This document shows positions 1 through 64,000 of a stretch of DNA of 64,000 nt, piece after piece. This DNA is from a virus, in IMG/VR virus record IMGVR_UViG_3300020180_000017, positions 8,552 to 72,551 of that record. One strand, written 5' to 3'. The translations under genes were made by a program, and so were the position numbers. Each line of letters opens with the position of its first letter. Within the stretch, counting starts at the first letter, position 1. The notes below the pieces were generated by a model. It did no database searches. It worked only from the letters and a program-made list of their open reading frames with translations, and had not been told where the DNA came from.

Positions 1-3000
1 ATTTCATTAGGACTAATTACTTCATTTAAATTATTAATTTCAAATTCTCTATTAATAAAATCTTGAGAATAAATAACTTTTTGTTCTTCTGAAAGTTTAT
101 TCTTATATCTGTATAATTCAGTTACACTTTCAAATTCTTTTAATTTATTTACTATTTCTGGATTTCTATTAATTACTTTTAATTCTGTTTTTGGTTGTGT
201 ATTAGAAACTTCATTTACTGTATTTAAAACTATAGTATTAGGAATTTTATTATTTATAATTTTTACAATTCCATCATTTGAATCTTTCATATTATCAAAC
301 CCAAAGTCACTATCAGAATGAATATCATCTAGTATTCTATTATTTCTAATATCGTCTATTATTTTTTTTATTTCATTTTTATTATTAATAATACTAATAT
401 TATTTTCACCAGTTACTGTTAATAATTGTTCTTCCAAAACAGATGCCCTTTTATTATTATTAATTTTAATCAATAAAAAAGGATAATTTTTACCTATTGA
501 ATTTTGTCCAAGAGAAGTGTCTCCAACAATAAAATATTTATTAGCATACTTCCCAGAATATCCACTAGAATAGTAGCTTATATTTTTAAATAATTTATTA
601 TTTTCTTTAAATTTATATTTATTATCTCTATTAATAATTTCTTTAGGATTAACTTCATTTAAAGAAGTTATATTTTCAGGTGTATATTCTCTTTGAGAAA
701 CTTTATTAGATGTATTTAAAACTTTATCTAATTCTTCTCTCCAATTAGGATTTGCCATATTAATTGTAGGAATACCTTTCCTTCTAGCCATTTCTACAGC
801 TTGTCCTGTGCCTCCTTTTGGTCTTAATGGATTGGAAGTTTCTTCAGCATAAAATAAAACAAAATCAACAGGTGTATCTAAATTTTCTCCAAATATTTGA
901 TTAGTATTTCTAGCCATAAGTTTTTTACCCCCCGATTTTAAAGCTGAAGGATTTGGATGAATTTCTTCCATTACTTTCATTTCTCTATTACCTATTACTC
1001 CTGTTACTCCAAATAAATTCTTTTTACTTGTACCAGCAGAAAAAGCTCTATCTGCTCCTTCTTCATCTAAACCAACTTGATTACCATGTAGTTTACTTAA
1101 TTTTTCAGATTCTTTTTTTCTTTCATCATAAACCTTTTTATCATAACTTTCAGTGGCAGGAAAAGTTTTTCCTGTATTTAGTGTATATCTTCTCTCTAAT
1201 TCTTTAGCAAGTTCTGTCATTTGAGAAAGAACATTTGCTGGAGTTTCTCTACTACCTATTCCTGCATATGTAAATGTAGGAATACTAGATTTAAAAGGTA
1301 ATTTGTTAAATTCTGGTTTATTAATATCTATTTTTATAGGATTAACTTCATTTAAAGAAGTTACTTCTTTTTCATTTATCACTGCTTGAGCCATTCCATT
1401 ATAGTAATCTTTTAATCCTACATTATCTTGTTTTCCTCTATTAACACTAAATTGAGGGTTAAATTTATAGAATTCTAAGTAGAAATTAGTGGCTAATCCT
1501 AATTTTTTATTACTGGATAAAAGTTGGTAATTTTTAAATGCTAATTCAAATTCTGGAATTAATATTGATAGAGGCAGTAGTGAAGTAATGTTAAATCTAT
1601 TTTGTGAAAATCCTCCTTGTTTAAAAGCTAAATAAGTAAATGATTTAATGAGGTCATTTACATCCTTAGTAAATTCACTTTGTTTATCTTTTAATTCATT
1701 TGAAGGTCTTCCTGTAAAACCGTTAAAAGATAGTAAACTATTTAATTCTTTAATATATGTATTTTCTTGAGATTTTATATTTTCACCTCCTAAATTTAAT
1801 TTTACAACGTAGTTATCAGTCCTGCTAAAACCTTCTCCTGGCATTTCATTTTTTATCTTTTCTATTATTATATTGTTTAATATAGAGTAAGTATTAGTTA
1901 ATCTTTCAAAAGATTTTGGATAATTATTTTTTATAAAATATAATTTAGCAGCAAATGTTTGAATTGCATTTCCTTTAAATGCACTTCTAGCAATAATTCC
2001 TTTGCTTGAAAAAGGTACATTCATATTTTCCACTATAAATTGCATGTACTCTTGAAATAATCTTTTTGCTAAAGTTCTTTTTAAAGAATTTGTACCGACA
2101 AAACTTTTAACTTTTTCACTAAAGTAATTCAGGGTTTCTTCATCTGTAAAATAAGGCAGGATAGCTTTTGAAATCTTAATTGATAATTCGCTATTATTAA
2201 ATAGAGACACTACGCTTTCCTTTGAAAGGTAATTAATTGAATCTGCTGTAAATAGTGGAACTCCATTTTTTTCAACACCCAGATCAGCAATTTGTTTTTC
2301 CATCAATCTTTTAGCTCTTGCTTGAAAAGTATTTGTGATTTTTTTTGTGTCATCACTATAGTTTTGTGTTAAGTCTTTAAAACTTTGAGCTTTATTATTA
2401 AAATGTAAGTAAGTTGCTAAAATATTTAAACTCATTAATTTATATAATTGAGTTTTACGTACATCTGTAAATTGATCTTTCTTTAACTGTTTTAAATTTT
2501 CTGGTGTAATTCTAAAGTTTGAAATATTCAGAAGTCCTTTAATTTCTTCTTCTTCTGTTACACCATATGATTTAGCTATGTCATTAAACTTAATAAATGG
2601 GTTACTCTTTTTTAAGAGATTATATCTCCTAATTATTCCAGTATTCAACATATCCACAATTCTATCAAATGGCACATTCAATGTCAATAGATACTGAACT
2701 ACTCCTAAATTTTCATATTCAATACCCAGTAAAAAATATGTTGGATTACTAGGATTATCCACTGCTTCTGTAACTAATTCTGAATTAATTTCGTTTTTAT
2801 TAGTTAACGGTGTATTATTAATATTTAATTGAGCTATCCCTTCCACATCATATAATCCACTCAAAGATATTTTATTATTACTTACAATAGTATTAAATTC
2901 TTTTTGAGTTAGTAATGGAACATATACTTTTTTTACATTCATTTCTACAATACCCTGTTGTAAGATTGCTGTTCTTACATTACCCACAGCATATACACCC

Positions 3001-6000
3001 AAAGCTCTTTGAGCTCCTTGCATAGTTTTATGCATATTTAGCTTGCCTGTAATGTAATTCAATATAGACATACCTTGAGGTAACTTTAATTTTCCTCCAA
3101 CAGGAAGATCCTCTTCTTTAATAAATCCCATTTCAATACCATTTTGTCTTGCAATGTCTTTAATTCTTGAAGAAGAGTTTGGTTTAGTTAATCTTTCATA
3201 TTGTAAAGGATGTTTTAAAATACTTGTCATTGATTCATTTAATTCATTTTCAAGCATTTGTTTTTGAGAAAAATCAAGACTTTTTAATTCTTTAAATGTT
3301 TCAATCAATTGTTGTTCTATTTCATTATATATAGCGTTACTATCTATATCTATATCTCCAAACATAGTAGACAACAAATCTCCACTACTTTTATATATGG
3401 AACTACGAACTGCACTATTCCCTTTAAGCGATTTTAGTAATGATTTTAATTCTTCTTTATTTTTTTCTATTTCTTTATTTGCTTCTTTATCAATATAAAT
3501 ACCATTTCTTGTTAAAGAAGGCATTAAAACAAATAATTTATCAATGTCAAAATCCGCACCTGATTTAGAAGTTATTTCGTCATAAGCTTGTATTGTCCAC
3601 CCCACTGTTGGAGATAAAAACTCTTTAATAGTTAATATCTCCATAGAATTTTGTTCTTGTGTTGGTATTCTATAAGCTATTATTGTTAAAGACTTTTTAT
3701 GTTTTTTTATAAACTTGCTATCTTTTAATAATTCGTTAAGTCTTTTTAATGTACCTATTGGTTGATTATCATTATCTTCATCTTGTAAATTCAATAGTTT
3801 TTTATACTCTCCAACTAATCCTACTCTAACATCAGCTTCTTTTACATATAGTTTTTCATTAATCTTTTCTAAGTCGTAAAAATTAAGCTTATCAAAATAA
3901 GCATTTGATAGTAATGTAAATTGTCCTCCTTTTACTTTTTGAACTCTAAGAGTCTTATCTATGAGTCCAAAAAGTAAATCGTTTACTACTGAAGTAATTC
4001 CACTAAACTCAAAGGGAGTTATTAATTTTCCATCCATACCTACCTTTAACGAATCTTTTACGTTGACATTCATTTCTAAATTATCCGCTTCTTTTTGCAA
4101 TTTTTCTATGAATGCTGCTTGATTTTTAACTACTATATTATTACCTTCCAACTCGATACCAAGTTCTTTGAATAATTCTATTTTATTAATATCAATTAGA
4201 TTTTTTAAAGCTTGCTTATAATTCTTATATAAAGATTCTATTTCAGAATTTGCACTGCCATTTTCAAAAAAGGTAACAAAAAATAATTTTCTAAGTTGGC
4301 TTCCTATTATAACTAAACTATCTTTATCATTATCTGTTTTTAATTGTTCTTTTAAATCTCCACTATATACTTCAGTAATATTTTTACTTATATCACTAAG
4401 TAAGTTTACATCTCCTGTATATTGTAATTTAGTTGCACTTCTATGTTTTACGTAGGCAATACCATTTTTTATACTTTGATCCGTTACCTTTAGTAATTCT
4501 TTACTTCTATATATTAAAGAAGGTAGTAATGGAGCCAAAGACATTTTATCATAGGCTGGTCTTTCACTATTTACAATTCCACCACTTAATTGATATTTTA
4601 ATATGGTAAGATTATATCTATCATCTTTATTTATTAATCCTTCCAATTCTAAAAATCTATCTGTTTCTTTTTCAGAAAGTTTTCTCTTTAAAATTTCTTT
4701 TTTATAGAATAATCCTTCATATTCATAAGTGGCTTCCATGTATTTATTCCACCTACCTCCTGTGTTTAATAAGAATTGTCTATATGCATCAATATTAATG
4801 TAGGCTTGTCCATCTGCTTTATTCGCTTCATTTAAAGAAAGTCTTTCTTTTTTTAATTTTTCGTTATTATCTACACTATTTTTTATTCCGTAAACGTTAT
4901 TAACTTTATTTATATTTTTAACAGTATTATCTACTATATTTTCATTTGAAAATACATCTGGTATAACTGATGTTTTTGATGTTTTTGAAACATCTATGTT
5001 ATTAACATTTACTATTTCAGCTAATGTTTGTATTTGAGAATTTTCAAGAAATTGTTTTGTAGATTCCAATCCATTAACAGGAATTCCTGTTGAAGCTAAT
5101 CTAGCTACTCTTTTTGTAAAATCTTTGTAATAAGCTAAATTACCTGAATTCATGATATTGAATTCAATGTCATGCACCATATTTTTAATTATAAAATCTC
5201 TATATATTTTTCTATAATCAATATCTTCTATTTTTCTTGGTGTTTCATTACGTTCATCTATGTATATTTTTTTAACAAAAGAAGAATTGTCACCAAATAA
5301 ATCTATAATTTTTTTTTCAAAAAGAGAAGTGGCTACATTAACATATCTTTCCAAAGCTATTTTAAATGAACCCAAATTAAAATCACTGTGTTCTTCTTTT
5401 GTCATAAAATCAAACATTCCCCAATTACTTGAACTTTCTTTTTTCATCCATGCTTTATGAGGTTCGTAAAAGTTTACTATATTTTCTAAATCCGCAGATA
5501 AATAACCATTGGGTAAACTATCTGGGTACTTATTATTCACTATTGCTAATGCGTAATAAGTAGCTTTACTTTCTGTTCTTGGCCCTTGAATAATATTGTT
5601 TTGTGTTAAATTACCCACATCCATTATTAACATATCACTTTCATCAAGTTTTGCAGTCATTTCTTCATTTATACCATTATAATTTTGTATTTCAATAGAA
5701 AATTCAGTATCTCTAAGACCACTTTCATCAAATAATTGCTTTCTGATATTTGAATTTCTAAAAAGATCATTGTCCAATTGTGGAAGTCTTTCATATAAAT
5801 CATCTAGATTTTCTGAATTATTTATTTCATAAGCATTTTTTGTTAAATTATTTGCATCAGAAATAATACTTTGTAGTTCTCCTTCACTATTTCTATAAGC
5901 AATAGGCTGTATAATTTTAGTGTGTTTTGCTTCTGCTTTTTGAAGAGTTTTTATAACCCTTCTTATTACAAAGTTTTCCATTGGGTTTTCTTTATCGTAT

Positions 6001-8867
6001 ATATAACCTAATGGATTTTGATTGTATGCAGGATCATTTAATACTGTTAGTAATACACCATTAACTTCTTGAGTATCTGTGTAAAAATCATAAAGTAAAA
6101 GACCATTATCCCGAATATTTTCCCATTCATTTTCTACTGTTTCTTGAGATAACTTTATTCCAATCACATCAAAAAAAGCAAGTAAGTCTTTTTCTTTTAC
6201 ATCTAATTTATTAATTAGAGGTATTTTTAATACCCTTTTAATAAATGTTTGTTCATTAACTTCTACGTATTTATTTGCTTTTGTATTTACTGTAAAATTA
6301 TCAATCCATTCTTGAAGTATTATTTTTTCAGAGGATGAAATTGCATCAATATATATAAATCTTGTAAATTCTTCTTCTCCTACTTTAATGCTTATTGTTT
6401 TAGTAACTTTAAGTGGTACTATTGGCCTACTGAATGTTCTGAACACTTCAGCGTATAAGCTAGCACTTTCCAATCCAAAATTAGCTTCACTAGGTACTCT
6501 AACTGCCCCTTGCATGTAGCTAGGCATTTTCATTAATCCTTTTAAATAGAATAGTTCTGGTATTTTTTTATAGGTTGCTTCGGAAAACAATTTTTCAAAA
6601 AATTTAGTTTCATTACTTTCTCCAGCCATGTGTAAAGCTACTCTGTTTAAAAGAGTAACAGAATCTACCATTTTATGAAATCCAAATTCATCCACTGTTT
6701 CAATAATACCGTCTTTTGTCCACGTAGCGTTAGGTAAAAGCCTAAATAAATTTCTTATGGGTTTTGAAGCAAATTGATAAACGCTTTTTTTATCTCCTCC
6801 TTCCTGTAAAGAATATAGATCAACTTCTTCCTCTTCTTCTTTTTCAATGTACTCTATAGAATTTATTAATGCATCAGCATCTTTAATATTCACATCTAAA
6901 TTACTGTTATTTAAATGAAATTTTATAAATGCATTGAAGTTTTTAAGTATTATTTCTACTTTATCATATTTTTCATCTTTTCCTGCATTTTTATTTTCTT
7001 TATCACTTTTTTTATAAGTGTTTAACAATCTATTAAAAGTTCTTTCCAGACTTTCATATATTTTTTTAGCTATAATTGGATCATTTAATCCATATATTGT
7101 TACGCTTTTAGCTTTTGCTTCTTTAGTACTAAGTAACTTTGATATGTGATAATCTGCTTCATCACTAAAATAATTTGCTTCCACTGCATTTAATACTTCT
7201 TTTCCTTTTTCGTTGAATATAGACATTCTATTTACGCCAGTAGCAGTAGTAATTACTTTTTTAGTGGAAAAATAACCATTATCTATTTTATTATATAGAT
7301 TTCTAATATTTTCTTTTCCAGAAAGAAATGATTGAATTTTAGCAAATAAATTTTTGAAAAAGTCCAAAATTTTACTTGGAAAATTTGCATTTTCTTTGTT
7401 CTTTTTAAAAGTTTCAAAACCAAATGCTAATTTTTCTTCTAACTTAACATCATTGCTTTGAGAATTATAGTACTCACTTTCCTGTTCTAATTCATTTAAA
7501 AATTTATCAGTGGATTGAGTAGTTCCTCTGCTTATATTAAATAGTTTAGAAGCTTCATCCAGTATGTTATTTTGTTCTTCCACTGGAATAAATAAATTAA
7601 ATGCAACGTGAAATGCTTCGTGGTAATAAGTAGATTTATTAGCATATTTTGAAATCTTAACTAACCCTTCTGCAAACATACCAATTGCTTTTTCATTACT
7701 TTTTTGTATAGTAATATACTCTTGCACTAACTCTATTGGTATTTGAGGAAAGTTTTTATTGAACCAAGCTTCTCCAAGTATTCTGGATTCTTCATTCACT
7801 ACAAAACTATTATTATCTGCTATTCTAAATTGAGCATCATCTTCATAGGAAGGTAGTATTTCATCAATAGCTTTTTCTTCAAAAGTTCTTCTATCTACAG
7901 CCATAGTATAGTTGTCATTCCTATCTTTACTGGCTGTTGCTTTAACATATTCATTTCCACTTTTAAATACTTGTATTGGCAATACTGTAATATCAGCATC
8001 AATATCTGTTCTTTGTTTTAATAGTGTTGCATATCCAGATTGCTGTATACTATCTGATTCTCTATATGAATCATAGTACGTTCCTAATACGTTTCTTCTA
8101 TTTTGTGTAGATGTTTTTAAATCTATTATAAATACTTTTCCTGTATTTTTATCAATAGCAAGAAGATCAATAGTTCCAGCTACGTTTTTACCATTAATAA
8201 CACCCCATAACGTAGGTATATCAGATATTAATTCTAAATTATTTGTAGTTTTTTTGATTTCACTAAAAATCATAAACAAATCGGATAGCATATCTCCTGT
8301 AAAAGGTAAAGATTCTCCTTTATCTATTTTGTTATATTTTTCTATTAAATCTTTTTCTGAAATTATATTATTTGAAATAAAATCTCTTAATAAACTATCA
8401 ATTATAGTTCCTCTATCAGCATCTCCTTTTTTAAAAACTCCAGTCTTTTTAATTAACGTACTAACTCTATCATATATTTTTCCAAAAGAATCAATATATT
8501 CATTTGAATTATTAGGATTTACTATTAAAATGTTTGAATTTAATATTTTTAATTTTTCTTTTACTTTTTCTATCTCAGCTACAATATTAATTGTAGTTGG
8601 TGAAAGGTATTTTTTATTTATTTCAGTAAAATCAGGTAATACTATAGGTGTAAAAGTATTTTGAGGAATACTCAAGCCTTTTTTTAATTTATTTAATTCT
8701 GCATTTAATCTTTTACTTTCTGCATTTACAAAAGTATTTTTAACTGTGGCTTCAGCTTCTTCAAGTGACATACCTTTACTCCTTAATGCCTCTGCATTTT
8801 TAAGTAATTGTTCTTTATTTTCTTTTGTTACGAAATCTATTTTTTCTAAACACTTTGATAATGGCAT
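1..8867 (-). CDS. Giant virion-packaged RNA polymerase polyprotein (crAss-like, phi14:2 gp66-type), over 2950 aa, 3' end outside the window
   Basis: Absent from the ORF track, presumably because no stop lies within the window. ATG at 8867 (MPLSKCLEKID). Spot checks in frame show TSKSGADFDIDKLF (DFDID at 3540-3554), YRIPTQ (~3660-3675), DGQAY (~4800-4815), zincin HEAFH (7608-7622), PD-(D/E)xK-like GTIDLL...IIDLKTS (~8110-8180) and SLOG-like YAGIGSRETP (~1240-1270). Confidence 0.92.
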   Translation of the reverse strand, partial: MPLSKCLEKIDFVTKENKEQLLKNAEALRSKGMSLEEAEATVKNTFVNAESKRLNAELNKLKKGLSIPQNTFTPIVLPDFTEINKKYLSPTTINIVAEIEKVKEKLKILNSNILIVNPNNSNEYIDSFGKIYDRVSTLIKKTGVFKKGDADRGTIIDSLLRDFISNNIISEKDLIEKYNKIDKGESLPFTGDMLSDLFMIFSEIKKTTNNLELISDIPTLWGVINGKNVAGTIDLLAIDKNTGKVFIIDLKTSTQNRRNVLGTYYDSYRESDSIQQSGYATLLKQRTDIDADITVLPIQVFKSGNEYVKATASKDRNDNYTMAVDRRTFEEKAIDEILPSYEDDAQFRIADNNSFVVNEESRILGEAWFNKNFPQIPIELVQEYITIQKSNEKAIGMFAEGLVKISKYANKSTYYHEAFHVAFNLFIPVEEQNNILDEASKLFNISRGTTQSTDKFLNELEQESEYYNSQSNDVKLEEKLAFGFETFKKNKENANFPSKILDFFKNLFAKIQSFLSGKENIRNLYNKIDNGYFSTKKVITTATGVNRMSIFNEKGKEVLNAVEANYFSDEADYHISKLLSTKEAKAKSVTIYGLNDPIIAKKIYESLERTFNRLLNTYKKSDKENKNAGKDEKYDKVEIILKNFNAFIKFHLNNSNLDVNIKDADALINSIEYIEKEEEEEVDLYSLQEGGDKKSVYQFASKPIRNLFRLLPNATWTKDGIIETVDEFGFHKMVDSVTLLNRVALHMAGESNETKFFEKLFSEATYKKIPELFYLKGLMKMPSYMQGAVRVPSEANFGLESASLYAEVFRTFSRPIVPLKVTKTISIKVGEEEFTRFIYIDAISSSEKIILQEWIDNFTVNTKANKYVEVNEQTFIKRVLKIPLINKLDVKEKDLLAFFDVIGIKLSQETVENEWENIRDNGLLLYDFYTDTQEVNGVLLTVLNDPAYNQNPLGYIYDKENPMENFVIRRVIKTLQKAEAKHTKIIQPIAYRNSEGELQSIISDANNLTKNAYEINNSENLDDLYERLPQLDNDLFRNSNIRKQLFDESGLRDTEFSIEIQNYNGINEEMTAKLDESDMLIMDVGNLTQNNIIQGPRTESKATYYALAIVNNKYPDSLPNGYLSADLENIVNFYEPHKAWMKKESSSNWGMFDFMTKEEHSDFNLGSFKIALERYVNVATSLFEKKIIDLFGDNSSFVKKIYIDERNETPRKIEDIDYRKIYRDFIIKNMVHDIEFNIMNSGNLAYYKDFTKRVARLASTGIPVNGLESTKQFLENSQIQTLAEIVNVNNIDVSKTSKTSVIPDVFSNENIVDNTVKNINKVNNVYGIKNSVDNNEKLKKERLSLNEANKADGQAYINIDAYRQFLLNTGGRWNKYMEATYEYEGLFYKKEILKRKLSEKETDRFLELEGLINKDDRYNLTILKYQLSGGIVNSERPAYDKMSLAPLLPSLIYRSKELLKVTDQSIKNGIAYVKHRSATKLQYTGDVNLLSDISKNITEVYSGDLKEQLKTDNDKDSLVIIGSQLRKLFFVTFFENGSANSEIESLYKNYKQALKNLIDINKIELFKELGIELEGNNIVVKNQAAFIEKLQKEADNLEMNVNVKDSLKVGMDGKLITPFEFSGITSVVNDLLFGLIDKTLRVQKVKGGQFTLLSNAYFDKLNFYDLEKINEKLYVKEADVRVGLVGEYKKLLNLQDEDNDNQPIGTLKRLNELLKDSKFIKKHKKSLTIIAYRIPTQEQNSMEILTIKEFLSPTVGWTIQAYDEITSKSGADFDIDKLFVLMPSLTRNGIYIDKEANKEIEKNKEELKSLLKSLKGNSAVRSSIYKSSGDLLSTMFGDIDIDSNAIYNEIEQQLIETFKELKSLDFSQKQMLENELNESMTSILKHPLQYERLTKPNSSSRIKDIARQNGIEMGFIKEEDLPVGGKLKLPQGMSILNYITGKLNMHKTMQGAQRALGVYAVGNVRTAILQQGIVEMNVKKVYVPLLTQKEFNTIVSNNKISLSGLYDVEGIAQLNINNTPLTNKNEINSELVTEAVDNPSNPTYFLLGIEYENLGVVQYLLTLNVPFDRIVDMLNTGIIRRYNLLKKSNPFIKFNDIAKSYGVTEEEEIKGLLNISNFRITPENLKQLKKDQFTDVRKTQLYKLMSLNILATYLHFNNKAQSFKDLTQNYSDDTKKITNTFQARAKRLMEKQIADLGVEKNGVPLFTADSINYLSKESVVSLFNNSELSIKISKAILPYFTDEETLNYFSEKVKSFVGTNSLKRTLAKRLFQEYMQFIVENMNVPFSSKGIIARSAFKGNAIQTFAAKLYFIKNNYPKSFERLTNTYSILNNIIIEKIKNEMPGEGFSRTDNYVVKLNLGGENIKSQENTYIKELNSLLSFNGFTGRPSNELKDKQSEFTKDVNDLIKSFTYLAFKQGGFSQNRFNITSLLPLSILIPEFELAFKNYQLLSSNKKLGLATNFYLEFYKFNPQFSVNRGKQDNVGLKDYYNGMAQAVINEKEVTSLNEVNPIKIDINKPEFNKLPFKSSIPTFTYAGIGSRETPANVLSQMTELAKELERRYTLNTGKTFPATESYDKKVYDERKKESEKLSKLHGNQVGLDEEGADRAFSAGTSKKNLFGVTGVIGNREMKVMEEIHPNPSALKSGGKKLMARNTNQIFGENLDTPVDFVLFYAEETSNPLRPKGGTGQAVEMARRKGIPTINMANPNWREELDKVLNTSNKVSQREYTPENITSLNEVNPKEIINRDNKYKFKENNKLFKNISYYSSGYSGKYANKYFIVGDTSLGQNSIGKNYPFLLIKINNNKRASVLEEQLLTVTGENNISIINNKNEIKKIIDDIRNNRILDDIHSDSDFGFDNMKDSNDGIVKIINNKIPNTIVLNTVNEVSNTQPKTELKVINRNPEIVNKLKEFESVTELYRYKNKLSEEQKVIYSQDFINREFEINNLNEVISPNE
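644..1363. repeat. 27-bp perfect direct repeat (644-670 and 1337-1363) flanking the SLOG-like domain
   Basis: TAGGATTAACTTCATTTAAAGAAGTTA occurs twice, 693 bp apart and in frame; it encodes TSLNEVNP. Confidence 0.9.
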
Positions 8868-8912
8868 CTTTTATTTTTTACTGAGTACAGATTTTTATTA
8901 GAAAAACTTCAC

Positions 8913-11900
8913 TTATTTACATTGAATAAGATCATTCAATTCATTTATTTCTTTTACAATTCTATTGTAGTCACTTACTTTTTTTACTGATTTAACAGGG
9001 CCATATGCACCTTCTAAACTCTGTATTCCAAATTCTATTAGTCCTATATCTATTGATGATTTACTTGTTAATTCGTGTATTTCATTTAATAAAGAATTTG
9101 ATACCTTTTGGGGTTCTGATTTTAATACTGCTAACGCTGCATTATATCTAGCATTTATTAATTTAATGTTTTCGTATGCTTGAATTTCACTATCAAATAT
9201 CTTACTTTGTTGTCCAAGTTTTTCCTTATTTTCTACTCTTTTTATAATAGATAGTAATACTTTTTTTAAAGCTTCTTCTTTATTTTTATCTCCAACCAAT
9301 TGAGTATTTACAAGATGAGAAGAATACCACCCTTTTATTTTATCCATTTGAATTATACCAAGTGATATAATTAATTCTTCCTGTCTTCTTTTTTCTATTT
9401 TAGCTATTTCAATTTCTAAATCACTCACAGGAATAGGTGCATCAACTTCCTTTTGGGGTTGGGGTTGTTTATCTAATAGGGATTCTACTGCTTTGGCAGC
9501 ATTACTATAAGATTGTATTTCTAAATTTGGAAAGGATTGTCTTAATAAATCAATTATTTCTGGATTAGAGTTTAGTAAACCATCATTTACTAATATACCT
9601 CTAATATCATTAATATTTGTAATCATCCCATCTGTCCCAAGTAATATAAATGCACCATCTCTATAAGCGTGTCCTCCTCCTGTTGTTTGAGCAGACACTT
9701 CAGGTGCTGTTAATGGTGCTACATCTAATCCTCCATGTCCTCTTTTTGGATTAATGCCATTATTCATTAATTCAAATAAATCTTTTAATGCCGAAGCTAA
9801 ACTGGATTTACCCATTCCATGAGCAGGGATATTAACACCCCCAGCTTCCGATGCTGCTGTAAAATCAACTGCAAATCCTTCATCTAAATCAGCCCGATTA
9901 TTACTGTCTTTAGATGATATTCTATTCCAAATAGTTTTTAATTTTTCAAAAATCTCTTTTCTTTTTGATTTTTCTTCATTAGTGAGTTGCGGAGCATTTA
10001 CAGTTGAGAATTTGTCTATAACACTTAAAACTTCTCCTCTTGATTTTTCTTCTTCTGCTTTTTGCCTATTTGCTATTTCAAGTATTTCTTTTGTTCTTTC
10101 AAAATCAGAGTATTCATTTCTACCATATAATATTTCATCTCTATTTAAAAAGTCAGTGTTGTTTTTCTTATTATATTCTTCAATTTCATTCTTATGCCTT
10201 GATTGCATTTCTTCATACCTATTTTCAGCATTAGTTAATTCATCATTCAATGATCCCACTTCACTTGTAGTTTGAACATCAGTAATTGGGTTTTCTTTAC
10301 TATAAGAAAAAGTAAAATAAGGAGTGAGTGGTAAACTTCTTAAATTATTATCTTTATCTATTAATGGTTTGTAATTTGTTTTTAAATTATTTAATAAATA
10401 CTCTGTAGCATTTATTTCAACCTCTTCAAATTTGTCATTCAGTATTTTTAATTTAGTATTCTTATCTAAATCCACAAACGGTAAAGATAGTGTTAAATCC
10501 ATTGGATCAAAAGATATTTCTTCTGTTCCACTCACTTTAAATAAAGTTAATTTTCCATTACTTACTTTTATTACGTAAGGACTATTTTTGTTTTTAGTGG
10601 GTTCAAATAAAAGTTTTTTACTTTTTGGAAGAGGAGGCAGTGATTTTATAAATAAATATTTAGAAATAAACTTTAATACTAACTCTTTTTGAGCATCGCT
10701 CAGTTTTGAGTAATCTAAATCAAATATGTTTTTTACGCTGTTTTTTACTACTTCATTTTCATTATCTCCTATTGTTGCTGGAATAACTTTAATATGTTCT
10801 TTACCATGTATTTGTACTATAAATGAACCCACACTAAAAAATTCTCCATTAAAGTTTACTTTGTTGTCATAAGTTTTCTTTGTTATAAAGGTTAATTTTG
10901 GTTTTGCAATTACACTATTTACCAATATATATTGATTTCCATAAGGCTGTTTCCCTCTACTGGATTCCATAAAGTAAATAGGTATTTTAGTAGCACCTGT
11001 TTTATCTCTATCTATTAATTCAATAGCTTCTTCTAATTGTTTTACTTTATTATCAACAATGCCATAAACATTTAATATTATCTCTTCCTCACTCATTGCT
11101 GGATCAATCTTATCTTTATAAATGCCAGCACTTTTACTTAAATGACTTAAAAATATATTTTTATCTATATTAAACATGACAACATCACCTGTGTCATCCT
11201 GTGTAATTTTTTCATCAACTTTAATCTTAACATATTTTCCATCACTATCCACTAAAGCAATTACGTGGCCTTCCTGTACTACTCCTGCATCTATACCAGC
11301 ATTTACTTTATCTGTAAATCTATTTTTTCTTTGTGATTCTTCTGAAAAATCTCCTTTTTGAATAACTAATTGAAATGAATTCTCACTTATGAATGACCCA
11401 AATCCAGGCATTAACATTAATGCATTCATTTTAATGTCATATTTAGAAGCTATAATAGGCATAGCATCTATTTCTCCTATTTCTGGTATTATAACTTTTT
11501 TTGTTACGTCAACTTTATTTACTACTTCTACTAATGAAATAACAGATTTGTTTGGAGTCAAATATGGAGTTGCACTATCTTTTATTTCAACTTCCACTTC
11601 ATCTTCAATAACAACTCCATTAAATAAAGCATCTAATTTTCTTAGTGAGTCCACTGTTAAATCTGCTTTATACTCTACTTCATCCTGCATTTCAAATATT
11701 CTTCCATCTGCATATTTCCTATAGCTTTTACCATTAAACACAACTTCTTGAAATACACCCACTACAGGTTTAGTAGGGGAAAAATGATTTTCTATTGCTT
11801 CTGCTGTTTCATTACTAACTTCAGGAATTATTGTTTTTAAAGGTGCTGGTGTTAAAGAGTCAATATCTTCTTGAGTAGTTCCTTCTGGATAATATATATA

Positions 11901-14900
11901 GTTATCTCCTACTTTATCAAGAAGCCATACTTCCTTATCTTTTTTGTATACGAGTGGTGCAATTTTTACAGGAATATCTTTTTTCTCTAACTTTTTTAAA
12001 GCTGCTTCAGCTAAATCTTTATTACTGTATATTTCACCAGAAACGCCTTGATTAGTTTTAACATTTGCTATTTCATATTCTGTTACTACTCCATCTTCAT
12101 CTTTTATTTCTCGAATAAAGTATATTGGATCTTTATCAATTATAATTTCTTCTTTTGCAAGTATTTTAGCTTTTATTTCTGCAATTTCACTTTCAAGTAA
12201 ATCTATTTTTTTTAGTGTTTCTTTAATGTCATTCTGTTGTTTTTCTATATCTATAATACGTTCTTTTTCAATATCATCAATAGAGCCTCTTTCTATATTT
12301 AATTCCTCTTGTTTCTTTAATATTTCATCTTTATTAAGAGCAATTAATTCTTCTTCTTTTTGTTTTAATAATTCTTTTAATTGTTCTATTTCACTTTTTA
12401 CTTCTGATTCTATTTCCGTTGTTATTTCTGGAGTAGTAGTTTTTGCTATTCTTATTTTTTCTTTTAAATATTCTAAATACTCTTCAGCATTCATATTTTT
12501 TAAGAGATTTGCTAAGTATTTTGCATTAATAGCTGCATTAGTAAGAGATGTTACACTATATATATTTCTAATTTGTTGAGAAAGACTATGTGCTAAATCT
12601 GAAAGTTCATTTTGTATTAATACTGCTTGAGCTTTTATATTTTTTTCATTTTGCTCAGAAGATATATTAGGATCACTTTTTAAAGAGGCTAATTTGCTTT
12701 CAAAAAATATTTTATTAAGATCTCCATAAATAAATTTAGTTACATCTTCGTATGAAGATAAAGGATTTTTTAAAATTGTAGTATTAATAAACTCATTTAG
12801 TGGGTCATTTATTAATGCATCCAATTTGTTTTGTGCTTTAACAAGCCTGTCTTCTTCTCTTTTTTTACCATCCTCTGTTATTGTTTTACTATCTATGTTT
12901 TGTTTTGCTTGATGAATATCTCCATATGCTTCTACAAATTTTAGTAATGTATCTTGCAATACATTTATTTCTGAATTTTCAGATTTAAACCTTGCAGTGA
13001 ATATTTCATCTTTATGTTTTTTTACAGCATTATTAAAAATATCTTCATTAATAACGTGATGAAGAGCTTCATTTTTTCTATTTTCAGCTAATATATTTAA
13101 ACTTTCATAAGTAATTAAACCACTTTTACTTTGAAATTTATCAAGGTTATAATCTTCATTACTTAATACTTTTTTAGATATACTAACATATCTGTCATAT
13201 ATTTTTTCATTTAATGATTCAGGGTCAAGTCCAAATTCTCTTACTTGAGATATAGGAGTATTTTTTACTGATTCTAAAGAAGAAAGTATTCCTTGTCCAA
13301 ATCCAGCATTGTTGCCAGATATAAAATAATCTTTAAAAGTTTGTTCTCTAAGTACATCAGCAAATGCTGGGCTGACATTATCCAACGAATCAGCTAATAT
13401 ATTTTGTTCATTTAATTTAGTAATCTTTGATTGAGTGGCTTTCATCATAGCAGTATATTCTAACGCTATTGCATCTAATCTATCTTTATTATCTCCAGGA
13501 GCTTTTTTTAGTTGATCCCATTCAGTTTTTAACTCTGCTGTTTTATTTGCATCCTGCCAAGTATTGTATTTGTTTTGTAGTTTTGCTATTCCAAATACAT
13601 CTGCATCCTTTTTATTTTTTATTTCTCCATAACCTACTCCACTAAGAGAGTACCAATTACTATTTATTTTATTTCCTTCTTTATCAAGTTTTCTTTTTTG
13701 TAAGTTAGCTTGTGCTACTGCCATACCTCCACCCATTATTCCTCCAAGAAGTATACTTGTAGCTAATTCTGTATCTCCACTTCCACCAAATAGTGTGGAA
13801 GCTTTTTCTGTTTGGCCAGCTATTTGTTGAAAATACTGCCATAAAGCAGAAGAATCAGGGTTGTAATGAAGGTATTCTTTGTCATTAGACGAATTTATTC
13901 TTTCAATAGCCAACTGAGGATTTTCTTCTAAGTATCCTTCTATAACCGTACCTTTTATCGCAAGTTTTACTCCTTGAACTACTCTATTATTAAGAAGTTT
14001 ACTAAGTTCTTTTTTAGCTACAACTTGTTGTGCGTTATTTACTGCACCCCTTATTGATGGAGCAGCTTGTTTTCCCAATGCTTTAAATAATAACTTTGTT
14101 TGAAACATGTTTGTTAAAGAAAGCAATGCTGCATTTGCTAAAAAAGTATTTGAAGCTTTATTATTTTTATACTCTTCAAATTCTTCTTGAGATAAATTAA
14201 ATAAAGGGTCAGTAAAATCTTTCCTTCTTTTATTTAAAGCGTCCACTACTCCTTTTGTTTCAAAAAATGATTCAGAAGCAACTGAATAAGCCCATTGAAT
14301 AGGTGCAGCAATTTCTTTACTGCCAAATAAAGCGTTTGAAGCATTTCCTAATCTTCCTGTTAACACTCTACCACCAGAGGCTATATTCATTGCAGCAGAC
14401 GCTTCTTCAGCTACTGTACCTAGTTCTCCAACTACTTGCGCTCTTTTAGCAAATGACAACCCTTTGCCAATCTTTGAAAATATTCCAGCAACAGGTATCA
14501 TTGCGGATAGCATAAATGCAAACCCATCTGCTGCTTCACTCCCCCAAAATTCAGAAGTAGTCATTTTTTCAAATGCTCCCATACTGTCATATTCAGAAGA
14601 TTTATAAGTTCTGAACATTGGGTCGTCCTTCATACCTTCTTGTACTTTATTAAAGTAATTGGAAAAGCCATTATCTGCCACTTTTAAAAAATAATCTTCT
14701 CCAAAAATATTAAGGGGGTTTAGAGCTGAACCAACATATCCCAATCCTTCAACAAATTTTAACCCTGCTTTAGCTACTATGTTAGTAGCCATAGTTCCAA
14801 TTGTTTTTAAACCTCTTGTAAGTACATTTTGTTTCATCCAATCATCGTAATACATTTGTTCATTCTCTTGGATTGTTTTTGTTAAGTCATAACCATATTT

Positions 14901-15215
14901 ATCATTAAGGTATTTTTTTTCTTCAAAATTATCAAAGTAAGAATTAAAATCTTTTTTTACAAATAATGTAGGATCAAATAAGTCTTGTTCTTGTTTTGGA
15001 TTATACTCTCGTAAAGTAAGCTTGGCCATTTCTCTAGTTGTCAATGGCTCTGCATTTTTATTGCGGGCATATTCTCCTTCATCAAATGTTCCAAAATCAA
15101 AAGGTTTATACTGTTTTAATATTGCTACATCAGTTGCATTCTTAAAGAAAGAATTAGCTGCATTATCTTTATCTATGTCTGATTTAAATATGTCCCATTC
15201 ATTTATATCTGGCAT
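8913..15215 (-). CDS. Large virion cargo/ejection protein (2100 aa)
   Basis: Adjacent to the vRNAP as in crAss-like phages. N-terminal Gly/Ala-rich hydrophobic helices, coiled coils and modular C-terminal inserts. Confidence 0.75.
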   Translation of the reverse strand: MPDINEWDIFKSDIDKDNAANSFFKNATDVAILKQYKPFDFGTFDEGEYARNKNAEPLTTREMAKLTLREYNPKQEQDLFDPTLFVKKDFNSYFDNFEEKKYLNDKYGYDLTKTIQENEQMYYDDWMKQNVLTRGLKTIGTMATNIVAKAGLKFVEGLGYVGSALNPLNIFGEDYFLKVADNGFSNYFNKVQEGMKDDPMFRTYKSSEYDSMGAFEKMTTSEFWGSEAADGFAFMLSAMIPVAGIFSKIGKGLSFAKRAQVVGELGTVAEEASAAMNIASGGRVLTGRLGNASNALFGSKEIAAPIQWAYSVASESFFETKGVVDALNKRRKDFTDPLFNLSQEEFEEYKNNKASNTFLANAALLSLTNMFQTKLLFKALGKQAAPSIRGAVNNAQQVVAKKELSKLLNNRVVQGVKLAIKGTVIEGYLEENPQLAIERINSSNDKEYLHYNPDSSALWQYFQQIAGQTEKASTLFGGSGDTELATSILLGGIMGGGMAVAQANLQKRKLDKEGNKINSNWYSLSGVGYGEIKNKKDADVFGIAKLQNKYNTWQDANKTAELKTEWDQLKKAPGDNKDRLDAIALEYTAMMKATQSKITKLNEQNILADSLDNVSPAFADVLREQTFKDYFISGNNAGFGQGILSSLESVKNTPISQVREFGLDPESLNEKIYDRYVSISKKVLSNEDYNLDKFQSKSGLITYESLNILAENRKNEALHHVINEDIFNNAVKKHKDEIFTARFKSENSEINVLQDTLLKFVEAYGDIHQAKQNIDSKTITEDGKKREEDRLVKAQNKLDALINDPLNEFINTTILKNPLSSYEDVTKFIYGDLNKIFFESKLASLKSDPNISSEQNEKNIKAQAVLIQNELSDLAHSLSQQIRNIYSVTSLTNAAINAKYLANLLKNMNAEEYLEYLKEKIRIAKTTTPEITTEIESEVKSEIEQLKELLKQKEEELIALNKDEILKKQEELNIERGSIDDIEKERIIDIEKQQNDIKETLKKIDLLESEIAEIKAKILAKEEIIIDKDPIYFIREIKDEDGVVTEYEIANVKTNQGVSGEIYSNKDLAEAALKKLEKKDIPVKIAPLVYKKDKEVWLLDKVGDNYIYYPEGTTQEDIDSLTPAPLKTIIPEVSNETAEAIENHFSPTKPVVGVFQEVVFNGKSYRKYADGRIFEMQDEVEYKADLTVDSLRKLDALFNGVVIEDEVEVEIKDSATPYLTPNKSVISLVEVVNKVDVTKKVIIPEIGEIDAMPIIASKYDIKMNALMLMPGFGSFISENSFQLVIQKGDFSEESQRKNRFTDKVNAGIDAGVVQEGHVIALVDSDGKYVKIKVDEKITQDDTGDVVMFNIDKNIFLSHLSKSAGIYKDKIDPAMSEEEIILNVYGIVDNKVKQLEEAIELIDRDKTGATKIPIYFMESSRGKQPYGNQYILVNSVIAKPKLTFITKKTYDNKVNFNGEFFSVGSFIVQIHGKEHIKVIPATIGDNENEVVKNSVKNIFDLDYSKLSDAQKELVLKFISKYLFIKSLPPLPKSKKLLFEPTKNKNSPYVIKVSNGKLTLFKVSGTEEISFDPMDLTLSLPFVDLDKNTKLKILNDKFEEVEINATEYLLNNLKTNYKPLIDKDNNLRSLPLTPYFTFSYSKENPITDVQTTSEVGSLNDELTNAENRYEEMQSRHKNEIEEYNKKNNTDFLNRDEILYGRNEYSDFERTKEILEIANRQKAEEEKSRGEVLSVIDKFSTVNAPQLTNEEKSKRKEIFEKLKTIWNRISSKDSNNRADLDEGFAVDFTAASEAGGVNIPAHGMGKSSLASALKDLFELMNNGINPKRGHGGLDVAPLTAPEVSAQTTGGGHAYRDGAFILLGTDGMITNINDIRGILVNDGLLNSNPEIIDLLRQSFPNLEIQSYSNAAKAVESLLDKQPQPQKEVDAPIPVSDLEIEIAKIEKRRQEELIISLGIIQMDKIKGWYSSHLVNTQLVGDKNKEEALKKVLLSIIKRVENKEKLGQQSKIFDSEIQAYENIKLINARYNAALAVLKSEPQKVSNSLLNEIHELTSKSSIDIGLIEFGIQSLEGAYGPVKSVKKVSDYNRIVKEINELNDLIQCK

Positions 15216-17899
15216 TATTTTCTTTGTATTATTTTATTTCTAAATTGATTTAACAAAATTAAAGCTTTTTCAAACGTTAAAATATTTCCATACTCTCCTA
15301 TAGGATTATCCCATACTCCATTTTTCTTTTCTTCAATCGAATATGTCACTCTACCATTACTATCTTTAAAAGCTTTTATCATTACTGGAATTTTAATTCC
15401 ATCTCCACTTGGTACATTCATTTGTCGTAACACAGTTTCTTTTCCAACTGTTAAAGGGCTTTCTTCAAATGCATGTTTAAGGTTCAATAAGTCTTTGTTA
15501 TCTGTTAATCCTGGAATTGTATTTGTATTAGTTATATTTATATCACTTTTATAAGCAATATAATTACCTGCTTCAGATTTCATTATTCTTGCACCAGCAG
15601 CAATTAATTTATTTTCATTTACTTCTCCTCTTTCATTTATTACTTTATCTGGAGTTTTTAATACAATTTCATTGTATTTTGTATAACCCATTACTTGATA
15701 ACCGTCTTCTATGAATTCTTTTGCACTTCCTTGAAATTTTGTAGCTCTTATTGCATCTGCTACTAATATATCATATAGCTTTGGATCACTACTAAATTTT
15801 TCTTTGTATATTCTATTACTTTCTATTATTGCTATGCCATAAATATTATTCTCTAACTCTTTAATATCATTAATTCTTTCGCTAGATTTACTTTGTACAT
15901 CTCCTAATAAATTATAGACGGGATGTCTAGATGAATGAATTTCCCCATTATTTACTATTTGTGGGATTTCTTGTCCATTTTTAAAGATTATATACTTTGT
16001 ATCAATAACACCTGTTCTCCCATTTGTCATTTCTTTTTTAATAAATATAGAACCATCATTACTTTTACCATTACTATTTGTAAGTGCTTCTCTTAATTGG
16101 TTTCCTTTAACAACTTGACTTCCATAATTAACTGTTTTATTATCCACTTCTCTCATTACTTCTGTTATAGAAGGAATTTCTTTATCTACTCTAGCTTGAT
16201 TTATCTCTATAATTTTCTTTTTAGTTTCTATTTCAATGGATTTTTCTTCTACTACAGATAAATAGTCTTTAATTGCATTTACTGTATTAGTCCTGTAAGT
16301 GTTTGCTATTTCTGCAACTTGCTTATCCTTGGGTAATACTCTATTTTTTTGACGTATTAATTCATTTTCATTTTCTATAGTGTTATATGCTTTTACTACT
16401 GACTCTAAATAAGTAATTTGTTGATCTCTATTTATTGCTATATTTGGATCAAATCCTTTATTTATATCAGCTCCTATTCCAGTATAGAATCCTGCATCTC
16501 TATCTTCTATTTTTGCAGGGCTTAATTTATTAGACAGTGTATTTCCTGCATCAACTATTGATTTACTTGCACTAGCTACTTCTGCATTTAATTGAGCAGC
16601 ATATATATTTCCTTCTTTATCTTCTGTAGTACTTTGTTTTAATACTATTCCTTCATCTAATGGAGCTGAATTAGGATCTGTAGATACAGATCCAGTTCTT
16701 CTATATTCTTCTGTTTTATACGAATTACCAACTTTTATTTCTTCCAGTTCTTTATTTTGCCCATGTTCTTTATCACTCATAAAGATTTCATTTTTAAAGT
16801 CATTAGCATCTTTTAAAGTTTGAAAATTTTGTTTTTGTATAATTGCATTTGCTTCATTTAAGCTAAATTCATTTGAAGTATCAGGTGTTGCAAATTCATT
16901 ACCCATTTCCCTTGCATGAGAAATAACAGCTAGTTGATAGGCATATCTGTTCATATTCTGACTTACATCAGAATAATCTCCTCTGTTAATATCGCCTAAT
17001 CCTTCTTGTAATTTGTCTATTTCCCCACTCAAAGATGCTGCAAATTCAGTCCAATATTTAAACTTAACTGGATCTATTTTATTTTCATTAGCCAGTAATC
17101 TTGCTTTTGTTAATCTTTCTGTCTTCTCTTCTATATTTGTTGCTCCTATATTTCTCCAAGCTAAAGCTAACCCTTCTGGGTTATTGTGGTATTGAACTTT
17201 TTTTCTTAAAGCTATTTGGTATTTTGCTTTATCTGATAGTTGATCTAAGCATCCTGCTATTTTTGAAGCAGTTAAAGAATTGTTTGTTTTTGTTTCATAT
17301 GTTAACGGATCTTCTCCAGAAAACATTATTGTTTCTTTATTTGGTTTACATTGTTTTAGTAATTCAAGACTCTCTTTGGAAACATCATAGTAAGGTGTAT
17401 AACTTACTTGCTTATCTAAATAATCTTTTGACTCGTCTCCATTTTCAATTCCTTTTTTAAAATCTTGGTAATGGTTCATTACATCTTGAGCACTTAACTC
17501 ATTGTAGTCTTTTCCTGCATTTTTAGTTCTATCCCTATTAATTTTAGCAAATTCAGATTGATAATAAGTTGTGTTTTTATGGTTATCCATCATTTCAACA
17601 TCTTTATATAATGGAGCATAAATGCTAATTGCAGAAGCAGCATTGTCATACATACTTAAATCATTTGAAAGAGCTTTTTTCAATTGTTCATTTGCTCCTT
17701 CCATAAATGTTTTAAGTCTATTTTTTGCAATATCTCCAGATATAGCTAATCCTGCTGCACTTTCGTAAGCAGTTTTAACCCTTTGTACTCCTTGTTTCCA
17801 ATAAGCTTCTTTTACTTCTAACCCTTTTAATATTCCAGCGTAATCAGTCTGAAACGGTTGTACTTTATCGTAATTATATTTTTCTACGTAACTAGGCAA
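15215..17899 (-). CDS. Virion cargo/ejection protein (894 aa, TTG start)
   Basis: Long helical ORF overlapping the 2100-aa gene by 1 bp. Syntenic with the crAss-like cargo block. Confidence 0.7.
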   Translation of the reverse strand: MPSYVEKYNYDKVQPFQTDYAGILKGLEVKEAYWKQGVQRVKTAYESAAGLAISGDIAKNRLKTFMEGANEQLKKALSNDLSMYDNAASAISIYAPLYKDVEMMDNHKNTTYYQSEFAKINRDRTKNAGKDYNELSAQDVMNHYQDFKKGIENGDESKDYLDKQVSYTPYYDVSKESLELLKQCKPNKETIMFSGEDPLTYETKTNNSLTASKIAGCLDQLSDKAKYQIALRKKVQYHNNPEGLALAWRNIGATNIEEKTERLTKARLLANENKIDPVKFKYWTEFAASLSGEIDKLQEGLGDINRGDYSDVSQNMNRYAYQLAVISHAREMGNEFATPDTSNEFSLNEANAIIQKQNFQTLKDANDFKNEIFMSDKEHGQNKELEEIKVGNSYKTEEYRRTGSVSTDPNSAPLDEGIVLKQSTTEDKEGNIYAAQLNAEVASASKSIVDAGNTLSNKLSPAKIEDRDAGFYTGIGADINKGFDPNIAINRDQQITYLESVVKAYNTIENENELIRQKNRVLPKDKQVAEIANTYRTNTVNAIKDYLSVVEEKSIEIETKKKIIEINQARVDKEIPSITEVMREVDNKTVNYGSQVVKGNQLREALTNSNGKSNDGSIFIKKEMTNGRTGVIDTKYIIFKNGQEIPQIVNNGEIHSSRHPVYNLLGDVQSKSSERINDIKELENNIYGIAIIESNRIYKEKFSSDPKLYDILVADAIRATKFQGSAKEFIEDGYQVMGYTKYNEIVLKTPDKVINERGEVNENKLIAAGARIMKSEAGNYIAYKSDINITNTNTIPGLTDNKDLLNLKHAFEESPLTVGKETVLRQMNVPSGDGIKIPVMIKAFKDSNGRVTYSIEEKKNGVWDNPIGEYGNILTFEKALILLNQFRNKIIQRK

Positions 17900-17936
17900 T
17901 TTTGTAAATTTAGTTTATTATTAATAACTCCGCAAA

Positions 17937-19844
17937 TTATTTTCTTTTTATATAACCTCCATATTTATTTCGATATGGTGTTTCTTTATTTACTAGTAAT
18001 TTTATTAATGAATTATACAGAACTGATTGTGCTTTTTCATCAGTTGTACCATTTATTGCTTGTCTCAAATTAGATATTTCTTCATCAAATATACCTTGTT
18101 TTTGACTTTGTGGCATATTCCAACCATCCACTCCATTAAATTTAAAATTACCCATCCAATCAGGGCTATAAGCAGTATTATACATTCTTTTACCTACTGC
18201 ATTAGTAATATAATTTCCGTTTTTATCTTTCATTGGATATTGCGGCATTGTACTTAATGCGTGTTGCATTTGTTGATTTTGCCCGTAGTATCCTATAAAT
18301 TTGTTTAAATATTCTGTGGAATCATTTATTTTTTGTTCGTTAATTCTACCTACTGTAGTATCTGTCAATACGTTGTAATTATTATTATTCTGTACGTTTC
18401 TTGCATTTACAGCATTAAAACCTCTATTGTTATAATCATTTTGAGCATTTTGTATTTCTACGTTACCGCTATCGTATTGACTTCTAATTTTATTAGCATT
18501 ATCCATACTTTCAGTAAATGCTTTTTGAGCCATAGCATTATTACCTGATAATGCTCCAATTCTTTGAAATTGCAAATAATTATCAGCATTTTGTCGTAAT
18601 GCTAGATTTGGATTTAGTAATTGAGATTCCAATGATTTAAAACTATCTCGTAAACTATTTGGATACAAATATTTACGAGTGGAATTTATTGCTAAACTTC
18701 CAAACAAACTTAATATTTGTCCCGTATTAAACGGAACTTTTTGATTGGTATACTCACTTCCAGGATTATCTATTTCTGCTTGTTGTATATCTGATAATTT
18801 TTTAGGTGAAGTATTTGTTGCTTCTAAAATACTTTGAGGTGCAAATTTATCTATTGGAGTGGGTCTTTTAACTGTATATTCTCCTGTAATTCTTTGTCTT
18901 TCTTTATTTGGTATAAAGTTGTCTACAGGTTGTATAACTCTTGGATTTTTTTGAGGTACATTAGGAGTAACTATTTTTGGAGCTTTTTTTGCTTCTTCTA
19001 CTATAACTTTTTTCTCTTCTTCTGTGCATTCCTCACATACTTTATTTATTAAGTTAGTAAGAACATTACCATAGGGTAATTTTTGAATTGCTGCTCTTAC
19101 TTGTTTTGGATCATTGAGGTCAATTGAATTAGTTGAAGTAGTATTTGATGGCATTGTTGCAGGTGGTGTTAATTCATTTCGGTTAAAAACGTAATTAAGC
19201 CGTTTCCCATCAAAAGCAACTCCATATTTATTACCTCCAAGTTGTGCATATTGTTTAGATGTATCTATGCTTGTTTTAGTGTTTTCTGAAAAAATAGGTT
19301 CAGTTCCTTCAGAAAACTTTGGTGTTCCCTGTTTAAATTCTTTTTTAGCTTCTTGTAAAAACGCTATTTGACCAAGATATTCTTGATTTTTTTGTAGCAT
19401 CTCCTTAGCTGTATTCTTTGCTGTTACATCTCTATTTTTAACATCACTAAGTATACCTGACATTTGATTGTGGTTTTCAATGTTAATTTGTCTCTCTACT
19501 AATTTTGCTGGTGTATTATATTTTTTGGCACTTCCTCCTAATTTAAATCCAAAAGCTTCTTGTTGTTTTTTAGGTATAGCCATTGAGTTGTCTCTGGAAA
19601 AGATAAATGAATCTTCTTCAATGTTTAATTTAGTTCCACCTTGACTATGGCGTTTTCCTCCAACTCTATATAGATTCATTAAATCAGGGCTTACAACTAA
19701 TTCACCTAACTCTGCTTCAAGATTCGCTACTTCTTCATCAACAGGTTTTAACGTAGTACTAACATTAGGAAGTTCATTACTCCTATTTATATTAATTACA
19801 TTTCTCTCTGCTCTATTAGGATTTGTTACTATTTGAATTCTCAT
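17937..19844 (-). CDS. Virion cargo protein (635 aa)
   Basis: N-terminal EAELGE...GKRHSQGG motif of the kind seen in Bacteroidota phage virion proteins; xxGG linker motifs. Confidence 0.6.
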   Translation of the reverse strand: MRIQIVTNPNRAERNVININRSNELPNVSTTLKPVDEEVANLEAELGELVVSPDLMNLYRVGGKRHSQGGTKLNIEEDSFIFSRDNSMAIPKKQQEAFGFKLGGSAKKYNTPAKLVERQINIENHNQMSGILSDVKNRDVTAKNTAKEMLQKNQEYLGQIAFLQEAKKEFKQGTPKFSEGTEPIFSENTKTSIDTSKQYAQLGGNKYGVAFDGKRLNYVFNRNELTPPATMPSNTTSTNSIDLNDPKQVRAAIQKLPYGNVLTNLINKVCEECTEEEKKVIVEEAKKAPKIVTPNVPQKNPRVIQPVDNFIPNKERQRITGEYTVKRPTPIDKFAPQSILEATNTSPKKLSDIQQAEIDNPGSEYTNQKVPFNTGQILSLFGSLAINSTRKYLYPNSLRDSFKSLESQLLNPNLALRQNADNYLQFQRIGALSGNNAMAQKAFTESMDNANKIRSQYDSGNVEIQNAQNDYNNRGFNAVNARNVQNNNNYNVLTDTTVGRINEQKINDSTEYLNKFIGYYGQNQQMQHALSTMPQYPMKDKNGNYITNAVGKRMYNTAYSPDWMGNFKFNGVDGWNMPQSQKQGIFDEEISNLRQAINGTTDEKAQSVLYNSLIKLLVNKETPYRNKYGGYIKRK

Positions 19845-21757
19845 TATAAATTTTTTATATTGTATCCCATTGCCTTTAATTGCATTGCTTGTATGGGTGT
19901 TACTTCATAAGTTCCACCCTCTTTAAAATTCTGAATTTCTTGAAAGAATTGCTTTATTTTATTTGGTTGCCCAGTAATATCCATTGCTGCTCTTGCATTT
20001 CCATTTAATTTTTTGTAGTGATAACTATTTTTACTATGTACTGGATCAATTTTAGCATCTTCTTCTCCATCCTCTGTTACATTTAACCCTAAGCTTTTTG
20101 CTAAAATTTTAGCTTTACTCATTGTTTCTGAATTTTGTGAAGCAAAGTGGCCGTGATTACTATGCCCTCCTAAAGGAGTATTTTTAAATCCTCTTTTATT
20201 ATTATAGTTTAAACCTATAGGGTCATAAAACATTTCTGAAATATCATTTCCTTTGTAAGTTTGATTGATAGGACTTTTACGAACTTCTACATCTTTATTA
20301 TTTTTATATTGTCTTGAAGAACTATAATCTTCATTGACAATATCCATACCTTTCTTATATCTATCTTTTTTCTTTCTTATTCTTTCTGCATATTCTTCTT
20401 CACTTGAGTCTGTTTTTTCTTTTGTTTCTTCTTTTGGTTTTATATCTTCATCAAAAAGTTCAAAAAAGTCTATTTCATCTTCTTCTGTAAACATTCCACC
20501 CTTTTTAAAATATCCTTTATTTACTCCTTGTGAATAACCATATTGATTAGTTACGTCTACGTAAGGATCATTTTGTTGAATCCTATTATTTCCTTGTTTT
20601 GTCTTCTCGGCATTATTAGCTACCATTTGTCCAATACCAGAGAGAGTACTACCTAATAAAGAACCCAATGGGTTAAAACCAAATTGATTTTGCATTGTAT
20701 ATTTTGGTTTTTCATTGTAGGCTTTTGTTAAATCATCTGTAACAGGGTCTCTATTTAAACGCTTAAAATAGGCATCCATTTCTTTTTGTCTTTGAGCTTC
20801 CTGTCTTTTTTTCATTTCTTCTAATGTTTCAGGTGCTATTCCTTTTGGAGGGACTAAATTAGGGTCTATATAACCATCTTGTGGTGGTTTTGGAAATACA
20901 TATCCGGCATCTTGATATTTTTTTAATCCTCCGTGTTTAAAAACGGGTGTGGTAGTTAGAAAAACAAATGAAGGAGATTTCAAAGTTGTTATTGTACCTT
21001 CTTTTAATTTTTTCTTTAGTCCATCCATTAATTGTTGAGATGTCTTAGCAATTCCTCCTTTACTAAATTTTCTTATTTTTAAGTTTTCTATATCTTCTGG
21101 AGTTAATGGTTGACCATTCTGAGTCCAAACTGGGCCAAATGCTCCAGCATGATGCCATGCTTTTTGTTCTACTGCACTTGTTGGAGTATTACTTTGAGGT
21201 AATGATTGTTGAATTGGTATTTGTAATGGTTGCGGGTTTGTTCCAGTAAATCCTGCTATTGGTACTTGCTGACTTAAAGTAGGGTTAGCTACAATCCTTT
21301 GTCTATTTGATAATACTTTTTCTGGTTGCTCTTTTAGTTTTGGTATTACTACTGGTTTTCTATAAATAGGGTATGCCATACCTTCTCCCCAATCTTTAGT
21401 TGCTATAGGTTGTATTTTACCGGGAAATTTACCTGTTCTATAATATTCATAATCGTAATCTATATTATTTCTTCTTGCAAAAGCATTTGTTCTAAATCCA
21501 TCTACTACATTATACCAACTAGGAGGTAATCCATTATAATGTTTAGGATTTTCTATATCTTTTGTTTTTTTATAAAGATTACTACTATCACTCCTATTTT
21601 GTAAAGCTTTTTTGTATTGTGCTTCATCATCATACCATTTTACAAATTCTTTAGGGTCTTTTGACTTATTACCACCCTTCTGCATTACAGGCATATTCTT
21701 AGGATAAGGAACAAATTCCCATTCATCTGAATCAATGTATTTTTTATATTTTTGCAT
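19844..21757 (-). CDS. Modular virion cargo protein with C-terminal circularly permuted peptidase M15-like domain (637 aa)
   Basis: HSKNSYH...AAMDI and GGHSNHGH motifs; several F/MxxGG linkers. Confidence 0.6.
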   Translation of the reverse strand: MQKYKKYIDSDEWEFVPYPKNMPVMQKGGNKSKDPKEFVKWYDDEAQYKKALQNRSDSSNLYKKTKDIENPKHYNGLPPSWYNVVDGFRTNAFARRNNIDYDYEYYRTGKFPGKIQPIATKDWGEGMAYPIYRKPVVIPKLKEQPEKVLSNRQRIVANPTLSQQVPIAGFTGTNPQPLQIPIQQSLPQSNTPTSAVEQKAWHHAGAFGPVWTQNGQPLTPEDIENLKIRKFSKGGIAKTSQQLMDGLKKKLKEGTITTLKSPSFVFLTTTPVFKHGGLKKYQDAGYVFPKPPQDGYIDPNLVPPKGIAPETLEEMKKRQEAQRQKEMDAYFKRLNRDPVTDDLTKAYNEKPKYTMQNQFGFNPLGSLLGSTLSGIGQMVANNAEKTKQGNNRIQQNDPYVDVTNQYGYSQGVNKGYFKKGGMFTEEDEIDFFELFDEDIKPKEETKEKTDSSEEEYAERIRKKKDRYKKGMDIVNEDYSSSRQYKNNKDVEVRKSPINQTYKGNDISEMFYDPIGLNYNNKRGFKNTPLGGHSNHGHFASQNSETMSKAKILAKSLGLNVTEDGEEDAKIDPVHSKNSYHYKKLNGNARAAMDITGQPNKIKQFFQEIQNFKEGGTYEVTPIQAMQLKAMGYNIKNL

Positions 21758-24036
21758 TACTTTCTTTTAAAATATCCATTTAATTCTTTAGCATGAATAA
21801 TACCACCCAATTGTTTTTTTGGTTTTACAATTACATCTGGTAAAGGATGTATTGCATCAAAAAATTGTGATGTCCTTTCTATATTATTTTCAATAAAATC
21901 TTCTACTTTACGAGGATAAGAACCTTTAGCTCTATACAATTGATTTTCCACTAAATTCTTTTTTATATATGCTTCTATATCTTTTTCAGTTGGTTTTTCA
22001 CTTTTAGATTGAAAAGGACTAAGTGCGTCGTCTACTGGAGCTTGAGATAAAACTTTTATAGCTTCTTTTCTTAATCTTTCTTTAGGGTCTTTAATAGAAC
22101 CTCTATTCCACATATACGGTGTCCATCTACCTATTCCTCCACGTATATGTTCTGCATCAACTCCAGGAATACCTATTAAATCTTTTGAAAGATTTTCTCC
22201 TTTATTTTGTAAGTATTTCCTATTTCTAATATTCATTGCTACCATTAATGGTAGCAATTTATCGTAATCATATAAATCCTTTGGACTATTGATATTAAAT
22301 GTATTTTTAAGATCTGGAGCTAGTGTTGAAAATCTTATTTGTCCTGGCCCGATACTTTTAGTTTTTGGTTTAAAAATACGTTCAAAAATTGATTCTAAAG
22401 ATTTTGAAGTGTTAAATTTAGATTCCTGCCATAATTCACCAGCAACATTCAACATTTCATCGTCAACTTCTGCTGTTGATGTATTTAGTATTTTAGCTAG
22501 CTTATTTCCTGTTTGTGTATTATTTGCAAACTCTAAATATTTTTTTAAACCTTCTGGTGGGTTTTTTGCTAATTTTGATTCATCTCTTATTTTATATTCC
22601 CAAAGATTTGGGTTTTCAGTTTCAAATTTATTTATAGAATTTCTACGAAATATTGCTTCTTTAGCTTCTGGATTAAATATTCTTTCTTGTTCAAGAGCTT
22701 CTTTATCTAAAGAATAACCTGGTCTTGTTACTAAACGTTCTTTGTTTTTAATTAATTCTTTAAGTTCATTTTGAGATAAATCTCTTTCTTCAAACGTTGA
22801 TTTTCCCGAAGTACCTACAATCTTATATCTTTTTTCTCCTTCTTTTTCATAAGAATTCATTATAATTTTTGCATCATAAGCTTTACCTTTATCAGTTGTA
22901 GCTTGAACAATATCTCCAATTTTAAAATTATCATTTACCCAATATCCATCTTCTTTCTTTTCATTTTCGTCTTTACCTTTAATATTATCAGATAATTTTG
23001 TATTACTTAAATATCTTCCTTCATTCCATTTTTTACCTGATTTTTCCATTAAGCCACATACTCCATCAATACAAGTGTTTTCTTCATTTGTTAAATTAAC
23101 ACCATTATCTTTTATTTTTGTTCTATCTGCTCTAAAATAAGGAATTGCTGATGTACCTATTATATTGCCATCTGCATACAAGTTTTTTAATTTTTGTTGG
23201 TATTCTTCTCTATCTTCTTTTGAATTATAAAAAGAACCACCCAATTGAAGTTTAAGCTTAGTTCCAAATTTACTTACATTTGTATTACCTAATACTCCAA
23301 CACCCATTTTATATCCACTTGTTTTATTTTTTGAATTGGCAAACCATTCAGCTTGTTCAGTAGTGGGAAACTCTATATATTCTTTAGTATTATCTGCATA
23401 ATCCCAAGCTGCGTCTCCTGTTAAATGTTCAAGTTTACCATTGCGATTTACAATTTCAGGGTAAACTCTTTTTGTGTTAGGGTCGTAAGCCATGAGATGA
23501 GTGGATGGGTCAGTTTCACCAGGTATCATTAAAGTTTTAGGATTTTGTTCATATAACCTTTTTACGAATTCTTTTTTATTTCTATTAGCATTAAGTGTAC
23601 TATCTACAAAACCTTGTTTATTTGTATTCCACAAACCACCCAATTGGTATAAAGGTTGTTCAAATACTTTTGTAGCTCCAGGAAAATAATGTTCTTCTCC
23701 TTTATTCATCATTCTGGGTTTACCTACATTTGGAAATGCCATTACTCTATTGGGTAATGTATTCATTCCCTTTTTATCTTTCATGGTTATCCTGTTTCCA
23801 GGAATTATTACAGGGCCATTTTCTTCCCAAAGTCCATTTGGATTTGTTGGTATCCCACCCAATTGTTTTTTTGGTAGTGTTGCTCCTGCTATTGCTGCTT
23901 TTTTAGTAGGGGCTACATACGTATTATCACCTATAGGTATAACTATAGGTTTATTAGCTAAAGTTTTCTTTCTTTTGCTAAAATTCAATCCAAAAAGATC
24001 TGCCTGTTTAGGGTCACTCAATTGATATTTTTTCAT
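21757..24036 (-). CDS. Modular virion protein with degenerate NlpC/P60-like and lysozyme/SLT-like domains (759 aa)
   Basis: NTCIDGVC...GDIVQ; ELWQESKF...SIGPGQI...WNRG...YPRKV; four QLGG linkers. Confidence 0.55.
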   Translation of the reverse strand: MKKYQLSDPKQADLFGLNFSKRKKTLANKPIVIPIGDNTYVAPTKKAAIAGATLPKKQLGGIPTNPNGLWEENGPVIIPGNRITMKDKKGMNTLPNRVMAFPNVGKPRMMNKGEEHYFPGATKVFEQPLYQLGGLWNTNKQGFVDSTLNANRNKKEFVKRLYEQNPKTLMIPGETDPSTHLMAYDPNTKRVYPEIVNRNGKLEHLTGDAAWDYADNTKEYIEFPTTEQAEWFANSKNKTSGYKMGVGVLGNTNVSKFGTKLKLQLGGSFYNSKEDREEYQQKLKNLYADGNIIGTSAIPYFRADRTKIKDNGVNLTNEENTCIDGVCGLMEKSGKKWNEGRYLSNTKLSDNIKGKDENEKKEDGYWVNDNFKIGDIVQATTDKGKAYDAKIIMNSYEKEGEKRYKIVGTSGKSTFEERDLSQNELKELIKNKERLVTRPGYSLDKEALEQERIFNPEAKEAIFRRNSINKFETENPNLWEYKIRDESKLAKNPPEGLKKYLEFANNTQTGNKLAKILNTSTAEVDDEMLNVAGELWQESKFNTSKSLESIFERIFKPKTKSIGPGQIRFSTLAPDLKNTFNINSPKDLYDYDKLLPLMVAMNIRNRKYLQNKGENLSKDLIGIPGVDAEHIRGGIGRWTPYMWNRGSIKDPKERLRKEAIKVLSQAPVDDALSPFQSKSEKPTEKDIEAYIKKNLVENQLYRAKGSYPRKVEDFIENNIERTSQFFDAIHPLPDVIVKPKKQLGGIIHAKELNGYFKRK

Positions 24037-24248
24037 TACATATATCTTTGCATCCCACCTTTTCTTGCTTGTGGAGGTATGTACTGCTCTTCTGGAGCTT
24101 GTTCTGGAGCTTGTCCTTCACCCATTAACTGTTGCATCAACATTTGTTGGCCTTCAGGGGAAAGCTGTTGTATTGCTTGTAATATTGCTTGAATCATTTG
24201 TGATTCATCTTGTGGGGCTTGGCCACCATCTTGATACCTTTTGTACAT
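24036..24248 (-). CDS. Small Gln-rich protein (70 aa) with YQDGG/ARKGG motifs
   Basis: Overlaps the downstream start and lies 2 bp from the upstream stop; shares the GG motif of the cargo proteins. Confidence 0.7.
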   Translation of the reverse strand: MYKRYQDGGQAPQDESQMIQAILQAIQQLSPEGQQMLMQQLMGEGQAPEQAPEEQYIPPQARKGGMQRYM

Positions 24249-24250
24249 AA

Positions 24251-27200
24251 TTATCTAATTGAATTGGTTATTTTTGAATTTAAAAATTTAAATATAAATT
24301 GTGTTCTACCTGAAACTTCTTTTGCCAACCATATTTCGTGGTAAGAATGTCTGAATTTTGATATTTTAGAGGAATCCATATTAATTGTATATAAAGATCT
24401 TGTGTATCCGTTATCGTCATTTTTGAGTATGTAAGCATCCATATTAGAAAATTCTCCTCTATCTTTTACTATATTGTTAAAACCATTAAACCTATATCTG
24501 TTTTCTTTTTTTATGCATAAAACATCTGTCGTAAAGTTATTTACTACTTTAGGGTAATTATATAAGTCAATGTCTCTCACTTCTGTTTTTGTTATGAGAT
24601 TTAACATTCCAGAATTTTGTTCTGAATTTGATACTATGGCTCTGTCAAAGTTTTCTTTTAAGACGTGATATTTATCCAAACAATTATTTATGTAGTGATA
24701 AGCTTCTAATTGATATTCAAATGAATTTAATATGTTTATTTCTTGACCGTAAGAAATAATTGGAGAAACTTCCCAAGGATAATCTTTTCCGTAGAAATTA
24801 CAGTAAGACCCACAATTATCATTATGTTTCCATAATGCATTATTTTTAATTGTAAGAAAGTGATCTTCCAATTGAACTACTCCATCTGGATGCCAATCAT
24901 GAAAGGAAATAAATCCTTCATTTTGTGCTCTATAACTTAATGTCCAAGAAGCACTTTTAAAATAAAGTGGGTTATTTAGTGATATTGGGTTACCTTGATA
25001 TTCAAATTGTTTTTTAATGGAGTTATATATAATACTTTCTAATAAAGGAACGTAGTCTTTTTTACAGAGATATATCGTTTCGTAAAAATTATCATATACC
25101 ATACTATATCCTACACCACATGCTATATTATCTTCTTCTGCATAATTTGGAAAGACTTTCTTTAACTTTAAAGGCATAAACTCTTTACTCCAAAAATGTA
25201 TACCTTGTTTAGTCACATCATCCAAAGATTTTTCTGAAAATCTAAACAATCTTCCTTGTGATGCAGAAGGGTAGTAGTACCCAGATGGAGTTGATAAAAA
25301 AGCATATTTTGATTGTGTACTTCCATAAGCTACATCAGTATGCATTATTTCTCTTGGTTGTCTTGCAAATAATCCTCCATCCCCTATTGTAATTGTGTCA
25401 TTATTCAATTGCAATTCACTTCTACCCACTGATAAATACGGAGAAGCTTTATCAAACAAAAATATTAATCTGTCCATATCAACAGAGTGAACACCAATAA
25501 GATTTCCAAATTGTAGATTATCAAAAGAGTAATAATTATTATTTAAAAAAGATTTCCAATTATTTACTCTTTGATTTTTAAAAGCAGGTAATGAATAAAT
25601 TACTGCATTTTTATCTCTGAATAAATCATCTATTTTCAATTGTTGTTGAGAAAATATTTGATTAGTTTCCAATTTAAAAAAAGAAGGGCTCAACTTAAAC
25701 TCTTCTGCAAATTCTAGTCTGTCACTTCTAAATATGGATGATAAATTTGAATTTTCTGAAGAGTAATGCGGATGTGTAGTTTCTTCTCTAAACCAAAGAT
25801 TAGCATCTGCTTCAACTATGTGATTTACTACTCCATTAATTGAAGTGTACATGTATTCATCTGTTACAGTAAACAGATTTTTATTATTTTTTTTGCAATC
25901 TAAATTATGGTTTTGTGCTGGTAACTTTCCTTGACTTGGAGCCTTGCTAACTATATTTGTTAATTCATAGGGTTCATTATTATAGTAGAATCGAGGGTAA
26001 CCAAGGTTACGATAATTTTTATAGTTAAAAATAAAGTCATCTGCATTATTATAATTAGAAATACTCTGTGAAAATACTTGCCTTCTAGTTTGAAAAGATG
26101 TTTGTACAATAACACAGTCTCCTCCTGCTATTACTGGAGACTCGTAAAATCCACTTCCACTTACAACTATTGGGCAAGAATGAGTTTTAACGTATTGTCC
26201 ACTATCAAGTGTCCCATATTGATTTCTATTTGAAATTTTTGAAATGGCGTAGTACATTGCTGCTGAACCAGATGTTGTATTTGTAATGTCATTGCACACT
26301 CCAAATTCTGTTGCAGTTCTATTGCTATTATCTTCAAATGTAATTTCTGGAACTTCTTTATTTAACTCTACGTATATAGTTTTATTTCCTTTAAAGTTAT
26401 TAAATATTGTGCCATTATTAAGTTCTACATTATTATCTGGAATGTATAGATAATCCTTTACGTATCTTCTTTTATTAATGCATTTACTTTGATTAAATGT
26501 AGCTACACTATTATGTTGATAAGCATAGCTACGGGGCTTTACTAATTTTTGAATTATATCTAGCCATATTTGAGCATGTTGAGAAGCAAGTAAAGTAAAA
26601 CCCAACGTTTTAGCAGTTGTTTGAAGTATTCCCATTAACACTCTATTAGGTTTTAAAGCTAACAGATCTTCTGTATTACTTGTGGATTTATTCCATAGAG
26701 TATCACATGTTTCAAATAATGTAGTTTTAGCTACTACAGTTGTAGTTGTTGTAGCAGGAGGTGTTGTTGTTACTGTTGTAGTGACTTCAGGATTCTTTTT
26801 TTGAGTTGTTTTACATACTTTACCATTTAATTCTAAATAGGCTTGTATTAGTCCTAAGAATGAAGCTAAATACAAAGAAAAGTTAGTTATCAATGTAGCT
26901 TTTGGATGTCTGTATACTTCTTCAAAACTACCTTTAACTTCAGCTTTTTCTTCTGTTAATATTTTTAATTCTTCTCCTAAACCTGTTTTTAATCCGTAAT
27001 TAGCATCTGCTGTATAAAAACTAAATCTATCTTTATAAACTTTTGATAAAGGATTAAAACCTTGCTCTTTATTATTCTTACTATTTACAATGGTGGAAGA
27101 ATGAAAACTATCTGGTGATTGATCGTTAAACGGATAATTTTGGTAGAGTATTTCTCTTTTTTGATCCAACATACTTCTTATGTTAGATAAATATCCTGTG

Positions 27201-28804
27201 GCCAATACAGATTTATTTCCTGCTTCTCTACTTTGCCTTAATATTTCATAACCAACAATATCTTTTCTATATGCCCCATCTTTATTTTTAGGGTGCTCAA
27301 TTTTTTTAAATTGCCACAACTTTAAATTGATGTGTATCACTCCATCTACATTAGTATATCTTTCTGCTATACATTCATCAGGAAATTTAGGATAACGAAT
27401 TGGAGTACAAGCGTCATCTCCAAATAGTAACTTATCACTAGGATAAAGTTCTGTACTTTCAAAGTACGCCATTTCTCCTTTTCCTATTATTTTGCCGTCA
27501 CAAAGAAGGGTTTCTTTTCTTATTAAATTACCCGCAGTGTTTTTTACTTGCCATTGTTGAATTTTTTCTGGAGCATCACAAATATTCAGATTTTTATCCA
27601 ATTCAAAAACTTCGTCACCACTTGCATTACTACTATCTTTTCCTGTTTTTTTTCTTCCTGGTATATGATACCTATTTGATTTTTCTCCTTTATTTGTTAT
27701 CCATCTAATTGCAGGAGAGTAGTTTTCATCTCCAAAGTACCCAAAATCAAAATTATTTTTATAATATTCTAAGGGTACTTGTTTTATTACATATTCCACT
27801 TCAATATTCATTGCTTGTAATTGATAGTCAAGTGGCTCTGAATATTGTATATCTGAATAAAGTAAGTATTCGCTATTACTAGTTATATTACCTACTTTAC
27901 TTGGAATTCTATTTTCTATTATAACTCTGTCCAATGTTTCCCTTATATTGGATATATCGGATATAGTTACTTTTGATTGTGAAGTCGAGTAAGGTCCGTA
28001 AGTGTAGTATGATTCGTTATTAACTGCTGAATTTTCCTGTCCATTAAATGCTGTATTAACAATTAATAAAATTTGATATTCTTCGTAGTTTTGATCAAGA
28101 TTTTTTATGGTTAAATCAATTCCACCTCTATTTTGATTAAATATTTGTATAGGGGTTGATAGTGATTGATAGTCTCCAATTTTATCTCCACCTGCTAAAT
28201 AAGATATACCCACAGAATAAGTGCCATTAGGTAAGTTTCCTCTTCCTTTTTTTATTTCCAAGCAAGGTATTGTCGTTTCTTTAAATTGAAATAATTGCTT
28301 ACAATCAATTTCATTGCCAATTATTTTTTCCTTACAGTTAGTATCTTTATTGATAGTATATTTATAAGGTATATTAGATAGGTTTATTTCTCCTATATCA
28401 ATATCTTCATTTCCAAACACAACATACTCTTCTACATTATTTAATATTCTGCTTCTACCTATAATTGGTTTACAAGTGAACTTATATTCTGGGCAATCAA
28501 CTTTAAACAATTTTTCATAGGTACAGTTTACTATATTTAATATGCCAAACTCTCCATTTTGCTGTATTATTAATAATCTATTATCCCTTAACTGTATTTG
28601 AGATAAAGGAGTAGACTCAAATTGATAGCATAACTTATTACTTTGTTCATTGGATAACGTAAATAATTGCCCATCCATACCATGCACCATTGTGTTTCTG
28701 GCATGTTTCCATGTATCACTCCCATTAAAGTTAGAGTGAACATCTTTTACTAGTTTTTTAGTAAAGGTGCTTGTTTTTATATTTGAAATTTCTTTTTCTG
28801 CCAT
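24251..28804 (-). CDS. Tail stabilisation/muzzle protein (crAss-like), about 1517 aa
   Basis: Size and synteny between ring and cargo genes; conserved-looking C-terminal WTLSY...SFHDWHP and GDGGLF motifs. Likely start MAEKE at 28804. Confidence 0.75.
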   Translation of the reverse strand: MAEKEISNIKTSTFTKKLVKDVHSNFNGSDTWKHARNTMVHGMDGQLFTLSNEQSNKLCYQFESTPLSQIQLRDNRLLIIQQNGEFGILNIVNCTYEKLFKVDCPEYKFTCKPIIGRSRILNNVEEYVVFGNEDIDIGEINLSNIPYKYTINKDTNCKEKIIGNEIDCKQLFQFKETTIPCLEIKKGRGNLPNGTYSVGISYLAGGDKIGDYQSLSTPIQIFNQNRGGIDLTIKNLDQNYEEYQILLIVNTAFNGQENSAVNNESYYTYGPYSTSQSKVTISDISNIRETLDRVIIENRIPSKVGNITSNSEYLLYSDIQYSEPLDYQLQAMNIEVEYVIKQVPLEYYKNNFDFGYFGDENYSPAIRWITNKGEKSNRYHIPGRKKTGKDSSNASGDEVFELDKNLNICDAPEKIQQWQVKNTAGNLIRKETLLCDGKIIGKGEMAYFESTELYPSDKLLFGDDACTPIRYPKFPDECIAERYTNVDGVIHINLKLWQFKKIEHPKNKDGAYRKDIVGYEILRQSREAGNKSVLATGYLSNIRSMLDQKREILYQNYPFNDQSPDSFHSSTIVNSKNNKEQGFNPLSKVYKDRFSFYTADANYGLKTGLGEELKILTEEKAEVKGSFEEVYRHPKATLITNFSLYLASFLGLIQAYLELNGKVCKTTQKKNPEVTTTVTTTPPATTTTTVVAKTTLFETCDTLWNKSTSNTEDLLALKPNRVLMGILQTTAKTLGFTLLASQHAQIWLDIIQKLVKPRSYAYQHNSVATFNQSKCINKRRYVKDYLYIPDNNVELNNGTIFNNFKGNKTIYVELNKEVPEITFEDNSNRTATEFGVCNDITNTTSGSAAMYYAISKISNRNQYGTLDSGQYVKTHSCPIVVSGSGFYESPVIAGGDCVIVQTSFQTRRQVFSQSISNYNNADDFIFNYKNYRNLGYPRFYYNNEPYELTNIVSKAPSQGKLPAQNHNLDCKKNNKNLFTVTDEYMYTSINGVVNHIVEADANLWFREETTHPHYSSENSNLSSIFRSDRLEFAEEFKLSPSFFKLETNQIFSQQQLKIDDLFRDKNAVIYSLPAFKNQRVNNWKSFLNNNYYSFDNLQFGNLIGVHSVDMDRLIFLFDKASPYLSVGRSELQLNNDTITIGDGGLFARQPREIMHTDVAYGSTQSKYAFLSTPSGYYYPSASQGRLFRFSEKSLDDVTKQGIHFWSKEFMPLKLKKVFPNYAEEDNIACGVGYSMVYDNFYETIYLCKKDYVPLLESIIYNSIKKQFEYQGNPISLNNPLYFKSASWTLSYRAQNEGFISFHDWHPDGVVQLEDHFLTIKNNALWKHNDNCGSYCNFYGKDYPWEVSPIISYGQEINILNSFEYQLEAYHYINNCLDKYHVLKENFDRAIVSNSEQNSGMLNLITKTEVRDIDLYNYPKVVNNFTTDVLCIKKENRYRFNGFNNIVKDRGEFSNMDAYILKNDDNGYTRSLYTINMDSSKISKFRHSYHEIWLAKEVSGRTQFIFKFLNSKITNSIR

Positions 28805-29613
28805 TAGTAAAATGGAATAAACCATTTATTGTAAAATGCTGCTTGCTCTTCTTTATATCTTTTATTTAATTGCCTAATTGATTCACTTTTTATATAATTA
28901 TCAAAATCTACATAAGTAAGATTCATTTGTTTTTCTGCATATTGTAATTTTCTTTCTACGTCATCCTCTGAATTCATAAATATATCCTGTAGTATTTTAA
29001 CTTTTACACTCCATTCGTAAAAAAAATATAATTGAGGTTGCTTCGGTATTAGCCCTATGGCATCCATATCTATATAATAAGTTATGATTGCTTTTCCTGT
29101 AGTTACTCCAAATTCTATTAAACTTTCGTCTCTATTAATTTTGTAAGTGTGTTTATTGCATTGATCTATTGATGGAGTAAGAGTAGAGTGTTCAGTAAAT
29201 ACTAAAAATTGTTCTTTGCTTTGTTTATAAGGTATTGTCCAATAGCAAACTCCGCAATCATTTATACAACCAAGTGGTGTATAAACAGGTTCACCTTCTT
29301 TTGGTTTTTCACATACTTGCTCTGTCCAATTTTGATAAAAAGGTAATGAAGAAGGTACTTTGAAATTGGATATAATATCTATAGACTTTACTTTTTTTAA
29401 ATTGTCAGGTAAAGTTGCTACGCCATTTTCTATTTCTAAAATACTACACTCAATCGGATTTATTCTTATACCTGCTATACTATTTGTATAACTTATTATT
29501 TTATAGAGTCCAGAGACATCAATAATCCCACCTTCAAAATATTTTTTAAAGTCTCCTTTAATAGAATCAAGAAGTTGTTTTAATGTAATATATTCTGTAT
29601 TAACTAAATTCAT
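28804..29613 (-). CDS. Tail ring/tubular protein
   Basis: 269 aa, directly upstream of the muzzle gene; GKAIITYY...GLIP segment typical of ring proteins. Confidence 0.6.
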   Translation of the reverse strand: MNLVNTEYITLKQLLDSIKGDFKKYFEGGIIDVSGLYKIISYTNSIAGIRINPIECSILEIENGVATLPDNLKKVKSIDIISNFKVPSSLPFYQNWTEQVCEKPKEGEPVYTPLGCINDCGVCYWTIPYKQSKEQFLVFTEHSTLTPSIDQCNKHTYKINRDESLIEFGVTTGKAIITYYIDMDAIGLIPKQPQLYFFYEWSVKVKILQDIFMNSEDDVERKLQYAEKQMNLTYVDFDNYIKSESIRQLNKRYKEEQAAFYNKWFIPFY

Positions 29614-30248
29614 TTGTTTTCATTTTTATCTATCTTTTCTTGGTTTACTATTTGTATTGAAATAGACATTTCTTTTATTGCAAATTCAATTGCTTGAGCT
29701 TGTAACTTTTCAGAAATCATCCACTCTTTATCCAAATATCTTTTACATTTATTGCAATCAATTACTTCTTCTTTGAATACAGCTAATATGTTTATTTGTT
29801 TGGGAAGATCTCCATAAATATAACCTCCTTGATAAAAATAAAACTTTTCTGTTTTTGGAATCCAAGGACTTTCTTTTTTGGAAGGGTAAGAAGATATTGT
29901 AGAAGAATTTAATTCTGTACTATTATCTATTGAACTTACACTTTTAATCATTACACCAAGACTATCTTCAAATAAATCTGGTATTTTTTCTTTTGTCCTT
30001 TTAATTACGCACTTAGTAGTTATTCCACAACAAGGGTCTACTTTTGGTACATCAATTACAGTAGCACATTTATAGGATTGATTAATTTTACTTCTACGCC
30101 CTAACTTAAATGTTTCAGACTCTCTTTCCATTAACCAATTAGCATGTTTGTTTAATATCGTATCAATTTGTTTATTGGTTACTCTATTATCAGCGTTAAT
30201 CTTTTTTAAGATTGTTTTAACATTACTTATTGCTTCTCTTTTTGTCAT
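29610..30248 (-). CDS. Tail ring protein
   Basis: 212 aa; synteny and N-terminal helical / central beta architecture resembling crAss ring proteins. Confidence 0.55.
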   Translation of the reverse strand: MTKREAISNVKTILKKINADNRVTNKQIDTILNKHANWLMERESETFKLGRRSKINQSYKCATVIDVPKVDPCCGITTKCVIKRTKEKIPDLFEDSLGVMIKSVSSIDNSTELNSSTISSYPSKKESPWIPKTEKFYFYQGGYIYGDLPKQINILAVFKEEVIDCNKCKRYLDKEWMISEKLQAQAIEFAIKEMSISIQIVNQEKIDKNENK

Positions 30249-30763
30249 TTAATGGGTTTGTGAAGTTTATTAACATCTTTATATTGATTGCCATTTTGTT
30301 TTATGCCTTCATTACACATTTTATTTATTTTTCTAACTGCTCTAAATCCTAAGTAAGACAGGAAAAAATGCACTCTACGTGCAAATTCTGTTTTCCATAT
30401 CATTTTTGCAGGTTTATTATTTGTGTGGAAATTTAAGTATTTTATGGGTTTACCTGCTTCTGCACTTGCTTTTATATCTATTACGTTATGTACTCTTAAC
30501 AATCCAAGTTTCATTTCTCCCATATTATTTCCTAATTGGATACCATCAGGTTCTTCAATTATCAATGAAGCCATAGCGTATGAAATGCTTTCCCAATCTT
30601 TTAATATTTCAGCATCTTTCTTTTTATATTCTGGATAAGCCTTTCTAAATTTATCAAAAAATGATTTAGTTAAAAGTTGTTCAGTATATTTTGACTTACC
30701 AAATCTTTTTGCTTTTCTATCATTAATATTTAAAATTAATTTTTCTGGTTGTATTTCATCCAT
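30245..30763 (-). CDS. IHF/HU-like DNA-binding protein
   Basis: Helix followed by DGIQLGNNMGEMKL HU-like beta arm; crAss-like phages carry IHF-like genes next to tail genes. Start reassigned to MDEIQ. Confidence 0.55.
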   Translation of the reverse strand: MDEIQPEKLILNINDRKAKRFGKSKYTEQLLTKSFFDKFRKAYPEYKKKDAEILKDWESISYAMASLIIEEPDGIQLGNNMGEMKLGLLRVHNVIDIKASAEAGKPIKYLNFHTNNKPAKMIWKTEFARRVHFFLSYLGFRAVRKINKMCNEGIKQNGNQYKDVNKLHKPIK

Positions 30764-30798
30764 AATAAAAATATAATCTTTTTTTGTAATAAAAACTA

Positions 30799-30830
30799 AA
30801 ATAACTTGACAAATTAATATCAAGTTATTT
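30799..30830. promoter_or_regulatory. 11-bp perfect inverted repeat (operator or hairpin)
   Basis: AAATAACTTGA-N10-TCAAGTTATTT between the phosphoesterase and HU-like genes. Confidence 0.45.
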
Positions 30831-30844
30831 TAAGGTTAATCTAA

Positions 30845-32134
30845 TTATTTAAATCTTATTACTTGTCTCATTGGTTCAGGCATTTCCAACCAAAATAATT
30901 CTATTACTACTCCTGCTTTACTTGAACCAAAATTTACTGTTTGCCAATCTGACCCATCTGCTATACTTGGTATGCTAACATACCTAAATGATTTAGCTTC
31001 TGTCTCTGCATATTTATGTTGATCTGCCTTAATGAAACTTACATTTACTTTTTTAGGATTTATTCCTTGTTCTAATATATAATCAGTTAAATAACTTTCT
31101 GTTTTTGAATCTATAACAACTGGTAATGGACTTTTTTGATGTTTTTCATCTTTACCATGTATTGCAAAAAGAATATGTTCAGTAGCTAAATTTATTTCTG
31201 TAATTAAATCTGTAGAGTTATTCATTTCTACAAAAGGGAATTTTTGAGATACATACAATTTAAGCCATTCATTTGCCATATATGAAAATCCAAGACCTGT
31301 GTGGTTACTATTGTTAACTTCTACGATTTTATATTTATTGGCTATATTAGAACTGAATATATCGTCATAGAATATCTTACGAGAGGATACGTAATCATCA
31401 AATTGCTCTTTATTAGAAGAGGATTTTACTATGTGTCCCCCTCTTGTTGTTTGTTCATTCCACCCATTCATTTGATCTCCAAGAGAAACAATGACTAATT
31501 CATTAATTCCCTTAAATTGACTTATAATGCTTTCTGAAACAGTTTTTAATCTACCTTGATAAGTGTGTTTTGTGTATTTACCATTTTCAAGAAGCATACC
31601 AATGTGATCATCTGAAATATAAATAACCATAGATGTTTTTGCTACATTTTTAGAACTACCTTGTTCAAATGGTTTTATAGTATTAGGGAACAGCTCTTTT
31701 AGTTTTTCTTTGAGTTCTCCTTCATTATAGAAATCCTGAACATTATATCTGAGATCTACGCTATAATCCCACTCTGTTCCATTTTTAGCACTTTTATTCC
31801 ATACTCTTGCTACTTTAGTATTTATACCATCAGCCCCTACTAATTCACTTATTTCAGTGGGTGTGAGTGGTCTATTAGACTTAATCTTTATGTTATTTTC
31901 TGTTTTTGAAGTGATGTGTGGTTCTTGATAAGTCTCTGTAATTTTATCGTCATAAAAAGTTACATCTTCTATTGCAGCCAAAGCTGAATTTAGTTTACTG
32001 GCTTTATACTTACTCTCTTTAATATCTTCAATAGGAACTCCAAACCTTTTTGATAGTTTAGGATTGGATATGTAATTAGTATCCATCAATTTAGGATTAT
32101 CTATAAATGCCTGTGTTACTTTGTCAATTATCAT
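30845..32134 (-). CDS. Calcineurin-like metallophosphoesterase
   Basis: Motifs ISDDHIG, LGDQMNG, NSNH, IHG, ADQH. Confidence 0.8.
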   Translation of the reverse strand: MIIDKVTQAFIDNPKLMDTNYISNPKLSKRFGVPIEDIKESKYKASKLNSALAAIEDVTFYDDKITETYQEPHITSKTENNIKIKSNRPLTPTEISELVGADGINTKVARVWNKSAKNGTEWDYSVDLRYNVQDFYNEGELKEKLKELFPNTIKPFEQGSSKNVAKTSMVIYISDDHIGMLLENGKYTKHTYQGRLKTVSESIISQFKGINELVIVSLGDQMNGWNEQTTRGGHIVKSSSNKEQFDDYVSSRKIFYDDIFSSNIANKYKIVEVNNSNHTGLGFSYMANEWLKLYVSQKFPFVEMNNSTDLITEINLATEHILFAIHGKDEKHQKSPLPVVIDSKTESYLTDYILEQGINPKKVNVSFIKADQHKYAETEAKSFRYVSIPSIADGSDWQTVNFGSSKAGVVIELFWLEMPEPMRQVIRFK

Positions 32135-32153
32135 TTTATTTATTTAAGATTAG

Positions 32154-32224
32154 TAGAGCTATTAGGATTCGAACCTAAACTAATCGCTTAGAAGGCGATT
32201 TTGCATCCATTACAACATAGCTCT
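32154..32224 (-). tRNA. tRNA-Arg(UCU), no encoded CCA
   Basis: AGAGCTA/TAGCTCT acceptor stem, ATCGC-CTTCTAA-GCGAT anticodon arm, TTAGG-TTCGAAT-CCTAA T arm; weak D stem. Confidence 0.85.
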
Positions 32225-32225
32225 A

Positions 32226-32250
32226 TAAAAAAAAGGGGTATTACCCCCTT
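32226..32250 (-). terminator. Intrinsic terminator directly upstream of the tRNA
   Basis: AAGGGGGTAATACCCC followed by T9 on the minus strand. Confidence 0.7.
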
Positions 32251-32263
32251 AATAATTCTTTTA

Positions 32264-32431
32264 TTACATAGCCAAACCGTTACGATATTGATTACTCATT
32301 ATTTTAAATAATGCTGTTTTTTTAAATTTATTTATTGTACTTTCTTTTATACCTATTCTCATTGAGATTCTTGCACTACTGCATTTAATGTAGGAAGGGT
32401 TTTCTTGCAAAAATTTTACTGTTGTTTTCAT
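32264..32431 (-). CDS. Small basic hypothetical protein (55 aa, MKTTVKFLQENPSY...)
   Basis: Manually translated ORF below the track cutoff, filling the gap in the operon. Confidence 0.6.
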   Translation of the reverse strand: MKTTVKFLQENPSYIKCSSARISMRIGIKESTINKFKKTALFKIMSNQYRNGLAM

Positions 32432-32435
32432 TTTT

Positions 32436-32756
32436 TTAATTTAAAAGGTTATTGATATTTTCTGTTGCTTGCTTTAACTTATTTAAAGTTATTTGAAATT
32501 TAATTAATTGATTATCTAACTTATTTATAACTGTGGAGGGTGAAGATTCAATTACTGGATTGTCTTTTTCTTTTTCTCCAGGAAACTCACTTAAACAGTT
32601 TTGAATAATTATGGTTGTACCAAGTACATCGTTTAATTGATCTACTTGATTTTCTAACACTCTACATATCTCAACAAACGCTGGAGATTGTTTATAAGGA
32701 ACTTCACCTAAAGTGCATGAAGGATCGTTTTGGAGATAGCAATTATCTATTTTCAT
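32436..32756 (-). CDS. Hypothetical coiled-coil protein
   Basis: 106-aa ORF in operon context. Confidence 0.6.
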   Translation of the reverse strand: MKIDNCYLQNDPSCTLGEVPYKQSPAFVEICRVLENQVDQLNDVLGTTIIIQNCLSEFPGEKEKDNPVIESSPSTVINKLDNQLIKFQITLNKLKQATENINNLLN

Positions 32757-32765
32757 AATTTTGTT

Positions 32766-32996
32766 TTAAAATGTTTTTGTTTTTACCTTAATGAAGTTTG
32801 GTACTTTTTGTTTTAAATTTGTTATTGGGTTTACTTCTATTATAAAACCATCTTGGAACTGGTCATGTCCTTTTAAATGTGCTTTGAGGTGCTTTTGCTC
32901 TCTCCTTTGTTCTTTTTTGGAGTCAAAGTCTTTTATCTTACCTCCAAAAGATCTTGTTTCAGAGGGTTTTCGATTTTTGTTTTGGTGAGTATTCAT
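32766..32996 (-). CDS. Small basic hypothetical protein
   Basis: Lys/Arg-rich ORF; likely start MNTHQ. Confidence 0.6.
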   Translation of the reverse strand: MNTHQNKNRKPSETRSFGGKIKDFDSKKEQRREQKHLKAHLKGHDQFQDGFIIEVNPITNLKQKVPNFIKVKTKTF

Positions 32997-33048
32997 ATTC
33001 TTATTTTGTTTACACAAATGTACAACTAATTTATTTAACATCGCCTAA

Positions 33049-34278
33049 TTAAAAACAAACATTAAAAAAAGTTAGGAGTTCTTCTTTTTGTAAATTAGAA
33101 ATATTAATATTTTTGTTCTTATTTAGAAATATCATCCATTCAGATACTACTTTATTTACTTTCCAACTTTCAAAGTAATTTACAATAGTATTTTTAAATT
33201 GCTCTAAGTCAAGTTCTACTGCTTCTAACTCATTATACTCTAACCATTTAAATATTCTATTTTTAAATCTTTCACATCCTTTATACCCGTCATCTTTCCA
33301 TTTTCCACCTTCAAAATAATGATTAATAAACATCAAATACATTCTTAATGTTTGAGGATCGTAATCTATGGGGTTTACTGTATTATTAAGTGACTTACTC
33401 ATTTTATTACCATCCTCTCCTAATATCATCCCTTGATGTATTACTTTAAGGAATGGTTCATCAAAATCTATGTAACCTATATCAAATAAAAATTTAGTTA
33501 TAAACCTAGCATATATGAGATGCATACAAGCATGTTCATTTCCTCCAACATACAAGTCAACAGGTCTGTTTTTATCATATTCAATAGTATAAAAAGAACT
33601 ATCAACAAATGTATCTAAAGTATCTTCTTCTCCATTTACAGGTATTGAACACCCCCATTTTCTTTGCCTACTTACACACCAATCAGTTAAGTTATGTAGC
33701 CAATGTATTTGTTGTTTTTTAGTTTTTTCTGGGTAATCTACTTTGTCAAGGTCATTAATCAATCTTTCTTTGTAATCTGTAATTTTAAAAAACCACTGAT
33801 TTAATTCTTTTTTAATTACTTCAGTATTGCATCTTTCACATTTTTTATCTTTTACTTGTTCTTTAGCTAAAACAGTTTCACATGAAATGCAATAATCTTG
33901 TTCTCTATTAGCCTTATAAGCTAATCCATGATCTAATAGTTTATTGAATAACCACTGAGTTCTTTCTTGATATTCTTTAGAATGTGTTGAAAGTTTATAT
34001 TCAAAAGAAGTATTCATTCTTTCCATTTCTTTTGAAAAAGCCACTATATTTTCTTCAGTTATTTCTTTTGGATCTCTATTTACTTTTTTAGCGTAATTTT
34101 CTGTTGGAAGACCAAAAGCGTCAAAACCAAAAGGTTGAAATATTTCATAGCCTAAATACTTTTGTATTTTACAATAACTATCTACAATAGAATAATTATA
34201 GTAATGTCCTACGTGAAGATTTGCTCCACTTGGGTAAGGAAACATTACAGTTACATACTTATTTTCTTTTTTTATCAT
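33049..34278 (-). CDS. leuS: Minimal leucyl-tRNA synthetase (class Ia) lacking editing and C-terminal domains
   Basis: MFPYPSG-x2-LHVGH (HIGH), FDAFGLP, CxxC...CxxC ZN1, DWCVSRQRKWG, DTLDTFVDSS, EHACMHLIYARF, KMSKS. Confidence 0.92.
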   Translation of the reverse strand: MIKKENKYVTVMFPYPSGANLHVGHYYNYSIVDSYCKIQKYLGYEIFQPFGFDAFGLPTENYAKKVNRDPKEITEENIVAFSKEMERMNTSFEYKLSTHSKEYQERTQWLFNKLLDHGLAYKANREQDYCISCETVLAKEQVKDKKCERCNTEVIKKELNQWFFKITDYKERLINDLDKVDYPEKTKKQQIHWLHNLTDWCVSRQRKWGCSIPVNGEEDTLDTFVDSSFYTIEYDKNRPVDLYVGGNEHACMHLIYARFITKFLFDIGYIDFDEPFLKVIHQGMILGEDGNKMSKSLNNTVNPIDYDPQTLRMYLMFINHYFEGGKWKDDGYKGCERFKNRIFKWLEYNELEAVELDLEQFKNTIVNYFESWKVNKVVSEWMIFLNKNKNINISNLQKEELLTFFNVCF

Positions 34279-34289
34279 AATTTATTTTG

Positions 34290-34600
34290 TTGTTTACATA
34301 ACTCCGTTTATCCCTGCAAGTGTTTTCACTTTGGGTTAAAGATTATTAGAGTAATAACATAATCTTTAAGTTAACCTATAAACTCCCACACCCCTGTTTC
34401 GACTTTATTAATTCTTGGGAATTAAGTCTGTGTTTTATGTGGAGGAATACGCTTTTTCCCAAGAATTACTTGCAGGGCATTGTTGTGACGGTAACACAGA
34501 GCAACTATTTTACGTATCCTATACCAGTAAGGCCAAGTTTCCACTCCTTACTGAGTTTATAATAACTATCTTTTATTGACTCTAGGACTAAAAGATGGAA
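34290..34600 (-). ncRNA. Structured leader / ncRNA upstream of leuS
   Basis: Multiple complementary pairs: CCCTGCAAGT/ACTTGCAGGG, AATTCTTGGGAA/TTCCCAAGAATT, TCTGTGTT/AACACAGA, CAGTAAGG/CCTTACTG, ATCTTTTA/TAAAAGAT. Confidence 0.55.
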
Positions 34601-34611
34601 AAAACCCGAAT

Positions 34612-34642
34612 AAAAAAAACCCCTTGTATTTCTACAAAGGGC
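34612..34642 (-). terminator. Intrinsic terminator within the leuS upstream region
   Basis: GCCCTTTGTAGAAATACAAGGGG followed by T8 on the minus strand. Confidence 0.75.
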
Positions 34643-34760
34643 TAATTTAGACAGGAGATTGAGAATACAGTTGTTACACTGTAAAGATATGAAATTTATT
34701 TTAATTACTAATTATATTTTTGCACTAACTCCTGTCTAAGAAGCATTTTGCTTTACATAA

Positions 34761-34792
34761 CAAATGTATACTTTTAATTAATATCCACCAAA
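34761..34792 (-). promoter_or_regulatory. Bacteroidota primary-sigma promoter
   Basis: TTTG-N20-TACATTTG matches the -33/-7 consensus TTTG...TAnnTTTG. Confidence 0.7.
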
Positions 34793-34810
34793 TTTATTTG
34801 TATTATTTTA

Positions 34811-34888
34811 CTACTTAATAATTCCTCCTAAAGTTGTAGTAATCCATAAAGGAAGGTGAGTTGAGCTTAATGTTATAGTGTATTTCAT
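34811..34888 (-). CDS. Putative leaderless 25-aa peptide MKYTITLSSTHLPLWITTTLGGIIK
   Basis: ATG lies 4 nt downstream of a TATATTTG -7 box (34893-34900). Confidence 0.35.
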   Translation of the reverse strand: MKYTITLSSTHLPLWITTTLGGIIK

Positions 34889-34904
34889 ACTGCAAATATA
34901 CAAC

Positions 34905-34937
34905 AAAAGAGGGGCCAGTATAGAAATACTACCCCTG
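34905..34937 (-). terminator. Intrinsic terminator ending the fibre-gene operon
   Basis: AGGGGTAGTAT-TTCT-ATACTGGCCCCT followed by CTTTT. Confidence 0.65.
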
Positions 34938-34958
34938 AAAAACAAAACAAAACAAATT

Positions 34959-36122
34959 TTAAGGATAATTTATGTAAAAACTCTTAATATCCGACTTAGG
35001 TACGCCAACACAAGGATAAGATTCTACCCTAATAGTATGATAACCTTTATTTAAATTTAATAGAGAGACACTTGCAGCCACTTGAGGTTGTGCAGGTGAC
35101 GTAATCAAGATATTATCTAAATACACTCTAAATGTAGTTTCTACACTTGTCCACGAAGTTGTTGCAACGTCATTAACTATTACTGGTGTATTAACTACTA
35201 TAGAAGAGCATCCAGAAGTTACTGAAAGAGACGTAGTTGTAGAGCCAAAAGTTACAGAAGCTACTGACCCACCATTGTTACAATAAGCTTGTATTTTAAG
35301 CCAGTAAGGTGTTGATGGGGATAATTCTGAGAATGTAGCAAAAGGTACAACAAGGTTAGCTTGAGTTGATCCTGGAACTAGTACAGTTAATCCTGCATCA
35401 GTGTAGAGAGAAACAGTCCAAGTAGTGTTATTACTACCAGAAACCCAAGTATAAAATAATGAAGTAGATGTAATACCTATTGCAGTTACACCTGTTATTT
35501 CACTGCAATTAGATAAAGAAGCTACACAATTTAATACAGATGTGCAAAATCCAGGAAGAGCAACTAAGTAGTTTAAAGCACATTGCCAGTCTATTGTTGC
35601 TTGTATTTTTTCGTTAAAACCTGTATTTACTTTTGAAAAAGTAATGCATTGAGTGCTTAACAATTTATCAAATAAATAGCTTGTAGTTGTATCTGTTGCA
35701 GATATTTTAACTTTTTCATCAGGTGGAGTTGATACAGCTCCAGTTGCAGTCACTTGTACTTTTTCAATTCCTGAAACTGTTATAGGACTTAATAAAATAC
35801 CAGTACCAGCAGTTAACATTGTTGAAAGATACTCTGGTGTTGCATCAGAATTGTCTCTAAGTACTTTTCCTTTATAAATGTTATAATCACATTTCCAAGA
35901 TTCTAATTTTCCAACAAGATCATACAGAGTTTCATTTGTTTCAAAATCAAGACAAGTAAAAACTATATTAGTGCCATTTACACTTTTTTCTTTTAACTGT
36001 ATACAGCCAAATGGAAGTTCATTGTCACATCCCATTATAGAATAGTCAGGAAGATTACAAGTGCATAGATTATCACATTGATCACATCCACATTTATTGC
36101 AAGGATTTGTATTAACACACAT
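34959..36122 (-). CDS. Cys-rich fibre/structural protein with FN3-like domains
   Basis: Repeated KV..D.T..YL fibre segments; FN3-like LSPSTPYWLKIQAYC. Confidence 0.6.
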   Translation of the reverse strand: MCVNTNPCNKCGCDQCDNLCTCNLPDYSIMGCDNELPFGCIQLKEKSVNGTNIVFTCLDFETNETLYDLVGKLESWKCDYNIYKGKVLRDNSDATPEYLSTMLTAGTGILLSPITVSGIEKVQVTATGAVSTPPDEKVKISATDTTTSYLFDKLLSTQCITFSKVNTGFNEKIQATIDWQCALNYLVALPGFCTSVLNCVASLSNCSEITGVTAIGITSTSLFYTWVSGSNNTTWTVSLYTDAGLTVLVPGSTQANLVVPFATFSELSPSTPYWLKIQAYCNNGGSVASVTFGSTTTSLSVTSGCSSIVVNTPVIVNDVATTSWTSVETTFRVYLDNILITSPAQPQVAASVSLLNLNKGYHTIRVESYPCVGVPKSDIKSFYINYP

Positions 36123-36133
36123 ATTATATTATT

Positions 36134-36739
36134 TTAAGGGAGAATTGGATTACAAATATCTATGGCTGTATAACCAACAGGTAAACAACTGCCTGAAACA
36201 ACACCTTTTAAGTAAAGAGTGTGGTTACCACTTGGGTTGTTTATTTTAACTTCTGGAATAAAAGAACCTATAGTTTTTAAAACTAAAAAATACTCATTAA
36301 AGTTAGTACTAATAATAGATCTTACTGCCGTAGCTTTTAATCTGTAATTGTTAAGATTGTTAATAGCGTTTGCTAGAGTGTTAGGTGTCAAAGTATTATA
36401 ATTAATTGGTGCTATAGCCGACAGCACATTATTAATTATAACACCTGTAAATGTATAATTAGTATTGTTTAAATATCCATAAACGCCATTAATAGCGTCA
36501 AGAAATAATAAACTCCAATCCACTATATAACAAGCGGAAGGTAAATTGGTTATTGTGACACAAGCAGAACTTGCTGCTGCATTACCAGATATATTTGTAT
36601 ATGTGATTTCTGTAGCAGCATCATTAATATAAAGGGTCTCTCCAAAAATACCAGTCATTACATGAGCTGTACCTGTTAAAATGTAGCGAATTTCTACACT
36701 ACCTGTTGTTCCTGTTACTGTAACTACACATGAAGGCAT
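36134..36739 (-). CDS. Putative virion structural protein
   Basis: Beta-rich, Thr/Ser-rich, 201 aa, in the fibre cluster. Confidence 0.5.
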   Translation of the reverse strand: MPSCVVTVTGTTGSVEIRYILTGTAHVMTGIFGETLYINDAATEITYTNISGNAAASSACVTITNLPSACYIVDWSLLFLDAINGVYGYLNNTNYTFTGVIINNVLSAIAPINYNTLTPNTLANAINNLNNYRLKATAVRSIISTNFNEYFLVLKTIGSFIPEVKINNPSGNHTLYLKGVVSGSCLPVGYTAIDICNPILP

Positions 36740-36749
36740 AATAATTTAT

Positions 36750-37241
36750 TTAAGGGCAAGCGTCTATTTGTGGTTTAACATAGAGACCATTAGGCCATTT
36801 TCCTGTGATAAATGTAAGTTTTAATTCTATCTTATCTACATAACCTGAAGGCATTCTTAAGCTAATTACATATTGACGACTAGAGTTATTAGCAGTGGAT
36901 GTTAAAAAGCTATTTGTTATTCCAGCTACATTCATAAATCCTGGTGGTGGAAAAACTAATATTGAAGCAGAAGGTGACATTAAAAAATCTATAGGAAAAG
37001 AAACTCCACTAATAATAACAGAATCAATTCTAGCTCCATCTGTAGGGTCATAAAAATTTACATCTGCATCATCCAAAGAAAAATGAAAACTTGCACAAAC
37101 AGGTGCTGGAACATTAAAATCCAAGCAATCAGAATTTATATCAAGACCACCACTATTTGTAATAGATAGTAACTCTACGTCTTTTGGTAAATAAACACAT
37201 TCTCCTGGTTTTATTGTTATTGTTTGGATATTTGTTGTCAT
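36750..37241 (-). CDS. Putative virion structural protein
   Basis: 163 aa in the fibre cluster. Confidence 0.5.
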   Translation of the reverse strand: MTTNIQTITIKPGECVYLPKDVELLSITNSGGLDINSDCLDFNVPAPVCASFHFSLDDADVNFYDPTDGARIDSVIISGVSFPIDFLMSPSASILVFPPPGFMNVAGITNSFLTSTANNSSRQYVISLRMPSGYVDKIELKLTFITGKWPNGLYVKPQIDACP

Positions 37242-38452
37242 ACTAATACATTATTTATTGTGTTAACTGAATATACTATTACTACTTCTCCAGTTCCGCT
37301 GCCTACGCATACTTTACAAACAGGGCAAGAAGGATCGTTAGTAAAATAAGTTCTGCATTCACATATAACACAAGTCAGCCCCGGCCCAGCCATAGTAACT
37401 TTTAAACATAATGTTAATGGCTTAGTAGTATTAAATGGAGTTATATCCAATTCAGGGCTAAATCCATTTTGAACTACGTTTAATCCTGTGTAAACTCTTT
37501 CATGACCAAATTCATCGTTGATAGTTAAAGTAGACAGTGTGTCAACAAAACCTGTTGGAATAAATGTACCCATAACAGATGTGTAATGAAGTGTAATTCC
37601 TGTACCATCTTCGTTAATGGCTACTTCAAATCCAATTTTAATATCTTCACATTTAACTTTACAAGCACAAGCTTCTAAAGCTGTTAGTCTATTTAAAGCA
37701 CTGCATATTGCAATCCACTGATTATTATCACTATCTGCTAATGTAGTAGGAGCTTGAATAAAGTTAGCGTCTCCTATAAAAGAAACATTAAGATTAGAGC
37801 ATTGTCTACCTATTGCTGTATCTATTTGTACTAAAGAACCTACTTTGTTTTTATAAGTGCAATAATTGGTAGCTAATAAGTTTACTGCTTGTGATAAAGG
37901 CTGTGCTGTATATACACAAGAGCTTAATACTGGCTCTGTATATATTGGAATAGCGTCTATTTGACTTTGTAAGCTAATTATTGTTCCTCCAATGCTACTC
38001 AATTGCAATTTATGTGTGCAAGTTTCATTTATTAATACTTGCAATATTGATTGCACGGTATAAGTGACATTACCAAAAGCATCCGCTACACTTAAACATT
38101 TTAAATCCAGAGCTAAATTGGTATCATTTAAATCATCAATTCTTTTATTGATTCCGTCAATAAGTTCTTTTAAAGAACAATCATTATCAATTAATAACTG
38201 TAAGTAAGTAGCAATGTTCTTATTGCCGGGTTCTTGTATATTAAATTGGTCTAAAAGACATTGAGTAGAGATAGAAGATATGTCCATTGGAGTTGTTAAT
38301 TGACATATCTTATCAACTATAACACAAATGATTTGATTTATGTAATCTCCATTATATACGCCTATACAAGGAATATCTGGCCCATCATACTTAATACAGT
38401 TAGTGTATGAAGTGATGCAATCCCTTTGTTTTTCTCTTTTATTAATAGGCAT
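37238..38452 (-). CDS. Cys-rich fibre protein
   Basis: CIKYDGPDIPCIGV motif, short coiled coils and many Cys. Confidence 0.55.
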   Translation of the reverse strand: MPINKREKQRDCITSYTNCIKYDGPDIPCIGVYNGDYINQIICVIVDKICQLTTPMDISSISTQCLLDQFNIQEPGNKNIATYLQLLIDNDCSLKELIDGINKRIDDLNDTNLALDLKCLSVADAFGNVTYTVQSILQVLINETCTHKLQLSSIGGTIISLQSQIDAIPIYTEPVLSSCVYTAQPLSQAVNLLATNYCTYKNKVGSLVQIDTAIGRQCSNLNVSFIGDANFIQAPTTLADSDNNQWIAICSALNRLTALEACACKVKCEDIKIGFEVAINEDGTGITLHYTSVMGTFIPTGFVDTLSTLTINDEFGHERVYTGLNVVQNGFSPELDITPFNTTKPLTLCLKVTMAGPGLTCVICECRTYFTNDPSCPVCKVCVGSGTGEVVIVYSVNTINNVLV

Positions 38453-38687
38453 TATTTAGTTCTTTTATTTTGGAAAAATCACATCCTTTAGTTATTTCAC
38501 AAGCATCTTCGTAATTAATATAATCACTATTTTCCAATAAATTAATTAAAAGGCTATACTCTTTTATTTTTAAATCTCTATCTTCAAAACTTGCACAAGT
38601 TATCATGTAATCATTTTCTATTTTTTCGTCTGTAAGTATAGAAACAATTTTACATTTTAATTTAGCAAGAATAGCAGCCTTGTCCAT
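38442..38687 (-). CDS. Hypothetical structural-module protein
   Basis: 81 aa, overlapping both neighbours. Confidence 0.55.
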   Translation of the reverse strand: MDKAAILAKLKCKIVSILTDEKIENDYMITCASFEDRDLKIKEYSLLINLLENSDYINYEDACEITKGCDFSKIKELNNAY

Positions 38688-39204
38688 GTTGATTTAATTT
38701 AATATTGACATCTTCGTATTTCTCCAATGCATCTTTAACGTCTAAACACTCTTCTGCTGCATATTTAGCAGCGTATAAAAGTTCTTTTATTTTATATAAG
38801 TCTTCTAATTTCTTATTAAATTCTTTTTTTGTAGTTACACATCTTTCTTTCCACAACTTACAATTTTCATTTAAGTACTTTTTAAATTGAGTGCAATTAC
38901 GAAAATGGTTAAATTCAACCATTAATTTTTCATTTGGAGCAACTGAGTATTTTATTTCGTAGTTACCATCAGGAAGATCATTATATTTTTCTGAAGAAGT
39001 ACTGCAACAAATACCCAGTGAAACACAATTAACAATTTTGGTAAATCCTGGCCTTACATCAAAAAATACAAAACAATCTGCTCCAGGAGGTTTTATTTCT
39101 AATATAGCATTAAATATATCAGATCCTTCGTTATATATAGAAGTGTCTCTAATGACAAGACTTCTACAATCAGTTCCAGTTATATCAACGTTTAGTATAG
39201 TCAT
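38662..39204 (-). CDS. Structural protein (tail hub-like)
   Basis: LPDGNYEIKYSVAP motif; position downstream of the auxiliary capsid gene. Confidence 0.5.
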   Translation of the reverse strand: MTILNVDITGTDCRSLVIRDTSIYNEGSDIFNAILEIKPPGADCFVFFDVRPGFTKIVNCVSLGICCSTSSEKYNDLPDGNYEIKYSVAPNEKLMVEFNHFRNCTQFKKYLNENCKLWKERCVTTKKEFNKKLEDLYKIKELLYAAKYAAEECLDVKDALEKYEDVNIKLNQHGQGCYSC

Positions 39205-39208
39205 AATA

Positions 39209-39252
39209 GAAAAAGGATAGTAGGTATTATCTACTTACTATCCTCTTTTTTT
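39209..39252. terminator. Hairpin terminator, possibly bidirectional
   Basis: AGGATAGTAGGT-ATTATCT-ACTTACTATCCT flanked by A and T runs. Confidence 0.65.
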
Positions 39253-39264
39253 AATTTAATTATA

Positions 39265-41439
39265 TTACCAATTGATTACGCCCTCTCTTTTATTCAAAAC
39301 AATATTTGTTGAGGAAATTGCTTTAGCAAACATTTTTTCAAATGTACCAGAAGCTGCATCAGTTTCTTTAAAAATTACCAAAGGTTCGAATATTCTTGGT
39401 TGCTCTGCGAAAGTATTTACACCAGCTCTGCTTTCAACAAATTTAGTATAATACACTTTATAAAAAGCATTTCTATCCACTTGTGAAAGAACTTCTTGAC
39501 CCAGTGCTTCTCTAAATCTAGGGTTAACGTTCCAAGAACTTGCCCAATGGTATGCACTCCACTCAATCAACTTACGAATAACCCACTCACCACTTTGCCT
39601 ACGATACAGTTGCTCTTCTACATTTTTAATAACAGGCAGAGAACCTAACTTACAAGTATCAGGATAATTAAGCTCCCAAATAGCTTCCAAATGAGGTGGT
39701 TCATTTTCATAAAAATCTTGTGGATCAAAAGAACAATCTCCAAAAACTGTTTCAGGTACTTCAGCCTGAATAGTAAAACCACATTTTCTAGTTGGGTTAA
39801 CAGATACAACTTCAGGAACAACAGTCCAAACTTGACCGTCAAATGAACCAAGATTTGTGTAATCACCAGAATCAGTAGCCAAACAATCATCGGTAAGACA
39901 ACCATTAGACCATTGTTCTATTGTATATGTATCTTCGCAACCCACTGAACCACTTAATTTAAGAATAGTTCCAGATACTACATTAGGTGTAGTAGCATAA
40001 AAAGCAGTTAATTCAGATAATCTATCTGCATCATTACAGTCAGTACGTTGAAGAGTAACTTTTAATTTACGCTTAGTTTTATAAGCTGTTCCACAAACTG
40101 TCCATGCAATTGCTGTAGCAGCAACGCTGGGAGAACAACTTGCTTCAATCTTAACACCTACTATTACTGTATCAGACAGTAGAGCTACAACAACTGTACC
40201 TGTGGGTACTTCAAAACTAACTGAAGCAGTAGCACCACTCTGAGAGTTAAATCTAGCGTTAATTGGACTGTAAGCAGTGTATGCAGTAGCAATTGTACCA
40301 GCATAAGTTGCTTGAGCACCAATAGTAGATAAATTAGTAGAAGGAGTAATCGGACGAACAATTGTAATTGTATCCATTGCTGCTACAGCAGTGTATCCAG
40401 TAGGGCACACACCACATATAGATAGTAATACATCTTGTGTCGGAGTGAAATTACCAGCAGCTACATCACCACAATAAGTATATTGAGATTTACAATCAGC
40501 TCTACCAGTACGGGTTACCACACCTGCTACACCTGCATTTGTTTGAATTGCTTGCAATGCAGGAGTATCTCCATTATCACAAACTTCCAAACAATATTTA
40601 TTCCTTCTATTAGAGGGAGCAGAAAATGTTGCAATAGGAGCACTTGAATAACCACTACCTCCAGCAGTTATTGTAACAGCAGTAATAACGCCGTTAACAA
40701 CTGTAGTTGTACCAGTAGCACCAGTTCCATCACCTGTAAAAGTAACAGTACCAGAGGTATAACCAGTTCCACCATTTACTATAGTCACACTGGATACAGC
40801 AGTACCTGTAACTACAGCAGTACCAGTAGCTTGAACTGAAGGAGCACTATAAAGATTAGAAACAAAACGAGCTTTTACGCCAACTTGTTTCAGCTCTATT
40901 TCATCGTTGATTAATTTAACAATAGCTTTTGTGTGTAGTTCACAGTCCAAAGTAGTATCTGGACAAGTGGCACAATCTTCTCCACAACAACCAGTGTTGT
41001 AAGAAATAATCTTTTCAAGAGGTTTACCAAAGTACCTAAGTATTGGAGAACCCTTCAAATAAATTTTAAGAACGTAATTTTTATCGCATTCATACTTAAT
41101 TCCAAGAGAATCACTTGCACCTGAATAGCCAATAGATAGTTTATTTGAACGTGTAATCTTTTGAGCATTACTCACTTCAAAATTAACTACATCCTTCACT
41201 TTAAAGAAGGTGCTTTTTTCTGAATCTTTCAAACCAGAAACGTCTCCGATAGAATCATATTTGCGAGTAGATCCCATAGCAAAGAAAATTTCTTCTCTAG
41301 GGCTGGGTGAGCTAACTACGCTATAATTATTTCTACTGTAAAGACCAAGTTGGCCTGGGGCAATGTCATTGACATGGCCTGATGTTGCAATTCCTGAATT
41401 AACTACAAACACAGGAAAATTGTACTCTTGATTATGCAT
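39265..41439 (-). CDS. Major structural protein (auxiliary capsid-like) with inserted GxGY beta repeats
   Basis: 724 aa, downstream of the MCP block; VTIVNGGTGYTS / VTITAGGSGYSS repeats. Confidence 0.6.
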   Translation of the reverse strand: MHNQEYNFPVFVVNSGIATSGHVNDIAPGQLGLYSRNNYSVVSSPSPREEIFFAMGSTRKYDSIGDVSGLKDSEKSTFFKVKDVVNFEVSNAQKITRSNKLSIGYSGASDSLGIKYECDKNYVLKIYLKGSPILRYFGKPLEKIISYNTGCCGEDCATCPDTTLDCELHTKAIVKLINDEIELKQVGVKARFVSNLYSAPSVQATGTAVVTGTAVSSVTIVNGGTGYTSGTVTFTGDGTGATGTTTVVNGVITAVTITAGGSGYSSAPIATFSAPSNRRNKYCLEVCDNGDTPALQAIQTNAGVAGVVTRTGRADCKSQYTYCGDVAAGNFTPTQDVLLSICGVCPTGYTAVAAMDTITIVRPITPSTNLSTIGAQATYAGTIATAYTAYSPINARFNSQSGATASVSFEVPTGTVVVALLSDTVIVGVKIEASCSPSVAATAIAWTVCGTAYKTKRKLKVTLQRTDCNDADRLSELTAFYATTPNVVSGTILKLSGSVGCEDTYTIEQWSNGCLTDDCLATDSGDYTNLGSFDGQVWTVVPEVVSVNPTRKCGFTIQAEVPETVFGDCSFDPQDFYENEPPHLEAIWELNYPDTCKLGSLPVIKNVEEQLYRRQSGEWVIRKLIEWSAYHWASSWNVNPRFREALGQEVLSQVDRNAFYKVYYTKFVESRAGVNTFAEQPRIFEPLVIFKETDAASGTFEKMFAKAISSTNIVLNKREGVINW

Positions 41440-41453
41440 TTTTTTAGATTTTT

Positions 41454-42119
41454 TTAGTTGTTATTCTCTACGCTAGTAGAATTTCTTTGATATTGATTAT
41501 TATTATCCATGTCACCAGCTATTATTTTTGCCGCTTCATCTATAATCAACTCCATTACATCATCTTTTAATTCAAAATATTCGTAAGGTTTATTAGAATC
41601 GTATTTTTTAGGATTCTTATAATAGGAAAGTGTAACTTCTTTTGGTAAAAATTCTTTATTGTGGTACACTTTAATTTTATTGCTGCTTATTGTGTGGAAA
41701 ACCTGTTCAAAATCTAAAGATGGTTTTGTACCGTCTGTATTTAATAAAACATCTACATTGCTATCTTCAGCCAGTTGAGAGGGAATAATAATTTCTCCAC
41801 AATCATCTTTATGTAAAAAGTAAACTCTATTAAAATATCTGTAATCTCGTGGTAAATTATTTGATTCTGAATAAACACCTCTATCTGTCATTGTCAACTT
41901 TCTTGAACTTAATAGAGGTTGTAAGTCATCAATCCTAATTCTACTTTCTTCATTACCTTCTTTTAGTATATTATTACCGTGGTAAGTTCTCCTAAACCAA
42001 TCGTTAAAAGCTTTATTTATTACTTCAGATGCAGCATCTTTATCTATATTTTCAAAATCTTGAGTTCCAGATTTATTTAGTCTATATTTTAGTTTTGTAA
42101 AACCATCTATATATTGCAT
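41454..42119 (-). CDS. Head-tail adaptor/ring protein
   Basis: RIDDLQPLL, LPRDY, LSYYKNP, ELIIDEAA pattern; synteny. Confidence 0.6.
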   Translation of the reverse strand: MQYIDGFTKLKYRLNKSGTQDFENIDKDAASEVINKAFNDWFRRTYHGNNILKEGNEESRIRIDDLQPLLSSRKLTMTDRGVYSESNNLPRDYRYFNRVYFLHKDDCGEIIIPSQLAEDSNVDVLLNTDGTKPSLDFEQVFHTISSNKIKVYHNKEFLPKEVTLSYYKNPKKYDSNKPYEYFELKDDVMELIIDEAAKIIAGDMDNNNQYQRNSTSVENNN

Positions 42120-43096
42120 TATAAGTCATTCGTTAATAGTTTCATGGTATCAGAATACATTTCATCAAAAATATCTCTATTGGATGGTTTCATTAGTTTC
42201 TGAACACATTCGTCTAATGTTTTTCCTAGCACTATACCATTTGGAGTTACGTACATATTTTCTCTATTGGTGTAAATGTAGTTGTGGTAATCTGCAATCC
42301 TTATGATTACTTTCATCATAAAAATGTCTCTATCTGCTTTATATTCAGAATAGCTTTTGACAAATTCATTTACAGCCAATTTCTTACCTCGATCTTTAGT
42401 CTTACCATCTACAAAATTATAAAGAGCTTTTACTAATGTAGCAATATTTGTACTTTTAGAAAAACCAAGCATCTTATCTTTTCGATCTCCTAAACTCCAA
42501 GATAAGTACAATAGAGCTTCTTGATCACCAGTTTCAGCTAAATTTCCTATCATGGAAATTGCTTTAACTTTATTTAATTCATCAAGACTATCTCTAATTT
42601 CAGCATCTTTTATTTCTTGTAGAAAATAAGGCGAGCTTTTATACATGGCACATTCCATATTATAAGCAACCAATCCAAATGCGTCACAAACAATTTGCCA
42701 GTAAAGTATTAAATGTTCAAGCCTGTCTGTATCATAAACTAATGAACTTGTTTCATTAGTAATATCTAACTTACTATATTGTGGTTGTGACCACATGTAT
42801 TTATCAGTGTCATCAATCTCCTTTTTTTCACTTCCAAGTAGTTCTTTTGAAACACGTTTGTAAGCTTCTTTTTGAGCTTTAAGAAGACTTACTTTTTCTT
42901 CTTTGGGAATATACTTATTTCTTTCAATTGGTTCAGGACTAAACCCAGTATTAAACCTAAATTTTCCATCCCCAATGATAATGCTATTTATTTCTTCTGA
43001 TTGAAATACTATCAGATTTTGAGCAGTATCTACATTTGTTATATTACCAATTGTTTCTTCGGGGTTGTTTTCTACAACGCTAATTTTAAATCGCAT
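42119..43096 (-). CDS. Conserved crAss-like protein downstream of MCP
   Basis: Synteny; start reassigned to MRFKISV. Confidence 0.55.
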   Translation of the reverse strand: MRFKISVVENNPEETIGNITNVDTAQNLIVFQSEEINSIIIGDGKFRFNTGFSPEPIERNKYIPKEEKVSLLKAQKEAYKRVSKELLGSEKKEIDDTDKYMWSQPQYSKLDITNETSSLVYDTDRLEHLILYWQIVCDAFGLVAYNMECAMYKSSPYFLQEIKDAEIRDSLDELNKVKAISMIGNLAETGDQEALLYLSWSLGDRKDKMLGFSKSTNIATLVKALYNFVDGKTKDRGKKLAVNEFVKSYSEYKADRDIFMMKVIIRIADYHNYIYTNRENMYVTPNGIVLGKTLDECVQKLMKPSNRDIFDEMYSDTMKLLTNDL

Positions 43097-43161
43097 GTTT
43101 TTTGTTTTATTTTGTTTGCTCCATCTGAATTTATACAGGCTGTGGACTGTCTTTGGCTTCA

Positions 43162-43926
43162 TTAAGCAGTAGGGTTGACCCCTACTACGTATGTAAATTT
43201 AAAATTTCCTGCTGATTTCCTATTCCCTTTTAACACTCTGCTAATGTGTGAAATTTTAATTTCCAAACTATTTGCAGCTTCTGTAAGTGATGAAAACTCT
43301 TTTAAAATATTTCCATTTAAATCTAATTGAAGTATGGATTTTTTAGAAGTGCTCGCAGAAGATAATTTTAATTTATCTTCTTTATTTAACGTAGTTCCTT
43401 TGTTGTGAACTGTGTGTGTTTTAAAATATTCTTTTTTATTACTGGATATTTTTTCTTTTGTCTCTTCAGATTGTATTTTACCTTTGTGAAACTCAGACAT
43501 TTTTTGTTTATACTCTTCACTTCTTTTCTTTCCAGTATTAGCATTTACAATTTTAGCTACGTGATCTTTTGAAAGTTTCTTACCTGTGTGAGCAACGGAC
43601 ATTTTAAGTTTGGATTCTTCACTATGCTTTCCACCTTTACCTCCTTTTTGAAGATTTAATAGTAAGATACCTGACTCTCTATACTGTTCAATAAAAAATA
43701 TTTCGTAATTATCTAAAACTTCTTGAGAAACATCTTTTGGTAATTCTTGAACTATCTCCATTCTATGATTTGTAGAGCCATATTTCATAAAAGAGTTAAA
43801 TAAAAGAACTTGGTACTTATGTCTGCTTGGAGAACATGTATATCTATACAACCTGTTTTCAAGATCCCAACTCTGCCCAATATAAACTTTTTCACTTGGA
43901 CTTGTGATTTTGTAGATTCCTACCAT
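43162..43926 (-). mobile_element. Free-standing GIY-YIG homing endonuclease with NUMOD3 repeats and NUMOD1 HTH
   Basis: VGIYKIT...KVYIGQS; HSEESKLKMS, RSEEYKQKMS, QSEETKEKIS repeats; ILQLDLNGNILKEFSSLTEAA. Confidence 0.92.
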
Positions 43927-43944
43927 ATTTTATAATTTAGATTA

Positions 43945-43975
43945 CAAAGATACAGTGGATAAGTGATACTACAAA
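43945..43975 (-). promoter_or_regulatory. Bacteroidota promoter for the endonuclease
   Basis: TTTG-N19-TATCTTTG; the -33 box overlaps the last MCP codons. Confidence 0.7.
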
Positions 43976-45621
43976 GTAAAGTTTGATAGTTTAGGGTTCT
44001 TAGGAACCAATTTTAAAAGCTTCGACGCATCTTTCACCCAAGGAGTACTTACTCTTTTGGTAAAGAACATGCTAAAACCTGTTGCATTTCCAGAACTGTC
44101 ATGTCCACTATAACCATTCATACTTTTCTTAAAGAATGGATGTGCTTCTGTTCCAGCAACGTGATGCCAAGTAGTTTCTCTTTCATCTCTAATATCTCTT
44201 AGTATCTTAATATTATCTTTGCTCATAACATAATCATCAATTATGAATGAATAAGAGGATAATCTATATCCTGTATGTATATATGGATTCAATAGATCAT
44301 TTGCAAACGTAGGGTCAAAACTTGGCTCATATTCAAACCTAAACTCTACTTGACCAGGGATAACTAATCTTGTATAGAAAGGTTTAACTGCGCCAAGACC
44401 TGTACGTGCAGTACCTTCAATTATACCTAAAGGTTGAGCTTGTTGCTGGTAACCTCCAAGAGAATTTACAGCGTACCTTTCAATCAAAGGAGATACTAGT
44501 TGCAAACCTCCTTTACCTGTACGAACTCTTACAATTGGTTCTACACCTTGTTGAACCAAAGGCATTTTACCAGAAGTAAATTTACGATAAGCATTAAGTA
44601 GTGTATCCAGGCTAAAGGTATTTAAATCAAAAATATCTTTATAACCATTTTTGTCTAATTGATGGTAAATACCTATTGGTAGTCTACCTTTATCAAGACC
44701 GTCTCCACCACCAACTACACCACCCTTACCAAACATTATGTAATTACTGTCTTCGTGAGCAAGCATTTTAAAACAAATATCATCCAATGAATATACTAAT
44801 GCAGATGCTTTTACATTACCATTACCACCCGCAGCTCTGTATTCATCCATGTACTTAATCTGAGGATCAATTGGGCTATCCATGAAAAGATATTCTGTAA
44901 CAGACTCTTTCATTTGAGCCAATGTCTTAGTGCCAATATCAGATAAAGACATACCATTAGAATATCTAACAGCTTCTCTAGTTAAATTATAATGTATTTG
45001 TAGTTCAGCAGTGGCTAGTTCTTTTAAATACTTCCTTTCAGAAGCACCTTTAAATTGAAAACTATCCCAATTTTGACCAAACTCAGAACTCCGAGCAGAA
45101 GCCATTTTAAACATCTTACTACCAGTAGTCAAAAATTCAGAAGGTATAAATTTATCTTCTGTCCAACCAGAACCTTGAACTATTTTAAAGCGGTAAGCCC
45201 ATTTGTCACCCATTTCTTTTACACCAGTAACTTCAAGTTCGGGAGAATTAGAAAGTTTGTCAAATGTTACAATACTACCGTGACCACCCAAAGCTCCATT
45301 GGAAAGTATCAAAGAAAATTCTTCACCACCTTTACCAATTTGAATTTGCTTATTTGGATTTTCTATAATCTTAGTAGATGTATCTGAAGCTGTTGGCAAA
45401 CTAAAATAGTATGCTCCATCAACATAAGTAATGTCATTGTTAATGACAAAACCAGCATACATAGGAATATCCTTTACATTTTTATTTGCCCAAAGATCAA
45501 CAAGACCAAAATCTGTTGGTTTTCTATCACTGGCAAGTTTGAAAATGGAGGTTTTATCTAATTGAGATGACACTACACCAAGAGTTGTTTCTTTAATGAG
45601 TGTACCAGGAATTAAAGCCAT
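43969..45621 (-). CDS. Major capsid protein (crAss-like)
   Basis: 550 aa; order portal-scaffold-MCP; GIYHQL, TGKGGL and RLSSYSFIIDD segments. Confidence 0.85.
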   Translation of the reverse strand: MALIPGTLIKETTLGVVSSQLDKTSIFKLASDRKPTDFGLVDLWANKNVKDIPMYAGFVINNDITYVDGAYYFSLPTASDTSTKIIENPNKQIQIGKGGEEFSLILSNGALGGHGSIVTFDKLSNSPELEVTGVKEMGDKWAYRFKIVQGSGWTEDKFIPSEFLTTGSKMFKMASARSSEFGQNWDSFQFKGASERKYLKELATAELQIHYNLTREAVRYSNGMSLSDIGTKTLAQMKESVTEYLFMDSPIDPQIKYMDEYRAAGGNGNVKASALVYSLDDICFKMLAHEDSNYIMFGKGGVVGGGDGLDKGRLPIGIYHQLDKNGYKDIFDLNTFSLDTLLNAYRKFTSGKMPLVQQGVEPIVRVRTGKGGLQLVSPLIERYAVNSLGGYQQQAQPLGIIEGTARTGLGAVKPFYTRLVIPGQVEFRFEYEPSFDPTFANDLLNPYIHTGYRLSSYSFIIDDYVMSKDNIKILRDIRDERETTWHHVAGTEAHPFFKKSMNGYSGHDSSGNATGFSMFFTKRVSTPWVKDASKLLKLVPKNPKLSNFTL

Positions 45622-45641
45622 TGTTATATTTATTTAAATAT

Positions 45642-46691
45642 TTAAGTGTAATTTCCAGTAAAAGGGTTAAAAACCTTATCAGATTTATTTTCTTTTTTTC
45701 TGGAGGTTGCCTCTGAATGAGACTCTGTTGTATCTGAAGCAAATTTTAATTTGCCTCTTAAATCTTTTGCTACTGCTCCTCTAACTCTATTTGTATAGAG
45801 TTCATCAAATCTTTCTTCATTTTCTATTAGCATGATTGCTTTTGCAAGTGTATCAAACTTTCCTTCTGCTTGTAGTTGCTCTATTTTTTTATAAATTGTA
45901 AATCCTTTAACATCAGGATTATAAGATAGATTATTATAAATAATATCTTTATCTTCATCTTTTAACTTCATCCCACCTATTTCTTTATTAGAAAGAAACG
46001 TTAGTACAGATTTTTCATTTTCATCTATTGCTTTATAAAAAGAAGCAATGTTATTTTGTTCGTCAGCTAACTTTTGTTTCTTTTCATTCTCAAAATGAGA
46101 AACAAGAATAGGTTTATACTTATTTGCTCTTTCTGAAAGTTTATTTCTCTCTCTTAAATCTGCAATCTCTTCTTCAATTACTTCTTTTGGTTCATTTCTA
46201 AGCCTCATGTAATTTTCAATTACTAATTCTGCATCATTCAGATCTGTGGTGTCTAAACTACTATAATCATCAATTACTTTTTGTGACTCAATTATAGAGT
46301 ATAACTTAGACATGTCATCTCCTGCAAATTCAGCCATTTTTGCAAATTCTTGAAAAACAGGGGATTTAGATTCGTACCAAGTTTTATCAACAGTTTTAAT
46401 GGCTTGCTCATATCTAAGATCAGCATTCATATCAATGAACTCAACTACGTCTTCGTAAGATTCAATTTTTTTATCTTCCCAAAAAGCAAAGTTGTAAGTT
46501 TTATCGTCTCTTAACTTTTCAAAGACATCTACCAAATTTAGATCTTCACTTTCACGCACCTCTTCCTGTATAGGAAGTGGTTCTTGTTCGTTTTGATTTT
46601 CAGGTAGTTGATCAGTAGACTCAATAGGAGTTTCCACTTTATTGCTATCTTGCATAAACCAAGAAGCATCTTCGGTTTGTTTAATATCCAT
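45642..46691 (-). CDS. Putative scaffolding / head assembly protein
   Basis: Acidic helical protein between portal and MCP. Confidence 0.55.
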   Translation of the reverse strand: MDIKQTEDASWFMQDSNKVETPIESTDQLPENQNEQEPLPIQEEVRESEDLNLVDVFEKLRDDKTYNFAFWEDKKIESYEDVVEFIDMNADLRYEQAIKTVDKTWYESKSPVFQEFAKMAEFAGDDMSKLYSIIESQKVIDDYSSLDTTDLNDAELVIENYMRLRNEPKEVIEEEIADLRERNKLSERANKYKPILVSHFENEKKQKLADEQNNIASFYKAIDENEKSVLTFLSNKEIGGMKLKDEDKDIIYNNLSYNPDVKGFTIYKKIEQLQAEGKFDTLAKAIMLIENEERFDELYTNRVRGAVAKDLRGKLKFASDTTESHSEATSRKKENKSDKVFNPFTGNYT

Positions 46692-46765
46692 TTTGTTTTG
46701 TTTGTCTATAATAAAAGTATAACCCTAATTATAGAGATTAAAAAATATATTGTTAAATGATATAA

Positions 46766-49579
46766 CTATTTCTTTAAAACCTTCTTATCCAGTGAAGAAT
46801 CTGAAGAACTGTTCCTGTTTACAACAGCTTGCTTTAGTTTTTTATCGTCACTTCTATCTTTCTGTAAAAGTTTATCTCTTTCAATACTTAAGTTGTCTTG
46901 ATGTATTTCTTGTTGCAGTTGTAAAGAAGAAATTGATTGAGCTTCTTTTGCTTTTAATTCTCTTTGTTTTAAAATATATTTAAAATTCTCCATACTATCA
47001 ATTTCTGTATTTGTATTACTATCAGTTTGTAAGCCACCACCCAATATGTTTAATTGAGCTATATACTCTTTTGATTCTCTATCCAAATCTTTTTGAATAT
47101 TGCTATTCTCCAGTTCTTTATCCAGCAACAATTGTTCGTGATCTTGTAGAGCTTTTAATTCAGCTTGTTTTGCTTGCTCTGCTTTACTTGCATTTTCTTG
47201 AGCTTGTAATTCAGCTTCTTCTAATATTGTTAAAACTTTAGTTACATTTTCATCTGCTTCAGCAACAACTTTAAGACGGGTTAATAAACTTTCTTGAAGT
47301 GTATTATCAAAAGCCATTTTTTTCAATAGCTGTGTAAATTCTTGATTATCAAAAGAATATTTTGGAGTACACATAAAATCTTTATGCAGTAATTCTAAAC
47401 CAGTTATATCTAACCAAGTATTTTCATCTTTTTCATTTAAATATGTTATTCTAAACTCTTTGTTGATAGTAGAATAGTATTGTGTGGCTTCCAGCATTTT
47501 CTGATAGAGATCAGGCATAAGTCTAGTGTTAAATTCGTCAAATATTAACTCTGTTTGTACTTGTGATATTTGTTGAGAAGCTTGTACATTAAACACGCCT
47601 TCTGAAGCTTTTATTTCTCCCATAGCCTGTGGTGTCACACCAACTGTTCTAAGGGCGTTATACCATATCCTTTCAGCTAATTGATCGTACTTAAGAGCTT
47701 CATCTAATGTAGATAAATTTAATACGGTTGGAGCAGACATTTGCCCACCTGCGTTTTGCATATATTGTTTGTCATATGTTAATCTCAATGTTTTATTTTT
47801 CTTTATTTGATCTTCGTAATTTTTTACTATTTGACCGTCATCACTGTCATCACTATCCCATCTGCTAACAAGATTTGTAGGGTAAGCTAAAACCAGTCCT
47901 CTATCTTGAGCAATGGCTTGTTTAACTCTATTTTTGCAAATATTATATATTACTTGATCTTGTTTCAACAAAGAAACTACAGAAACTGCTTTTACACCTC
48001 TTTGTTTTAATTCAATACCCACAATTGGTGGTTGCACACCAAATGGGGTTTTATCGTTTTTAAATTGAAAGTCAAGAGAGTTCCCGTCAATGTAAATTTT
48101 ATCAAGATTAATACCTAAATTATTAAAATTAGAATGTGTATTATTTGGAGAAAGAACAATAAATCTTCTCCAATCAGGAACCCACTCCCAATCAATATGT
48201 TCTCCATAAACAAGTGTTTCTACTGTTTTATCTTTTAATTTGGCAAAATTATAAATGGGTTGTTCTGTAACAATGTAATCTTCATTTATCCAATCAGAAA
48301 ATTCTATTTCACCTGTTCTACCTATTTTAGTTAACCACCCAATTCTTCTTTGACTTTTTAAGTATAGGTACATTGTCCTGTATATACGATCTTGTCCATA
48401 AGTAAAATCAGGATTTACATCTGGATTAGATAGAGTTACTGTAGTTGTATTTGTAAACTCTATCCCTGTAGTATTTTTTAATTCTTGCTTATATCTTGCT
48501 ACATCCAAAGGCTCATTTGGTTGAGCATTATACGGTCTTGTAGCATCATACCCTTCTTGGCCTATTACTGCACTTGTTCCACCTTGTCCTGTCCTATCCT
48601 GTACTTCGTTATTAAAAGAAGATATGAGATTTAAATTATTTCTACCTATTGCTGTGTTAACTGTTTTTAATCTATCAATGTCTTCTTGGGTAAGTATTTT
48701 ACCAAAGTTATCAAGAAGTTCCCCTATGTTCATCCATTTAAACCAGCCTATATAATCACTATCAGTTATGTAAACTGAATTAGGAACAGACCCATTAAAA
48801 GCAAATGCTTCATCAATATGTTCCACGTGAAACTTATCTTTTAACATGTTAATATGAAAAATAACTTTGGAAGAATTTAAATAACTCTCTTTAAAAGCTT
48901 GTTTCATCATATTACGAATATTGAATTTTTCGTAATTTATTTTATGTACTCTATTAGCCCATTCTACTGCTACGTCTTTATAGTTTTTAAATTTTAATTG
49001 AGCTTCAATTAATTTTTCTTGCTGTGCTTTACCATCAACAGGTTCTCCATTAATAGAAGCATCCCTCATTTCAAGTAGCATACCTTTTAATGCATCTTTA
49101 AATATTTGATCTTTTATATCAAATAACTCTGCCTTACTAAATTCGTCAATTAAAGAAAATGTCACTTTATTATTTCTTTTTAATTGGTAACCAGTAAAAA
49201 GATTTACAAGATTTGGAACTAACGGATAAAATTCCATACCTCCATCATCTTCTAAGGGAGCATCTAAAGTTATACCAGATTTGTTAAATACTTCATATTG
49301 ATTTGTATTCTTAACTTTTTTATAGTCGTTAATATCAAGAACACCAGAAGAAATCCATCTATTTTTAATTATACTATTATAGTTTTGAGCTACTTTAGTT
49401 AAACCTATGTGTTCGTAGTAATCTGCAACAGAAGCTTTCCAATCATCTGTTTTTTCAGATTTAGGTAGAAAATGTATTACTGTATTTGATAGGACAGATG
49501 TGTTTTGACCTTTTCTTTTAAAGTATTCTCCTTTCCACATATCTACACCTCGTAAAATCATTTTGTCTACTCCGGCCAT
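46766..49579 (-). CDS. Portal protein
   Basis: 937 aa directly downstream of terL; FLPKSEKTDDW, FYPLVPNLVNLFTG, VGVTPQAMGEI; C-terminal coiled coil. Confidence 0.88.
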   Translation of the reverse strand: MAGVDKMILRGVDMWKGEYFKRKGQNTSVLSNTVIHFLPKSEKTDDWKASVADYYEHIGLTKVAQNYNSIIKNRWISSGVLDINDYKKVKNTNQYEVFNKSGITLDAPLEDDGGMEFYPLVPNLVNLFTGYQLKRNNKVTFSLIDEFSKAELFDIKDQIFKDALKGMLLEMRDASINGEPVDGKAQQEKLIEAQLKFKNYKDVAVEWANRVHKINYEKFNIRNMMKQAFKESYLNSSKVIFHINMLKDKFHVEHIDEAFAFNGSVPNSVYITDSDYIGWFKWMNIGELLDNFGKILTQEDIDRLKTVNTAIGRNNLNLISSFNNEVQDRTGQGGTSAVIGQEGYDATRPYNAQPNEPLDVARYKQELKNTTGIEFTNTTTVTLSNPDVNPDFTYGQDRIYRTMYLYLKSQRRIGWLTKIGRTGEIEFSDWINEDYIVTEQPIYNFAKLKDKTVETLVYGEHIDWEWVPDWRRFIVLSPNNTHSNFNNLGINLDKIYIDGNSLDFQFKNDKTPFGVQPPIVGIELKQRGVKAVSVVSLLKQDQVIYNICKNRVKQAIAQDRGLVLAYPTNLVSRWDSDDSDDGQIVKNYEDQIKKNKTLRLTYDKQYMQNAGGQMSAPTVLNLSTLDEALKYDQLAERIWYNALRTVGVTPQAMGEIKASEGVFNVQASQQISQVQTELIFDEFNTRLMPDLYQKMLEATQYYSTINKEFRITYLNEKDENTWLDITGLELLHKDFMCTPKYSFDNQEFTQLLKKMAFDNTLQESLLTRLKVVAEADENVTKVLTILEEAELQAQENASKAEQAKQAELKALQDHEQLLLDKELENSNIQKDLDRESKEYIAQLNILGGGLQTDSNTNTEIDSMENFKYILKQRELKAKEAQSISSLQLQQEIHQDNLSIERDKLLQKDRSDDKKLKQAVVNRNSSSDSSLDKKVLKK

Positions 49580-49589
49580 AATATTATAA

Positions 49590-51854
49590 TTAATAATTTG
49601 TAAAATTAAATTCCTCTACATTTTCATTTATATAATTATATAAATAGTTGGTTGTAGGTTTTATTACTTTGTCTGTTTTTATTTTTAATCTGTGAATACC
49701 ATTTTTGATTGCATATAATTTCATTATGTAATAACCAGCAAAATCAGATATAATTCTATCAAAGTTTTCTATGTTATCGTCATTGTAAAATTTTAATTCT
49801 TCTAAAAACCAATAATCAGGTATTCTATCTATCCCTTTATAGGTCTTAATAACTTTTTCATTATCTTTACCAGTATTGATAGTGATACTTCCATATTCAG
49901 CATGTAAGTATTCTTTAAATATTTTTTTAAATTCTTTAAATATTTCAGCCGCTTTACCGTTACTTCCTTTGTAAAACCCGTAGGATGAATTATCTCTACC
50001 AAACGTATTTTCTTTAAACATATCTATCTCTCTTTCTTTTGCTAAAAGGTGAGACAGCATTTTTCTAATTACGTAATTTATAAAATTTGGTTTATTTCTT
50101 TCTACTAATGTGTAAGCGTTATAAAGTTTTATTAAAAGATTGGCGTGTTCATTTGTTTCTTCTGTAGTATCAAACCTACCTCTCCAATTTGCAACCATTT
50201 TATCCCCTGTAATCTTTATTTGTTTTTCACCTTTTTCGTCTAAATACTCTTCTTCAACAGGTCTTTTCCAAATTGAAATAGAAAATACAGATTTTGATGT
50301 AGTAGTAACTCCTGTTTCTACAGGATCCACACCAGCAAAGTAAGTATAAAAAGGAGCATTTTTTTCTGGTTCTTCATATATTGTTACTAAACCCCTTTTA
50401 TCTTGCATTTTTGGATCAACAGGGTAACCTATTTCTTCTGGCAGTTTATTTAGTTGATATTTAGTCTTTCCATCACTATCAATGTATAGTAAACATTTTA
50501 TTGGTTTAACATCCCAACTGTTTTCTTTATCTTTTATTTTTATAACTGCTTGTGCTCTTTCTATTGCTTGTACGTCAAACTCTGATACGTTTCTCCATGC
50601 AAAAGCCTCTTTAATATTTTTTGGATTTTGAGACTTTTTAAGTATGTACTCTCTAGGCTCAAGAGCAATCCATGCGGGTTCGTCATCTATTCTACCATAC
50701 TCTCCTGCTTTAAACCCTTCAAATTCAGCTTTGTTTAAAAGTGTTAAAGCTAACTCTATTTGAGAGTTACCATGAATATCAGTTGCCTCAGGCATACCCC
50801 ATTGAGCAGGAACAAATAATCCGCAAATGTGCTCTACACCACTTTCATCGTAATATTCTGTGGGCACTCCAAAAAACCCGTAATTAAAAGGATTTTTAAT
50901 AAATTTTTCCAAAGGTTTACATTCAGTAAGATCACCCACCGAACCTCCAATACAAAAACTACCCACTCTACTAAGACCAGATGTTAATGCTGGTTCCATG
51001 TATTGCAGTGTAATATCAGCCGTGGGAGCAATTCCACCTTCTTCATACCAAGCCCAAAACGTAGGGCCACCCACACCTTTTTTAGGATCTTTATTAAGTG
51101 TGTTTGCTACTATAGTTGATTCATTTCCTTCCCACTCCCATTTATTCTTTACTCCTTTAACTTGTTGTCTCTGCCTTATCTCCCCTCCTTTATCAGGAGA
51201 AAATTCTCTATTCCAATCAGTGTGGTTATTTAAATGTGTTTTAAAATGGTTAAGGATAGACCAAGAACCATCCACGTCATCAATAAATTTATCATCTGAA
51301 GCAAACCATTTAATACGTCTTCTATTTTCAAACCAAAGATAATTTACTGACTTAGCTACGTGAGCATAACTAAATACAAATTGTCTACGTTTAAGTATGC
51401 AAGAGTGCTTATGAAATATTTCAGCAATCTTTTCATAGAGCATCATGTGATACTGTCCATCTCTTATAGTAACAAAAGTTTCTTTGTAGCCTTGTTCTTT
51501 ATTTATGATTGGACAAAAATTAATAAAAAAATAGTAATCTCTACATGTATACCAATAATTATTTTTATCTTTCCAAATAACCCCAAGTCTACTTTTTAAT
51601 TCTTCTCCATCCCAAAACTCATTGTATTCTGGAGTGGATTCTGCATATTCTGTGTATCTATTGTTTTCTAACCAAGTTTTTGCAGGTTTATTCCACTCAC
51701 ATATTTTATCCTTGTGAAAATTATAATCCCCAGGTTTTTTAAAACATTCCTTAAGTAGGAAATTACCAAATTCTAATTGAGTATTAAATGATGTCTTACT
51801 CCATTGTTTAATGTCAAAGTTATAAGTGGGTATATTTTTTATAGGTACTATCAT
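49590..51854 (-). CDS. terL: Terminase large subunit
   Basis: LKRRQFVFSY Walker A variant, WYEEGG Walker B, GGSVG, YFAGVDP RNase H motif, ERN, NFDR. Confidence 0.92.
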   Translation of the reverse strand: MIVPIKNIPTYNFDIKQWSKTSFNTQLEFGNFLLKECFKKPGDYNFHKDKICEWNKPAKTWLENNRYTEYAESTPEYNEFWDGEELKSRLGVIWKDKNNYWYTCRDYYFFINFCPIINKEQGYKETFVTIRDGQYHMMLYEKIAEIFHKHSCILKRRQFVFSYAHVAKSVNYLWFENRRRIKWFASDDKFIDDVDGSWSILNHFKTHLNNHTDWNREFSPDKGGEIRQRQQVKGVKNKWEWEGNESTIVANTLNKDPKKGVGGPTFWAWYEEGGIAPTADITLQYMEPALTSGLSRVGSFCIGGSVGDLTECKPLEKFIKNPFNYGFFGVPTEYYDESGVEHICGLFVPAQWGMPEATDIHGNSQIELALTLLNKAEFEGFKAGEYGRIDDEPAWIALEPREYILKKSQNPKNIKEAFAWRNVSEFDVQAIERAQAVIKIKDKENSWDVKPIKCLLYIDSDGKTKYQLNKLPEEIGYPVDPKMQDKRGLVTIYEEPEKNAPFYTYFAGVDPVETGVTTTSKSVFSISIWKRPVEEEYLDEKGEKQIKITGDKMVANWRGRFDTTEETNEHANLLIKLYNAYTLVERNKPNFINYVIRKMLSHLLAKEREIDMFKENTFGRDNSSYGFYKGSNGKAAEIFKEFKKIFKEYLHAEYGSITINTGKDNEKVIKTYKGIDRIPDYWFLEELKFYNDDNIENFDRIISDFAGYYIMKLYAIKNGIHRLKIKTDKVIKPTTNYLYNYINENVEEFNFTNY

Positions 51855-52405
51855 TCAAGATCCTCCTGTTTTTTCCTATTCTTTTTACCTCCCCCTCTTA
51901 TTTGCTCTACGTTCATTTCTTCTTCTAATTCTTTATAGGAATCATTTGTTTTTTTATTGAGATCTTCTAATGCAGAAAGGGCTTTATTTACTTCAGCCAT
52001 ATTACCATCCATTTTATCAAGTGATACTGGCGTAAATCTTATTTGAGTAAGTATTTTTTCATGAAGTTCAGTAATAGCTTTATGTGCTCTGTATTTTGGA
52101 GTTGCGTAAAGCTCTTCTACTAAATCTAAAGCTTGTTCAATTAATTCATCTTCCATATCTACTACTAACTCTAATTCTGGATATGTGCTTCTTAATATTG
52201 TTTCATATTTATTATTGGATGATAAATTAGCAAATGGATTAGTGTTTGGATTGAGATCGTAGCATTTATCAAATATTTGAAATAATTTTAAAGAGTTTTG
52301 CTCTCCGTATTTGTCTATTATTTCTTGAAGATACCAAATGTCTTTAGTAGCTTTAGTTATTTTTGCTTTGCCGTTATTATCTATGTCAAATATATTAACC
52401 TTCAT
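51851..52405 (-). CDS. Probable terminase small subunit
   Basis: Helical 184-aa protein overlapping the terL start; C-terminal IRGG. Confidence 0.5.
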   Translation of the reverse strand: MKVNIFDIDNNGKAKITKATKDIWYLQEIIDKYGEQNSLKLFQIFDKCYDLNPNTNPFANLSSNNKYETILRSTYPELELVVDMEDELIEQALDLVEELYATPKYRAHKAITELHEKILTQIRFTPVSLDKMDGNMAEVNKALSALEDLNKKTNDSYKELEEEMNVEQIRGGGKKNRKKQEDLE

Positions 52406-53111
52406 TAAGTTTTTTAAATTTAAACATTTTTATTACTTCTTCTTTCATATAGGGAACTTCAATTAATTCGTTTGAAGTAATTTTATCTTTATCGTTCATT
52501 ATTATTTGTCTTATGTATAATTTCCCTATTTTAAGACTTTTATTATTTTCCCAAGCAAGATACATGTACAAAGATATTTGCAATACAATGTCATTGTAAT
52601 TGCATTGATCCAAGTGACTTAATGGAGCTTGCATGGTAGCACCCCTCACTTTAAAACCTTTATCTGTAGTAAAAGAACTTGACCTATATATTTTTTCAAT
52701 CACTTTATTATCAGTAATATTAATCGTATTTCTTTTTACGTCAATCCTATCTGCATACCCAATAATCCCATGTTTAGTTGAAAATAAACATTTTTCAAGG
52801 TAGGTTTTATTATTTTCAAGTTTGCAAATGTTTTTATCTATAGTTTTCCATTCTTCATAAGGACTGTATACACCTAACACGGCATTTTTATTTGTGGCAA
52901 TTTCTTTTTCACAAAGTTTTTTTTGTACATTAATCCCTCTATCTATTTTTCTATCCCACTCAGCTAGAATTAAAGATACTTCTTCAGAAAGATTTTCTTT
53001 AGTGACTTTATCACCTCTATCCCTAATGATTTTTTGAGCTTTACTTGTAGCTTTAGAATTCCTATCAAAAGACTCTTTAAATTCCTCTATAAAAATTTTT
53101 ACTCCTATCAT
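52395..53111 (-). CDS. PD-(D/E)xK nuclease
   Basis: EK...GYADRID...ITDNK...LQISLY. Confidence 0.75.
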   Translation of the reverse strand: MIGVKIFIEEFKESFDRNSKATSKAQKIIRDRGDKVTKENLSEEVSLILAEWDRKIDRGINVQKKLCEKEIATNKNAVLGVYSPYEEWKTIDKNICKLENNKTYLEKCLFSTKHGIIGYADRIDVKRNTINITDNKVIEKIYRSSSFTTDKGFKVRGATMQAPLSHLDQCNYNDIVLQISLYMYLAWENNKSLKIGKLYIRQIIMNDKDKITSNELIEVPYMKEEVIKMFKFKKLNEG

Positions 53112-53398
53112 ATTACATTTGCTGAAAAATACAGTGTATGTGAATCTCCATTTTGTCTAAATGAAATTGATTTGCTATTATTACCTCTTGCATTTGCAGA
53201 ATAGGTAATAACTAATTGAGCAGTTTGATTTGGCGGAATAGGGTTAATTGACATAGCTTCATTTGTACAACCACAAGACGTAGTAATATTCTTAATTTCA
53301 AGAAAATCCTGACTATCATTAATTATATCATATTGTAACGTGACAGGCACATTGTAAGGTATATCCCCTAACTGTTTTGTTGTTATTGGTATTATCAT
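53108..53398 (-). CDS. DUF1573 Ig-like protein
   Basis: NITTSCGCT...IPPNQ motif. Confidence 0.8.
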   Translation of the reverse strand: MIIPITTKQLGDIPYNVPVTLQYDIINDSQDFLEIKNITTSCGCTNEAMSINPIPPNQTAQLVITYSANARGNNSKSISFRQNGDSHTLYFSANVI

Positions 53399-53724
53399 AT
53401 TGTTGTTTTAAATTGATCCCATTCTTTTTTTGTTTTCATAAAAGGAAAACATCCATGTTTACATGCTGGGTCAGATAGTAAGCTTTCCTTTAAACTGCAT
53501 TCGCAATATTCACATTTTCCTAATTCAAAACATTTAGGATTGTGTATCTTAACTTGCTCTTCTCTCCAACTTGCTTGTTCTAATATGTGTTCATCCACTA
53601 TATTAAAATTCTTAGCAAAATCTCTTATGTGCCCTTGTATAAAATATTTTATAGTAGTGGCATTAATGATTTTTGGTTCTTTAATGCTTTTTCTATTAAA
53701 TAGGTATTTGAGTAATGTTTTCAT
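53395..53724 (-). CDS. Zn-binding Cys-rich protein
   Basis: C-x4-CxxCxC...C-x3-CFP. Confidence 0.6.
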   Translation of the reverse strand: MKTLLKYLFNRKSIKEPKIINATTIKYFIQGHIRDFAKNFNIVDEHILEQASWREEQVKIHNPKCFELGKCEYCECSLKESLLSDPACKHGCFPFMKTKKEWDQFKTTI

Positions 53725-54094
53725 AATGTTTTTTTAATTCTTTTCTTTCCATGTAATTATCTCCGTATCTTTTCTTTTTAATGTCTTCTTTATCTTTTAT
53801 GTATTGTTCAAACATTCCTATTATTAAATTTGAATTCTCTACAAATTTACTGTGTTCTTTTGATCTATTATAACCCTCTGTAAATTCTTTTTTTATATTT
53901 AAAGCTTCTTGTAGCTTTTTATGCCTCCAATAAAATTTACCAAAATATTTAATACTTAATATTAAGTTATCCGGGTCTTTTGACCAATTTTTTATGCCAT
54001 CTGTTATAAATGTTAACAATATTTTGATGTAATTTTCATCAAGATTAGTTTTTGCAGATATGGCTCTGTATAATATATTTTTTCTATACTGCAT
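53696..54094 (-). CDS. IHF/HU-like protein
   Basis: Two N-terminal helices then LSIKYFGKF. Confidence 0.55.
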   Translation of the reverse strand: MQYRKNILYRAISAKTNLDENYIKILLTFITDGIKNWSKDPDNLILSIKYFGKFYWRHKKLQEALNIKKEFTEGYNRSKEHSKFVENSNLIIGMFEQYIKDKEDIKKKRYGDNYMERKELKKHYENITQIPI

Positions 54095-54443
54095 TCATTA
54101 TTTTATAATCTAACCCAATAATTTCATCCCATTTATTTGGTAGCCACTCTTCAGAAAAAACTTTTTTGTACTTTCCTTCATTTTTAATGATATTTAATGC
54201 AACACATTTTGACAGTGTATTTCTAACGCTATCTTTTGTTTTTATAGTTGTATTAATTAAACATAAATTACTGAGTTCTTCAAAGTCTTTTTCATTTTCT
54301 ATTCCACCCATTTCATACATATAAAAAAGAAGCTCTCTAATACCATCAGATATATTAACACCAAGTTGCTTTGATTTAATATATAAGTGTATTAGAATCA
54401 CTTCTTTTTTAAAGAGTATTATTTTATCAGTTATTACTATCAT
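54084..54443 (-). CDS. Putative winged-HTH protein
   Basis: KDSVRNTLSKCVALNIIK helix-wing pattern. Confidence 0.45.
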   Translation of the reverse strand: MIVITDKIILFKKEVILIHLYIKSKQLGVNISDGIRELLFYMYEMGGIENEKDFEELSNLCLINTTIKTKDSVRNTLSKCVALNIIKNEGKYKKVFSEEWLPNKWDEIIGLDYKIMNAV

Positions 54444-54777
54444 TTATGTTTTGTATTAAATTATAAATAGCAGAAAATGTAACGTCATCTTTAAACAGTT
54501 CATTAATCTTAAGATTATCCCAAAGCAATATATCTTTTTCGTCATCCCATAATAGGATATGTCCAAAATGTTTTAAGAGAGGTTTTAATTGTGTTTGACT
54601 TAAAGATAGGATAAAAGTTTTTTTATCTTCTTTATGTTGATTAATAGAATCTCTCAATTCTTTTAAACTTTCTTTTTTAGAGCCGTAGAATTTTGTTTTA
54701 GGAGAATGATCTACTGTTGTTAATTGCTTAGTATTACCAAAATCATCTTCATATGTATTTACGTCGTTTATTGTCAT
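54427..54777 (-). CDS. Hypothetical protein
   Basis: 116-aa ORF in operon. Confidence 0.6.
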   Translation of the reverse strand: MTINDVNTYEDDFGNTKQLTTVDHSPKTKFYGSKKESLKELRDSINQHKEDKKTFILSLSQTQLKPLLKHFGHILLWDDEKDILLWDNLKINELFKDDVTFSAIYNLIQNINDSNN

Positions 54778-54817
54778 GTGCAGAGAGAGGGGTTGAACCT
54801 CTCACTAAACCTTTAAT

Positions 54818-55057
54818 TTATTCTGCATTTTGAGTTTCTACTTGAGCTTTAATTTGCTTTTCCACACTGGACTGCAAATCTTCTCTTTCTTGTTCATCCT
54901 CTTTAGCTTCTTTTAAGAACTCGACTGAAATCTTTTTGGCTTCAAGGTAGTAATACATTTTGTCGTATTCACTCTTGTTAAACCGAGCAATTAATTCATT
55001 TTCTAGAACCTTAGCTCTAAACTGATCAAATTCAGATGATTTTTCTACTTTTGTCAT
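54818..55057 (-). CDS. Hypothetical coiled-coil protein
   Basis: 79 aa, followed by hairpin GAGAGG...CCTCTC (~54785-54803). Confidence 0.6.
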   Translation of the reverse strand: MTKVEKSSEFDQFRAKVLENELIARFNKSEYDKMYYYLEAKKISVEFLKEAKEDEQEREDLQSSVEKQIKAQVETQNAE

Positions 55058-55097
55058 AATTAATATTTATTGTTAATAAAAATATACCGATTAATTT

Positions 55098-55412
55098 TTA
55101 AAATTCAAAATTTATTTCTAATTCCCGTGTTAATTCTTCTATATTTATTTTATCTAAGCCTGTGCAATTCTCTATTAATTCTTTTAACTTATCTAAGTCA
55201 TTTTCATTTATTGCAAACCTATTAATACTGTAATATTCGTAGGGAGAGCAATGCTCTGGAATGTAAATCTCTTTTAAATCCACTCCAATTAATTTATTAA
55301 TACTACAGTAAGTGATATACTCTATGTGATAGATATTATCTTTAACCACCCAATTTTTAACAGGTATAACAGAAGGTTTATTACTGTCATCCACACAAAT
55401 GCATTTAATCAT
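55098..55412 (-). CDS. Hypothetical protein (CICVDDSNKP motif)
   Basis: Start reassigned to MIKCIC. Confidence 0.6.
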   Translation of the reverse strand: MIKCICVDDSNKPSVIPVKNWVVKDNIYHIEYITYCSINKLIGVDLKEIYIPEHCSPYEYYSINRFAINENDLDKLKELIENCTGLDKINIEELTRELEINFEF

Positions 55413-55611
55413 AGTTTTTTTTCCAAAGCATAACTTTATGTATATCTCCATCATTCTTTTCTATAATCTCTATTAAAGTAGAAATATCACTACTTTCAAT
55501 TACAAGATCAAAAGAATTATCCCAAAAATTTAATAGATTATCTCTATTTGTTGCTCTCCACTTATTAGTGTATGTATTTTTAGTAAATACCCAGCCATAT
55601 AAATTATTCAT
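55405..55611 (-). CDS. Hypothetical protein
   Basis: 68 aa, overlapping its neighbours. Confidence 0.6.
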   Translation of the reverse strand: MNNLYGWVFTKNTYTNKWRATNRDNLLNFWDNSFDLVIESSDISTLIEIIEKNDGDIHKVMLWKKNYD

Positions 55612-55937
55612 TAATCTGTTGTTGTAAATTCTATTTTAAAATTTGGATCTTCAGCTTCTCTTTCCTCTACAAACTTAGCCCATTTCTCTTTAAACTTTTT
55701 CTTATTCCAAACTACTTCTAACTTTAATCCAGAAGCAAATAATACTTCAGTAGTATCAAATACTCCACTAAAAGCTTCTTTATATGTATTGGGTCTCCAA
55801 GAATCAGAGATCATAACAATAGTATCCCAATAGGGTACTTCAGTACCAACTATTACATACTCTAAAGGTTCTCCTTCACTATGTTCAATTGTGCCGTCTA
55901 TGGCAATGCATGGTAATGCTAAATAATTTTTCCACAT
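55611..55937 (-). CDS. Hypothetical protein, probably leaderless first gene of the late block
   Basis: TATATTTG (55941-55948) lies 3 nt before the ATG of MWKNYL. Confidence 0.6.
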   Translation of the reverse strand: MWKNYLALPCIAIDGTIEHSEGEPLEYVIVGTEVPYWDTIVMISDSWRPNTYKEAFSGVFDTTEVLFASGLKLEVVWNKKKFKEKWAKFVEEREAEDPNFKIEFTTTD

Positions 55938-55980
55938 AAGCAAATATACAACTTTTTTTTTATTTTTTTATTTATTTATT

Positions 55981-56075
55981 AAGCAGGGTAGCTCACCCCT
56001 TGGAGGCCGTGCTTTGCCGCAGGGTAGTCTAATAGACCCCCGGTATCATTATTAATTTAAACGGGGGAGACCTCA
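55981..56075. promoter_or_regulatory. GC-rich structured element at the divergence point of the two transcription arms
   Basis: GCAGGGTAG occurs twice; GTCT-AAT-AGAC, CCCCCG/CGGGGG and GAGG/CCTC pairings. Confidence 0.45.
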
Positions 56076-56088
56076 AAAAACAAAAATC

Positions 56089-56676
56089 ATGACAAACGGA
56101 TTAATCGTTAAAAGTGTTAAAGTGGTAACTGATGATACATCAGGCAAAAGCTACAAGTCAGTAGTGTTCGGAGTACCAGGAGATTTGGTACTAATTATGG
56201 GCGAGTTGAAGCGGAAGAAGAGTATGGTACAGGACAGGTCTCAAATTATGTGGCCAGCAGGTGAAATTGTGAATGCAGACGGGACAATAAGTCCGACTAA
56301 GGCAGACGCAAATTATGAAGACATCGAGGCGGGTGATGTCTTTGACGGGCGTATTGCCAAGTATGCTACGACTCCGTATCCTTTGAATGGCGTACTACAA
56401 AGTGAAATAACTTTGGTAGTGTTTGACACTGAAAGTGGCGTTAAAAAGGCCAACAAGAATTTCAAACGCCAAAAAATGAACGCCCATGTTATAGGCGAGG
56501 TTATTAACGGAAAGGTAGAGTTGTTTGAAACACAGGAGGTTGCTCCTGCAAACGAAAGCTACCAAGCAGCACCTGCACCTGCACCTGCACCACTCACAGT
56601 GGCCGATCTTGAGGCTCAGTTGAGAGCCTTAAAATTGGCTACAAAAACTCCAAAAGTGGAGTTGGTAGGGGGTTAA
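56089..56676 (+). CDS. First early-arm protein (195 aa), beta-rich with Ala-Pro linker
   Basis: Clear ORF of higher GC, followed by a hairpin terminator. Confidence 0.75.
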   Translation: MTNGLIVKSVKVVTDDTSGKSYKSVVFGVPGDLVLIMGELKRKKSMVQDRSQIMWPAGEIVNADGTISPTKADANYEDIEAGDVFDGRIAKYATTPYPLNGVLQSEITLVVFDTESGVKKANKNFKRQKMNAHVIGEVINGKVELFETQEVAPANESYQAAPAPAPAPLTVADLEAQLRALKLATKTPKVELVGG

Positions 56677-56683
56677 AGTAAAT

Positions 56684-56713
56684 AGGGAGGGCACAAATCG
56701 TGCTCTCCTTTCA
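56684..56713 (+). terminator. Intrinsic terminator
   Basis: GGGAGGGCAC-AAATC-GTGCTCTCCTTT. Confidence 0.6.
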
Positions 56714-56738
56714 TTCATTCATCCTTTTATACATTATT

Positions 56739-56909
56739 ATGAAGATCAAATTAATCGACGTTGCAGTGGGCTACTTCACCATACTATCAGCAGTCTCATT
56801 GATAGCAGGGTCGGTTACCTTACTATCAGAGAACAACCTGGGTTTTATAGGTATTGGTATTGGCTGCGTATCAGCAGCAATCTCTTTTTTAATAGGAGAA
56901 AAATCATAG
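56739..56909 (+). CDS. Small two-TM membrane protein
   Basis: Two hydrophobic helices; start MKIKLI. Confidence 0.6.
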   Translation: MKIKLIDVAVGYFTILSAVSLIAGSVTLLSENNLGFIGIGIGCVSAAISFLIGEKS

Positions 56910-57202
56910 AAACACCTTTAGCCTTACAGTTCTCTAATTTTTTGAGAGTTGTAAGGCTTTACCTGGTTCTTCACACTTAGTATCAACGGATGCTCTGCTT
57001 ACTTAGTTGGGCTTTACGAGGCTTATGTTGTTGATGTAAGTGTGTTAGTTATGTCTATGAGTAAGGGTGTGTAGCTTTCGATGCTCTCCTCTGACGAGTT
57101 TAATGAGGCTTATAGTACTAACTAATAAAAATATAAGCTTTATTATTGATACTAACAAATTTATTTAAAACTCAGCCTGTAATTCAATCAAAACAAATTG
57201 CT

Positions 57203-57481
57203 ATGAACACGTTTACGTTAACTCGTTACCAACAAATAGATGAAAAACCTTTGGTTATTCTGATTGACACCAAACATACAAATGATAAAACTTGTAGTAA
57301 TTTAGAGGATTTGTATAAGCAAATATGCCAACAAGGAGAGAAAATCTACTTCGTAGCTGATTCAAAGGACAATAGACTTCACGGATTAGACAACTGGAAT
57401 GACCACCTATTTACACACAAAAGTGTGATTAACAAAATCTCTAACTATTTAAACTCAAAGAATGAAAAATATAATGGGTAA
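57203..57481 (+). CDS. Hypothetical protein
   Basis: Start reassigned to MNTFTL. Confidence 0.55.
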   Translation: MNTFTLTRYQQIDEKPLVILIDTKHTNDKTCSNLEDLYKQICQQGEKIYFVADSKDNRLHGLDNWNDHLFTHKSVINKISNYLNSKNEKYNG

Positions 57482-57875
57482 TAAAGAAGATTTGAAATTG
57501 TTTAACGAGAAAGGAGCAATGGTATATATGTATTATCATGTAGAAGCATACTCTAATTTCAATGAAAAGGGGGATTCAAGAGATGCGTACTATAGTAAAG
57601 AAGCGTATTCAAGAGAGTTAACTTTCAATAAGTTTGGGAAGGTATTAACCTATAAAAACTCGCTTGGATTCTCAAGTGTCTTCACTTACAATGCAAAGGG
57701 AAAAAAGCTTACATACAAAAACTCTGATGGGTATAGTTATGAGCACACATATGATTTAGAAGGAAATGAGCTCACATACCAAGACTCGGCTGGTCTATCA
57801 AGGAGGTCTATTCCAGAGTTTACTATGGAGCAGCTTTGTGAAAAGATAGGTAAGTTCAAATTAATAAAAGCTTAA
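57462..57875 (+). CDS. YD-like repeat protein
   Basis: Three G..LTY(K/Q)(N/D)S.G repeats. Confidence 0.65.
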   Translation: MKNIMGNKEDLKLFNEKGAMVYMYYHVEAYSNFNEKGDSRDAYYSKEAYSRELTFNKFGKVLTYKNSLGFSSVFTYNAKGKKLTYKNSDGYSYEHTYDLEGNELTYQDSAGLSRRSIPEFTMEQLCEKIGKFKLIKA

Positions 57876-57897
57876 ATAACTTTCCAAGTTGTTGAGG

Positions 57898-58019
57898 ACA
57901 GCAAAGCTCTTTGACTGATATAATACTACATGAAGAAGTTGTAGATATAATATGAACTTTAATAGTTAGCTCAACGAGCTTGTTTGCATAACTATTATAT
58001 TAATCAAAGTTTATGCTGT
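57898..58019 (+). ncRNA. Putative structured ncRNA (multibranch)
   Basis: ACAGCA/TGCTGT and CTTTGA/TCAAAG closing stems; inner CTACA/TGTAG, TAATAGTTA/TAACTATTA and GCTC/GAGC. Confidence 0.45.
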
Positions 58020-58039
58020 AAAACACAAAAATAAAAACA

Positions 58040-58207
58040 ATGAAAACAATTAAGTTGTCATTCAAAGAGTTCTTTAACTTTAAAGAGCTTGCTTTCCTTA
58101 ATTGGGAAAGGTTCGATTGGGCAAGAGAAGGTTCAATTATGAGACTAACTGTCTCTCAAAGATTTATTGAGAAATTCGGCTATGAAGATTGCCTGGAATT
58201 CTCTTAA
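58040..58207 (+). CDS. Small hypothetical protein (55 aa, MKTIKLSFKEFF...)
   Basis: Manual ORF with A-rich upstream region typical of Bacteroidota initiation. Confidence 0.6.
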   Translation: MKTIKLSFKEFFNFKELAFLNWERFDWAREGSIMRLTVSQRFIEKFGYEDCLEFS

Positions 58208-58210
58208 AAA

Positions 58211-58259
58211 GTAGTGGTTTATCCTATAAAAGTGCAAAAACACAGGATAAACCACTACT
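58211..58259. repeat. 15-bp perfect inverted repeat (hairpin)
   Basis: GTAGTGGTTTATCCT...AGGATAAACCACTAC. Confidence 0.75.
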
Positions 58260-58312
58260 ACTTTCCAAATTAACGGTATTTTTATTCTCAAAAATTCTTA
58301 ATACATAACAAT

Positions 58313-58858
58313 ATGAACTACTCACTATATCACAAAACAAATTCTAACTACGAACTTGTTACAACTTTAAATGCTTCTTCTCTTGAAAATGCATTTAAAT
58401 TAGCTCAAAACTTTAATAGAGAGTATGCAAAATTAAACATTAGAAGTACTTCAGTAGGTGACATTCTGCAATCTGAAGAGGATTCTATATATGGAATTTG
58501 CTACTTAGTTTGTGAAATTGGCTTTTTATGCGTAGAAGATACTACGCTTGACAAAATAAAGGCTATTAAAGCCAAAATAAGGTTATTCTACCAAATATAT
58601 GATATTCTTGTAAAAGAATGGAATTCAGAGTTAGTAAATGGTTGTAATGCCACATATCCAGAAACAGTAGTATGTAGCAACCTACTACAAAATATGGGCT
58701 TTGACAGCAGTAATTCTCAGTTCTACGACAAAAAAAGTGACGAAAAAGACTTACAGTCTAAATTCGAAGCTTTAAAAACACTAAACATTTATAACAATAA
58801 ATGTTTTATGACAGATTTTGCTTTCAACGAAGTAGAATCTATTATGAATAATTTGTGA
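58313..58858 (+). CDS. YodL-like domain protein
   Basis: RSTSVGDIL...YLVCEIGF motif. Confidence 0.6.
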   Translation: MNYSLYHKTNSNYELVTTLNASSLENAFKLAQNFNREYAKLNIRSTSVGDILQSEEDSIYGICYLVCEIGFLCVEDTTLDKIKAIKAKIRLFYQIYDILVKEWNSELVNGCNATYPETVVCSNLLQNMGFDSSNSQFYDKKSDEKDLQSKFEALKTLNIYNNKCFMTDFAFNEVESIMNNL

Positions 58859-58915
58859 ATCCCAATATAACAGTAGTGTTTGAGGGTTTCTTTTTTAACT
58901 CACCAACAAATTAAC

Positions 58916-59269
58916 ATGAAAACAATAATTCGCATTCAACATGAAACTGGAAATGGTTTATGGAGAACAATGATTGAAGGAGATTTTTTATGTACTAGCT
59001 TATCTTTCCATGATGAATTAAGTGAAAAGCATGAAGATTTTCCTACTCCAGCCCAAGAAAATCATTTCTTAAAAAAAGAAGAGTTTTGTGCTTTTAAAAG
59101 CATCGAACAGTTGCAAGAGTGGATAAAACCTAATTGGTTTAAAGAAATCATGGATTTAGGCTTTAGAATTTTAATGATAGAAGTTTCTGAAGCAATCACT
59201 TTGACGTATCAAGTGATGTATGAAAAACAAAACATCACAAAAATAAGTGACATTTCTAAACTATTTTAA
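58916..59269 (+). CDS. Phage protein, possible ADP-ribosyltransferase-like fold
   Basis: IIRIQ...GLW...FPTP...CAFKSIEQL..W...QVMY; the fold assignment is tentative. Confidence 0.45.
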   Translation: MKTIIRIQHETGNGLWRTMIEGDFLCTSLSFHDELSEKHEDFPTPAQENHFLKKEEFCAFKSIEQLQEWIKPNWFKEIMDLGFRILMIEVSEAITLTYQVMYEKQNITKISDISKLF

Positions 59270-59278
59270 CAAAATAAA

Positions 59279-59569
59279 ATGAAAGAATTAAAAAGTTTAT
59301 ACAATGGAATTATAAATGACTACTCAATTAGACGTTATTCCATGGGATGGCAAGATATTGTTACTAAATTAGAAAAAAGATATAAGAACATACCTAAAAC
59401 AAATAAGCAATTTGAAAATGAATTACTTTTTAAAGCGTTGTCTGTGGCTAAAGGTTCTTTGTTAATAGATATTGAAAATTTTTCAAAAGAGTTGTCAATT
59501 AATAAGGAAACATTACGAGAAAAGTCAAATCGTGGAACTCAAAAAAGTCCGTTTGGAATAGGTTCTTAA
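59279..59569 (+). CDS. Hypothetical protein
   Basis: 96-aa ORF. Confidence 0.6.
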   Translation: MKELKSLYNGIINDYSIRRYSMGWQDIVTKLEKRYKNIPKTNKQFENELLFKALSVAKGSLLIDIENFSKELSINKETLREKSNRGTQKSPFGIGS

Positions 59570-59585
59570 ATAAATTTACACAAAT

Positions 59586-59684
59586 AGCGATGCTAGGTGG
59601 ATACAGGCTCATTACTTGTATAGGTTGTAAGAAGTAATAATGTAAAATTCTTATGACATGGGAGTTCGAGTCTCTCCGTCGCTA
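59586..59684 (+). ncRNA. tRNA-like RNA without D stem, with long extra arm
   Basis: AGCGATG/CGTCGCT acceptor + A, GGGAG-TTCGAGT-CTCTC T arm, 7-bp hairpin with CTCATTA loop, 10-bp extra arm. Confidence 0.7.
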
Positions 59685-59715
59685 CAAATAAATTAATAAT
59701 CTAAAACAAAACAAT

Positions 59716-60078
59716 ATGACACTAAAAGAATTTAAAGACTACATTAAGTCTTTTCCAAAAAACGCTGTGTTTAAATGTGGCATTTCTGAACCTTTCTCTT
59801 GGAGAGGTAGTTATGACGAAGTTGCTTTTTCCGTGGTAGAAAGCAGTATGGGTAAATCTGTAATACTAAAAAGAATTAATAAAGCATATACCGAAACTTT
59901 TTTTGGTTACAAAGGCGGTGCATATGAATATTCAGATCACACAACTGTAAATTTTGAAGAAGAAGGGAGCAGGAATTATTCAAATGGCAGATACACTGCT
60001 GAAATGATTTCTCAATTAGAAAATACAGAGCAATTTCTTAGTCAAGAAGAAAGACTTGTTAAATTAGCTTTTTGTTAA
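59716..60078 (+). CDS. Phage hypothetical protein (SWRGSY...FFGYKGG motif)
   Basis: 120-aa ORF with a motif pattern recalled from other phages. Confidence 0.65.
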   Translation: MTLKEFKDYIKSFPKNAVFKCGISEPFSWRGSYDEVAFSVVESSMGKSVILKRINKAYTETFFGYKGGAYEYSDHTTVNFEEEGSRNYSNGRYTAEMISQLENTEQFLSQEERLVKLAFC

Positions 60079-60084
60079 AACATT

Positions 60085-60393
60085 AAAATTAGTCTTGCTT
60101 ATAATAAACAGTGAGTGCTGATATGCCAAAGTGATTTAGTTCATGAGTAATAAACTTCAGTTGAAAATGAAACACTAACAGCTTGGATACTCCAAGTGCA
60201 TTACGAAGCTAATATAAAGGTTTAAACCTTTGCACAGGTTACGTGCTAAAGAGAGTAACAGAAATGAGTGTAATCACAATCTGCTAAAAGATGTTGTTTA
60301 TTATAAGGTATAAAATTTACTAGGCTCTTGTAACGAGTAAGTCTATCGTTAAATCCCTTATATGTAGCTTTAGCAACTACCAAGATTAATTTT
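60085..60393 (+). ncRNA. Large multibranch structured ncRNA
   Basis: 13-bp closing stem AAAATTAGTCTTG/CAAGATTAATTTT, 15-bp stem CTTATAATAAACAGT/GTTGTTTATTATAAG, and many inner hairpins. Confidence 0.6.
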
Positions 60394-60402
60394 TAAACTT
60401 AT

Positions 60403-60664
60403 AAACTATTGTGTAGAATGTAGGCTTGGAAGTAGCCATCATTTAAAGAGTTACGAGTTCAACAGAATTATTTATACTTCTATATAAATGATTACTGAAA
60501 TACGGTTCCTGAATTGACAGGGTGGAAACACAATCTCTATATTTGAGCAAGTTAGGTGGAACTATGGTTTTTGAAAACTTTAAAGATAGAAGTCAATAAA
60601 GAAAAATGTATAGGAGAAACAACCGTCAGAGTATTTGGTGTAACAACACACTTCACAATAGTTT
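60403..60664 (+). ncRNA. Mimic of the 23S rRNA L11-binding domain (GTPase-associated centre, H43/H44) with 186-nt insertion
   Basis: AGAATGTAGGCTTGGAAGTAGCCATCATTTAAAGAGT...GTGTAACAACACACT versus E. coli 23S 1054-1105; closed by AAACTATTGTG/CACAATAGTTT. Confidence 0.85.
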
Positions 60665-60700
60665 TATTATTTACTAATCAAAATGTATTTTTAGATTCAA

Positions 60701-60823
60701 GAGTTAAGTGGCGGAATTGGTATACGCAGTGGTATGTTAAATGTGGAAATAGACATAATTCCTAATCCTTTATAAGGACTATCTGCTTGTCTTTTACTGT
60801 AGGTTCGACTCCTACTTTAGCTC
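60701..60823 (+). ncRNA. tRNA-like RNA with Leu-type D arm and expanded, branched anticodon region
   Basis: AGTTAAG/TTTAGCT acceptor, TGGCGGAATTGGTATACGC D arm, GTAGG-TTCGACT-CCTAC T arm. Confidence 0.7.
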
Positions 60824-60856
60824 CAAATAAAAATAACAATTTAACAAACAATAATT

Positions 60857-61498
60857 ATGACAACTAAAACATTAAATGTAGTAATGATTGCTACTAATGA
60901 ATCAACTAATATAGTATTAAATACTATTAATAATAGATTGTTATTAGATAATGATAAAACATTAGTTGAAAGAATATTACCTATTCATGGAAAACATCAA
61001 CATTTATATTTTACAAGTGAGGATGAAATTCAAGATTTGGATAATTTTGGTATAACTATTCCTTTGTTGTTTATTAATGATAACAATTCAATAAAAGTAA
61101 TTACTTATTCAAATAAAAGAATTGGGGACTATTACGAAATCGAAGCTACAACAAATAAATCATTACAAGTTAATTGTGACGGTAAATGTGCTAAATATGA
61201 AGGTATTTGTTCATTTCCTCAAATACCACAATCATTCATAGAAGCTTATATTAAAGCTTATAACGAAGGTAATCCTATTTTAACAGTTGATGTTGAAACA
61301 GAAGAATATGATACTATAGTTAAAGATTTTAAAGATATTAGAATCAAAACTAATTCAGCTAATGAAGTTATTATTGTTGAACCTAAACTTTATACTAAAG
61401 GAGATTTAGTTAATTTTGGCAATGATGTATATTCTAAATTTACAAAAAACATATCAATGAATGATTTTGTCAACAATTGGATTGAAAACAATCTTTAA
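60857..61498 (+). CDS. Phage hypothetical protein
   Basis: 213 aa; QHLYFTSEDEI...PQIPQSFIEAY. Confidence 0.65.
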   Translation: MTTKTLNVVMIATNESTNIVLNTINNRLLLDNDKTLVERILPIHGKHQHLYFTSEDEIQDLDNFGITIPLLFINDNNSIKVITYSNKRIGDYYEIEATTNKSLQVNCDGKCAKYEGICSFPQIPQSFIEAYIKAYNEGNPILTVDVETEEYDTIVKDFKDIRIKTNSANEVIIVEPKLYTKGDLVNFGNDVYSKFTKNISMNDFVNNWIENNL

Positions 61499-61499
61499 A

Positions 61500-61905
61500 A
61501 GCGTTTCCTAAAGTGTTTAGTTGTAATTAAAATGGAATAGCTGACCAACTACGCAAGACAGCTCTGGTAACTGACTCTTAACTGAGAGGTTATTACTCAA
61601 GTGTCTATTCACGCAATGTTGAGTATTGGTATTACAATTAACTTCGATGGGTATTCCTATTACAGTATAAATTCTAATAGTTTAAGAAACTAACGCTGCT
61701 TCATTTTAGGAGCAAGGTATGATATAAAGATTTGTATGTGTATGCTTTCAATAGCAAGTAGGAACTATTATTACAATAAGGTCGTGATGACTATCAAGAT
61801 GAAAGTAATTAATTCATCAACGTGTAAATACTATTAATGTTTAGCAAGAAATAGTGTAGCAGTAAATAGATAAGTCCATAGTGAATACAGCGTTTATTGT
61901 AGTAT
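61500..61905 (+). ncRNA. Large structured ncRNA(s), two multibranch domains
   Basis: AGCGTT/AACGCT, TTAGTTGTAAT/ATTACAATTAA, TACTCAA/TTGAGTA, ATTACAATAAG/TTTATTGTAGT, GATGAA/TTCATC; no ORF of 60 aa or more. Confidence 0.5.
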
Positions 61906-61944
61906 TTTTTAAACATAATTAATAACAAACTAAAAACAAAAATT

Positions 61945-62418
61945 ATGAAAACAGACATTATTGTGGAAAACCTTAAATCAGGTGATAAACTTTATTCAAC
62001 AATACATGGTATTGTTGTACTTAAAGAAATTCTAAACAGTGAGTATTACCCAATAGAAACTATTGATAAAAATGGAGATCTAAGAACTTTTAATTTAGAA
62101 GGAAAATATATAAATAGTCTCCTTAACCCAGTTCTCTTTAAAAAAAATCCTTTTAAAGAAAAGGAAAGAGTTGTCCTTGTTAGACAATTTAATGGTCTTT
62201 ATTATCCAAGAGTTCTTCTATCAATTAAAAATGGTATGGCTATTTGTTGGAATGGCGCTACAACAATTAAAGAAGCAAAAAATATAATGGAAACTACTTC
62301 TTGGAATGATTGGAAAGAAATAGAAGAAACTCTAGAAATAGTAGAACTCACATTCCAAGACATATCTAATGGAAAAGGCGTTGAAGTTGACCCAAAACTT
62401 ATTAAAATAATACTCTAA
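61945..62418 (+). CDS. Hypothetical protein (SH3-like N-terminus)
   Basis: LKSGDKLYSTIHG...YPI...FNLEGKY. Confidence 0.6.
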   Translation: MKTDIIVENLKSGDKLYSTIHGIVVLKEILNSEYYPIETIDKNGDLRTFNLEGKYINSLLNPVLFKKNPFKEKERVVLVRQFNGLYYPRVLLSIKNGMAICWNGATTIKEAKNIMETTSWNDWKEIEETLEIVELTFQDISNGKGVEVDPKLIKIIL

Positions 62419-62438
62419 AACATACAATATAAAAAGTT

Positions 62439-62969
62439 ATGAAAACAATAATAACATACAAATCTGTATTAAATAATCTAACCTTAAAAAATAGAAATAA
62501 AGCTTTTAATAAACTTAATGATAAAACACAGAGGCTAGAGATAGCCTGGGATGCTTTAAACTTAGTTTTAAATGGTTCTATTAAACCAAATACAAATACT
62601 TATTGGAGTAAAGACTTAAAAAATATTAAAGGAGATAGTAAAATGCTTCAAAAAACTTTAAATAGTAAAAAATTTTACAAAGAAAATTCATGTGAAGTTT
62701 GTCAAAGAGGTTTAATGATGGTTTCTCAAATAAGATTAGGAAATTCTATTGATTCTGAAGATATATATAAAAATGATGGTCATAAAAATAATATAAAAGG
62801 TTTTTCTATAAAGTCTTTTACAAAAATGGAAGAAGAATATGAAAATTGTAATTTTAATCACCCTTATTTTGATAAAACAAAAGAAAAATTAGCAAATATT
62901 TGTTGTAATATTATTGTTAATGGTGATTTTAATATTAAAGATAGAACAGATTATTTACTTTCAAAATAA
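62439..62969 (+). CDS. Phage protein with CxxC
   Basis: RLEIAWDAL...CEVCQRG...NIIVNG. Confidence 0.6.
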   Translation: MKTIITYKSVLNNLTLKNRNKAFNKLNDKTQRLEIAWDALNLVLNGSIKPNTNTYWSKDLKNIKGDSKMLQKTLNSKKFYKENSCEVCQRGLMMVSQIRLGNSIDSEDIYKNDGHKNNIKGFSIKSFTKMEEEYENCNFNHPYFDKTKEKLANICCNIIVNGDFNIKDRTDYLLSK

Positions 62970-62990
62970 AACAATTTAAACTCAAATGTT

Positions 62991-63188
62991 ATGTCAGAAT
63001 CACATCAAATGTTTAAGCATTTTAAAAAATTGCAAGAGCAAAAAGAAAAAGCTGTTAAAAGAAATAGTAAATATGTAGAAAGCTACGAAAAAGATGAAAG
63101 AATTGCTCGTTTTGAATGGAAAGAAAAAGAACGAGAAGAAGATAATGATAGAGATAGAACAGACAAACTGTTTGGAAACATTTATTAA
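62991..63188 (+). CDS. Small charged hypothetical protein
   Basis: 65-aa ORF in the plus-strand gene run. Confidence 0.55.
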   Translation: MSESHQMFKHFKKLQEQKEKAVKRNSKYVESYEKDERIARFEWKEKEREEDNDRDRTDKLFGNIY

Positions 63189-63207
63189 CAATTTAAACTT
63201 AATTATT

Positions 63208-63417
63208 ATGTTTCAACAAATTTTATTATCACTTACTTTTGTATTTGGAGTATTATCAATGCTTACATACACACTTCTATTTAAAAAAAATATAAGCGGG
63301 TTTTTTGATAGTATCTTTCTTTCAAAAACACCAGAGTTTTTTAAGTGGTTAGATATTATAATACTTTTATTTTCATTGTGTTACCAATCTTGGTATTGGC
63401 TATTTCAAAGTAAATAA
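63208..63417 (+). CDS. Small two-TM membrane protein
   Basis: Start reassigned to MFQQILL. Confidence 0.55.
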   Translation: MFQQILLSLTFVFGVLSMLTYTLLFKKNISGFFDSIFLSKTPEFFKWLDIIILLFSLCYQSWYWLFQSK

Positions 63418-63433
63418 TTTAAACTTAATTGTT

Positions 63434-63718
63434 ATGCCTATTTACACAGGGAGATCAGCAGATGGATGGGATGCCAGAGAAGTACAAGGTATGTTTATAT
63501 CAGAAGATGGTGAAACATGGTCTAACGAACCATTTACACAAGAACAAATACAATCTGATAGAGAATACAAACGCATCACTAAAATAATAGATGAAATACA
63601 TTTAGTAATGAGTGGAAAGTTTACAATTCAAGATATTTATAACAAAATTATAAATAAACAACCTACCATGCTATCTGCTAGATGTAAACAATATGTAATT
63701 AATTTAATTAAACACTAA
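63434..63718 (+). CDS. Hypothetical protein
   Basis: 94-aa ORF. Confidence 0.6.
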   Translation: MPIYTGRSADGWDAREVQGMFISEDGETWSNEPFTQEQIQSDREYKRITKIIDEIHLVMSGKFTIQDIYNKIINKQPTMLSARCKQYVINLIKH

Positions 63719-63737
63719 AATTTAAAAATAAAACACA

Positions 63738-64000
63738 ATGAGTAACACAGATTTAAAACTAACAAAAGAGCAATTGCAAAAACAACTAAATGCTATTGCT
63801 ATCCAAGAAAGAAAAGAGTTAATTGAAACACACTACTCTGAATTTAAAAAGTATGAGGGTAGATATTTTAAAGTTAAAAATTCTTACGGTAAAGTTGAAA
63901 AGCGGTCTGATTACTGGTGGCTTTATATAAAAGTTATACAAATAAACCCTGACGATGTTTACGATAACGGCAAAGATGTTAATTGTCATTGCAAAGTTTA
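63738..64000 (+). CDS. Hypothetical protein, truncated by the window end (MSNTDLKLTKEQ...)
   Basis: Open frame to the end of the window. Confidence 0.55.
   Translation, partial: MSNTDLKLTKEQLQKQLNAIAIQERKELIETHYSEFKKYEGRYFKVKNSYGKVEKRSDYWWLYIKVIQINPDDVYDNGKDVNCHCKV

Follow-up and report, generated by a model that had tools for sequence, protein, structure and literature searches.

We consider it probable that the phage gene described here (Table 1) encodes a real, selected, and working leucyl-tRNA synthetase (LeuRS), reduced to a minimal and non-editing form. The gene lies in the window, the 64,000-nucleotide stretch of IMG/VR record IMGVR_UViG_3300020180_000017 that was analyzed, together with genes for portal, terminase, and virion proteins, and its carrier is a distant crAss-like phage. 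LeuRS is among the best-studied multidomain synthetases, and charging in bacteria is held to require its C-terminal domain (CTD). A natural family that lacks the CTD, CP1, and ZN2 would mean either that a core of 409 aa suffices for leucylation or that a synthetase core is put to a new use in infection. In the former case, what tRNA recognition minimally requires would have to be redefined, and the protein would offer a natural test case for the urzyme and minimal-synthetase field as well as a compact scaffold for orthogonal pairs in synthetic biology.

The product of the gene is clearly a bacterial-type LeuRS with an intact synthetic core. TIGR00396 (leuS_bact) matched the 409-aa protein with 333.1 bits (E = 3.6e-99), 60 orders of magnitude ahead of the runner-up family, ValRS (2.1e-39), and archaeal LeuRS profiles reached merely 1e-16 to 1e-21, which marks the protein as bacterial-type. 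The score lies under the curated TIGR00396 cut-off of 548.4 bits because about half of the profile is unmatched. In a sequence search of the PDB, the best matches were all LeuRS, with 3ziu at the top (E = 3.4e-71), and the closest cellular sequences were LeuRS of the clostridial/Bacillota type (~803 to 816 aa; 52 to 54% identity over the N-terminal half, 370 to 386 bits). The original prediction of a minimized, 409-aa LeuRS with intact HIGH, KMSKS, ZN1, and leucine-pocket motifs is borne out, and all peptides quoted for it were located in the ORF: HVGH, QQIHWL-HNLTDWCVSRQR (residues 189 to 206), WGCSIPV-NGEEDTLDTF (208 to 224), and QGMILGEDGNKMSKS (282 to 296). Tryptophan is encoded by TGG, and reading with code 11 yields long, contiguous neighboring ORFs; an alternative genetic code or a longer LeuRS ORF was ruled out by the TAA stop and the lack of any in-frame TGA.

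Table 1. Features of the LeuRS gene and its surroundings (positions in the window)
Feature	Position	Strand	Basis or remark
Minimal LeuRS gene, 409 aa	33049..34278	-	ATG to TAA ORF; TAA at 33049-33051
HVGH (class I 'HIGH' signature), residues 22-25	34204..34215	-	H22/G24/H25 invariant in 42/42 family members
ZN1 zinc knuckle, Cys130/133/147/150	33829..33891	-	All four Cys invariant in alignment A1
CP1-loss junction, W193-L194/H195-N196	33691..33702	-	A2; ~190 aa absent versus clostridial LeuRS
DWCVSRQR motif, class Ia CP core, residues 199-206	33661..33684	-	Alignments A1 and A2
ZN2/CP2-loss junction, P213-V214/N215-G216	33631..33642	-	A2; 52-aa insert absent
GEDG linker (position of leucine-specific domain), then N-KMSKS, residues 287-296	33391..33420	-	
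Compact helical (anticodon-binding-type) domain, residues 331-409	33052..33288	-	Helices in model
Three small ORFs (91, 106, 55 aa), directly downstream	32264..33041	-	ORF calls
Terminator-like hairpin closing LeuRS cassette	32232..32250	-	8 pairs, then T run
tRNA-Arg(UCU), just past cassette	32153..32224	-	ARAGORN; Rfam 61.4 bits
Promoter-like site	34738-34711	-	11/12 matches; in ORF-free upstream stretch
Terminator-like hairpin	34643-34618	-	In ORF-free upstream stretch

Conservation was read from two alignments, A1 with 42 family members and A2 with the window protein, four phage relatives, and two clostridial LeuRS. In the class Ia CP core, D199, W200, S203, R204, Q205, and R206 are invariant in both, and the ZN1 cysteines align with the CxxC...CxxC of clostridial LeuRS. 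The GEDG linker (residues 287 to 290) is followed by KMSKS (292 to 296), of which K292, M293, S294, and K295 are invariant (42/42), and M. mobile LeuRS has GKDG-KMSKS in gap-free alignment with this stretch. D53, E248/H249/H253, and T223/F224/S227/Y230 are likewise invariant in all 42 members, and the invariant set is also found in clostridial LeuRS. The residues of MFPYPSG, GxDxFGLP, DTFxDSSxY, and EHAxxHLxYxRF, which, going by T. thermophilus structures, presumably line the leucine/adenylate pocket, are identical throughout A2 and invariant in A1.

The losses were mapped against Clostridium kluyveri LeuRS (P0124, 811 aa). CP1 is cleanly excised, as had been claimed: ~190 aa of P0124 have no counterpart, the TIGR00396 match skips from profile position 221 to 410, and a Pfam search of the 409-aa protein gave no match to the CP1 editing domain PF13603. 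The claimed reduction of CP2/ZN2 was equally correct; the insert absent there contains a CxxC...CxxC in P0124, and the profile match skips from 429 to 484. The C-terminal tRNA-binding domain is missing as well, the alignment ending ~85 aa before the end of P0124. These unmatched residues form the CTD and, ahead of it, the last anticodon-binding-domain helix, and the TIGR00396 match stops at position 744 of 843, with the tRNA-elbow-binding domain absent. Two further claims hold in part. The protein does indeed lack a leucine-specific domain (LSD), but its loss is not a deletion made in the phage: since the closest cellular LeuRS, those of clostridia, also lack it (GPDG there, GEDG in the phage protein), its absence is inherited. 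The helical domain is shortened (A2), but it is topologically present and compact. In the model it consists of four helices, which overlay the corresponding LeuRS domain as far as T. thermophilus residue 783 (E. coli residue 765), and it ends where a full LeuRS begins the last anticodon-binding-domain helix and the CTD. Pfam did not detect PF08264 in the 409-aa protein, whose version of that domain lacks the last helix (A2), and this domain is the least conserved part of the protein (mean majority fraction 0.54 versus 0.74 to 0.87 in the catalytic segments). A split LeuRS gene was rejected after TIGR00396 searches of the window's record and of five nearly complete huge-phage records, in which, besides the mini gene, only weaker matches to other class I synthetase-like ORFs appeared, although such searches could overlook a diverged piece.

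The AF2 model of the 409-aa protein is a confident compact fold (pLDDT 89.0, pTM 0.88), and its best Foldseek match is 3ziu (TMq 0.93). In VIA comparisons, it gave Z 35.6 and an rmsd of 2.2 over 406 residues with T. thermophilus LeuRS (1obc) and Z 35.4 and an rmsd of 1.9 over 408 residues with M. mobile LeuRS; residues 1 to 409 align to T. thermophilus LeuRS 28 to 783 and E. coli LeuRS 29 to 765. In the model, the Rossmann catalytic core and its motifs take on the fold seen in the synthetic core of bacterial LeuRS.

With 3ziu the best match in both sequence and structure, the original comparison with CP1-less mycoplasma LeuRS was apt. According to PMC3643597, M. mobile LeuRS (PDB 3ZIU, 637 aa) is a 'minimal' natural LeuRS that charges tRNA without CP1 and LSD; its GKDG linker is required, the glycines being essential, and GKDG gives an LSD-less E. 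coli LeuRS 55% of its activity back. M. mobile LeuRS and the phage protein are both bacterial-type and CP1-less, with a G-x-D-G hinge in place of the LSD, and the former is a functional precedent for the lack of CP1 and LSD. However, M. mobile LeuRS keeps a nonapeptide CP1 linker, CP2/ZN2, the full anticodon-binding domain, and the CTD, whereas the phage protein is ~230 aa shorter and its model aligns only to residues 33 to 544 of the 637. Furthermore, M. mobile LeuRS is the sole and essential LeuRS of its cell, whereas the phage protein stands alongside a host LeuRS. Clostridial LeuRS share ZN1, the GxDG hinge, and the lack of an LSD with the phage protein, but differ in carrying CP1 (PF13603), the ZN2 insert, a complete anticodon-binding domain (PF08264), and the CTD. 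In LeuRS urzymes (~130 aa), as described in PMC9026127 and PMC11229368, a stripped core keeps activation and some acylation. These are laboratory designs, far smaller and of low activity, whereas the phage protein is natural and has ZN1, a full Rossmann fold, and a helical domain.

The mini LeuRS belongs to a large and essentially phage-only family (contigs of 13 to 608 kb) that is apparently undescribed. A description of a truncated phage LeuRS was not found in the literature; the supplementary tables of PMC7162821, a paper on huge phages whose passages on phage synthetases stay general, may list such genes. At least 109 of the best 120 homologue clusters are 396 to 450 aa long, with identities of 59 to 100%, and 112 to 116 of 117 members retain HxGH, KMSK[ST], and the ZN1 cysteines (ZN1 pattern, 116/117). 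HxGH was scored within a 40-residue search window, and three apparent misses arise because N-terminal extensions push the motif beyond it. dN/dS was 0.08 to 0.25 wherever dS could be computed, with dS saturated. Judged from these sequences, the mini LeuRS is strongly conserved and kept by purifying selection, with no decay. The search for ~410-aa homologues and the dN/dS analysis suggested alongside the original prediction thus found intact homologues under purifying selection, in line with its claim of selection rather than decay. The opposite reading, a functionless and decaying fragment of a captured LeuRS gene, could draw on the low TIGR00396 score (333 versus 548 bits) and on a related contig (L017/L073) in which the gene is broken into frames of 280 and 191 aa. 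It is hardly credible, being effectively refuted by the intact clusters, which have the same length and identical, precise junctions, by the invariant residues, and by the low dN/dS at saturated dS. The confident, compact model fold and the maintenance of a 398-aa intein (Cys...His-Asn/Ser) inside the KMSKS of P0121 also speak against it. In all five huge-phage records (97 to 100% complete), the mini form is the sole LeuRS-like gene.

As a working LeuRS, the enzyme would activate leucine to Leu-AMP and transfer it to tRNA-Leu, either the host's or, where present, a phage-encoded one, presumably without post-transfer proofreading, as in M. mobile LeuRS. With no C-terminal elbow-binding domain left, the tRNA would be gripped solely by the catalytic body, ZN1, and the compact helical domain. 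The likely benefit would be an extra or host-independent supply of Leu-tRNA in infection; a small enzyme would suit a genome under packaging limits, and some mischarging may be tolerable within a short lytic cycle. The main objection, made by analogy, is that the LeuRS of T. thermophilus and E. coli no longer aminoacylated once the CTD was deleted, as reported in PMC3561953. That M. mobile LeuRS retains its CTD, and that the helical domain of the phage protein is weakly conserved and escapes Pfam, also count against this reading.

Truncated or duplicated synthetases are exemplified by LeuRS-I, GluQRS, MshC, and amino acid:carrier-protein ligases, and the mini LeuRS might, in the same way, be a LeuRS-derived paralogue that, while retaining leucine and ATP binding and Leu-AMP formation, charges no tRNA. 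It would then serve in tRNA-Leu binding or regulation or hand leucine on to some other acceptor. We regard this as rather unlikely, but it has a precedent. According to PMC9437257, haloarchaeal LeuRS2 and Sulfolobaceae LeuRS-I are duplicate copies of LeuRS that charge weakly or not at all; LeuRS-I forms Leu-AMP and can bind tRNA but does not aminoacylate it, has a divergent, acidic CTD, and occurs alongside a canonical LeuRS. By this analogy, intact activation motifs do not prove charging, and the effect of CTD deletion in two bacterial LeuRS (PMC3561953) points the same way. LeuRS-I and LeuRS2 resemble the phage protein in being LeuRS-derived, with editing impaired or absent and C-terminal parts altered. 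They are, however, archaeal-type, full-length, cellular proteins with a disrupted CP1 and a divergent CTD, whereas the phage protein is bacterial-type and viral, and its CP1 and CTD are absent, not altered. In favor of a paralogue, the gene in the window's clade does not adjoin tRNA genes but forms a self-contained cassette among structural genes, and in P0122 (13 member sequences) the mini LeuRS is fused to a PCMT-like SAM methyltransferase, hinting at further chemistry. Against it, the conserved ZN1, DW..SRQR core, and GxDG hinge would be needed for tRNA transfer and not for activation alone, and in M. mobile LeuRS the GxDG glycines are important for charging (PMC3643597). In addition, no conserved partner or acceptor gene adjoins the gene (ORFs within 4 kb at 13 distinct loci, compared all against all by BLASTP), and tRNA-Leu genes are enriched near it in large phages and near a second CTD-less subfamily.

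This enrichment was seen in the tRNA genes around the family. tRNA genes occur within 10 kb of the gene at 22 of 48 distinct viral loci, and at 14 of these they include tRNA-Leu. tRNA-Leu accounts for 59 of the 213 flanking tRNAs; in four control phages, the genome-wide figure is 7 of 116 (Fisher P = 1e-6, the loci not being independent). Within 1 kb, it makes up 21 of 42 tRNAs. In the separate CTD-less LeuRS subfamily, 7/7 (L081) and 6/16 (L078) flanking tRNAs were tRNA-Leu, as against 0/15 at a reduced ValRS locus. Only in large phages does the gene lie in tRNA arrays with a surplus of tRNA-Leu: of the 48 loci, 26, the window's closest relatives included, have no tRNA within 10 kb, no tRNA-Leu was called in a 91-kb relative (93% complete), and a standard tRNA-Leu is missing from the window's own record. 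Compared with each locus's own tRNA mix, the tRNA nearest to the gene was not significantly more often tRNA-Leu (9/22 observed, 6.8 expected; P = 0.14).

The long variable arm of tRNA-Leu is touched by the CTD of bacterial LeuRS. Near CTD-less LeuRS, 28 of 74 tRNAs with a Leu anticodon, in 12 of 17 loci, have no long variable arm; with 1 of 7 in the four control phages (P = 0.41), a link is not established, and the control phage G016, which has a CP1-containing LeuRS fragment, carries a tRNA-Leu of 77 nt. CTD-less phage LeuRS and the clustered tRNA-Leu might constitute an autonomous leucylation module that diverged from the host system through co-evolution, the enzyme having shed every tRNA-gripping appendage and many neighboring tRNA-Leu having lost the long variable arm in turn. 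We think such a module unlikely. If it were real, it would contain the smallest natural LeuRS, with CP1, ZN2, and the CTD all proven dispensable for charging, and would be a ready-made natural orthogonal synthetase/tRNA pair.

In the window itself, the LeuRS gene is preceded by an ORF-free stretch of 680 nt, and no T-box or other Rfam family was found in 34200-35000 (best E = 0.09, all far under the gathering scores). The three small ORFs that follow, none of which has a PHROG match, are probably operon mates of LeuRS. Leucine makes up 7.7% of codons in the window's 24 long ORFs, with TTA as 53% of Leu codons, and AGA is the dominant Arg codon of the phage (323/438). The original suggestion that the enzyme might charge non-canonical RNAs or make Ap4A is speculative. 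The RNAs at 59586 and 60701 (59586-59685 and 60702-60824) are real but odd tRNA-like genes, with uninformative MFE folds (z of -2.36 and +0.58); nothing ties them to the mini LeuRS, and BLAST against five related records gave no matches, which is uninformative with most of the records being fragments.

The very basic 91-aa ORF directly after the gene bears on another explanation, in which the protein charges tRNA-Leu only when the missing tRNA grip is provided in trans by a partner, be it a phage protein, a host protein (a Trbp111/Arc1p-like factor or even the host LeuRS), or another copy of the same protein. Aquifex LeuRS, according to PMC3561953, works as two separately encoded subunits, the CTD of the beta subunit binding tRNA. 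We nevertheless judge this quite improbable: the 91-aa ORF has neither a PHROG match nor similarity to the downstream ORF of L001, the closest viral-contig locus, and no protein family is shared beside the gene across the 13 distinct loci. TIGR00396 also revealed no detached C-terminal piece of LeuRS in the window's record or in any of the five nearly complete huge-phage records, a search that a diverged piece could escape.

A graded series of reduced LeuRS in phages also speaks for the working LeuRS that we favor, with forms of 615 to 645 aa that have the CTD (L079, L082, L083), forms of 511 to 542 aa without it (L078, L080, L081, L084), and the family of ~410 to 430 aa. The two longer classes are CP1-less and occur in phages like the window protein, and the 511- to 542-aa class is, in addition, CTD-less and adjoins tRNA-Leu genes. 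Both, however, share just 32 to 37% identity with the window protein; their TIGR00396 scores exceed the cut-off, their ZN2 region is retained, and their helical domain is full-length. The CTD is kept in the 615- to 645-aa class. A phage ValRS of 509 aa has a match pattern that resembles loss of the editing domain, which suggests that it underwent the same loss. Together with the LeuRS series, this shows phages stripping editing domains from class Ia synthetases repeatedly, which bears on the translational fidelity that a virus needs.

The 409-aa protein is a bacterial leucyl-tRNA synthetase (LeuRS) by family assignment, with TIGR00396 as the top family (E = 3.6e-99) ahead of ValRS (2.1e-39), and the peptides quoted in the original prediction are all present in its ORF. 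The TIGR00396 score of 333 bits lies below the curated cut-off of 548 because only part of the profile is matched (positions 5-221, 410-429, and 484-744 of 843). The top solved relative is the CP1-less LeuRS of Mycoplasma mobile (3ziu; 3.4e-71), followed by those of E. coli, T. thermophilus, Agrobacterium, and Neisseria. In an alignment that also included four phage relatives and two clostridial LeuRSs, we read the protein's losses against the 811-aa LeuRS of Clostridium kluyveri. The N terminus is ~26 residues shorter, a 15-aa loop is missing, and the reductions proposed from the sequence are borne out: the whole CP1 editing domain (~190 aa) is gone, WL being followed by HN without a linker; a 52-aa insert with the second CxxC...CxxC zinc module is gone from CP2/ZN2; the helical domain lacks ~25 internal residues; and the last ~85 residues, that is, the final anticodon-binding-domain helix and the C-terminal tRNA-binding domain (CTD), are missing. 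The leucine-specific domain is absent, as had been claimed, but not by a phage-specific deletion: the clostridial LeuRSs also lack it (GPDG stands in its place, GEDG in the window protein), and the absence is therefore inherited. B. subtilis and M. mobile are named as further cases in PMC3643597.

Coordinates of features in the window and in related loci
Feature	Position	Strand	Remarks
Portal gene	in window		phrog_6547, 1.4e-38
Large terminase gene	in window		phrog_6681, 1.1e-43
Mini-LeuRS ORF	33049-34278	-	409 aa, ATG to TAA
Terminator-like hairpin bounding the cassette	34643-34618
Terminator-like hairpin bounding the cassette	32250-32232
Gap without ORFs	34279-34958		680 nt, upstream of the LeuRS gene
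Promoter-like site	34738-34711		11/12 matches
GIY-YIG-type homing endonuclease ORF	43162-43926	-	phrog_314, 5.7e-32
First tRNA-like element	59586-59685	+
Stretch without ORFs	60079-60700		~620 nt
Second tRNA-like element	60702-60824	+	123 nt
Possible UAU anticodon loop	60764-60780
Reduced ValRS	L085:9917-11446		509 aa
tRNA-like element L113	G010:114081-114169
tRNA-like element L116	G010:114544-114599

A confident AlphaFold2 model built on 42 family members (pLDDT 89.0, pTM 0.88) superposes on LeuRS structures along its entire length, with a Foldseek TMq of 0.93 against 3ziu. In VIA, model residues 3-409 align with chain residues 28-783 of T. thermophilus LeuRS (Z 35.6, rmsd 2.2 over 406 residues), and the model covers residues 29-765 of the E. 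coli and 33-544 of the 637 residues of the M. mobile chain. Judged by this full-length superposition, the modeled helical domain is compact yet present and the CTD wholly absent.

The losses had been attributed to selection rather than decay, and homologue lengths, invariant motifs, dN/dS, and an intein inside KMSKS agree in this. A search of 5.8 billion proteins gave 3691 hits, other class I synthetases included; identity is 59% or more throughout the best 120, and homologues of ~410 aa, a search for which had been proposed, make up 109 of them (396 to 450 aa; the remainder are 8 of 514 to 533 aa and 3 shorter fragments). Columns invariant among 42 aligned members include H22, G24, H25, D53, K292-K295, and the four ZN1 cysteines, together with the DW..SRQR core and two segments, EHA..H..Y.RF and DTF.DSS.Y. 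Of the 117 members with a length of 396 aa or more, 112 have an exact KMSK[ST] (the deviants being KMAKS, KMSKR, KMGKS, and, twice, RMSKT) and 116 contain CxxC...CxxC. The mean majority fraction is highest in the catalytic halves (0.74 to 0.87) and lowest in the helical tail (0.54), and dN/dS (Nei-Gojobori, 13 coding sequences) is 0.08 to 0.25 wherever dS was computable, ratios that are rough because dS, never below 0.95, is saturated in most cases. The mini-LeuRS P0121 (813 aa) is interrupted by an intein of 398 aa (Hint plus LAGLIDADG endonuclease) that runs from Cys to His-Asn between KMSK and the final Ser of KMSKS; a site of this kind, inside an indispensable catalytic motif, is typical for inteins. 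Hence, our data show a synthetic core that is intact, well folded, and under purifying selection; that the gene is a decaying LeuRS fragment is extremely improbable in view of the homologue lengths, the conserved active-site columns, and the dN/dS values.

The family occurs on viral contigs of 13 to 608 kb. A profile scan found 93 relatives, 80 of which were kept; 56 of these share 50% or more identity with the window protein and, clustered at 95% nucleotide identity, amount to 48 distinct genes. Of the best 77 loci in 185,579 species genomes, a single one has the compact form, on a scaffold of 2.9 kb that was binned with a Bacteroidota MAG, and the others are canonical LeuRSs, those of Clostridia and Ignavibacteria being closest. 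The family is therefore essentially phage-borne and did not arise by recent copying from a Bacteroidota host. Comparison of 13 distinct loci revealed no conserved neighboring protein family, and the gene therefore moves as a single unit. Where members are named, the public label is 'leucyl-tRNA synthetase'. Phage synthetases in general are already known (PMC7162821), and a partial literature search gave no description of a half-size LeuRS without CTD and CP1. On a contig binned as cellular (147 kb, Bacillota MAG), a LeuRS-like match (L142; only 1266 nt for query residues 8-344, 35% identity) may represent a CP1-less LeuRS.

More distant viral hits are reduced LeuRSs as well. L079, L082, and L083 (615 to 645 aa) lack CP1 and match TIGR00396 to position 842-843, and therefore keep the CTD, like M. 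mobile LeuRS; in L078, L080, L081, and L084 (511 to 542 aa), also without CP1, the match ends at ~754, which indicates a full helical domain and no CTD. L076 (428 aa) and the window's family form the extreme of the series. Eight members of this family (P0029, P0042, P0062, P0066, P0073, P0081, P0082, and P0089; 514 to 533 aa) have a ~115-aa CP1 remnant in which two editing motifs, the threonine-rich TTKPET and GVP.DD.RD, are kept; they are scattered on a quick maximum-likelihood tree, which needs at least 5 gains or losses, and their monophyly was rejected (AU p 0.0026, for a group defined after the tree was seen). A 508-kb phage record carries both a mini-LeuRS (L040) and a ValRS (L085) that scores 471 bits with ValRS profiles, below the cut-off of 704, and whose match pattern suggests loss of the CP1 editing domain. 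Taken with the graded LeuRS series, shedding of the editing domain therefore seems to be a recurrent habit of phages. In P0122 (777 aa; on a 44-kb contig, with 13 member sequences), the mini-LeuRS part (52% identical, 99% coverage) is fused to a C-terminal PCMT-like SAM-dependent methyltransferase domain (residues 547-680), with the uncharacterised residues ~410-546 in between. On a contig of 51,908 bp (L017/L073), the mini-LeuRS frame is split into 280-aa and 191-aa pieces; the break may reflect a frameshift, an error in sequencing, or a pseudogene.

Mini-LeuRS would activate leucine and next transfer it to tRNA-Leu without post-transfer editing. Two of its losses have experimental precedent, since M. 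mobile LeuRS charges tRNA despite lacking CP1 and the leucine-specific domain (PMC3643597). The M. mobile GKDG hinge, whose glycines are needed, brought an E. coli LeuRS deprived of the leucine-specific domain back to 55% activity, compared to 0.55% with AAAA (same source), and the hinge consensus of the mini-LeuRS family is GxDG. Removal of the CTD put an end to charging by the T. thermophilus and E. coli enzymes but not by human cytoplasmic LeuRS (PMC3561953), and in LeuRS-I of Sulfolobaceae, Leu-AMP formation and tRNA binding persist without charging (PMC9437257). The bacterial deletions and the LeuRS-I precedent speak for a non-charging paralogue, which we consider rather unlikely; dependence on a partner acting in trans is improbable. 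Because of the same two lines of evidence, we favor a working minimal LeuRS with only modest confidence.

In large phages, the mini-LeuRS gene sits within tRNA arrays. tRNAs lie within 10 kb in 22 of the 48 distinct loci and tRNA-Leu in 14; Leu accounts for 59 of 213 flanking tRNAs, with 21/42 within 1 kb versus 38/171 farther out (Fisher P = 8e-4). Four control phages without CTD-less LeuRS have Leu in 7 of 116 tRNAs (5/45, 0/40, 1/8, and 1/23), counted across their genomes at the loci retrieved and not over all tRNAs of the genomes; the comparison with the flanking share (P = 1e-6) involves phylogenetically non-independent loci. The independent 511- to 542-aa subfamily is also Leu-rich (L081, 7/7; L078, 6/16; L084, 2/5), and the reduced ValRS locus has Leu in 0/15 tRNAs. 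Tested against each locus's own mix, the nearest tRNA was Leu in 9 of 22 loci (6.8 expected; P = 0.14, not significant). No tRNA is nearby in 26 of the 48 loci, the window's closest relatives among them, and the tRNAs called in a 91-kb relative (93% complete) are Asn, Phe, and Ala only; in phages without their own tRNA-Leu nearby, the enzyme would therefore have to use that of the host.

Beside CTD-less phage LeuRS genes, 28 of 74 Leu-anticodon tRNAs are 73 to 78 nt long and therefore have no long variable arm. These short tRNAs come from 12 of 17 loci (L038, L039, L042, L047, L048, L051, L052, L058, L065, L078, L081, and L084), and nearly all have A73; among 99 tRNAs of the same arrays whose anticodons are not Leu, Ser, or Tyr, 19 have 80 nt or more. 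According to PMC6614811, almost all bacterial tRNA-Leu are type II, the type I tRNA-Leu of Streptomyces is not chargeable by E. coli LeuRS, and the C-terminal domain of the latter contacts variable-arm nucleotides. Co-evolution of a tail-less LeuRS with an arm-less tRNA-Leu is therefore attractive, but the controls do not establish it: tRNA-Leu is short in 0/5 cases in a phage whose LeuRS keeps its tail and in 1/1 (77 nt) in a phage whose LeuRS fragment contains CP1, and a further one has 80 nt (overall 1/7 versus 28/74; P = 0.41).

The window itself has two tRNA-like elements. The first combines a perfect 7-bp acceptor stem, a perfect T-arm, A73, and a long extra arm with an anticodon loop of 16 nt; run in intron mode, ARAGORN interprets it as tRNA-Leu(aag) containing an 11-nt insert, and Rfam made no call. 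The second meets the Rfam threshold for tRNA (29.6 bits); its D-arm is of the tRNA-Leu type, its discriminator is C, and ~53 nt stand in a place for which the model expects 5. ARAGORN offers two alternatives, Ile(tat) with a length of 90 nt and Ile(aat) interrupted by 28 nt, and a canonical-looking UAU (Ile) anticodon loop is possible. The most used Leu codon of the phage is TTA (552 uses), and its most used Ile codon is ATA (537 uses). Nothing was found that ties either RNA to mini-LeuRS. Immediately upstream of the second element lies a stretch without ORFs, inside which an Rfam scan of 59400-61000 gave no match. Elsewhere, L113 and L116 are tRNA-like elements ~400 nt apart with identical 3' halves (T-arm, acceptor strand, and ACA), L113 with a hairpin inserted in the D-loop region; ARAGORN at default settings called neither.

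The window is phage DNA with portal, large terminase, and virion protein genes, giant ORFs of 2955 and 2100 aa, and nearly all genes on the minus strand up to ~56 kb; its terminase shares 22 to 24% identity with the terminases of Bacteroides and Flavobacterium crAss-like phages, and the record (72,551 bp) is 52% complete (CheckV). The LeuRS gene and three small ORFs without known function form a cassette, after which tRNA-Arg(UCU) comes next. The gap upstream of the LeuRS gene has a G+C content above its surroundings and matched no Rfam family; it contains a promoter-like site and, ~70 nt past it, the strong terminator-like hairpin at 34643-34618, an arrangement that may mark a short transcript. 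Among the structural genes lies an ORF for a GIY-YIG-type homing endonuclease.

Follow-up and report, generated by a model that had tools for sequence, protein, structure and literature searches.

[quoted passage not shown] Within the GAC, the helix 43/helix 44 domain is the binding site of ribosomal protein uL11, the protein on which RelA activation depends. Mimicry of rRNA sites has a known precedent in mRNA leaders: ribosomal-protein mRNA leaders (e.g., the Rfam family L10_leader) are cis-regulatory elements of bacterial r-protein operons, and usually mimic the shape of the rRNA site over its sequence. Comparable RNAs of another class, ROOL and GOLLD, are long, ornate and structured; they are frequent in phages and adjoin tRNA genes. 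To our knowledge, no trans-acting mimic of an rRNA domain has been known so far. A phage RNA that copies a different kind of RNA is that of phage PhiTE, where pseudo-ToxI, used against a host system, mimics an antitoxin RNA (PMC3475682).

Here, we analyzed a 64,000-nt stretch of viral DNA (the window), in which an earlier note had proposed a 2.3-kb array of RNAs mimicking the translation apparatus. One of these elements, a mimic of the 23S GAC, proved real, and it belongs to a conserved family of phage RNAs.

Architecture and covariation of the GAC-mimic RNA

Comparative sequence analysis showed that positions 60406-60661 of the window (+ strand, 256 nt) encode a stand-alone RNA, predicted to be structured, which reproduces the helix 43/helix 44 domain of the 23S GAC. 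Its four parts are a closing helix, a copy of 23S helix 43 that is almost exact, an inserted domain and a copy of helix 44. The closing helix, read from the sequence, stands in for helix 42 and is formed by a 5' strand at 60406-60416 (+) and a 3' strand at 60651-60661 (+), with 10 of the 11 positions pairing in the window sequence. The helix-43 copy (60418-60442, +) corresponds to E. coli 1057-1081, and its loop (60426-60434) includes G60428, equivalent to 1067, and U60433, equivalent to 1072. As in the 23S GAC, the hairpin combines a stem of 3+3 bp, interrupted by mismatches, with a loop of 9 nt. In a BLAST comparison with one 23S sequence, 29 of 32 bases were identical between 60418-60449 and E. 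coli 1057-1088 (E 6e-7), and the window query matched the 23S genes of all 5426 E. coli genomes searched. The rRNA similarity detectable by BLAST is confined to about 36-40 nt of the RNA. The helix-43 copy is followed by the junction TTAAAGAG (60443-60450, +; E. coli 1082-1089), of which the GAG at 1087-1089 is unchanged in all 35 lineages. The helix-44 motif TTTGGTGTAACAACACAC (60634-60651, +) provides the pairs 60638-60647 (1091-1100) and 60639-60646 (1092-1099, U-A), with A60642 equivalent to 1095. This motif was found in all 24 family loci that extend far enough, and in three enterobacterial-type phages the 10-mer at this position is identical to E. coli 23S 1091-1100. The compact GAC arrangement, a three-way junction of about 58 contiguous nt inside helix 42, is absent from the window RNA, which carries a 183-nt insertion and has a closing helix unrelated to helix 42. 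The Bacterial LSU rRNA model RF02541 gave no match in the window's record at E <= 0.001, and matched 13 of 14 control genomes.

The 183-nt inserted domain (60451-60633, +) lies between the junction and helix 44. In the window it can form helix P-a (60452-60454 with 60631-60633), helix P-c (60502-60505 with 60623-60626) and a 14-bp AU hairpin at about 60463-60497; the positions and spacing of P-a and P-c equal those of covariation-supported helices in nine cultured-phage RNAs. The insertion adjoins A1088 in the GAC junction, and this was counted against a preserved tertiary fold. We also considered whether the insertion is a copy of helix 42, an idea that was dropped, since BLAST matches of the nine cultured-phage RNAs to E. 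coli 23S outside helices 43 and 44 were not above those of shuffled sequences (180 shuffles gave 105 hits at E <= 1). A copy of the SRL, defined by at most one mismatch to a 12-mer, lies inside the insertion in 17 of the 60 family loci, which represent at least three insertion clusters, and at locus L003 it matches E. coli 2653-2665 at 13 of 13 positions. A pattern search of the window's GAC-mimic RNA did not find the SRL pattern.

The predicted fold was assessed by covariation in three alignments. In alignment A2 (11 sequences), 90.9% of the cells were paired and 13 pairs had changed on both sides, a value reached by 0 of 500 shuffles, and slid controls gave 33-59% pairing; all 11 pairs of the closing helix showed changes on both sides. 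Alignment A4, covering helix 43 in 35 lineages, had 98.4% of cells paired and both-side changes at six of seven pairs (0/500 shuffles). For the nine cultured phages (alignment A5), 97.6% of cells were paired and 21 of 38 pairs had changed on both sides (0/500 shuffles; slid controls 32-44%). The full-length alignment comprised 393 columns. Thus, covariation supports every helix apart from the helix-44 pairs, which are invariant in A2 and A5 and so have no covariation of their own.

Compensatory change also extends beyond the helices. The column pair 1082-1086 is UA in 28 and CG in 4 of the 35 lineages, and UA in six and AU in three of the cultured phages. Columns 1072 and 1099 are C/G in six and U/A in three of the nine cultured phages, so that the triple 1072/(1092-1099) reads C/C-G in six and U/U-A in three; the window has U/U-A. 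Among the loci with U1092, position 1072 is U in 32 of 33, and the true 23S genes fetched have C1072 in 115 of 115. These results support the tertiary contact 1072/1092-1099 of the GAC by covariation. The uL11 site is composed of this triple together with loops 1065-1073 and 1093-1098 (PMC8614978), and a folded GAC is required for uL11 binding (PMC6239185). The tip of the helix-43 loop (1067-1070) is variable across the family. Because this tip, which on the ribosome touches factors and thiostrepton, varies, a partner that reads these bases is not universal. A purine at 1061 was considered as a stabilizing adaptation and rejected: A or G occurs there in 32 of 35 IMG/VR representatives, yet six of nine cultured phages have U.

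A large phage-restricted family and its genomic setting

Among the loci fetched from IMG/VR, a rule-based count identified the split-GAC architecture at 60 loci, of which 59 are credible and one is likely false. They provide 53 credible distinct RNAs in 36 insertion clusters, and are carried mostly by phages of 100-330 kb. Helices 43 and 44 always occur together at a distance of 87-628 nt, separated by an inserted domain of about 70-600 nt and enclosed by a closing helix of 8-11 bp whose sequence varies freely; the core is invariant, and the flanks around it cannot otherwise be aligned. The exact 28-mer was present in nine IMG/VR contigs that have no relation to the window in their flanks. Cultured carriers are jumbo phages, in which the RNA occupies gaps in the annotation, and include Cronobacter GAP32, Serratia BF, Pectobacterium CBB, Acinetobacter ME3, Ralstonia RSP15 and others. 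None of nine cultured-phage records inspected has an RNA feature annotated over the GAC-mimic RNA, and one of the records has a short ‘hypothetical protein’ annotated over it. Each of five genomes tested has one copy. Across prokaryote genomes, the RNA was present in 1 of 32.2 million contigs. The family is large and phage-restricted.

With a 2.7-kb query at E 1e-5 the GenBank-phage search returned no match, and the cultured carriers were found with a shorter query at E 1. Scans with 15-mers and 17-mers gave many chance or coding hits, which were excluded by structural rules before counting: one short-pattern scan returned 63 new stretches, mostly chance, with 15 having family features, and in another about 50 of 101 new stretches were non-family, many of them within one conserved protein-coding stretch. 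A metagenome scan with a G1067 pattern gave 115 stretches, all of them true 23S genes, with no family members. As a separate observation, true 23S fragments occur in small GenBank ‘phage’ records. No family among the 4227 models of Rfam 15 matched the GAC-mimic RNA of the window (E <= 10), of loci L003-L011 (E <= 0.1) or of six cultured-phage loci (E <= 1). A phage mimic of the GAC or the SRL is not described in the literature searched, with supplementary annotation tables of cultured phages outside the reach of this search. As a phage RNA, the GAC-mimic RNA therefore appears to be undescribed.

The RNA is usually located within tRNA arrays, on the strand of the tRNAs. In 21 of 25 loci, tRNAs on the same strand lie within 2.5 kb of the GAC-mimic RNA, and in nine of the 25 the start of a tRNA is only a few bases from the end of the closing helix, 15-18 nt past the helix-44 motif. 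In the window, a tRNA-like element follows the end of the GAC-mimic RNA after 40 nt, a spacing that had previously been given as 36 nt. The earlier suggestion that these elements look like a processed polycistronic RNA is compatible with this arrangement, since the GAC-mimic RNA abuts true tRNAs in other phages, which would fit its processing from a polycistronic transcript of the tRNA type. The window RNA does not lie in the 5' UTR of an r-protein gene, as a tRNA or tRNA-like gene follows it and no r-protein gene is nearby. Furthermore, no uL11 gene was present in any of ten carrier phage genomes and no bL12 gene in any of five, so that a ribosomal protein partnering the RNA can only come from the host. 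A promoter and terminator scan, using a consensus that may not suit the host, gave ten promoter-like sites where 18.1 were expected, and no terminators. Compact 58-nt GAC copies of another kind were observed in three viral contigs, closely followed by a hairpin, a Shine-Dalgarno-like sequence and a small ORF.

Other elements of the 2.3-kb stretch

The two tRNA-like RNAs that had been reported on either side of the GAC-mimic RNA do exist on the + strand, and both are aberrant. Element 1 (59586-59685, +) was detected by ARAGORN alone, which required an intron or a relaxed threshold. It has an acceptor-like stem of 7 bp, a T-arm and an anticodon-like stem, also of 7 bp, whose loop is 14 nt long, together with a long variable region; its MFE z is -2.4 to -2.6, and its T-arm and acceptor weakly resemble those of true phage tRNAs (nhmmer, E 0.004-0.2). 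The Rfam tRNA model (RF00005) gave no hit to it at E <= 10, and this element is not a credible decoder. Element 2 (60702-60823, +) is borderline, scoring 29.6 bits against the Rfam tRNA cut-off of 29 with a 53-nt insert. It combines good acceptor, D and T arms with a UAU anticodon hairpin, a 17-nt variable region and an extra segment of about 35-50 nt resembling a duplicated 5' acceptor and D part, and its MFE z is -0.14. ARAGORN offers an alternative for this element, a 90-nt tRNA-Ile(tat) at 60735-60824, and its anticodon calls for the tRNA-like elements conflict.

Both ORFs that had been listed are open. The first (59716-60078, +; 120 aa) belongs to phrog_12889, of unknown function, and has 138 homologues; the second (60857-61498, +; 213 aa) weakly matches phrog_15656, also of unknown function, and a pattern scan of IMG/VR found no close relative of it. 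A truncated class I aaRS lies at 33049-34278 of the window. The ‘309-nt’ and ‘~400-nt’ structured RNAs of the earlier note have no support beyond being noncoding. They correspond to the noncoding gaps 60079-60405 (+), which shows nothing but one long-range inverted repeat (60098-60110 with 60295-60307), perfect over 13 bp, and 61499-61944 (+), which has no supported structure. Neither stretch has an open frame in any of the six frames when any single stop codon is reassigned, and the same holds for the three gaps of the stretch under single stop reassignment. Neither has an Rfam match, rRNA similarity or a homologue in any fetched locus. Their folding energies are not unusual (z -0.75 for the ‘309-nt’ and -1.09 for the ‘~400-nt’ stretch), nor are those of the 778-nt gap (z +0.42) and the 446-nt gap (z -0.35), neither of which is significant. 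The folding-energy test is uninformative in such AT-rich DNA, given that the proven GAC-mimic RNA itself is unremarkable by this measure (MFE z -1.45).

Proposed function, alternatives and known systems

In our inferred reading, held as slightly more probable than not, the GAC-mimic RNA binds host uL11 and serves, off the ribosome, as a decoy of the site where translation factors bind. The RNA would be transcribed together with the neighboring tRNA or tRNA-like genes, freed by tRNA-processing enzymes, adopt the GAC tertiary structure and bind host uL11. The resulting particle would work away from the ribosome, where it could draw off a protein aimed at the ribosomal GAC, such as a host toxin, a defense effector or a GTPase; alternatively, the RNA may titrate uL11 itself. 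Family members that bear the SRL would mimic both RNA halves of the factor-binding site, and the fact that the window copy does not have the SRL module was counted against the decoy reading for the window. The decoy or sequestration role suggested earlier is reasonable. As the earlier note had it, a stand-alone mimic of the uL11-binding GAC adjoins tRNA-like genes on the same strand. Any choice among toxin decoy, uL11 sponge and factor trap would be made by inference only, and binding of Rel or of defense nucleases by the mimic RNAs is speculation. A broader proposal, which we hold as possible rather than probable, is that large phages encode a miniature replica of the factor site, comprising the GAC and in some cases the SRL, which is loaded with host uL11 off the ribosome and captures the proteins that dock there. 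Candidates for capture would be translational GTPases, RelA-type sensors and ribosome-directed immune toxins, and if the core tends to resemble the host's own GAC sequence type, co-evolution with a partner protein of the host would follow.

If the RNA were abundant, it could instead compete with ribosomes for exchangeable uL11, so that uL11-poor ribosomes fail to activate RelA and the (p)ppGpp response to infection is blunted. Such a sponge would suit the pattern of conservation, in which the invariant nucleotides are those that build the uL11-binding tertiary fold and the helices covary freely, as well as the ten genomes without a phage uL11 gene. However, the sequence gives no pointer to RelA, the SRL module in 17 of 60 loci is left unexplained, and it is doubtful that uL11 can be removed from assembled ribosomes within one infection cycle; we therefore regard the sponge as unlikely. 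A cis-acting leader, in which a GAC copy senses uL11 or a thiopeptide from the 5' UTR of the gene that follows, has the precedent of the known mRNA leaders and the three viral contigs with compact 58-nt copies upstream of a small ORF in its favor. The split-GAC element, though, has its own closing helix, it is followed within a few bases by a tRNA rather than an ORF in nine of 25 loci (in the window by a tRNA-like gene 40 nt on), and promoter-like or terminator-like signals are not enriched, all of which make this explanation most improbable.

That the element is non-functional debris, either a piece of host 23S rDNA acquired by illegitimate recombination or a chance similarity, might be argued from the mere 40 nt or so that resemble rRNA by BLAST, and from the 23S fragments in small ‘phage’ records. 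This reading was refuted by the covariation counts and has almost no probability left: helices 43 and 44, 87-628 nt apart, are always present as a pair and closed by a covarying helix, the core stays invariant amid unalignable flanks across 36 insertion clusters, and compensatory changes extend to the tertiary triple. The remaining explanation concerns the surroundings, namely that the entire 2.3 kb forms a single coordinated array, all five RNA elements of which are functional and linked. The elements do all share one strand, in a stretch with few genes, and cultured carriers show a similar mix of small ORFs, tRNAs and GAC-mimic RNA. The co-occurrence expected of a seven-element system was not borne out, however, in 25 viral loci with a homologue of the ORF at 59716-60078. 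Within 3.5 kb of that homologue, 0 of 25 hold a GAC RNA, and no homologue of tRNA-like element 1 or of the ‘309-nt’ and ‘~400-nt’ RNAs was detected in any of them; the sole match, to tRNA-like element 2, is one weak minus-strand hit (E 0.0065). Together with the two large ‘RNAs’ being without homologues in the family loci searched and without significant folding, this renders a single array very unlikely.

A widespread phage RNA that copies the GAC and SRL with tertiary covariation would be the first trans-acting mimic of an rRNA domain known to us, and would indicate an unrecognized conflict or control point at the base of the ribosomal stalk. If true, the replica reading would provide phages with an RNA-based means to protect or reprogram host translation. 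Carriers among the cultured phages of tractable hosts (GAP32, BF, CBB and ME3) make the question directly testable. In addition, the family is a source of dozens of natural GAC variants that carry insertions, and these could serve work on RNA folding and on the recognition of uL11.

Ribosomal-protein leaders resemble the phage RNA in being non-ribosomal RNAs that mimic a protein-binding site of rRNA; the phage RNA differs in being a discrete element within tRNA arrays with no r-protein gene nearby, and the Rfam leader families did not match it in the window, at L003-L011 or at the six cultured-phage loci. Pseudo-ToxI is likewise a phage noncoding RNA that copies a host or cellular RNA, an antitoxin RNA in that case as opposed to a ribosome domain, and the GAC-mimic RNA is set in a tRNA region. 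With ROOL and GOLLD it shares being long, structured, phage-borne and near tRNAs, but it has no Rfam match, and its family is defined by the rRNA-derived core. The phage RNA is also close to the 23S GAC itself (helices 42-44, E. coli 1051-1108; the uL11 and thiostrepton site): both have a helix-43 hairpin whose loop is 9 nt long, a junction at 1082-1089, the loop of helix 44, pairing of 1091 with 1100, and the 1072/1092-1099 triple, which covaries. Unlike the 23S GAC, it stands outside rRNA, once per genome and among tRNA genes, with helix 42 replaced and a folded domain inserted before helix 44. At 17 of 60 family loci a hairpin in this insertion copies 12-13 nt of the SRL (23S helix 95; E. 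coli 2653-2665), so that two elements about 1600 nt apart in 23S rRNA are fused in one small RNA.

A copy of the GTPase-associated centre

The window forms the final 64 kb of a 72.5-kb IMG/VR virus record (completeness about 52% by CheckV). Its G+C content is about 28%, and its strand switches near position 56000, beyond which small (+)-strand ORFs with tiny spacers are broken by three noncoding stretches (59570–59715, 60079–60856 and 61499–61944), in none of which did reassignment of a single stop codon open a reading frame. When the second of these, a 778-nt gap, was compared by BLAST with 5426 complete E. coli genomes, every genome matched at the 23S rRNA gene through window positions 60414–60451. 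Relative to one 23S gene, positions 60418–60449 were identical to 1057–1088 (E. coli 23S numbering) at 29 of 32 bases (E = 6e-7), a segment that comprises helix 43 and the junction of the GTPase-associated centre (GAC). The 23S GAC mimic proposed in the earlier note is therefore real, as judged by this identity, by the match to all 5426 genomes and by covarying helices.

An exact 28-mer from this stretch was found in nine IMG/VR contigs of 33–186 kb, whose flanks could not be aligned with the window; the common part spans only about 40 nt, at 95–98% identity. Alignment of these nine loci resolved a second common motif downstream, the helix-44 hairpin, and in three enterobacterial-type phages a 10-mer at the helix-44 position is identical to E. 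coli 1091–1100. The helix-44 motif lies 109–387 nt past helix 43 in all 24 first-round family loci that were long enough, and the sequences flanking the two motifs externally pair with each other as a closing helix. In the window, the GAC RNA (60406–60661, (+) strand, 256 nt) consists of the closing helix (60406–60416/60651–60661, 10 of 11 pairs), helix 43 (60418–60442), the junction (60443–60450), an inserted domain (60451–60633) and helix 44 (within 60634–60651), all on the (+) strand.

Covariation of the fold and its tertiary contact

The secondary structure was assessed in three covariation alignments by comparison with shuffled alignments and slid controls. Shuffle counts overstate independence because the aligned sequences are related; stronger arguments come from the slid controls and from how many independent insertion clusters there are. 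For the closing helix, helix 43 and helix 44 in 11 diverse members (A2), 90.9% of cells were paired (slid controls 33–59%), 13 of 19 pairs had changed on both sides, and none of 500 shuffles matched any of five measures. For helix 43 and the 1082–1086 pair in 35 insertion-cluster representatives (A4), the values were 98.4% paired cells (slid controls 27–61%) and 6 of 7 pairs changed on both sides, with 0/500 shuffles on four of the five measures and a count of further pair types that was not significant (321/500). The third alignment (A5), of nine cultured-phage RNAs, adds four helices predicted in the insertion by RNAalifold (P-a to P-d), and here 97.6% of cells were paired (slid controls 32–44%), 21 of 38 pairs had changed on both sides, and four measures were reached by none of 500 shuffles and the fifth by eight. 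Since P-a (60452–60454/60631–60633) and P-c (60502–60505/60623–60626) can be drawn in the window with the same 4-nt spacing preceding the P-a 3' strand, the sequence argues that the window insertion is homologous to that of the cultured phages.

Passages of PMC8614978 describe how two nucleotides of the helix-43 loop, G1071 and C1072, enter base triples in the ribosome with the 1091–1100 and 1092–1099 pairs of helix 44, the two loops jointly forming the uL11 and thiostrepton site, and passages of PMC6239185 state that a folded GAC is needed for uL11 binding. The nine cultured phages came from BLAST searches, with no pattern to fix 1072, 1092 or 1099; six of them combine C1072 with C1092-G1099 and three combine U1072 with U1092-A1099. 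U1072 is likewise present in 32 of 33 loci found through a pattern that fixed U1092 only, and the window triple is U/U-A; C1072 is present in every one of the 115 true 23S genes obtained from metagenomes. G1071, the 1091–1100 pair and G1087-A1088-G1089 are invariant in the family, and the loop tip (1067–1070) is variable, position 1067 being G in 37, A in 14 and U in two of 53 RNAs. Selection thus appears to act on the fold recognised by uL11 rather than on the factor-contacting tip. The GAC RNA is conserved and autonomously closed, and it keeps both the secondary and the tertiary covariation of the uL11-binding domain.

A family of phage RNAs

Two further pattern scans enlarged the family; these scans are pattern-biased, so that counts of loci are lower bounds. 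At least 60 loci, including the window, one MAG contig and one likely false call, combine the helix-44 motif with an upstream hairpin (3 bp, 9-nt loop, 3 bp), the junction and at least six of eight closing pairs. Among the loci listed there are 53 credible distinct RNAs in 36 clusters of unrelated insertion sequence, with insertions of 87–628 nt. Unrelated phage contigs (e.g., L235, L238 and L250) also match the 17-base helix-44 pattern, within a conserved protein-coding stretch, which makes for false positives in pattern scans. Because the core pattern occurred once in 32.2 million contigs of a prokaryote genome collection, the family is essentially restricted to phages.

Cultured carriers are Cronobacter GAP32, Erwinia Kaldavass, six pEa_SNUABM phages, Xanthomonas XbC2 and XaC1, Serratia BF, Pectobacterium CBB, Yersinia fHe-Yen9-03/04, Acinetobacter ME3 and Ralstonia RSP15, with weaker matches in the Prevotella Lak phages. 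In nine inspected records of cultured phages the GAC RNA occupies an intergenic gap that carries no RNA annotation, and in Kaldavass a 31-codon 'hypothetical protein' is annotated over part of it. The helix-44 pattern is single-copy in each of five genomes (reversed-pattern control, 0). The element had no Rfam 15 match in the window, the nine IMG/VR loci or six cultured-phage loci. Searches of the main texts of openly available papers turned up no account of a GAC or sarcin-ricin mimic encoded by a phage, and the genome papers on carrier phages that surfaced in this search make no mention of 23S rRNA. The GAC RNA is thus a member of a large and apparently undescribed family of phage RNAs.

Other kinds of match were also seen. 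GenBank 'phage' records of 1.5–7 kb (Staphylococcus, Listeria, Escherichia, Salmonella, Klebsiella, Dickeya) match solely via genuine 23S rRNA and resemble host fragments filed as phage. Compact, unbroken GAC copies of about 58 nt, not in 23S genes, are present in viral contigs L013, L015, L017, L016 (2627–2653, with A-U in place of G-C at the 1091–1100 pair) and L014 (1080–1106, followed directly by a T-arm-like hairpin). Downstream of the compact copy in three prophage-like contigs come a hairpin, a Shine-Dalgarno-like site and a small hydrophobic ORF, an arrangement suggestive of a leader.

Neighbouring elements and possible function

The earlier note had placed the GAC mimic in a single array with two tRNA-like RNAs, ORFs and two structured RNAs of 309 and about 400 nt. 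The stretches concerned (60079–60405 and 61499–61944) proved noncoding and showed nothing more: their MFE z-scores are –0.75 and –1.09, respectively, they resembled neither E. coli 23S nor metagenome loci bearing rRNA genes, and they had no Rfam match and no homologue among the fetched loci. All that stands out is a perfect 13-bp inverted repeat (60098–60110/60295–60307, 184 nt apart) upstream of the GAC RNA. At its default settings ARAGORN called a normal tRNA-Arg (32153–32224, (–) strand) and a 90-nt 'tRNA-Ile(tat)' (60735–60824), and no other tRNA in the window. The latter call overlaps tRNA-like element 2 (60702–60823), which stands at 29.6 bits in Rfam (cut-off 29) with a 53-nt insert; the two readings differ in the 5' half that they use, as though the acceptor and D part had been duplicated, and conflict because of two apparent alternative 5' acceptor and D-arm segments (60702–60735 and 60737–60765). 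Element 1 (59586–59685) has good acceptor and T arms and an anticodon-like stem of 7 bp with a 14-nt loop; it was not reported by Rfam at E ≤ 10 and was found by ARAGORN only with an intron allowed or a relaxed threshold. The 'minimal LeuRS' of the earlier note is a 408-aa class I aminoacyl-tRNA synthetase-like ORF (33049–34278, (–) strand) that matches the catalytic core only (Pfam tRNA-synt_1, 5e-38; tRNA-synt_1g, 4e-32).

The ORF at 59716–60078 has 138 homologues and provided 25 viral loci. None of these contained a helix-43 or helix-44 motif, nhmmer gave no credible match to the window noncoding elements (one weak minus-strand match to tRNA-like element 2, E = 0.0065), and only two had any tRNA, so that the ensemble is not conserved as a unit. 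What is conserved is the association of the GAC RNA with tRNA genes: of 25 first-round loci, 21 have tRNAs on the same strand within 2.5 kb, and in nine of these a tRNA begins 15–18 nt past the helix-44 motif, a few nucleotides outside the closing helix; cultured carriers show a similar mix of small ORFs, tRNAs and GAC RNA. With tRNAs abutting it, release of the GAC RNA from a polycistronic transcript by tRNA-processing enzymes is plausible. Odd tRNAs with two-base 'anticodons' (ARAGORN) lie beside the GAC RNA in L147, L180 and L184, and aberrant tRNA-like genes may be a regular companion. In a tRNA-rich phage locus, L006, positions 9155–9267 ((–) strand) weakly match YrlA, a Y RNA-like RNA (33.8 bits, gathering score 69), and in Ralstonia RSP15 (L324) the gap downstream of the GAC RNA gives a weak tRNA-/tmRNA-like signal at 1967–2033 (20.6 bits).

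The binding site for translation factors has two rRNA parts, the GAC and the sarcin-ricin loop. The insertions of the first nine loci contain a hairpin identical to E. coli 2653–2665 at 13 of 13 bases (E = 0.015 on its own), and sarcin-ricin copies (at most one mismatch to a 12-mer) occur in 17 of the 60 loci listed, in at least three insertion clusters. The window element has no such copy, none of seven two-mismatch matches in the 64 kb falling there. The insertion of L170 holds two sarcin-ricin-loop-like 12-mers, 232 and 288 nt past the helix-43 core, one of which needs two mismatches. Recurrence of both parts in one small RNA is the strongest hint on function. The GAC RNA would be processed like a tRNA, bind host uL11 and act off the ribosome as a decoy of the factor-binding site. 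Such a decoy could protect from a host toxin directed at the GAC or the sarcin-ricin loop, titrate uL11, as in the stringent-response idea of the earlier note, or capture a GTPase. Of the earlier note as a whole, the observation is confirmed in part and the interpretation finds partial support. Carrier genomes gave no uL11 gene (0/10; control, 14/14 known genomes matched) and no bL12 gene (0/5; control, 10/14). The family is now open to test in cultured phages.

In many cases the core has the sequence type of the likely host. Enterobacterial-type phages have the E. coli loop and helix-44 10-mer, and the window shares G1067 and its helix-44 loop with G1067-type true 23S genes of the metagenome set; the exceptions are ME3 and Yen9-04, without the E. 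coli-type loop. Helix 44 and the sarcin-ricin loop are targets of some bacterial toxins, by modification and by cleavage, respectively, and EF-G is bound in vitro by isolated sarcin-ricin and thiostrepton-domain oligonucleotides.

Follow-up and report, generated by a model that had tools for sequence, protein, structure and literature searches.

The window, a 64,000-nt stretch of a 72.5-kb virus record, carries an element in which the GTPase-associated centre (GAC) of bacterial 23S rRNA is reproduced outside any rRNA (Table 1). The element, present as a single copy in the record, is best explained as a free-standing gene for a non-coding RNA in a distant crAss-like phage, and it belongs to a large, apparently undescribed family of phage RNAs, of which we could find no description. 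No Rfam family matched it, either at gathering thresholds or at E values up to 10, and no ORF of 70 aa or more was found within 60079-60856. A 69-aa ORF with a GTG start (60556-60765), which crosses the neighboring tRNA-like gene, was dismissed.

Table 1. Parts of the GAC-like element and its tRNA-like neighbor (positions in the window; 23S numbering of E. coli)
Feature	Position	Strand	Remarks
Whole element	60403..60664	+	262 nt; closing helix, GAC 5′ half, insert, GAC 3′ half
Closing helix, 5′ strand	60403..60413	+	Stands in for H42; pairs with 60654-60664
GAC 5′ segment	60415..60451	+	23S 1054-1090; blastn against E. coli rrlH; includes UUAAA, GAGU
H43 hairpin	60418..60442	+	23S 1057-1081; inside the GAC 5′ segment; loop UUGGAAGUA
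Structured insert	60452..60637	+	186 nt; between 1090 and 1091
Insert parts			UAC 60453-60455 : GUA 60631-60633; ACGGUU/AACCGU helix; GAAA hairpin; 3′ linker UUUG 60634-60637
GAC 3′ segment	60638..60652	+	23S 1091-1105; H44 hairpin G-U-[GUAACA]-A-C, then ACACU
Closing helix, 3′ strand	60654..60664	+	
tRNA-like gene	60702..60824	+	Rfam tRNA, 29.6 bits

We compared the element with the 23S rRNA of E. coli K-12 (rrlH). By blastn, 60415-60449 matched 23S 1054-1088 with 88.6% identity (E = 2e-6). Counted side by side, the 5′ segment was identical at 31 of 37 positions and the 3′ segment at 11 of 15, and the 42/52 given in the initial annotation was thus exact. The differences were G1056A, U1061A, A1067G, C1072U, A1089G, A1090U, C1092U, U1097C, G1099A, and U1101A, among them all the changes previously named at 1072, 1090-1101, and 1092-1099. 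The rRNA sequence was limited to these 52 nt: Rfam gave no LSU rRNA match in the 72.5-kb record, and blastn of the whole window returned this piece alone (35 nt aligned). The element is therefore not embedded in a full-length 23S, in agreement with the earlier statement that no other rRNA flanks it.

The features of the GAC fold were found in the window: the 3-bp top stem of H43 with a 9-nt UUAGAAGCA-like loop, the lower stem 1057-1059:1079-1081, U1060, A1077, the U1082-A1086 turn, G1087, and the bulged A1088. The H44 hairpin carries G1093, U1094, A1095, and A1098 in its hexaloop (60638-60647) and is parted from 1090 by the insert. A1067, which contacts factors and thiostrepton, is absent, with G at 60428. 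H42 is indeed exchanged for a plain helix of 11 Watson-Crick pairs, followed by a U.U mismatch and then by A1054-U1105 and G1055-C1104. Judged from sequence and covariation, the two ends are joined through this helix and refold into the GAC three-way junction (H43 and H44), with the tertiary contacts kept, including the 1072/(1092-1099) base triple as U/(U-A). By MFE, the element folds only marginally better than shuffled sequences (z = −1.83; 7 of 200 shuffles equal).

Compared with the bacterial 23S GAC (E. coli 1051-1108, known as a 58-60-nt fragment that binds uL11 and thiostrepton), the element has the same hairpins, UUAAA turn, bulged A1088, and GUAAYA hexaloop, and its family follows the same covariation rule at 1072/(1092-1099) as real rRNAs. 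In contrast to the 23S GAC, it stands alone, is shut by an unrelated helix, has its H44 split after U1090 by a 186-nt domain, and is phage-encoded beside a tRNA-like gene, while in the family position 1061 varies freely and the loop at 1067-1070 is relaxed.

Three pattern scans of viral contigs, with patterns that fix parts of the GAC core, yielded at least 152 free-standing copies (at least 114 distinct) in 152 of the 157 viral loci listed. One real 23S (L035) was also found and left out of the family counts; five of the 157 loci had no clean 5′ half and were dropped, as were elements scoring below 18 (8/152). Among the matches listed for the GAC pattern in viral contigs and the window, 119 of 120 were free-standing with the same split architecture, which rules out a chance origin. 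All delineated copies consist of a closing helix, H43, an insert after U1090, and H44. The inserts ranged from 27 to 679 nt among the matches listed and mostly ended in UUUG (89 of the 114 distinct copies listed; UUUA in 15). The element in the window fits this rule, with UUUG at the end of its insert and A1101 at 60648; A1101 occurred in 110 of the 114 distinct copies listed, and the 1090-1101 pair was U-A in 109 of them, compared with U1101 in 30 of 30 sampled 23S. Copies with variable inserts, for which the initial annotation had suggested searching phage genomes, are therefore numerous, and its view that the fold stands free under selection, and is not debris from a capture, is borne out by the size of the family and the covariation of its helices.

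The register of the 3′ half was set with pairing and motif bonuses, and a motif-only control was run for the closing helix; the covariation of H43 and of the closing helix was obtained without a pairing criterion in defining the register. The closing-helix pairs 1047-1055:1104-1112 were formed in 80-100% of the 107 distinct elements listed (42-89% in permutations). At 1058:1080, G-C (33), U-A (32), A-U (18), C-G (6), and G.U (1) occurred among the 90 members listed, all of which had A1057, G1059, U1060, A1077, C1079, U1081, and A1088 even though the search left these positions unconstrained. The H44 loop was nearly invariant in the 114 copies listed (G1093 in 114, U1094 in 113, A1095 in 112, and A1098 in 113), with letters that the scoring favoured. 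In 50 distinct elements from a search that left the H43 loop free, this loop was conserved far less than its rRNA counterpart: 1067 was A in 37, G in 12, and U in one, 1068 was G in 34, A in 15, and U in one, and 1069-1070 varied too. The U1061A change is present as annotated, but its proposed stabilising role needs qualification, as A was found at 1061 in just 35 of the 90 members listed and, according to PMC6239185, A1061 stabilises the GAC fold only with Mg2+ present.

The base triple was maintained through concerted change. Among the 114 distinct copies listed, its state was C/(C-G) in 71, U/(U-A) in 29, as in the window (U1072 at 60433), and U/(U.G) in 10, such that 1072 matched 1092 in 110 and was discordant in four. 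Three clusters whose elements have homologous inserts each contained both full states, which indicates that the switches were concerted and repeated. In addition, real 23S rRNAs with U1072 (CPR bacteria and archaea) had U1092-A1099 in 29 of 35 cases. The triple proposed for this single sequence thus holds at the family level.

A short-query search (E up to 1) placed copies in the cultured phages Cronobacter phage GAP32, Pseudomonas phage pf16, Xanthomonas phage XacN1, and Aeromonas phage 4_4572, whereas a blastn search of GenBank phages with the complete intergenic region gave no match at 1e-5. About 25 insert-free copies were found in cyanobacterial chromosomes, within a contiguous free-standing class of 27 that contains a few archaeal 23S aligning poorly to E. 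coli. A description of such an RNA was not found in the open-access literature searched; the supplementary tables of PMC10690425, which catalogues 10,006 candidate viral RNAs, may list the motif without a name.

The tRNA-like gene follows the element on the same strand, at a distance of 38 nt by the Rfam call or 71 nt by the ARAGORN call. It is atypical, exceeding the Rfam cut-off of 29 bits only slightly and having a 53-nt insertion; ARAGORN called a tRNA-Ile(UAU) at 60735-60824. A tRNA gene was located within 50 nt in 59 of the 114 distinct copies listed, and the nearest tRNA shared the element's strand throughout (94 of 94 among the matches listed). The tRNA-like gene is probably a co-transcribed partner of the element. 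Of the sequencing runs listed for the window, none was of RNA; the single one listed was a DNA run, which may be the origin of this DNA. No widely common partner protein was found among ORFs within 4 kb: the largest cluster covered 15 of the 114 loci listed and had no Pfam match, and TerD and RNase H near the elements were lineage-specific. Genes for uL11 and bL12 were not found in the 72.5-kb record, which represents half a genome. Given these two results, the partner, if any, should be a host component.

The insert of the window element contains ACGGTT (60502-60507), AACCGT (60621-60626), and GTG-GAAA-CAC (60522-60531), as annotated. Its sole full homolog, in locus L065 (76.9% identity over 238 nt), retains the insert with compensatory changes such as UAC/GUA to UGC/GCA, plus others, in line with the earlier claim that the insert is structured. 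The L065 contig shares the element (77% identity) and no other similarity with the window phage; in tblastx against the phage record, L065 and L190 matched at the element itself only. No more homologs of the insert appeared in the viral scan, and the three matches in a metagenome scan were chance matches, none of them GAC elements. At the base of the insert, a conserved URC-GAG ... YAGAG-YA was considered as a possible k-turn.

Inserts across the family were diverse (77 clusters among the 114 distinct copies listed), and 12 of these 114 contained a copy of the sarcin-ricin loop (SRL), against 0.53 expected. These composite forms (for example L255, L230, and the L002 cluster) share the core, insert site, and UUUG/UUUA linker of the window element, and L230 also has its G1067, U1072, and GUGUAACAACACAC. 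Their inserts, of about 317-360 nt, align just loosely with that of the window and contain GUACGAGAGGA within a hairpin, equivalent to 23S 2655-2665, whereas the window insert and L065 have no SRL core (GUA-N-GNRA-N′-GA hairpin). The window's member is thus the GAC-only form. The hairpin UAG-GUGGAA-CUA was rejected as a degenerate SRL, since its stem consists of ordinary Watson-Crick pairs and in L065 a G-C pair is compensated to C-G. The phage carrying L255 (129 kb) is related to the window phage (terminase 39%, portal 29%); tblastx of L255 and L230 against the phage record gave no match at 1e-5. The window terminase matched two of 10 records with G1067-type or related elements, G161 strongly and G002 weakly.

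Taking this evidence as a whole, we consider it on balance probable that the element is a free-standing GAC replica acting off the ribosome as an imitation of the uL11 and factor site. According to PMC6239185, the GAC folds autonomously as a small unit, and uL11 binding requires its tertiary fold. The replica would be transcribed with the adjacent tRNA-like gene, and host tRNA-processing enzymes may trim the transcript. From its anatomy, the insert would branch from H44 behind U1090, on the 5′ strand, and return via the conserved UUUG linker; because the 3′ strand of H44 (1100-1101) is unbroken, the parts of H44 can stay stacked, with the insert projecting sideways as a separate domain. Its placement relative to the uL11 face is reasoned from known structures. 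Off the ribosome, the RNA would present a surface recognised by uL11 and could serve as a decoy or sink that imitates the ribosomal stalk base against readers or attackers during infection. It may thereby engage the host's uL11, a toxin or antibiotic directed at the GAC, or a translation factor; the toxin Tre23 ADP-ribosylates H44 at 1095-1098 (PMC8661411).

The SRL copies in the inserts of related members point to imitation of the whole factor-docking site. However, the relaxed 1067-1070 loop speaks against exact imitation of the EF-G/thiostrepton contact surface, and the tens of thousands of ribosomes that a decoy would face, with the very high expression that this demands, count against it. 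As a more specific and only tentative proposal, the replica and host uL11 may together form a false factor-docking site, joined in some lineages by an SRL, that absorbs what targets the real one, such as a GAC- or SRL-directed defence toxin, an antibiotic, a translational GTPase, or a RelA-type sensor. Carried by large phages and long cyanobacterial tRNA arrays, it would be the rRNA counterpart of phage tRNAs that outflank tRNA-cleaving defences, and the GAC-only member in the window would be tuned to a Bacteroidota-type (G1067) ribosome.

The wide variation of the inserts in sequence and length, the conservation and structure that they can have themselves, and the relaxed 1067-1070 loop would also fit an RNA without a ribosomal ligand, in which the GAC is a compact nuclease-resistant frame, like tRNA scaffolds, and the insert is the effector. 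We regard this as unlikely, since inserts as short as 27 nt and the insert-free cyanobacterial copies indicate that the core works alone. Moreover, loop nucleotides that a frame could dispense with (G1093, U1094, A1095, and A1098) are nearly invariant, subject to the scoring in their favour, and the inserts that can be recognised are again a piece of the ribosomal factor site, the SRL.

RelA depends on uL11. The structural evidence behind the replica reading would serve equally for an RNA that titrates new or exchangeable uL11, whereby RelA would lose a protein it needs and (p)ppGpp signalling would be blunted; any uL11 involved would be host-derived, given a record without the gene. We find this improbable, as most uL11 is already ribosome-bound and infection is short. 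In addition, the SRL copies of the 12 relatives play no part in uL11 binding, and self-depletion of uL11 would make little sense for the insert-free copies in cyanobacterial chromosomes.

Mimicry of rRNA by mRNA leaders is an established mechanism. That the element is such a cis-acting operator, through which a ribosomal protein regulates the downstream gene, is nevertheless very improbable, because the next gene is tRNA-like and not a coding sequence, the 59 listed copies noted above abut tRNAs, no ribosomal-protein gene is nearby, the element does not lie in the 5′ UTR of such a gene, and the Rfam leader families do not match. By analogy, ribosomal-protein operon leaders such as the L10 leader (RF00557) resemble the proposed replica in that an rRNA look-alike binds a ribosomal protein off the ribosome, but they are cis-acting parts of mRNAs and loose copies of the site, whereas the element is a near-exact, trans-encoded copy. 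Other phage RNAs share its surroundings. The T4 species 1 and 2 RNAs (rnaC and rnaD) are stable RNAs with no known function that, by the T4 annotation, lie among the phage's tRNA genes; they were rejected as GAC-like RNAs, having no GAC motifs. ROOL and GOLLD are large ornate phage RNAs near tRNA islands (for ROOL, PMC12286853), likewise stable and with no known function, and their models did not match the element.

If the replica reading is true, phage genomes encode copies of a functional centre of the ribosome that act in trans, which would be a form of viral RNA mimicry undescribed for bacteria, and an rRNA decoy would join the known counter-defence repertoire of phage tRNAs. It would also provide a natural RNA that folds by itself, binds uL11, and tolerates an insertion at one site, and it would account for the stretches without annotation seen in the tRNA regions of many jumbo and T4-like phages in culture. 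For the tertiary fold of the GAC, the family amounts to roughly a hundred natural experiments, each independent, which bear on the triple, on position 1061, and on the loop at 1067.

The alignment with Bacteroidota 23S rRNA suggested by the initial annotation indicates that the substitutions go beyond a simple host match. An exact 26-mer of the element occurred in none of about 185,000 species genomes, and the U/(U-A) triple, A1061, and A1101 were found in 0 of 30 sampled 23S from the phylum, as was an insert at 1090/1091 in 0 of 30 sampled real 23S. A1067G, which the initial annotation had passed over, is a natural variant in part of the phylum: G1067 and C1097 occurred together in nine of the 30, and the related elements L255 and L230 also have G1067, so the factor-facing loops look host-like. 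This match and the 88.6% identity of the 5′ half to E. coli could suggest a recently captured or decaying part of a host 23S, or a piece of rRNA split by an intron or a mobile element, but such a neutral remnant is scarcely credible and is already contradicted by the absence of flanking rRNA, the 26-mer search, the states unseen in host-phylum 23S, the compensatory changes across the 114 distinct copies listed, the conserved insert site (uninterrupted in the sampled real 23S) and UUUG linker, the element shared with an otherwise unrelated contig at 77% identity, and the lack of any Rfam intron family at E up to 10 or of rRNA exons beyond the 52 nt. Free-standing cyanobacterial copies diverge from the peculiarities of their hosts' own 23S, which indicates that host-tracking is not general.

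Comparison with related copies shows the element at 60403–60664 (+ strand, 262 nt) to be an RNA gene with the secondary and tertiary signature of the 23S rRNA GTPase-associated centre (GAC; H43 and H44), one that is conserved across a family, is linked to tRNAs, and has no protein gene dedicated to it. Against the fetched E. coli rrlH 23S, whose numbering is used here, 60415–60451 was identical to 1054–1090 at 31/37 positions (blastn E 2e-6 for 1054–1088), and 60638–60652 to 1091–1105 at 11/15, bearing out the GAC match proposed in the initial annotation. Also present were the insert's ACGGUU/AACCGU helix and GUG-GAAA-CAC hairpin that it had named, and its plain 11-bp closing helix was Watson–Crick throughout; on its GAC side, that helix is followed by a U·U mismatch and then by GAC pairs 1054–1105 and 1055–1104. 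Minimum free energy (MFE) folding recovered the closing helix and H43, with a score marginally better than shuffles (z = −1.83), and the main support for the fold is the comparison with other copies, not MFE.

Features of the element, its surroundings, and selected copies elsewhere (L-numbers are fetched loci)
Feature	Position	Strand	Remarks
tRNA-Arg(UCU), ordinary	32153–32224	−	Within structural-gene block of window
Closing helix	60403–60413 with 60654–60664	+	11 Watson–Crick pairs
Insert	60452–60637	+	Helix ACGGUU/AACCGU, hairpin GUG-GAAA-CAC inside
tRNA-like gene, atypical	60702–60824	+	Rfam tRNA and ARAGORN; directly after element
Cyanobacterial copies	Among L040–L104, e.g. L068 2869–2924, L050 5582–5650, L041 3177–3259		
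GAP32 copy (Cronobacter phage)	L266 1501–1730; GAP32 289521–		

A 26-nt degenerate GAC pattern matched 38 viral contigs, 37 of which resemble 23S at approximately 1055–1088 only, the remaining one (L035) being real 23S. A looser pattern gave at least 118 loci (119/120 free-standing among the matches listed), and a third, with the H43 loop unconstrained, gave 74 loci without any real 23S among them. Combined, the scans yielded 152 elements from 152 of 157 loci, 144 well delineated and 114 distinct. All delineated copies share one build: a closing helix, the 1051–1090 segment, an insert starting right after U1090, and then G1091 onward. The search for further phage copies with variable inserts, suggested at the outset, yielded 114 distinct ones among the matches listed, with inserts of 27–679 nt (median 164), ending in UUUG (89/114) or UUUA (15/114). 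Such an RNA was not described in the literature covered by our full-text search (main texts outside subscription journals), and we take the family to be a genuine class of phage RNA that is under selection and apparently undescribed.

Several signatures argue that the fold is selected. The 1058:1080 pair, neither position of which was pattern-fixed or subjected to a pairing filter, was G-C in 33, U-A in 32, A-U in 18, C-G in 6, and G·U in 1 (n = 90). With the 3′ half placed by sequence motif alone (107 distinct elements), closing-helix positions 1047–1055 and 1104–1112 were paired in 80–100% (permutation means, 42–89%), and shifting the partner by one gave 26–50%, except for 1055:1104 (88%). 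The tertiary contact 1072/(1092-1099), hereafter the triple, was C1072/(C-G) in 71 of the 114 distinct elements, U/(U-A) in 29, U/(U·G) in 10, and discordant in 4, so the covariation rule initially proposed for it is obeyed across the family. Among 77 clusters grouped by insert homology, 3 contained both full triple states and 2 the U·G intermediate; therefore, this three-position switch was repeated. Real 23S with U1072, mostly from CPR bacteria and archaea, had U-A in 29/35 and U·G in 4/35. A1057, G1059, U1060, A1077, C1079, U1081, and A1088 were invariant (90/90), none being pattern-fixed. Together, the covariation, the triple rule, and these invariant positions uphold the earlier claim of a selected fold rather than debris. 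The 1067–1070 loop was relaxed when unconstrained in the search (50 elements; 1067: A 37, G 12, U 1; 1068: G 34, A 15, U 1), and position 1061 was A in 35, U in 35, G in 16, and C in 4 of 90. According to excerpts of a study of the GAC, this autonomous folding unit requires its tertiary fold for uL11 binding, position 1061 is not conserved in natural rRNAs, and A1061 increases stability with Mg2+ (PMC6239185).

The substitutions are not a simple match to a host 23S, as an alignment to Bacteroidota 23S revealed. The window's exact 26-mer (with G1067 and U1072) had no match among ~185,000 species genomes. We sampled 151 genomes from the phylum of a Flavobacteriales MAG, 73 of which had a 23S match and 30 loci of which were read (L195–L223, L189): all 30 carried C1072/(C-G), U1061, and U1101, and therefore host letters do not account for the triple of the window or for its A1061 and A1101. 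At 1067/1097 the element was host-like, G1067 occurring in 9/30, always with C1097, which is the window's combination. G1067, at the thiostrepton and EF-G contact, is also found in the related elements L255 and L230. On this comparison, the element is not a copy of host 23S, yet it bears a Bacteroidota-like 1067/1097 signature, a hint that its two factor-facing loops may follow host type.

L065 was the sole full homologue recovered for the window's insert, with 76.9% identity over 238 nt; it lies on a contig from a Neisseriaceae-labelled MAG. Because tblastx detected no other similarity between this contig and the phage record, the element moves or is maintained as a unit. The consensus of the window element and L065 contains 51 pairs, 11 with changes on both sides; among these are inner hairpins and the pairs closing the insert (UAC/GUA to UGC/GCA), which is suggestive of compensatory change between the two sequences compared. 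Four contigs of the MAG gave weak matches to crAss-like terminases, so its contigs may represent phage DNA that was binned together with a bacterium. On another of its contigs, L190, a second, different GAC-like element (loop UUGAAAGCA) was observed at 497–567.

More widely, an insert base URCGAG ... YAGAGYA-UUUG is common to 19 distinct elements with interiors of 158–358 nt, and a hairpin GUA-N-GNRA-N′-GA occurs inside the insert of 12/114 distinct elements (0.53 expected by chance). Its core, GUACGAGAGGA, equals E. coli 23S 2655–2665, the sarcin-ricin loop (SRL); carriers are the L002 cluster, L247, L124, L255 (3340–3370), and also L230. In such members, the two rRNA halves of the factor-docking site are therefore combined in one RNA. 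L255 lies within a complete 129-kb phage, related to the window's phage as judged from terminase (39%) and portal (29%) identity, with tRNA-Ile(GAU) and tRNA-Ile(AAU) directly downstream of the element. The inserts of the window and L065 show no more than a loose alignment to the L230 and L255 inserts, and both lack the SRL core.

The virus record holding the window (bases 8552–72551; G+C 29.6%) is 72.5 kb long, with a completeness estimate of 52%, and PHROG family matches were obtained for the large terminase and the portal. The terminase shares 22–24% identity with its counterparts in crAss-like phages of Bacteroides and Flavobacterium; we therefore regard the source as a distant member of the crAss-like phages that probably infects a Bacteroidota host. 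Genes for uL11 and bL12 are absent from this estimated 52% of the genome. The element, present once in the record, sits inside a 778-nt inter-ORF gap (60079–60856). Rfam matched two tRNAs only in the whole window; within the element, relaxing the threshold to E 10 still gave no family. Upstream, 60079–60402 (320 nt) is non-coding, free of ORFs of ≥70 aa and of Rfam matches, and dissimilar to all fetched loci; its folding signal is weak (z = −1.72). This stretch may hold a promoter; scans with promoter and terminator consensuses, a set outside which Bacteroidota-type promoters fall, found none above shuffles.

Downstream, Rfam placed the tRNA-like gene at 60702–60823 (29.6 bits; cut-off 29) with 53 nt inserted downstream of the D arm, and ARAGORN called a 90-nt tRNA-Ile(UAU) at 60735–60824. 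The acceptor strand and D arm that make up its 5′ part seem to be present twice, starting from 60702 and from 60735. Family-wide, 94/114 distinct elements have a tRNA gene within the fetched locus, the nearest always on the same strand (94/94), and in 59/114 a tRNA lies within 50 nt. No neighbouring protein family is widely shared across the 114 loci, the largest cluster (15/114) having no Pfam match; TerD and RNase H neighbours are lineage-specific.

We propose that the element would be co-transcribed with tRNAs and freed by tRNA processing. H44 would remain stacked because its 3′ strand is unbroken, with the insert branching away and coming back via UUUG. Host uL11 could bind this RNA, which would imitate the stalk base off the ribosome. 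There is precedent for an attack on the ribosomal H44 hairpin itself: Tre23 ADP-ribosylates it at 1095–1098, and thiopeptides bind the same cleft, according to excerpts of PMC8661411. The SRL-bearing relatives point to possible imitation of the whole factor-docking site, and the relaxed 1067–1070 loop speaks against the EF-G contact being imitated exactly. Lacking the SRL core, the window member is a GAC-only form with a Bacteroidota-like 1067/1097 signature. The initial observation thus stands, as does its interpretation as a selected free-standing fold with triple covariation; the decoy role is putative.

Contiguous GAC copies that lack an insert occur outside 23S in approximately 25 filamentous cyanobacteria, some within long tRNA arrays; the L068 copy adjoins 14 tRNA genes. 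These copies have conserved flanks resembling a longer H42, are matched by Rfam as LSU fragments (54–59 bits), and do not follow the C1065/G1083 peculiarities of their own hosts' 23S. In excerpts of a study of such arrays, their induction under translational stress is described and the element is not mentioned (PMC8421152). Unannotated copies also occur in cultured phages: GAP32, Serratia BF, Erwinia pEa_SNUABM phages, Pectobacterium CBB, Yersinia fHe-Yen9-04, Xanthomonas XacN1, XaC1, and XbC2, Pseudomonas pf16, Astolliot, and Milchi, Aeromonas 4_4572, Paenibacillus Pd_22F, Ralstonia RSP15, and Acinetobacter ME3. Copies in many cultured jumbo and T4-like phages lie in inter-gene gaps (matches H16–H66, H69–H92). 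Prevotella Lak megaphages carry a diverged GAC+SRL-like version (L265 905–1300), followed by a tRNA. Separately, a pistol ribozyme (Rfam 64 bits) was observed at 1325–1397 of L074, a MAG contig that it shares with a GAC element and six tRNA genes.
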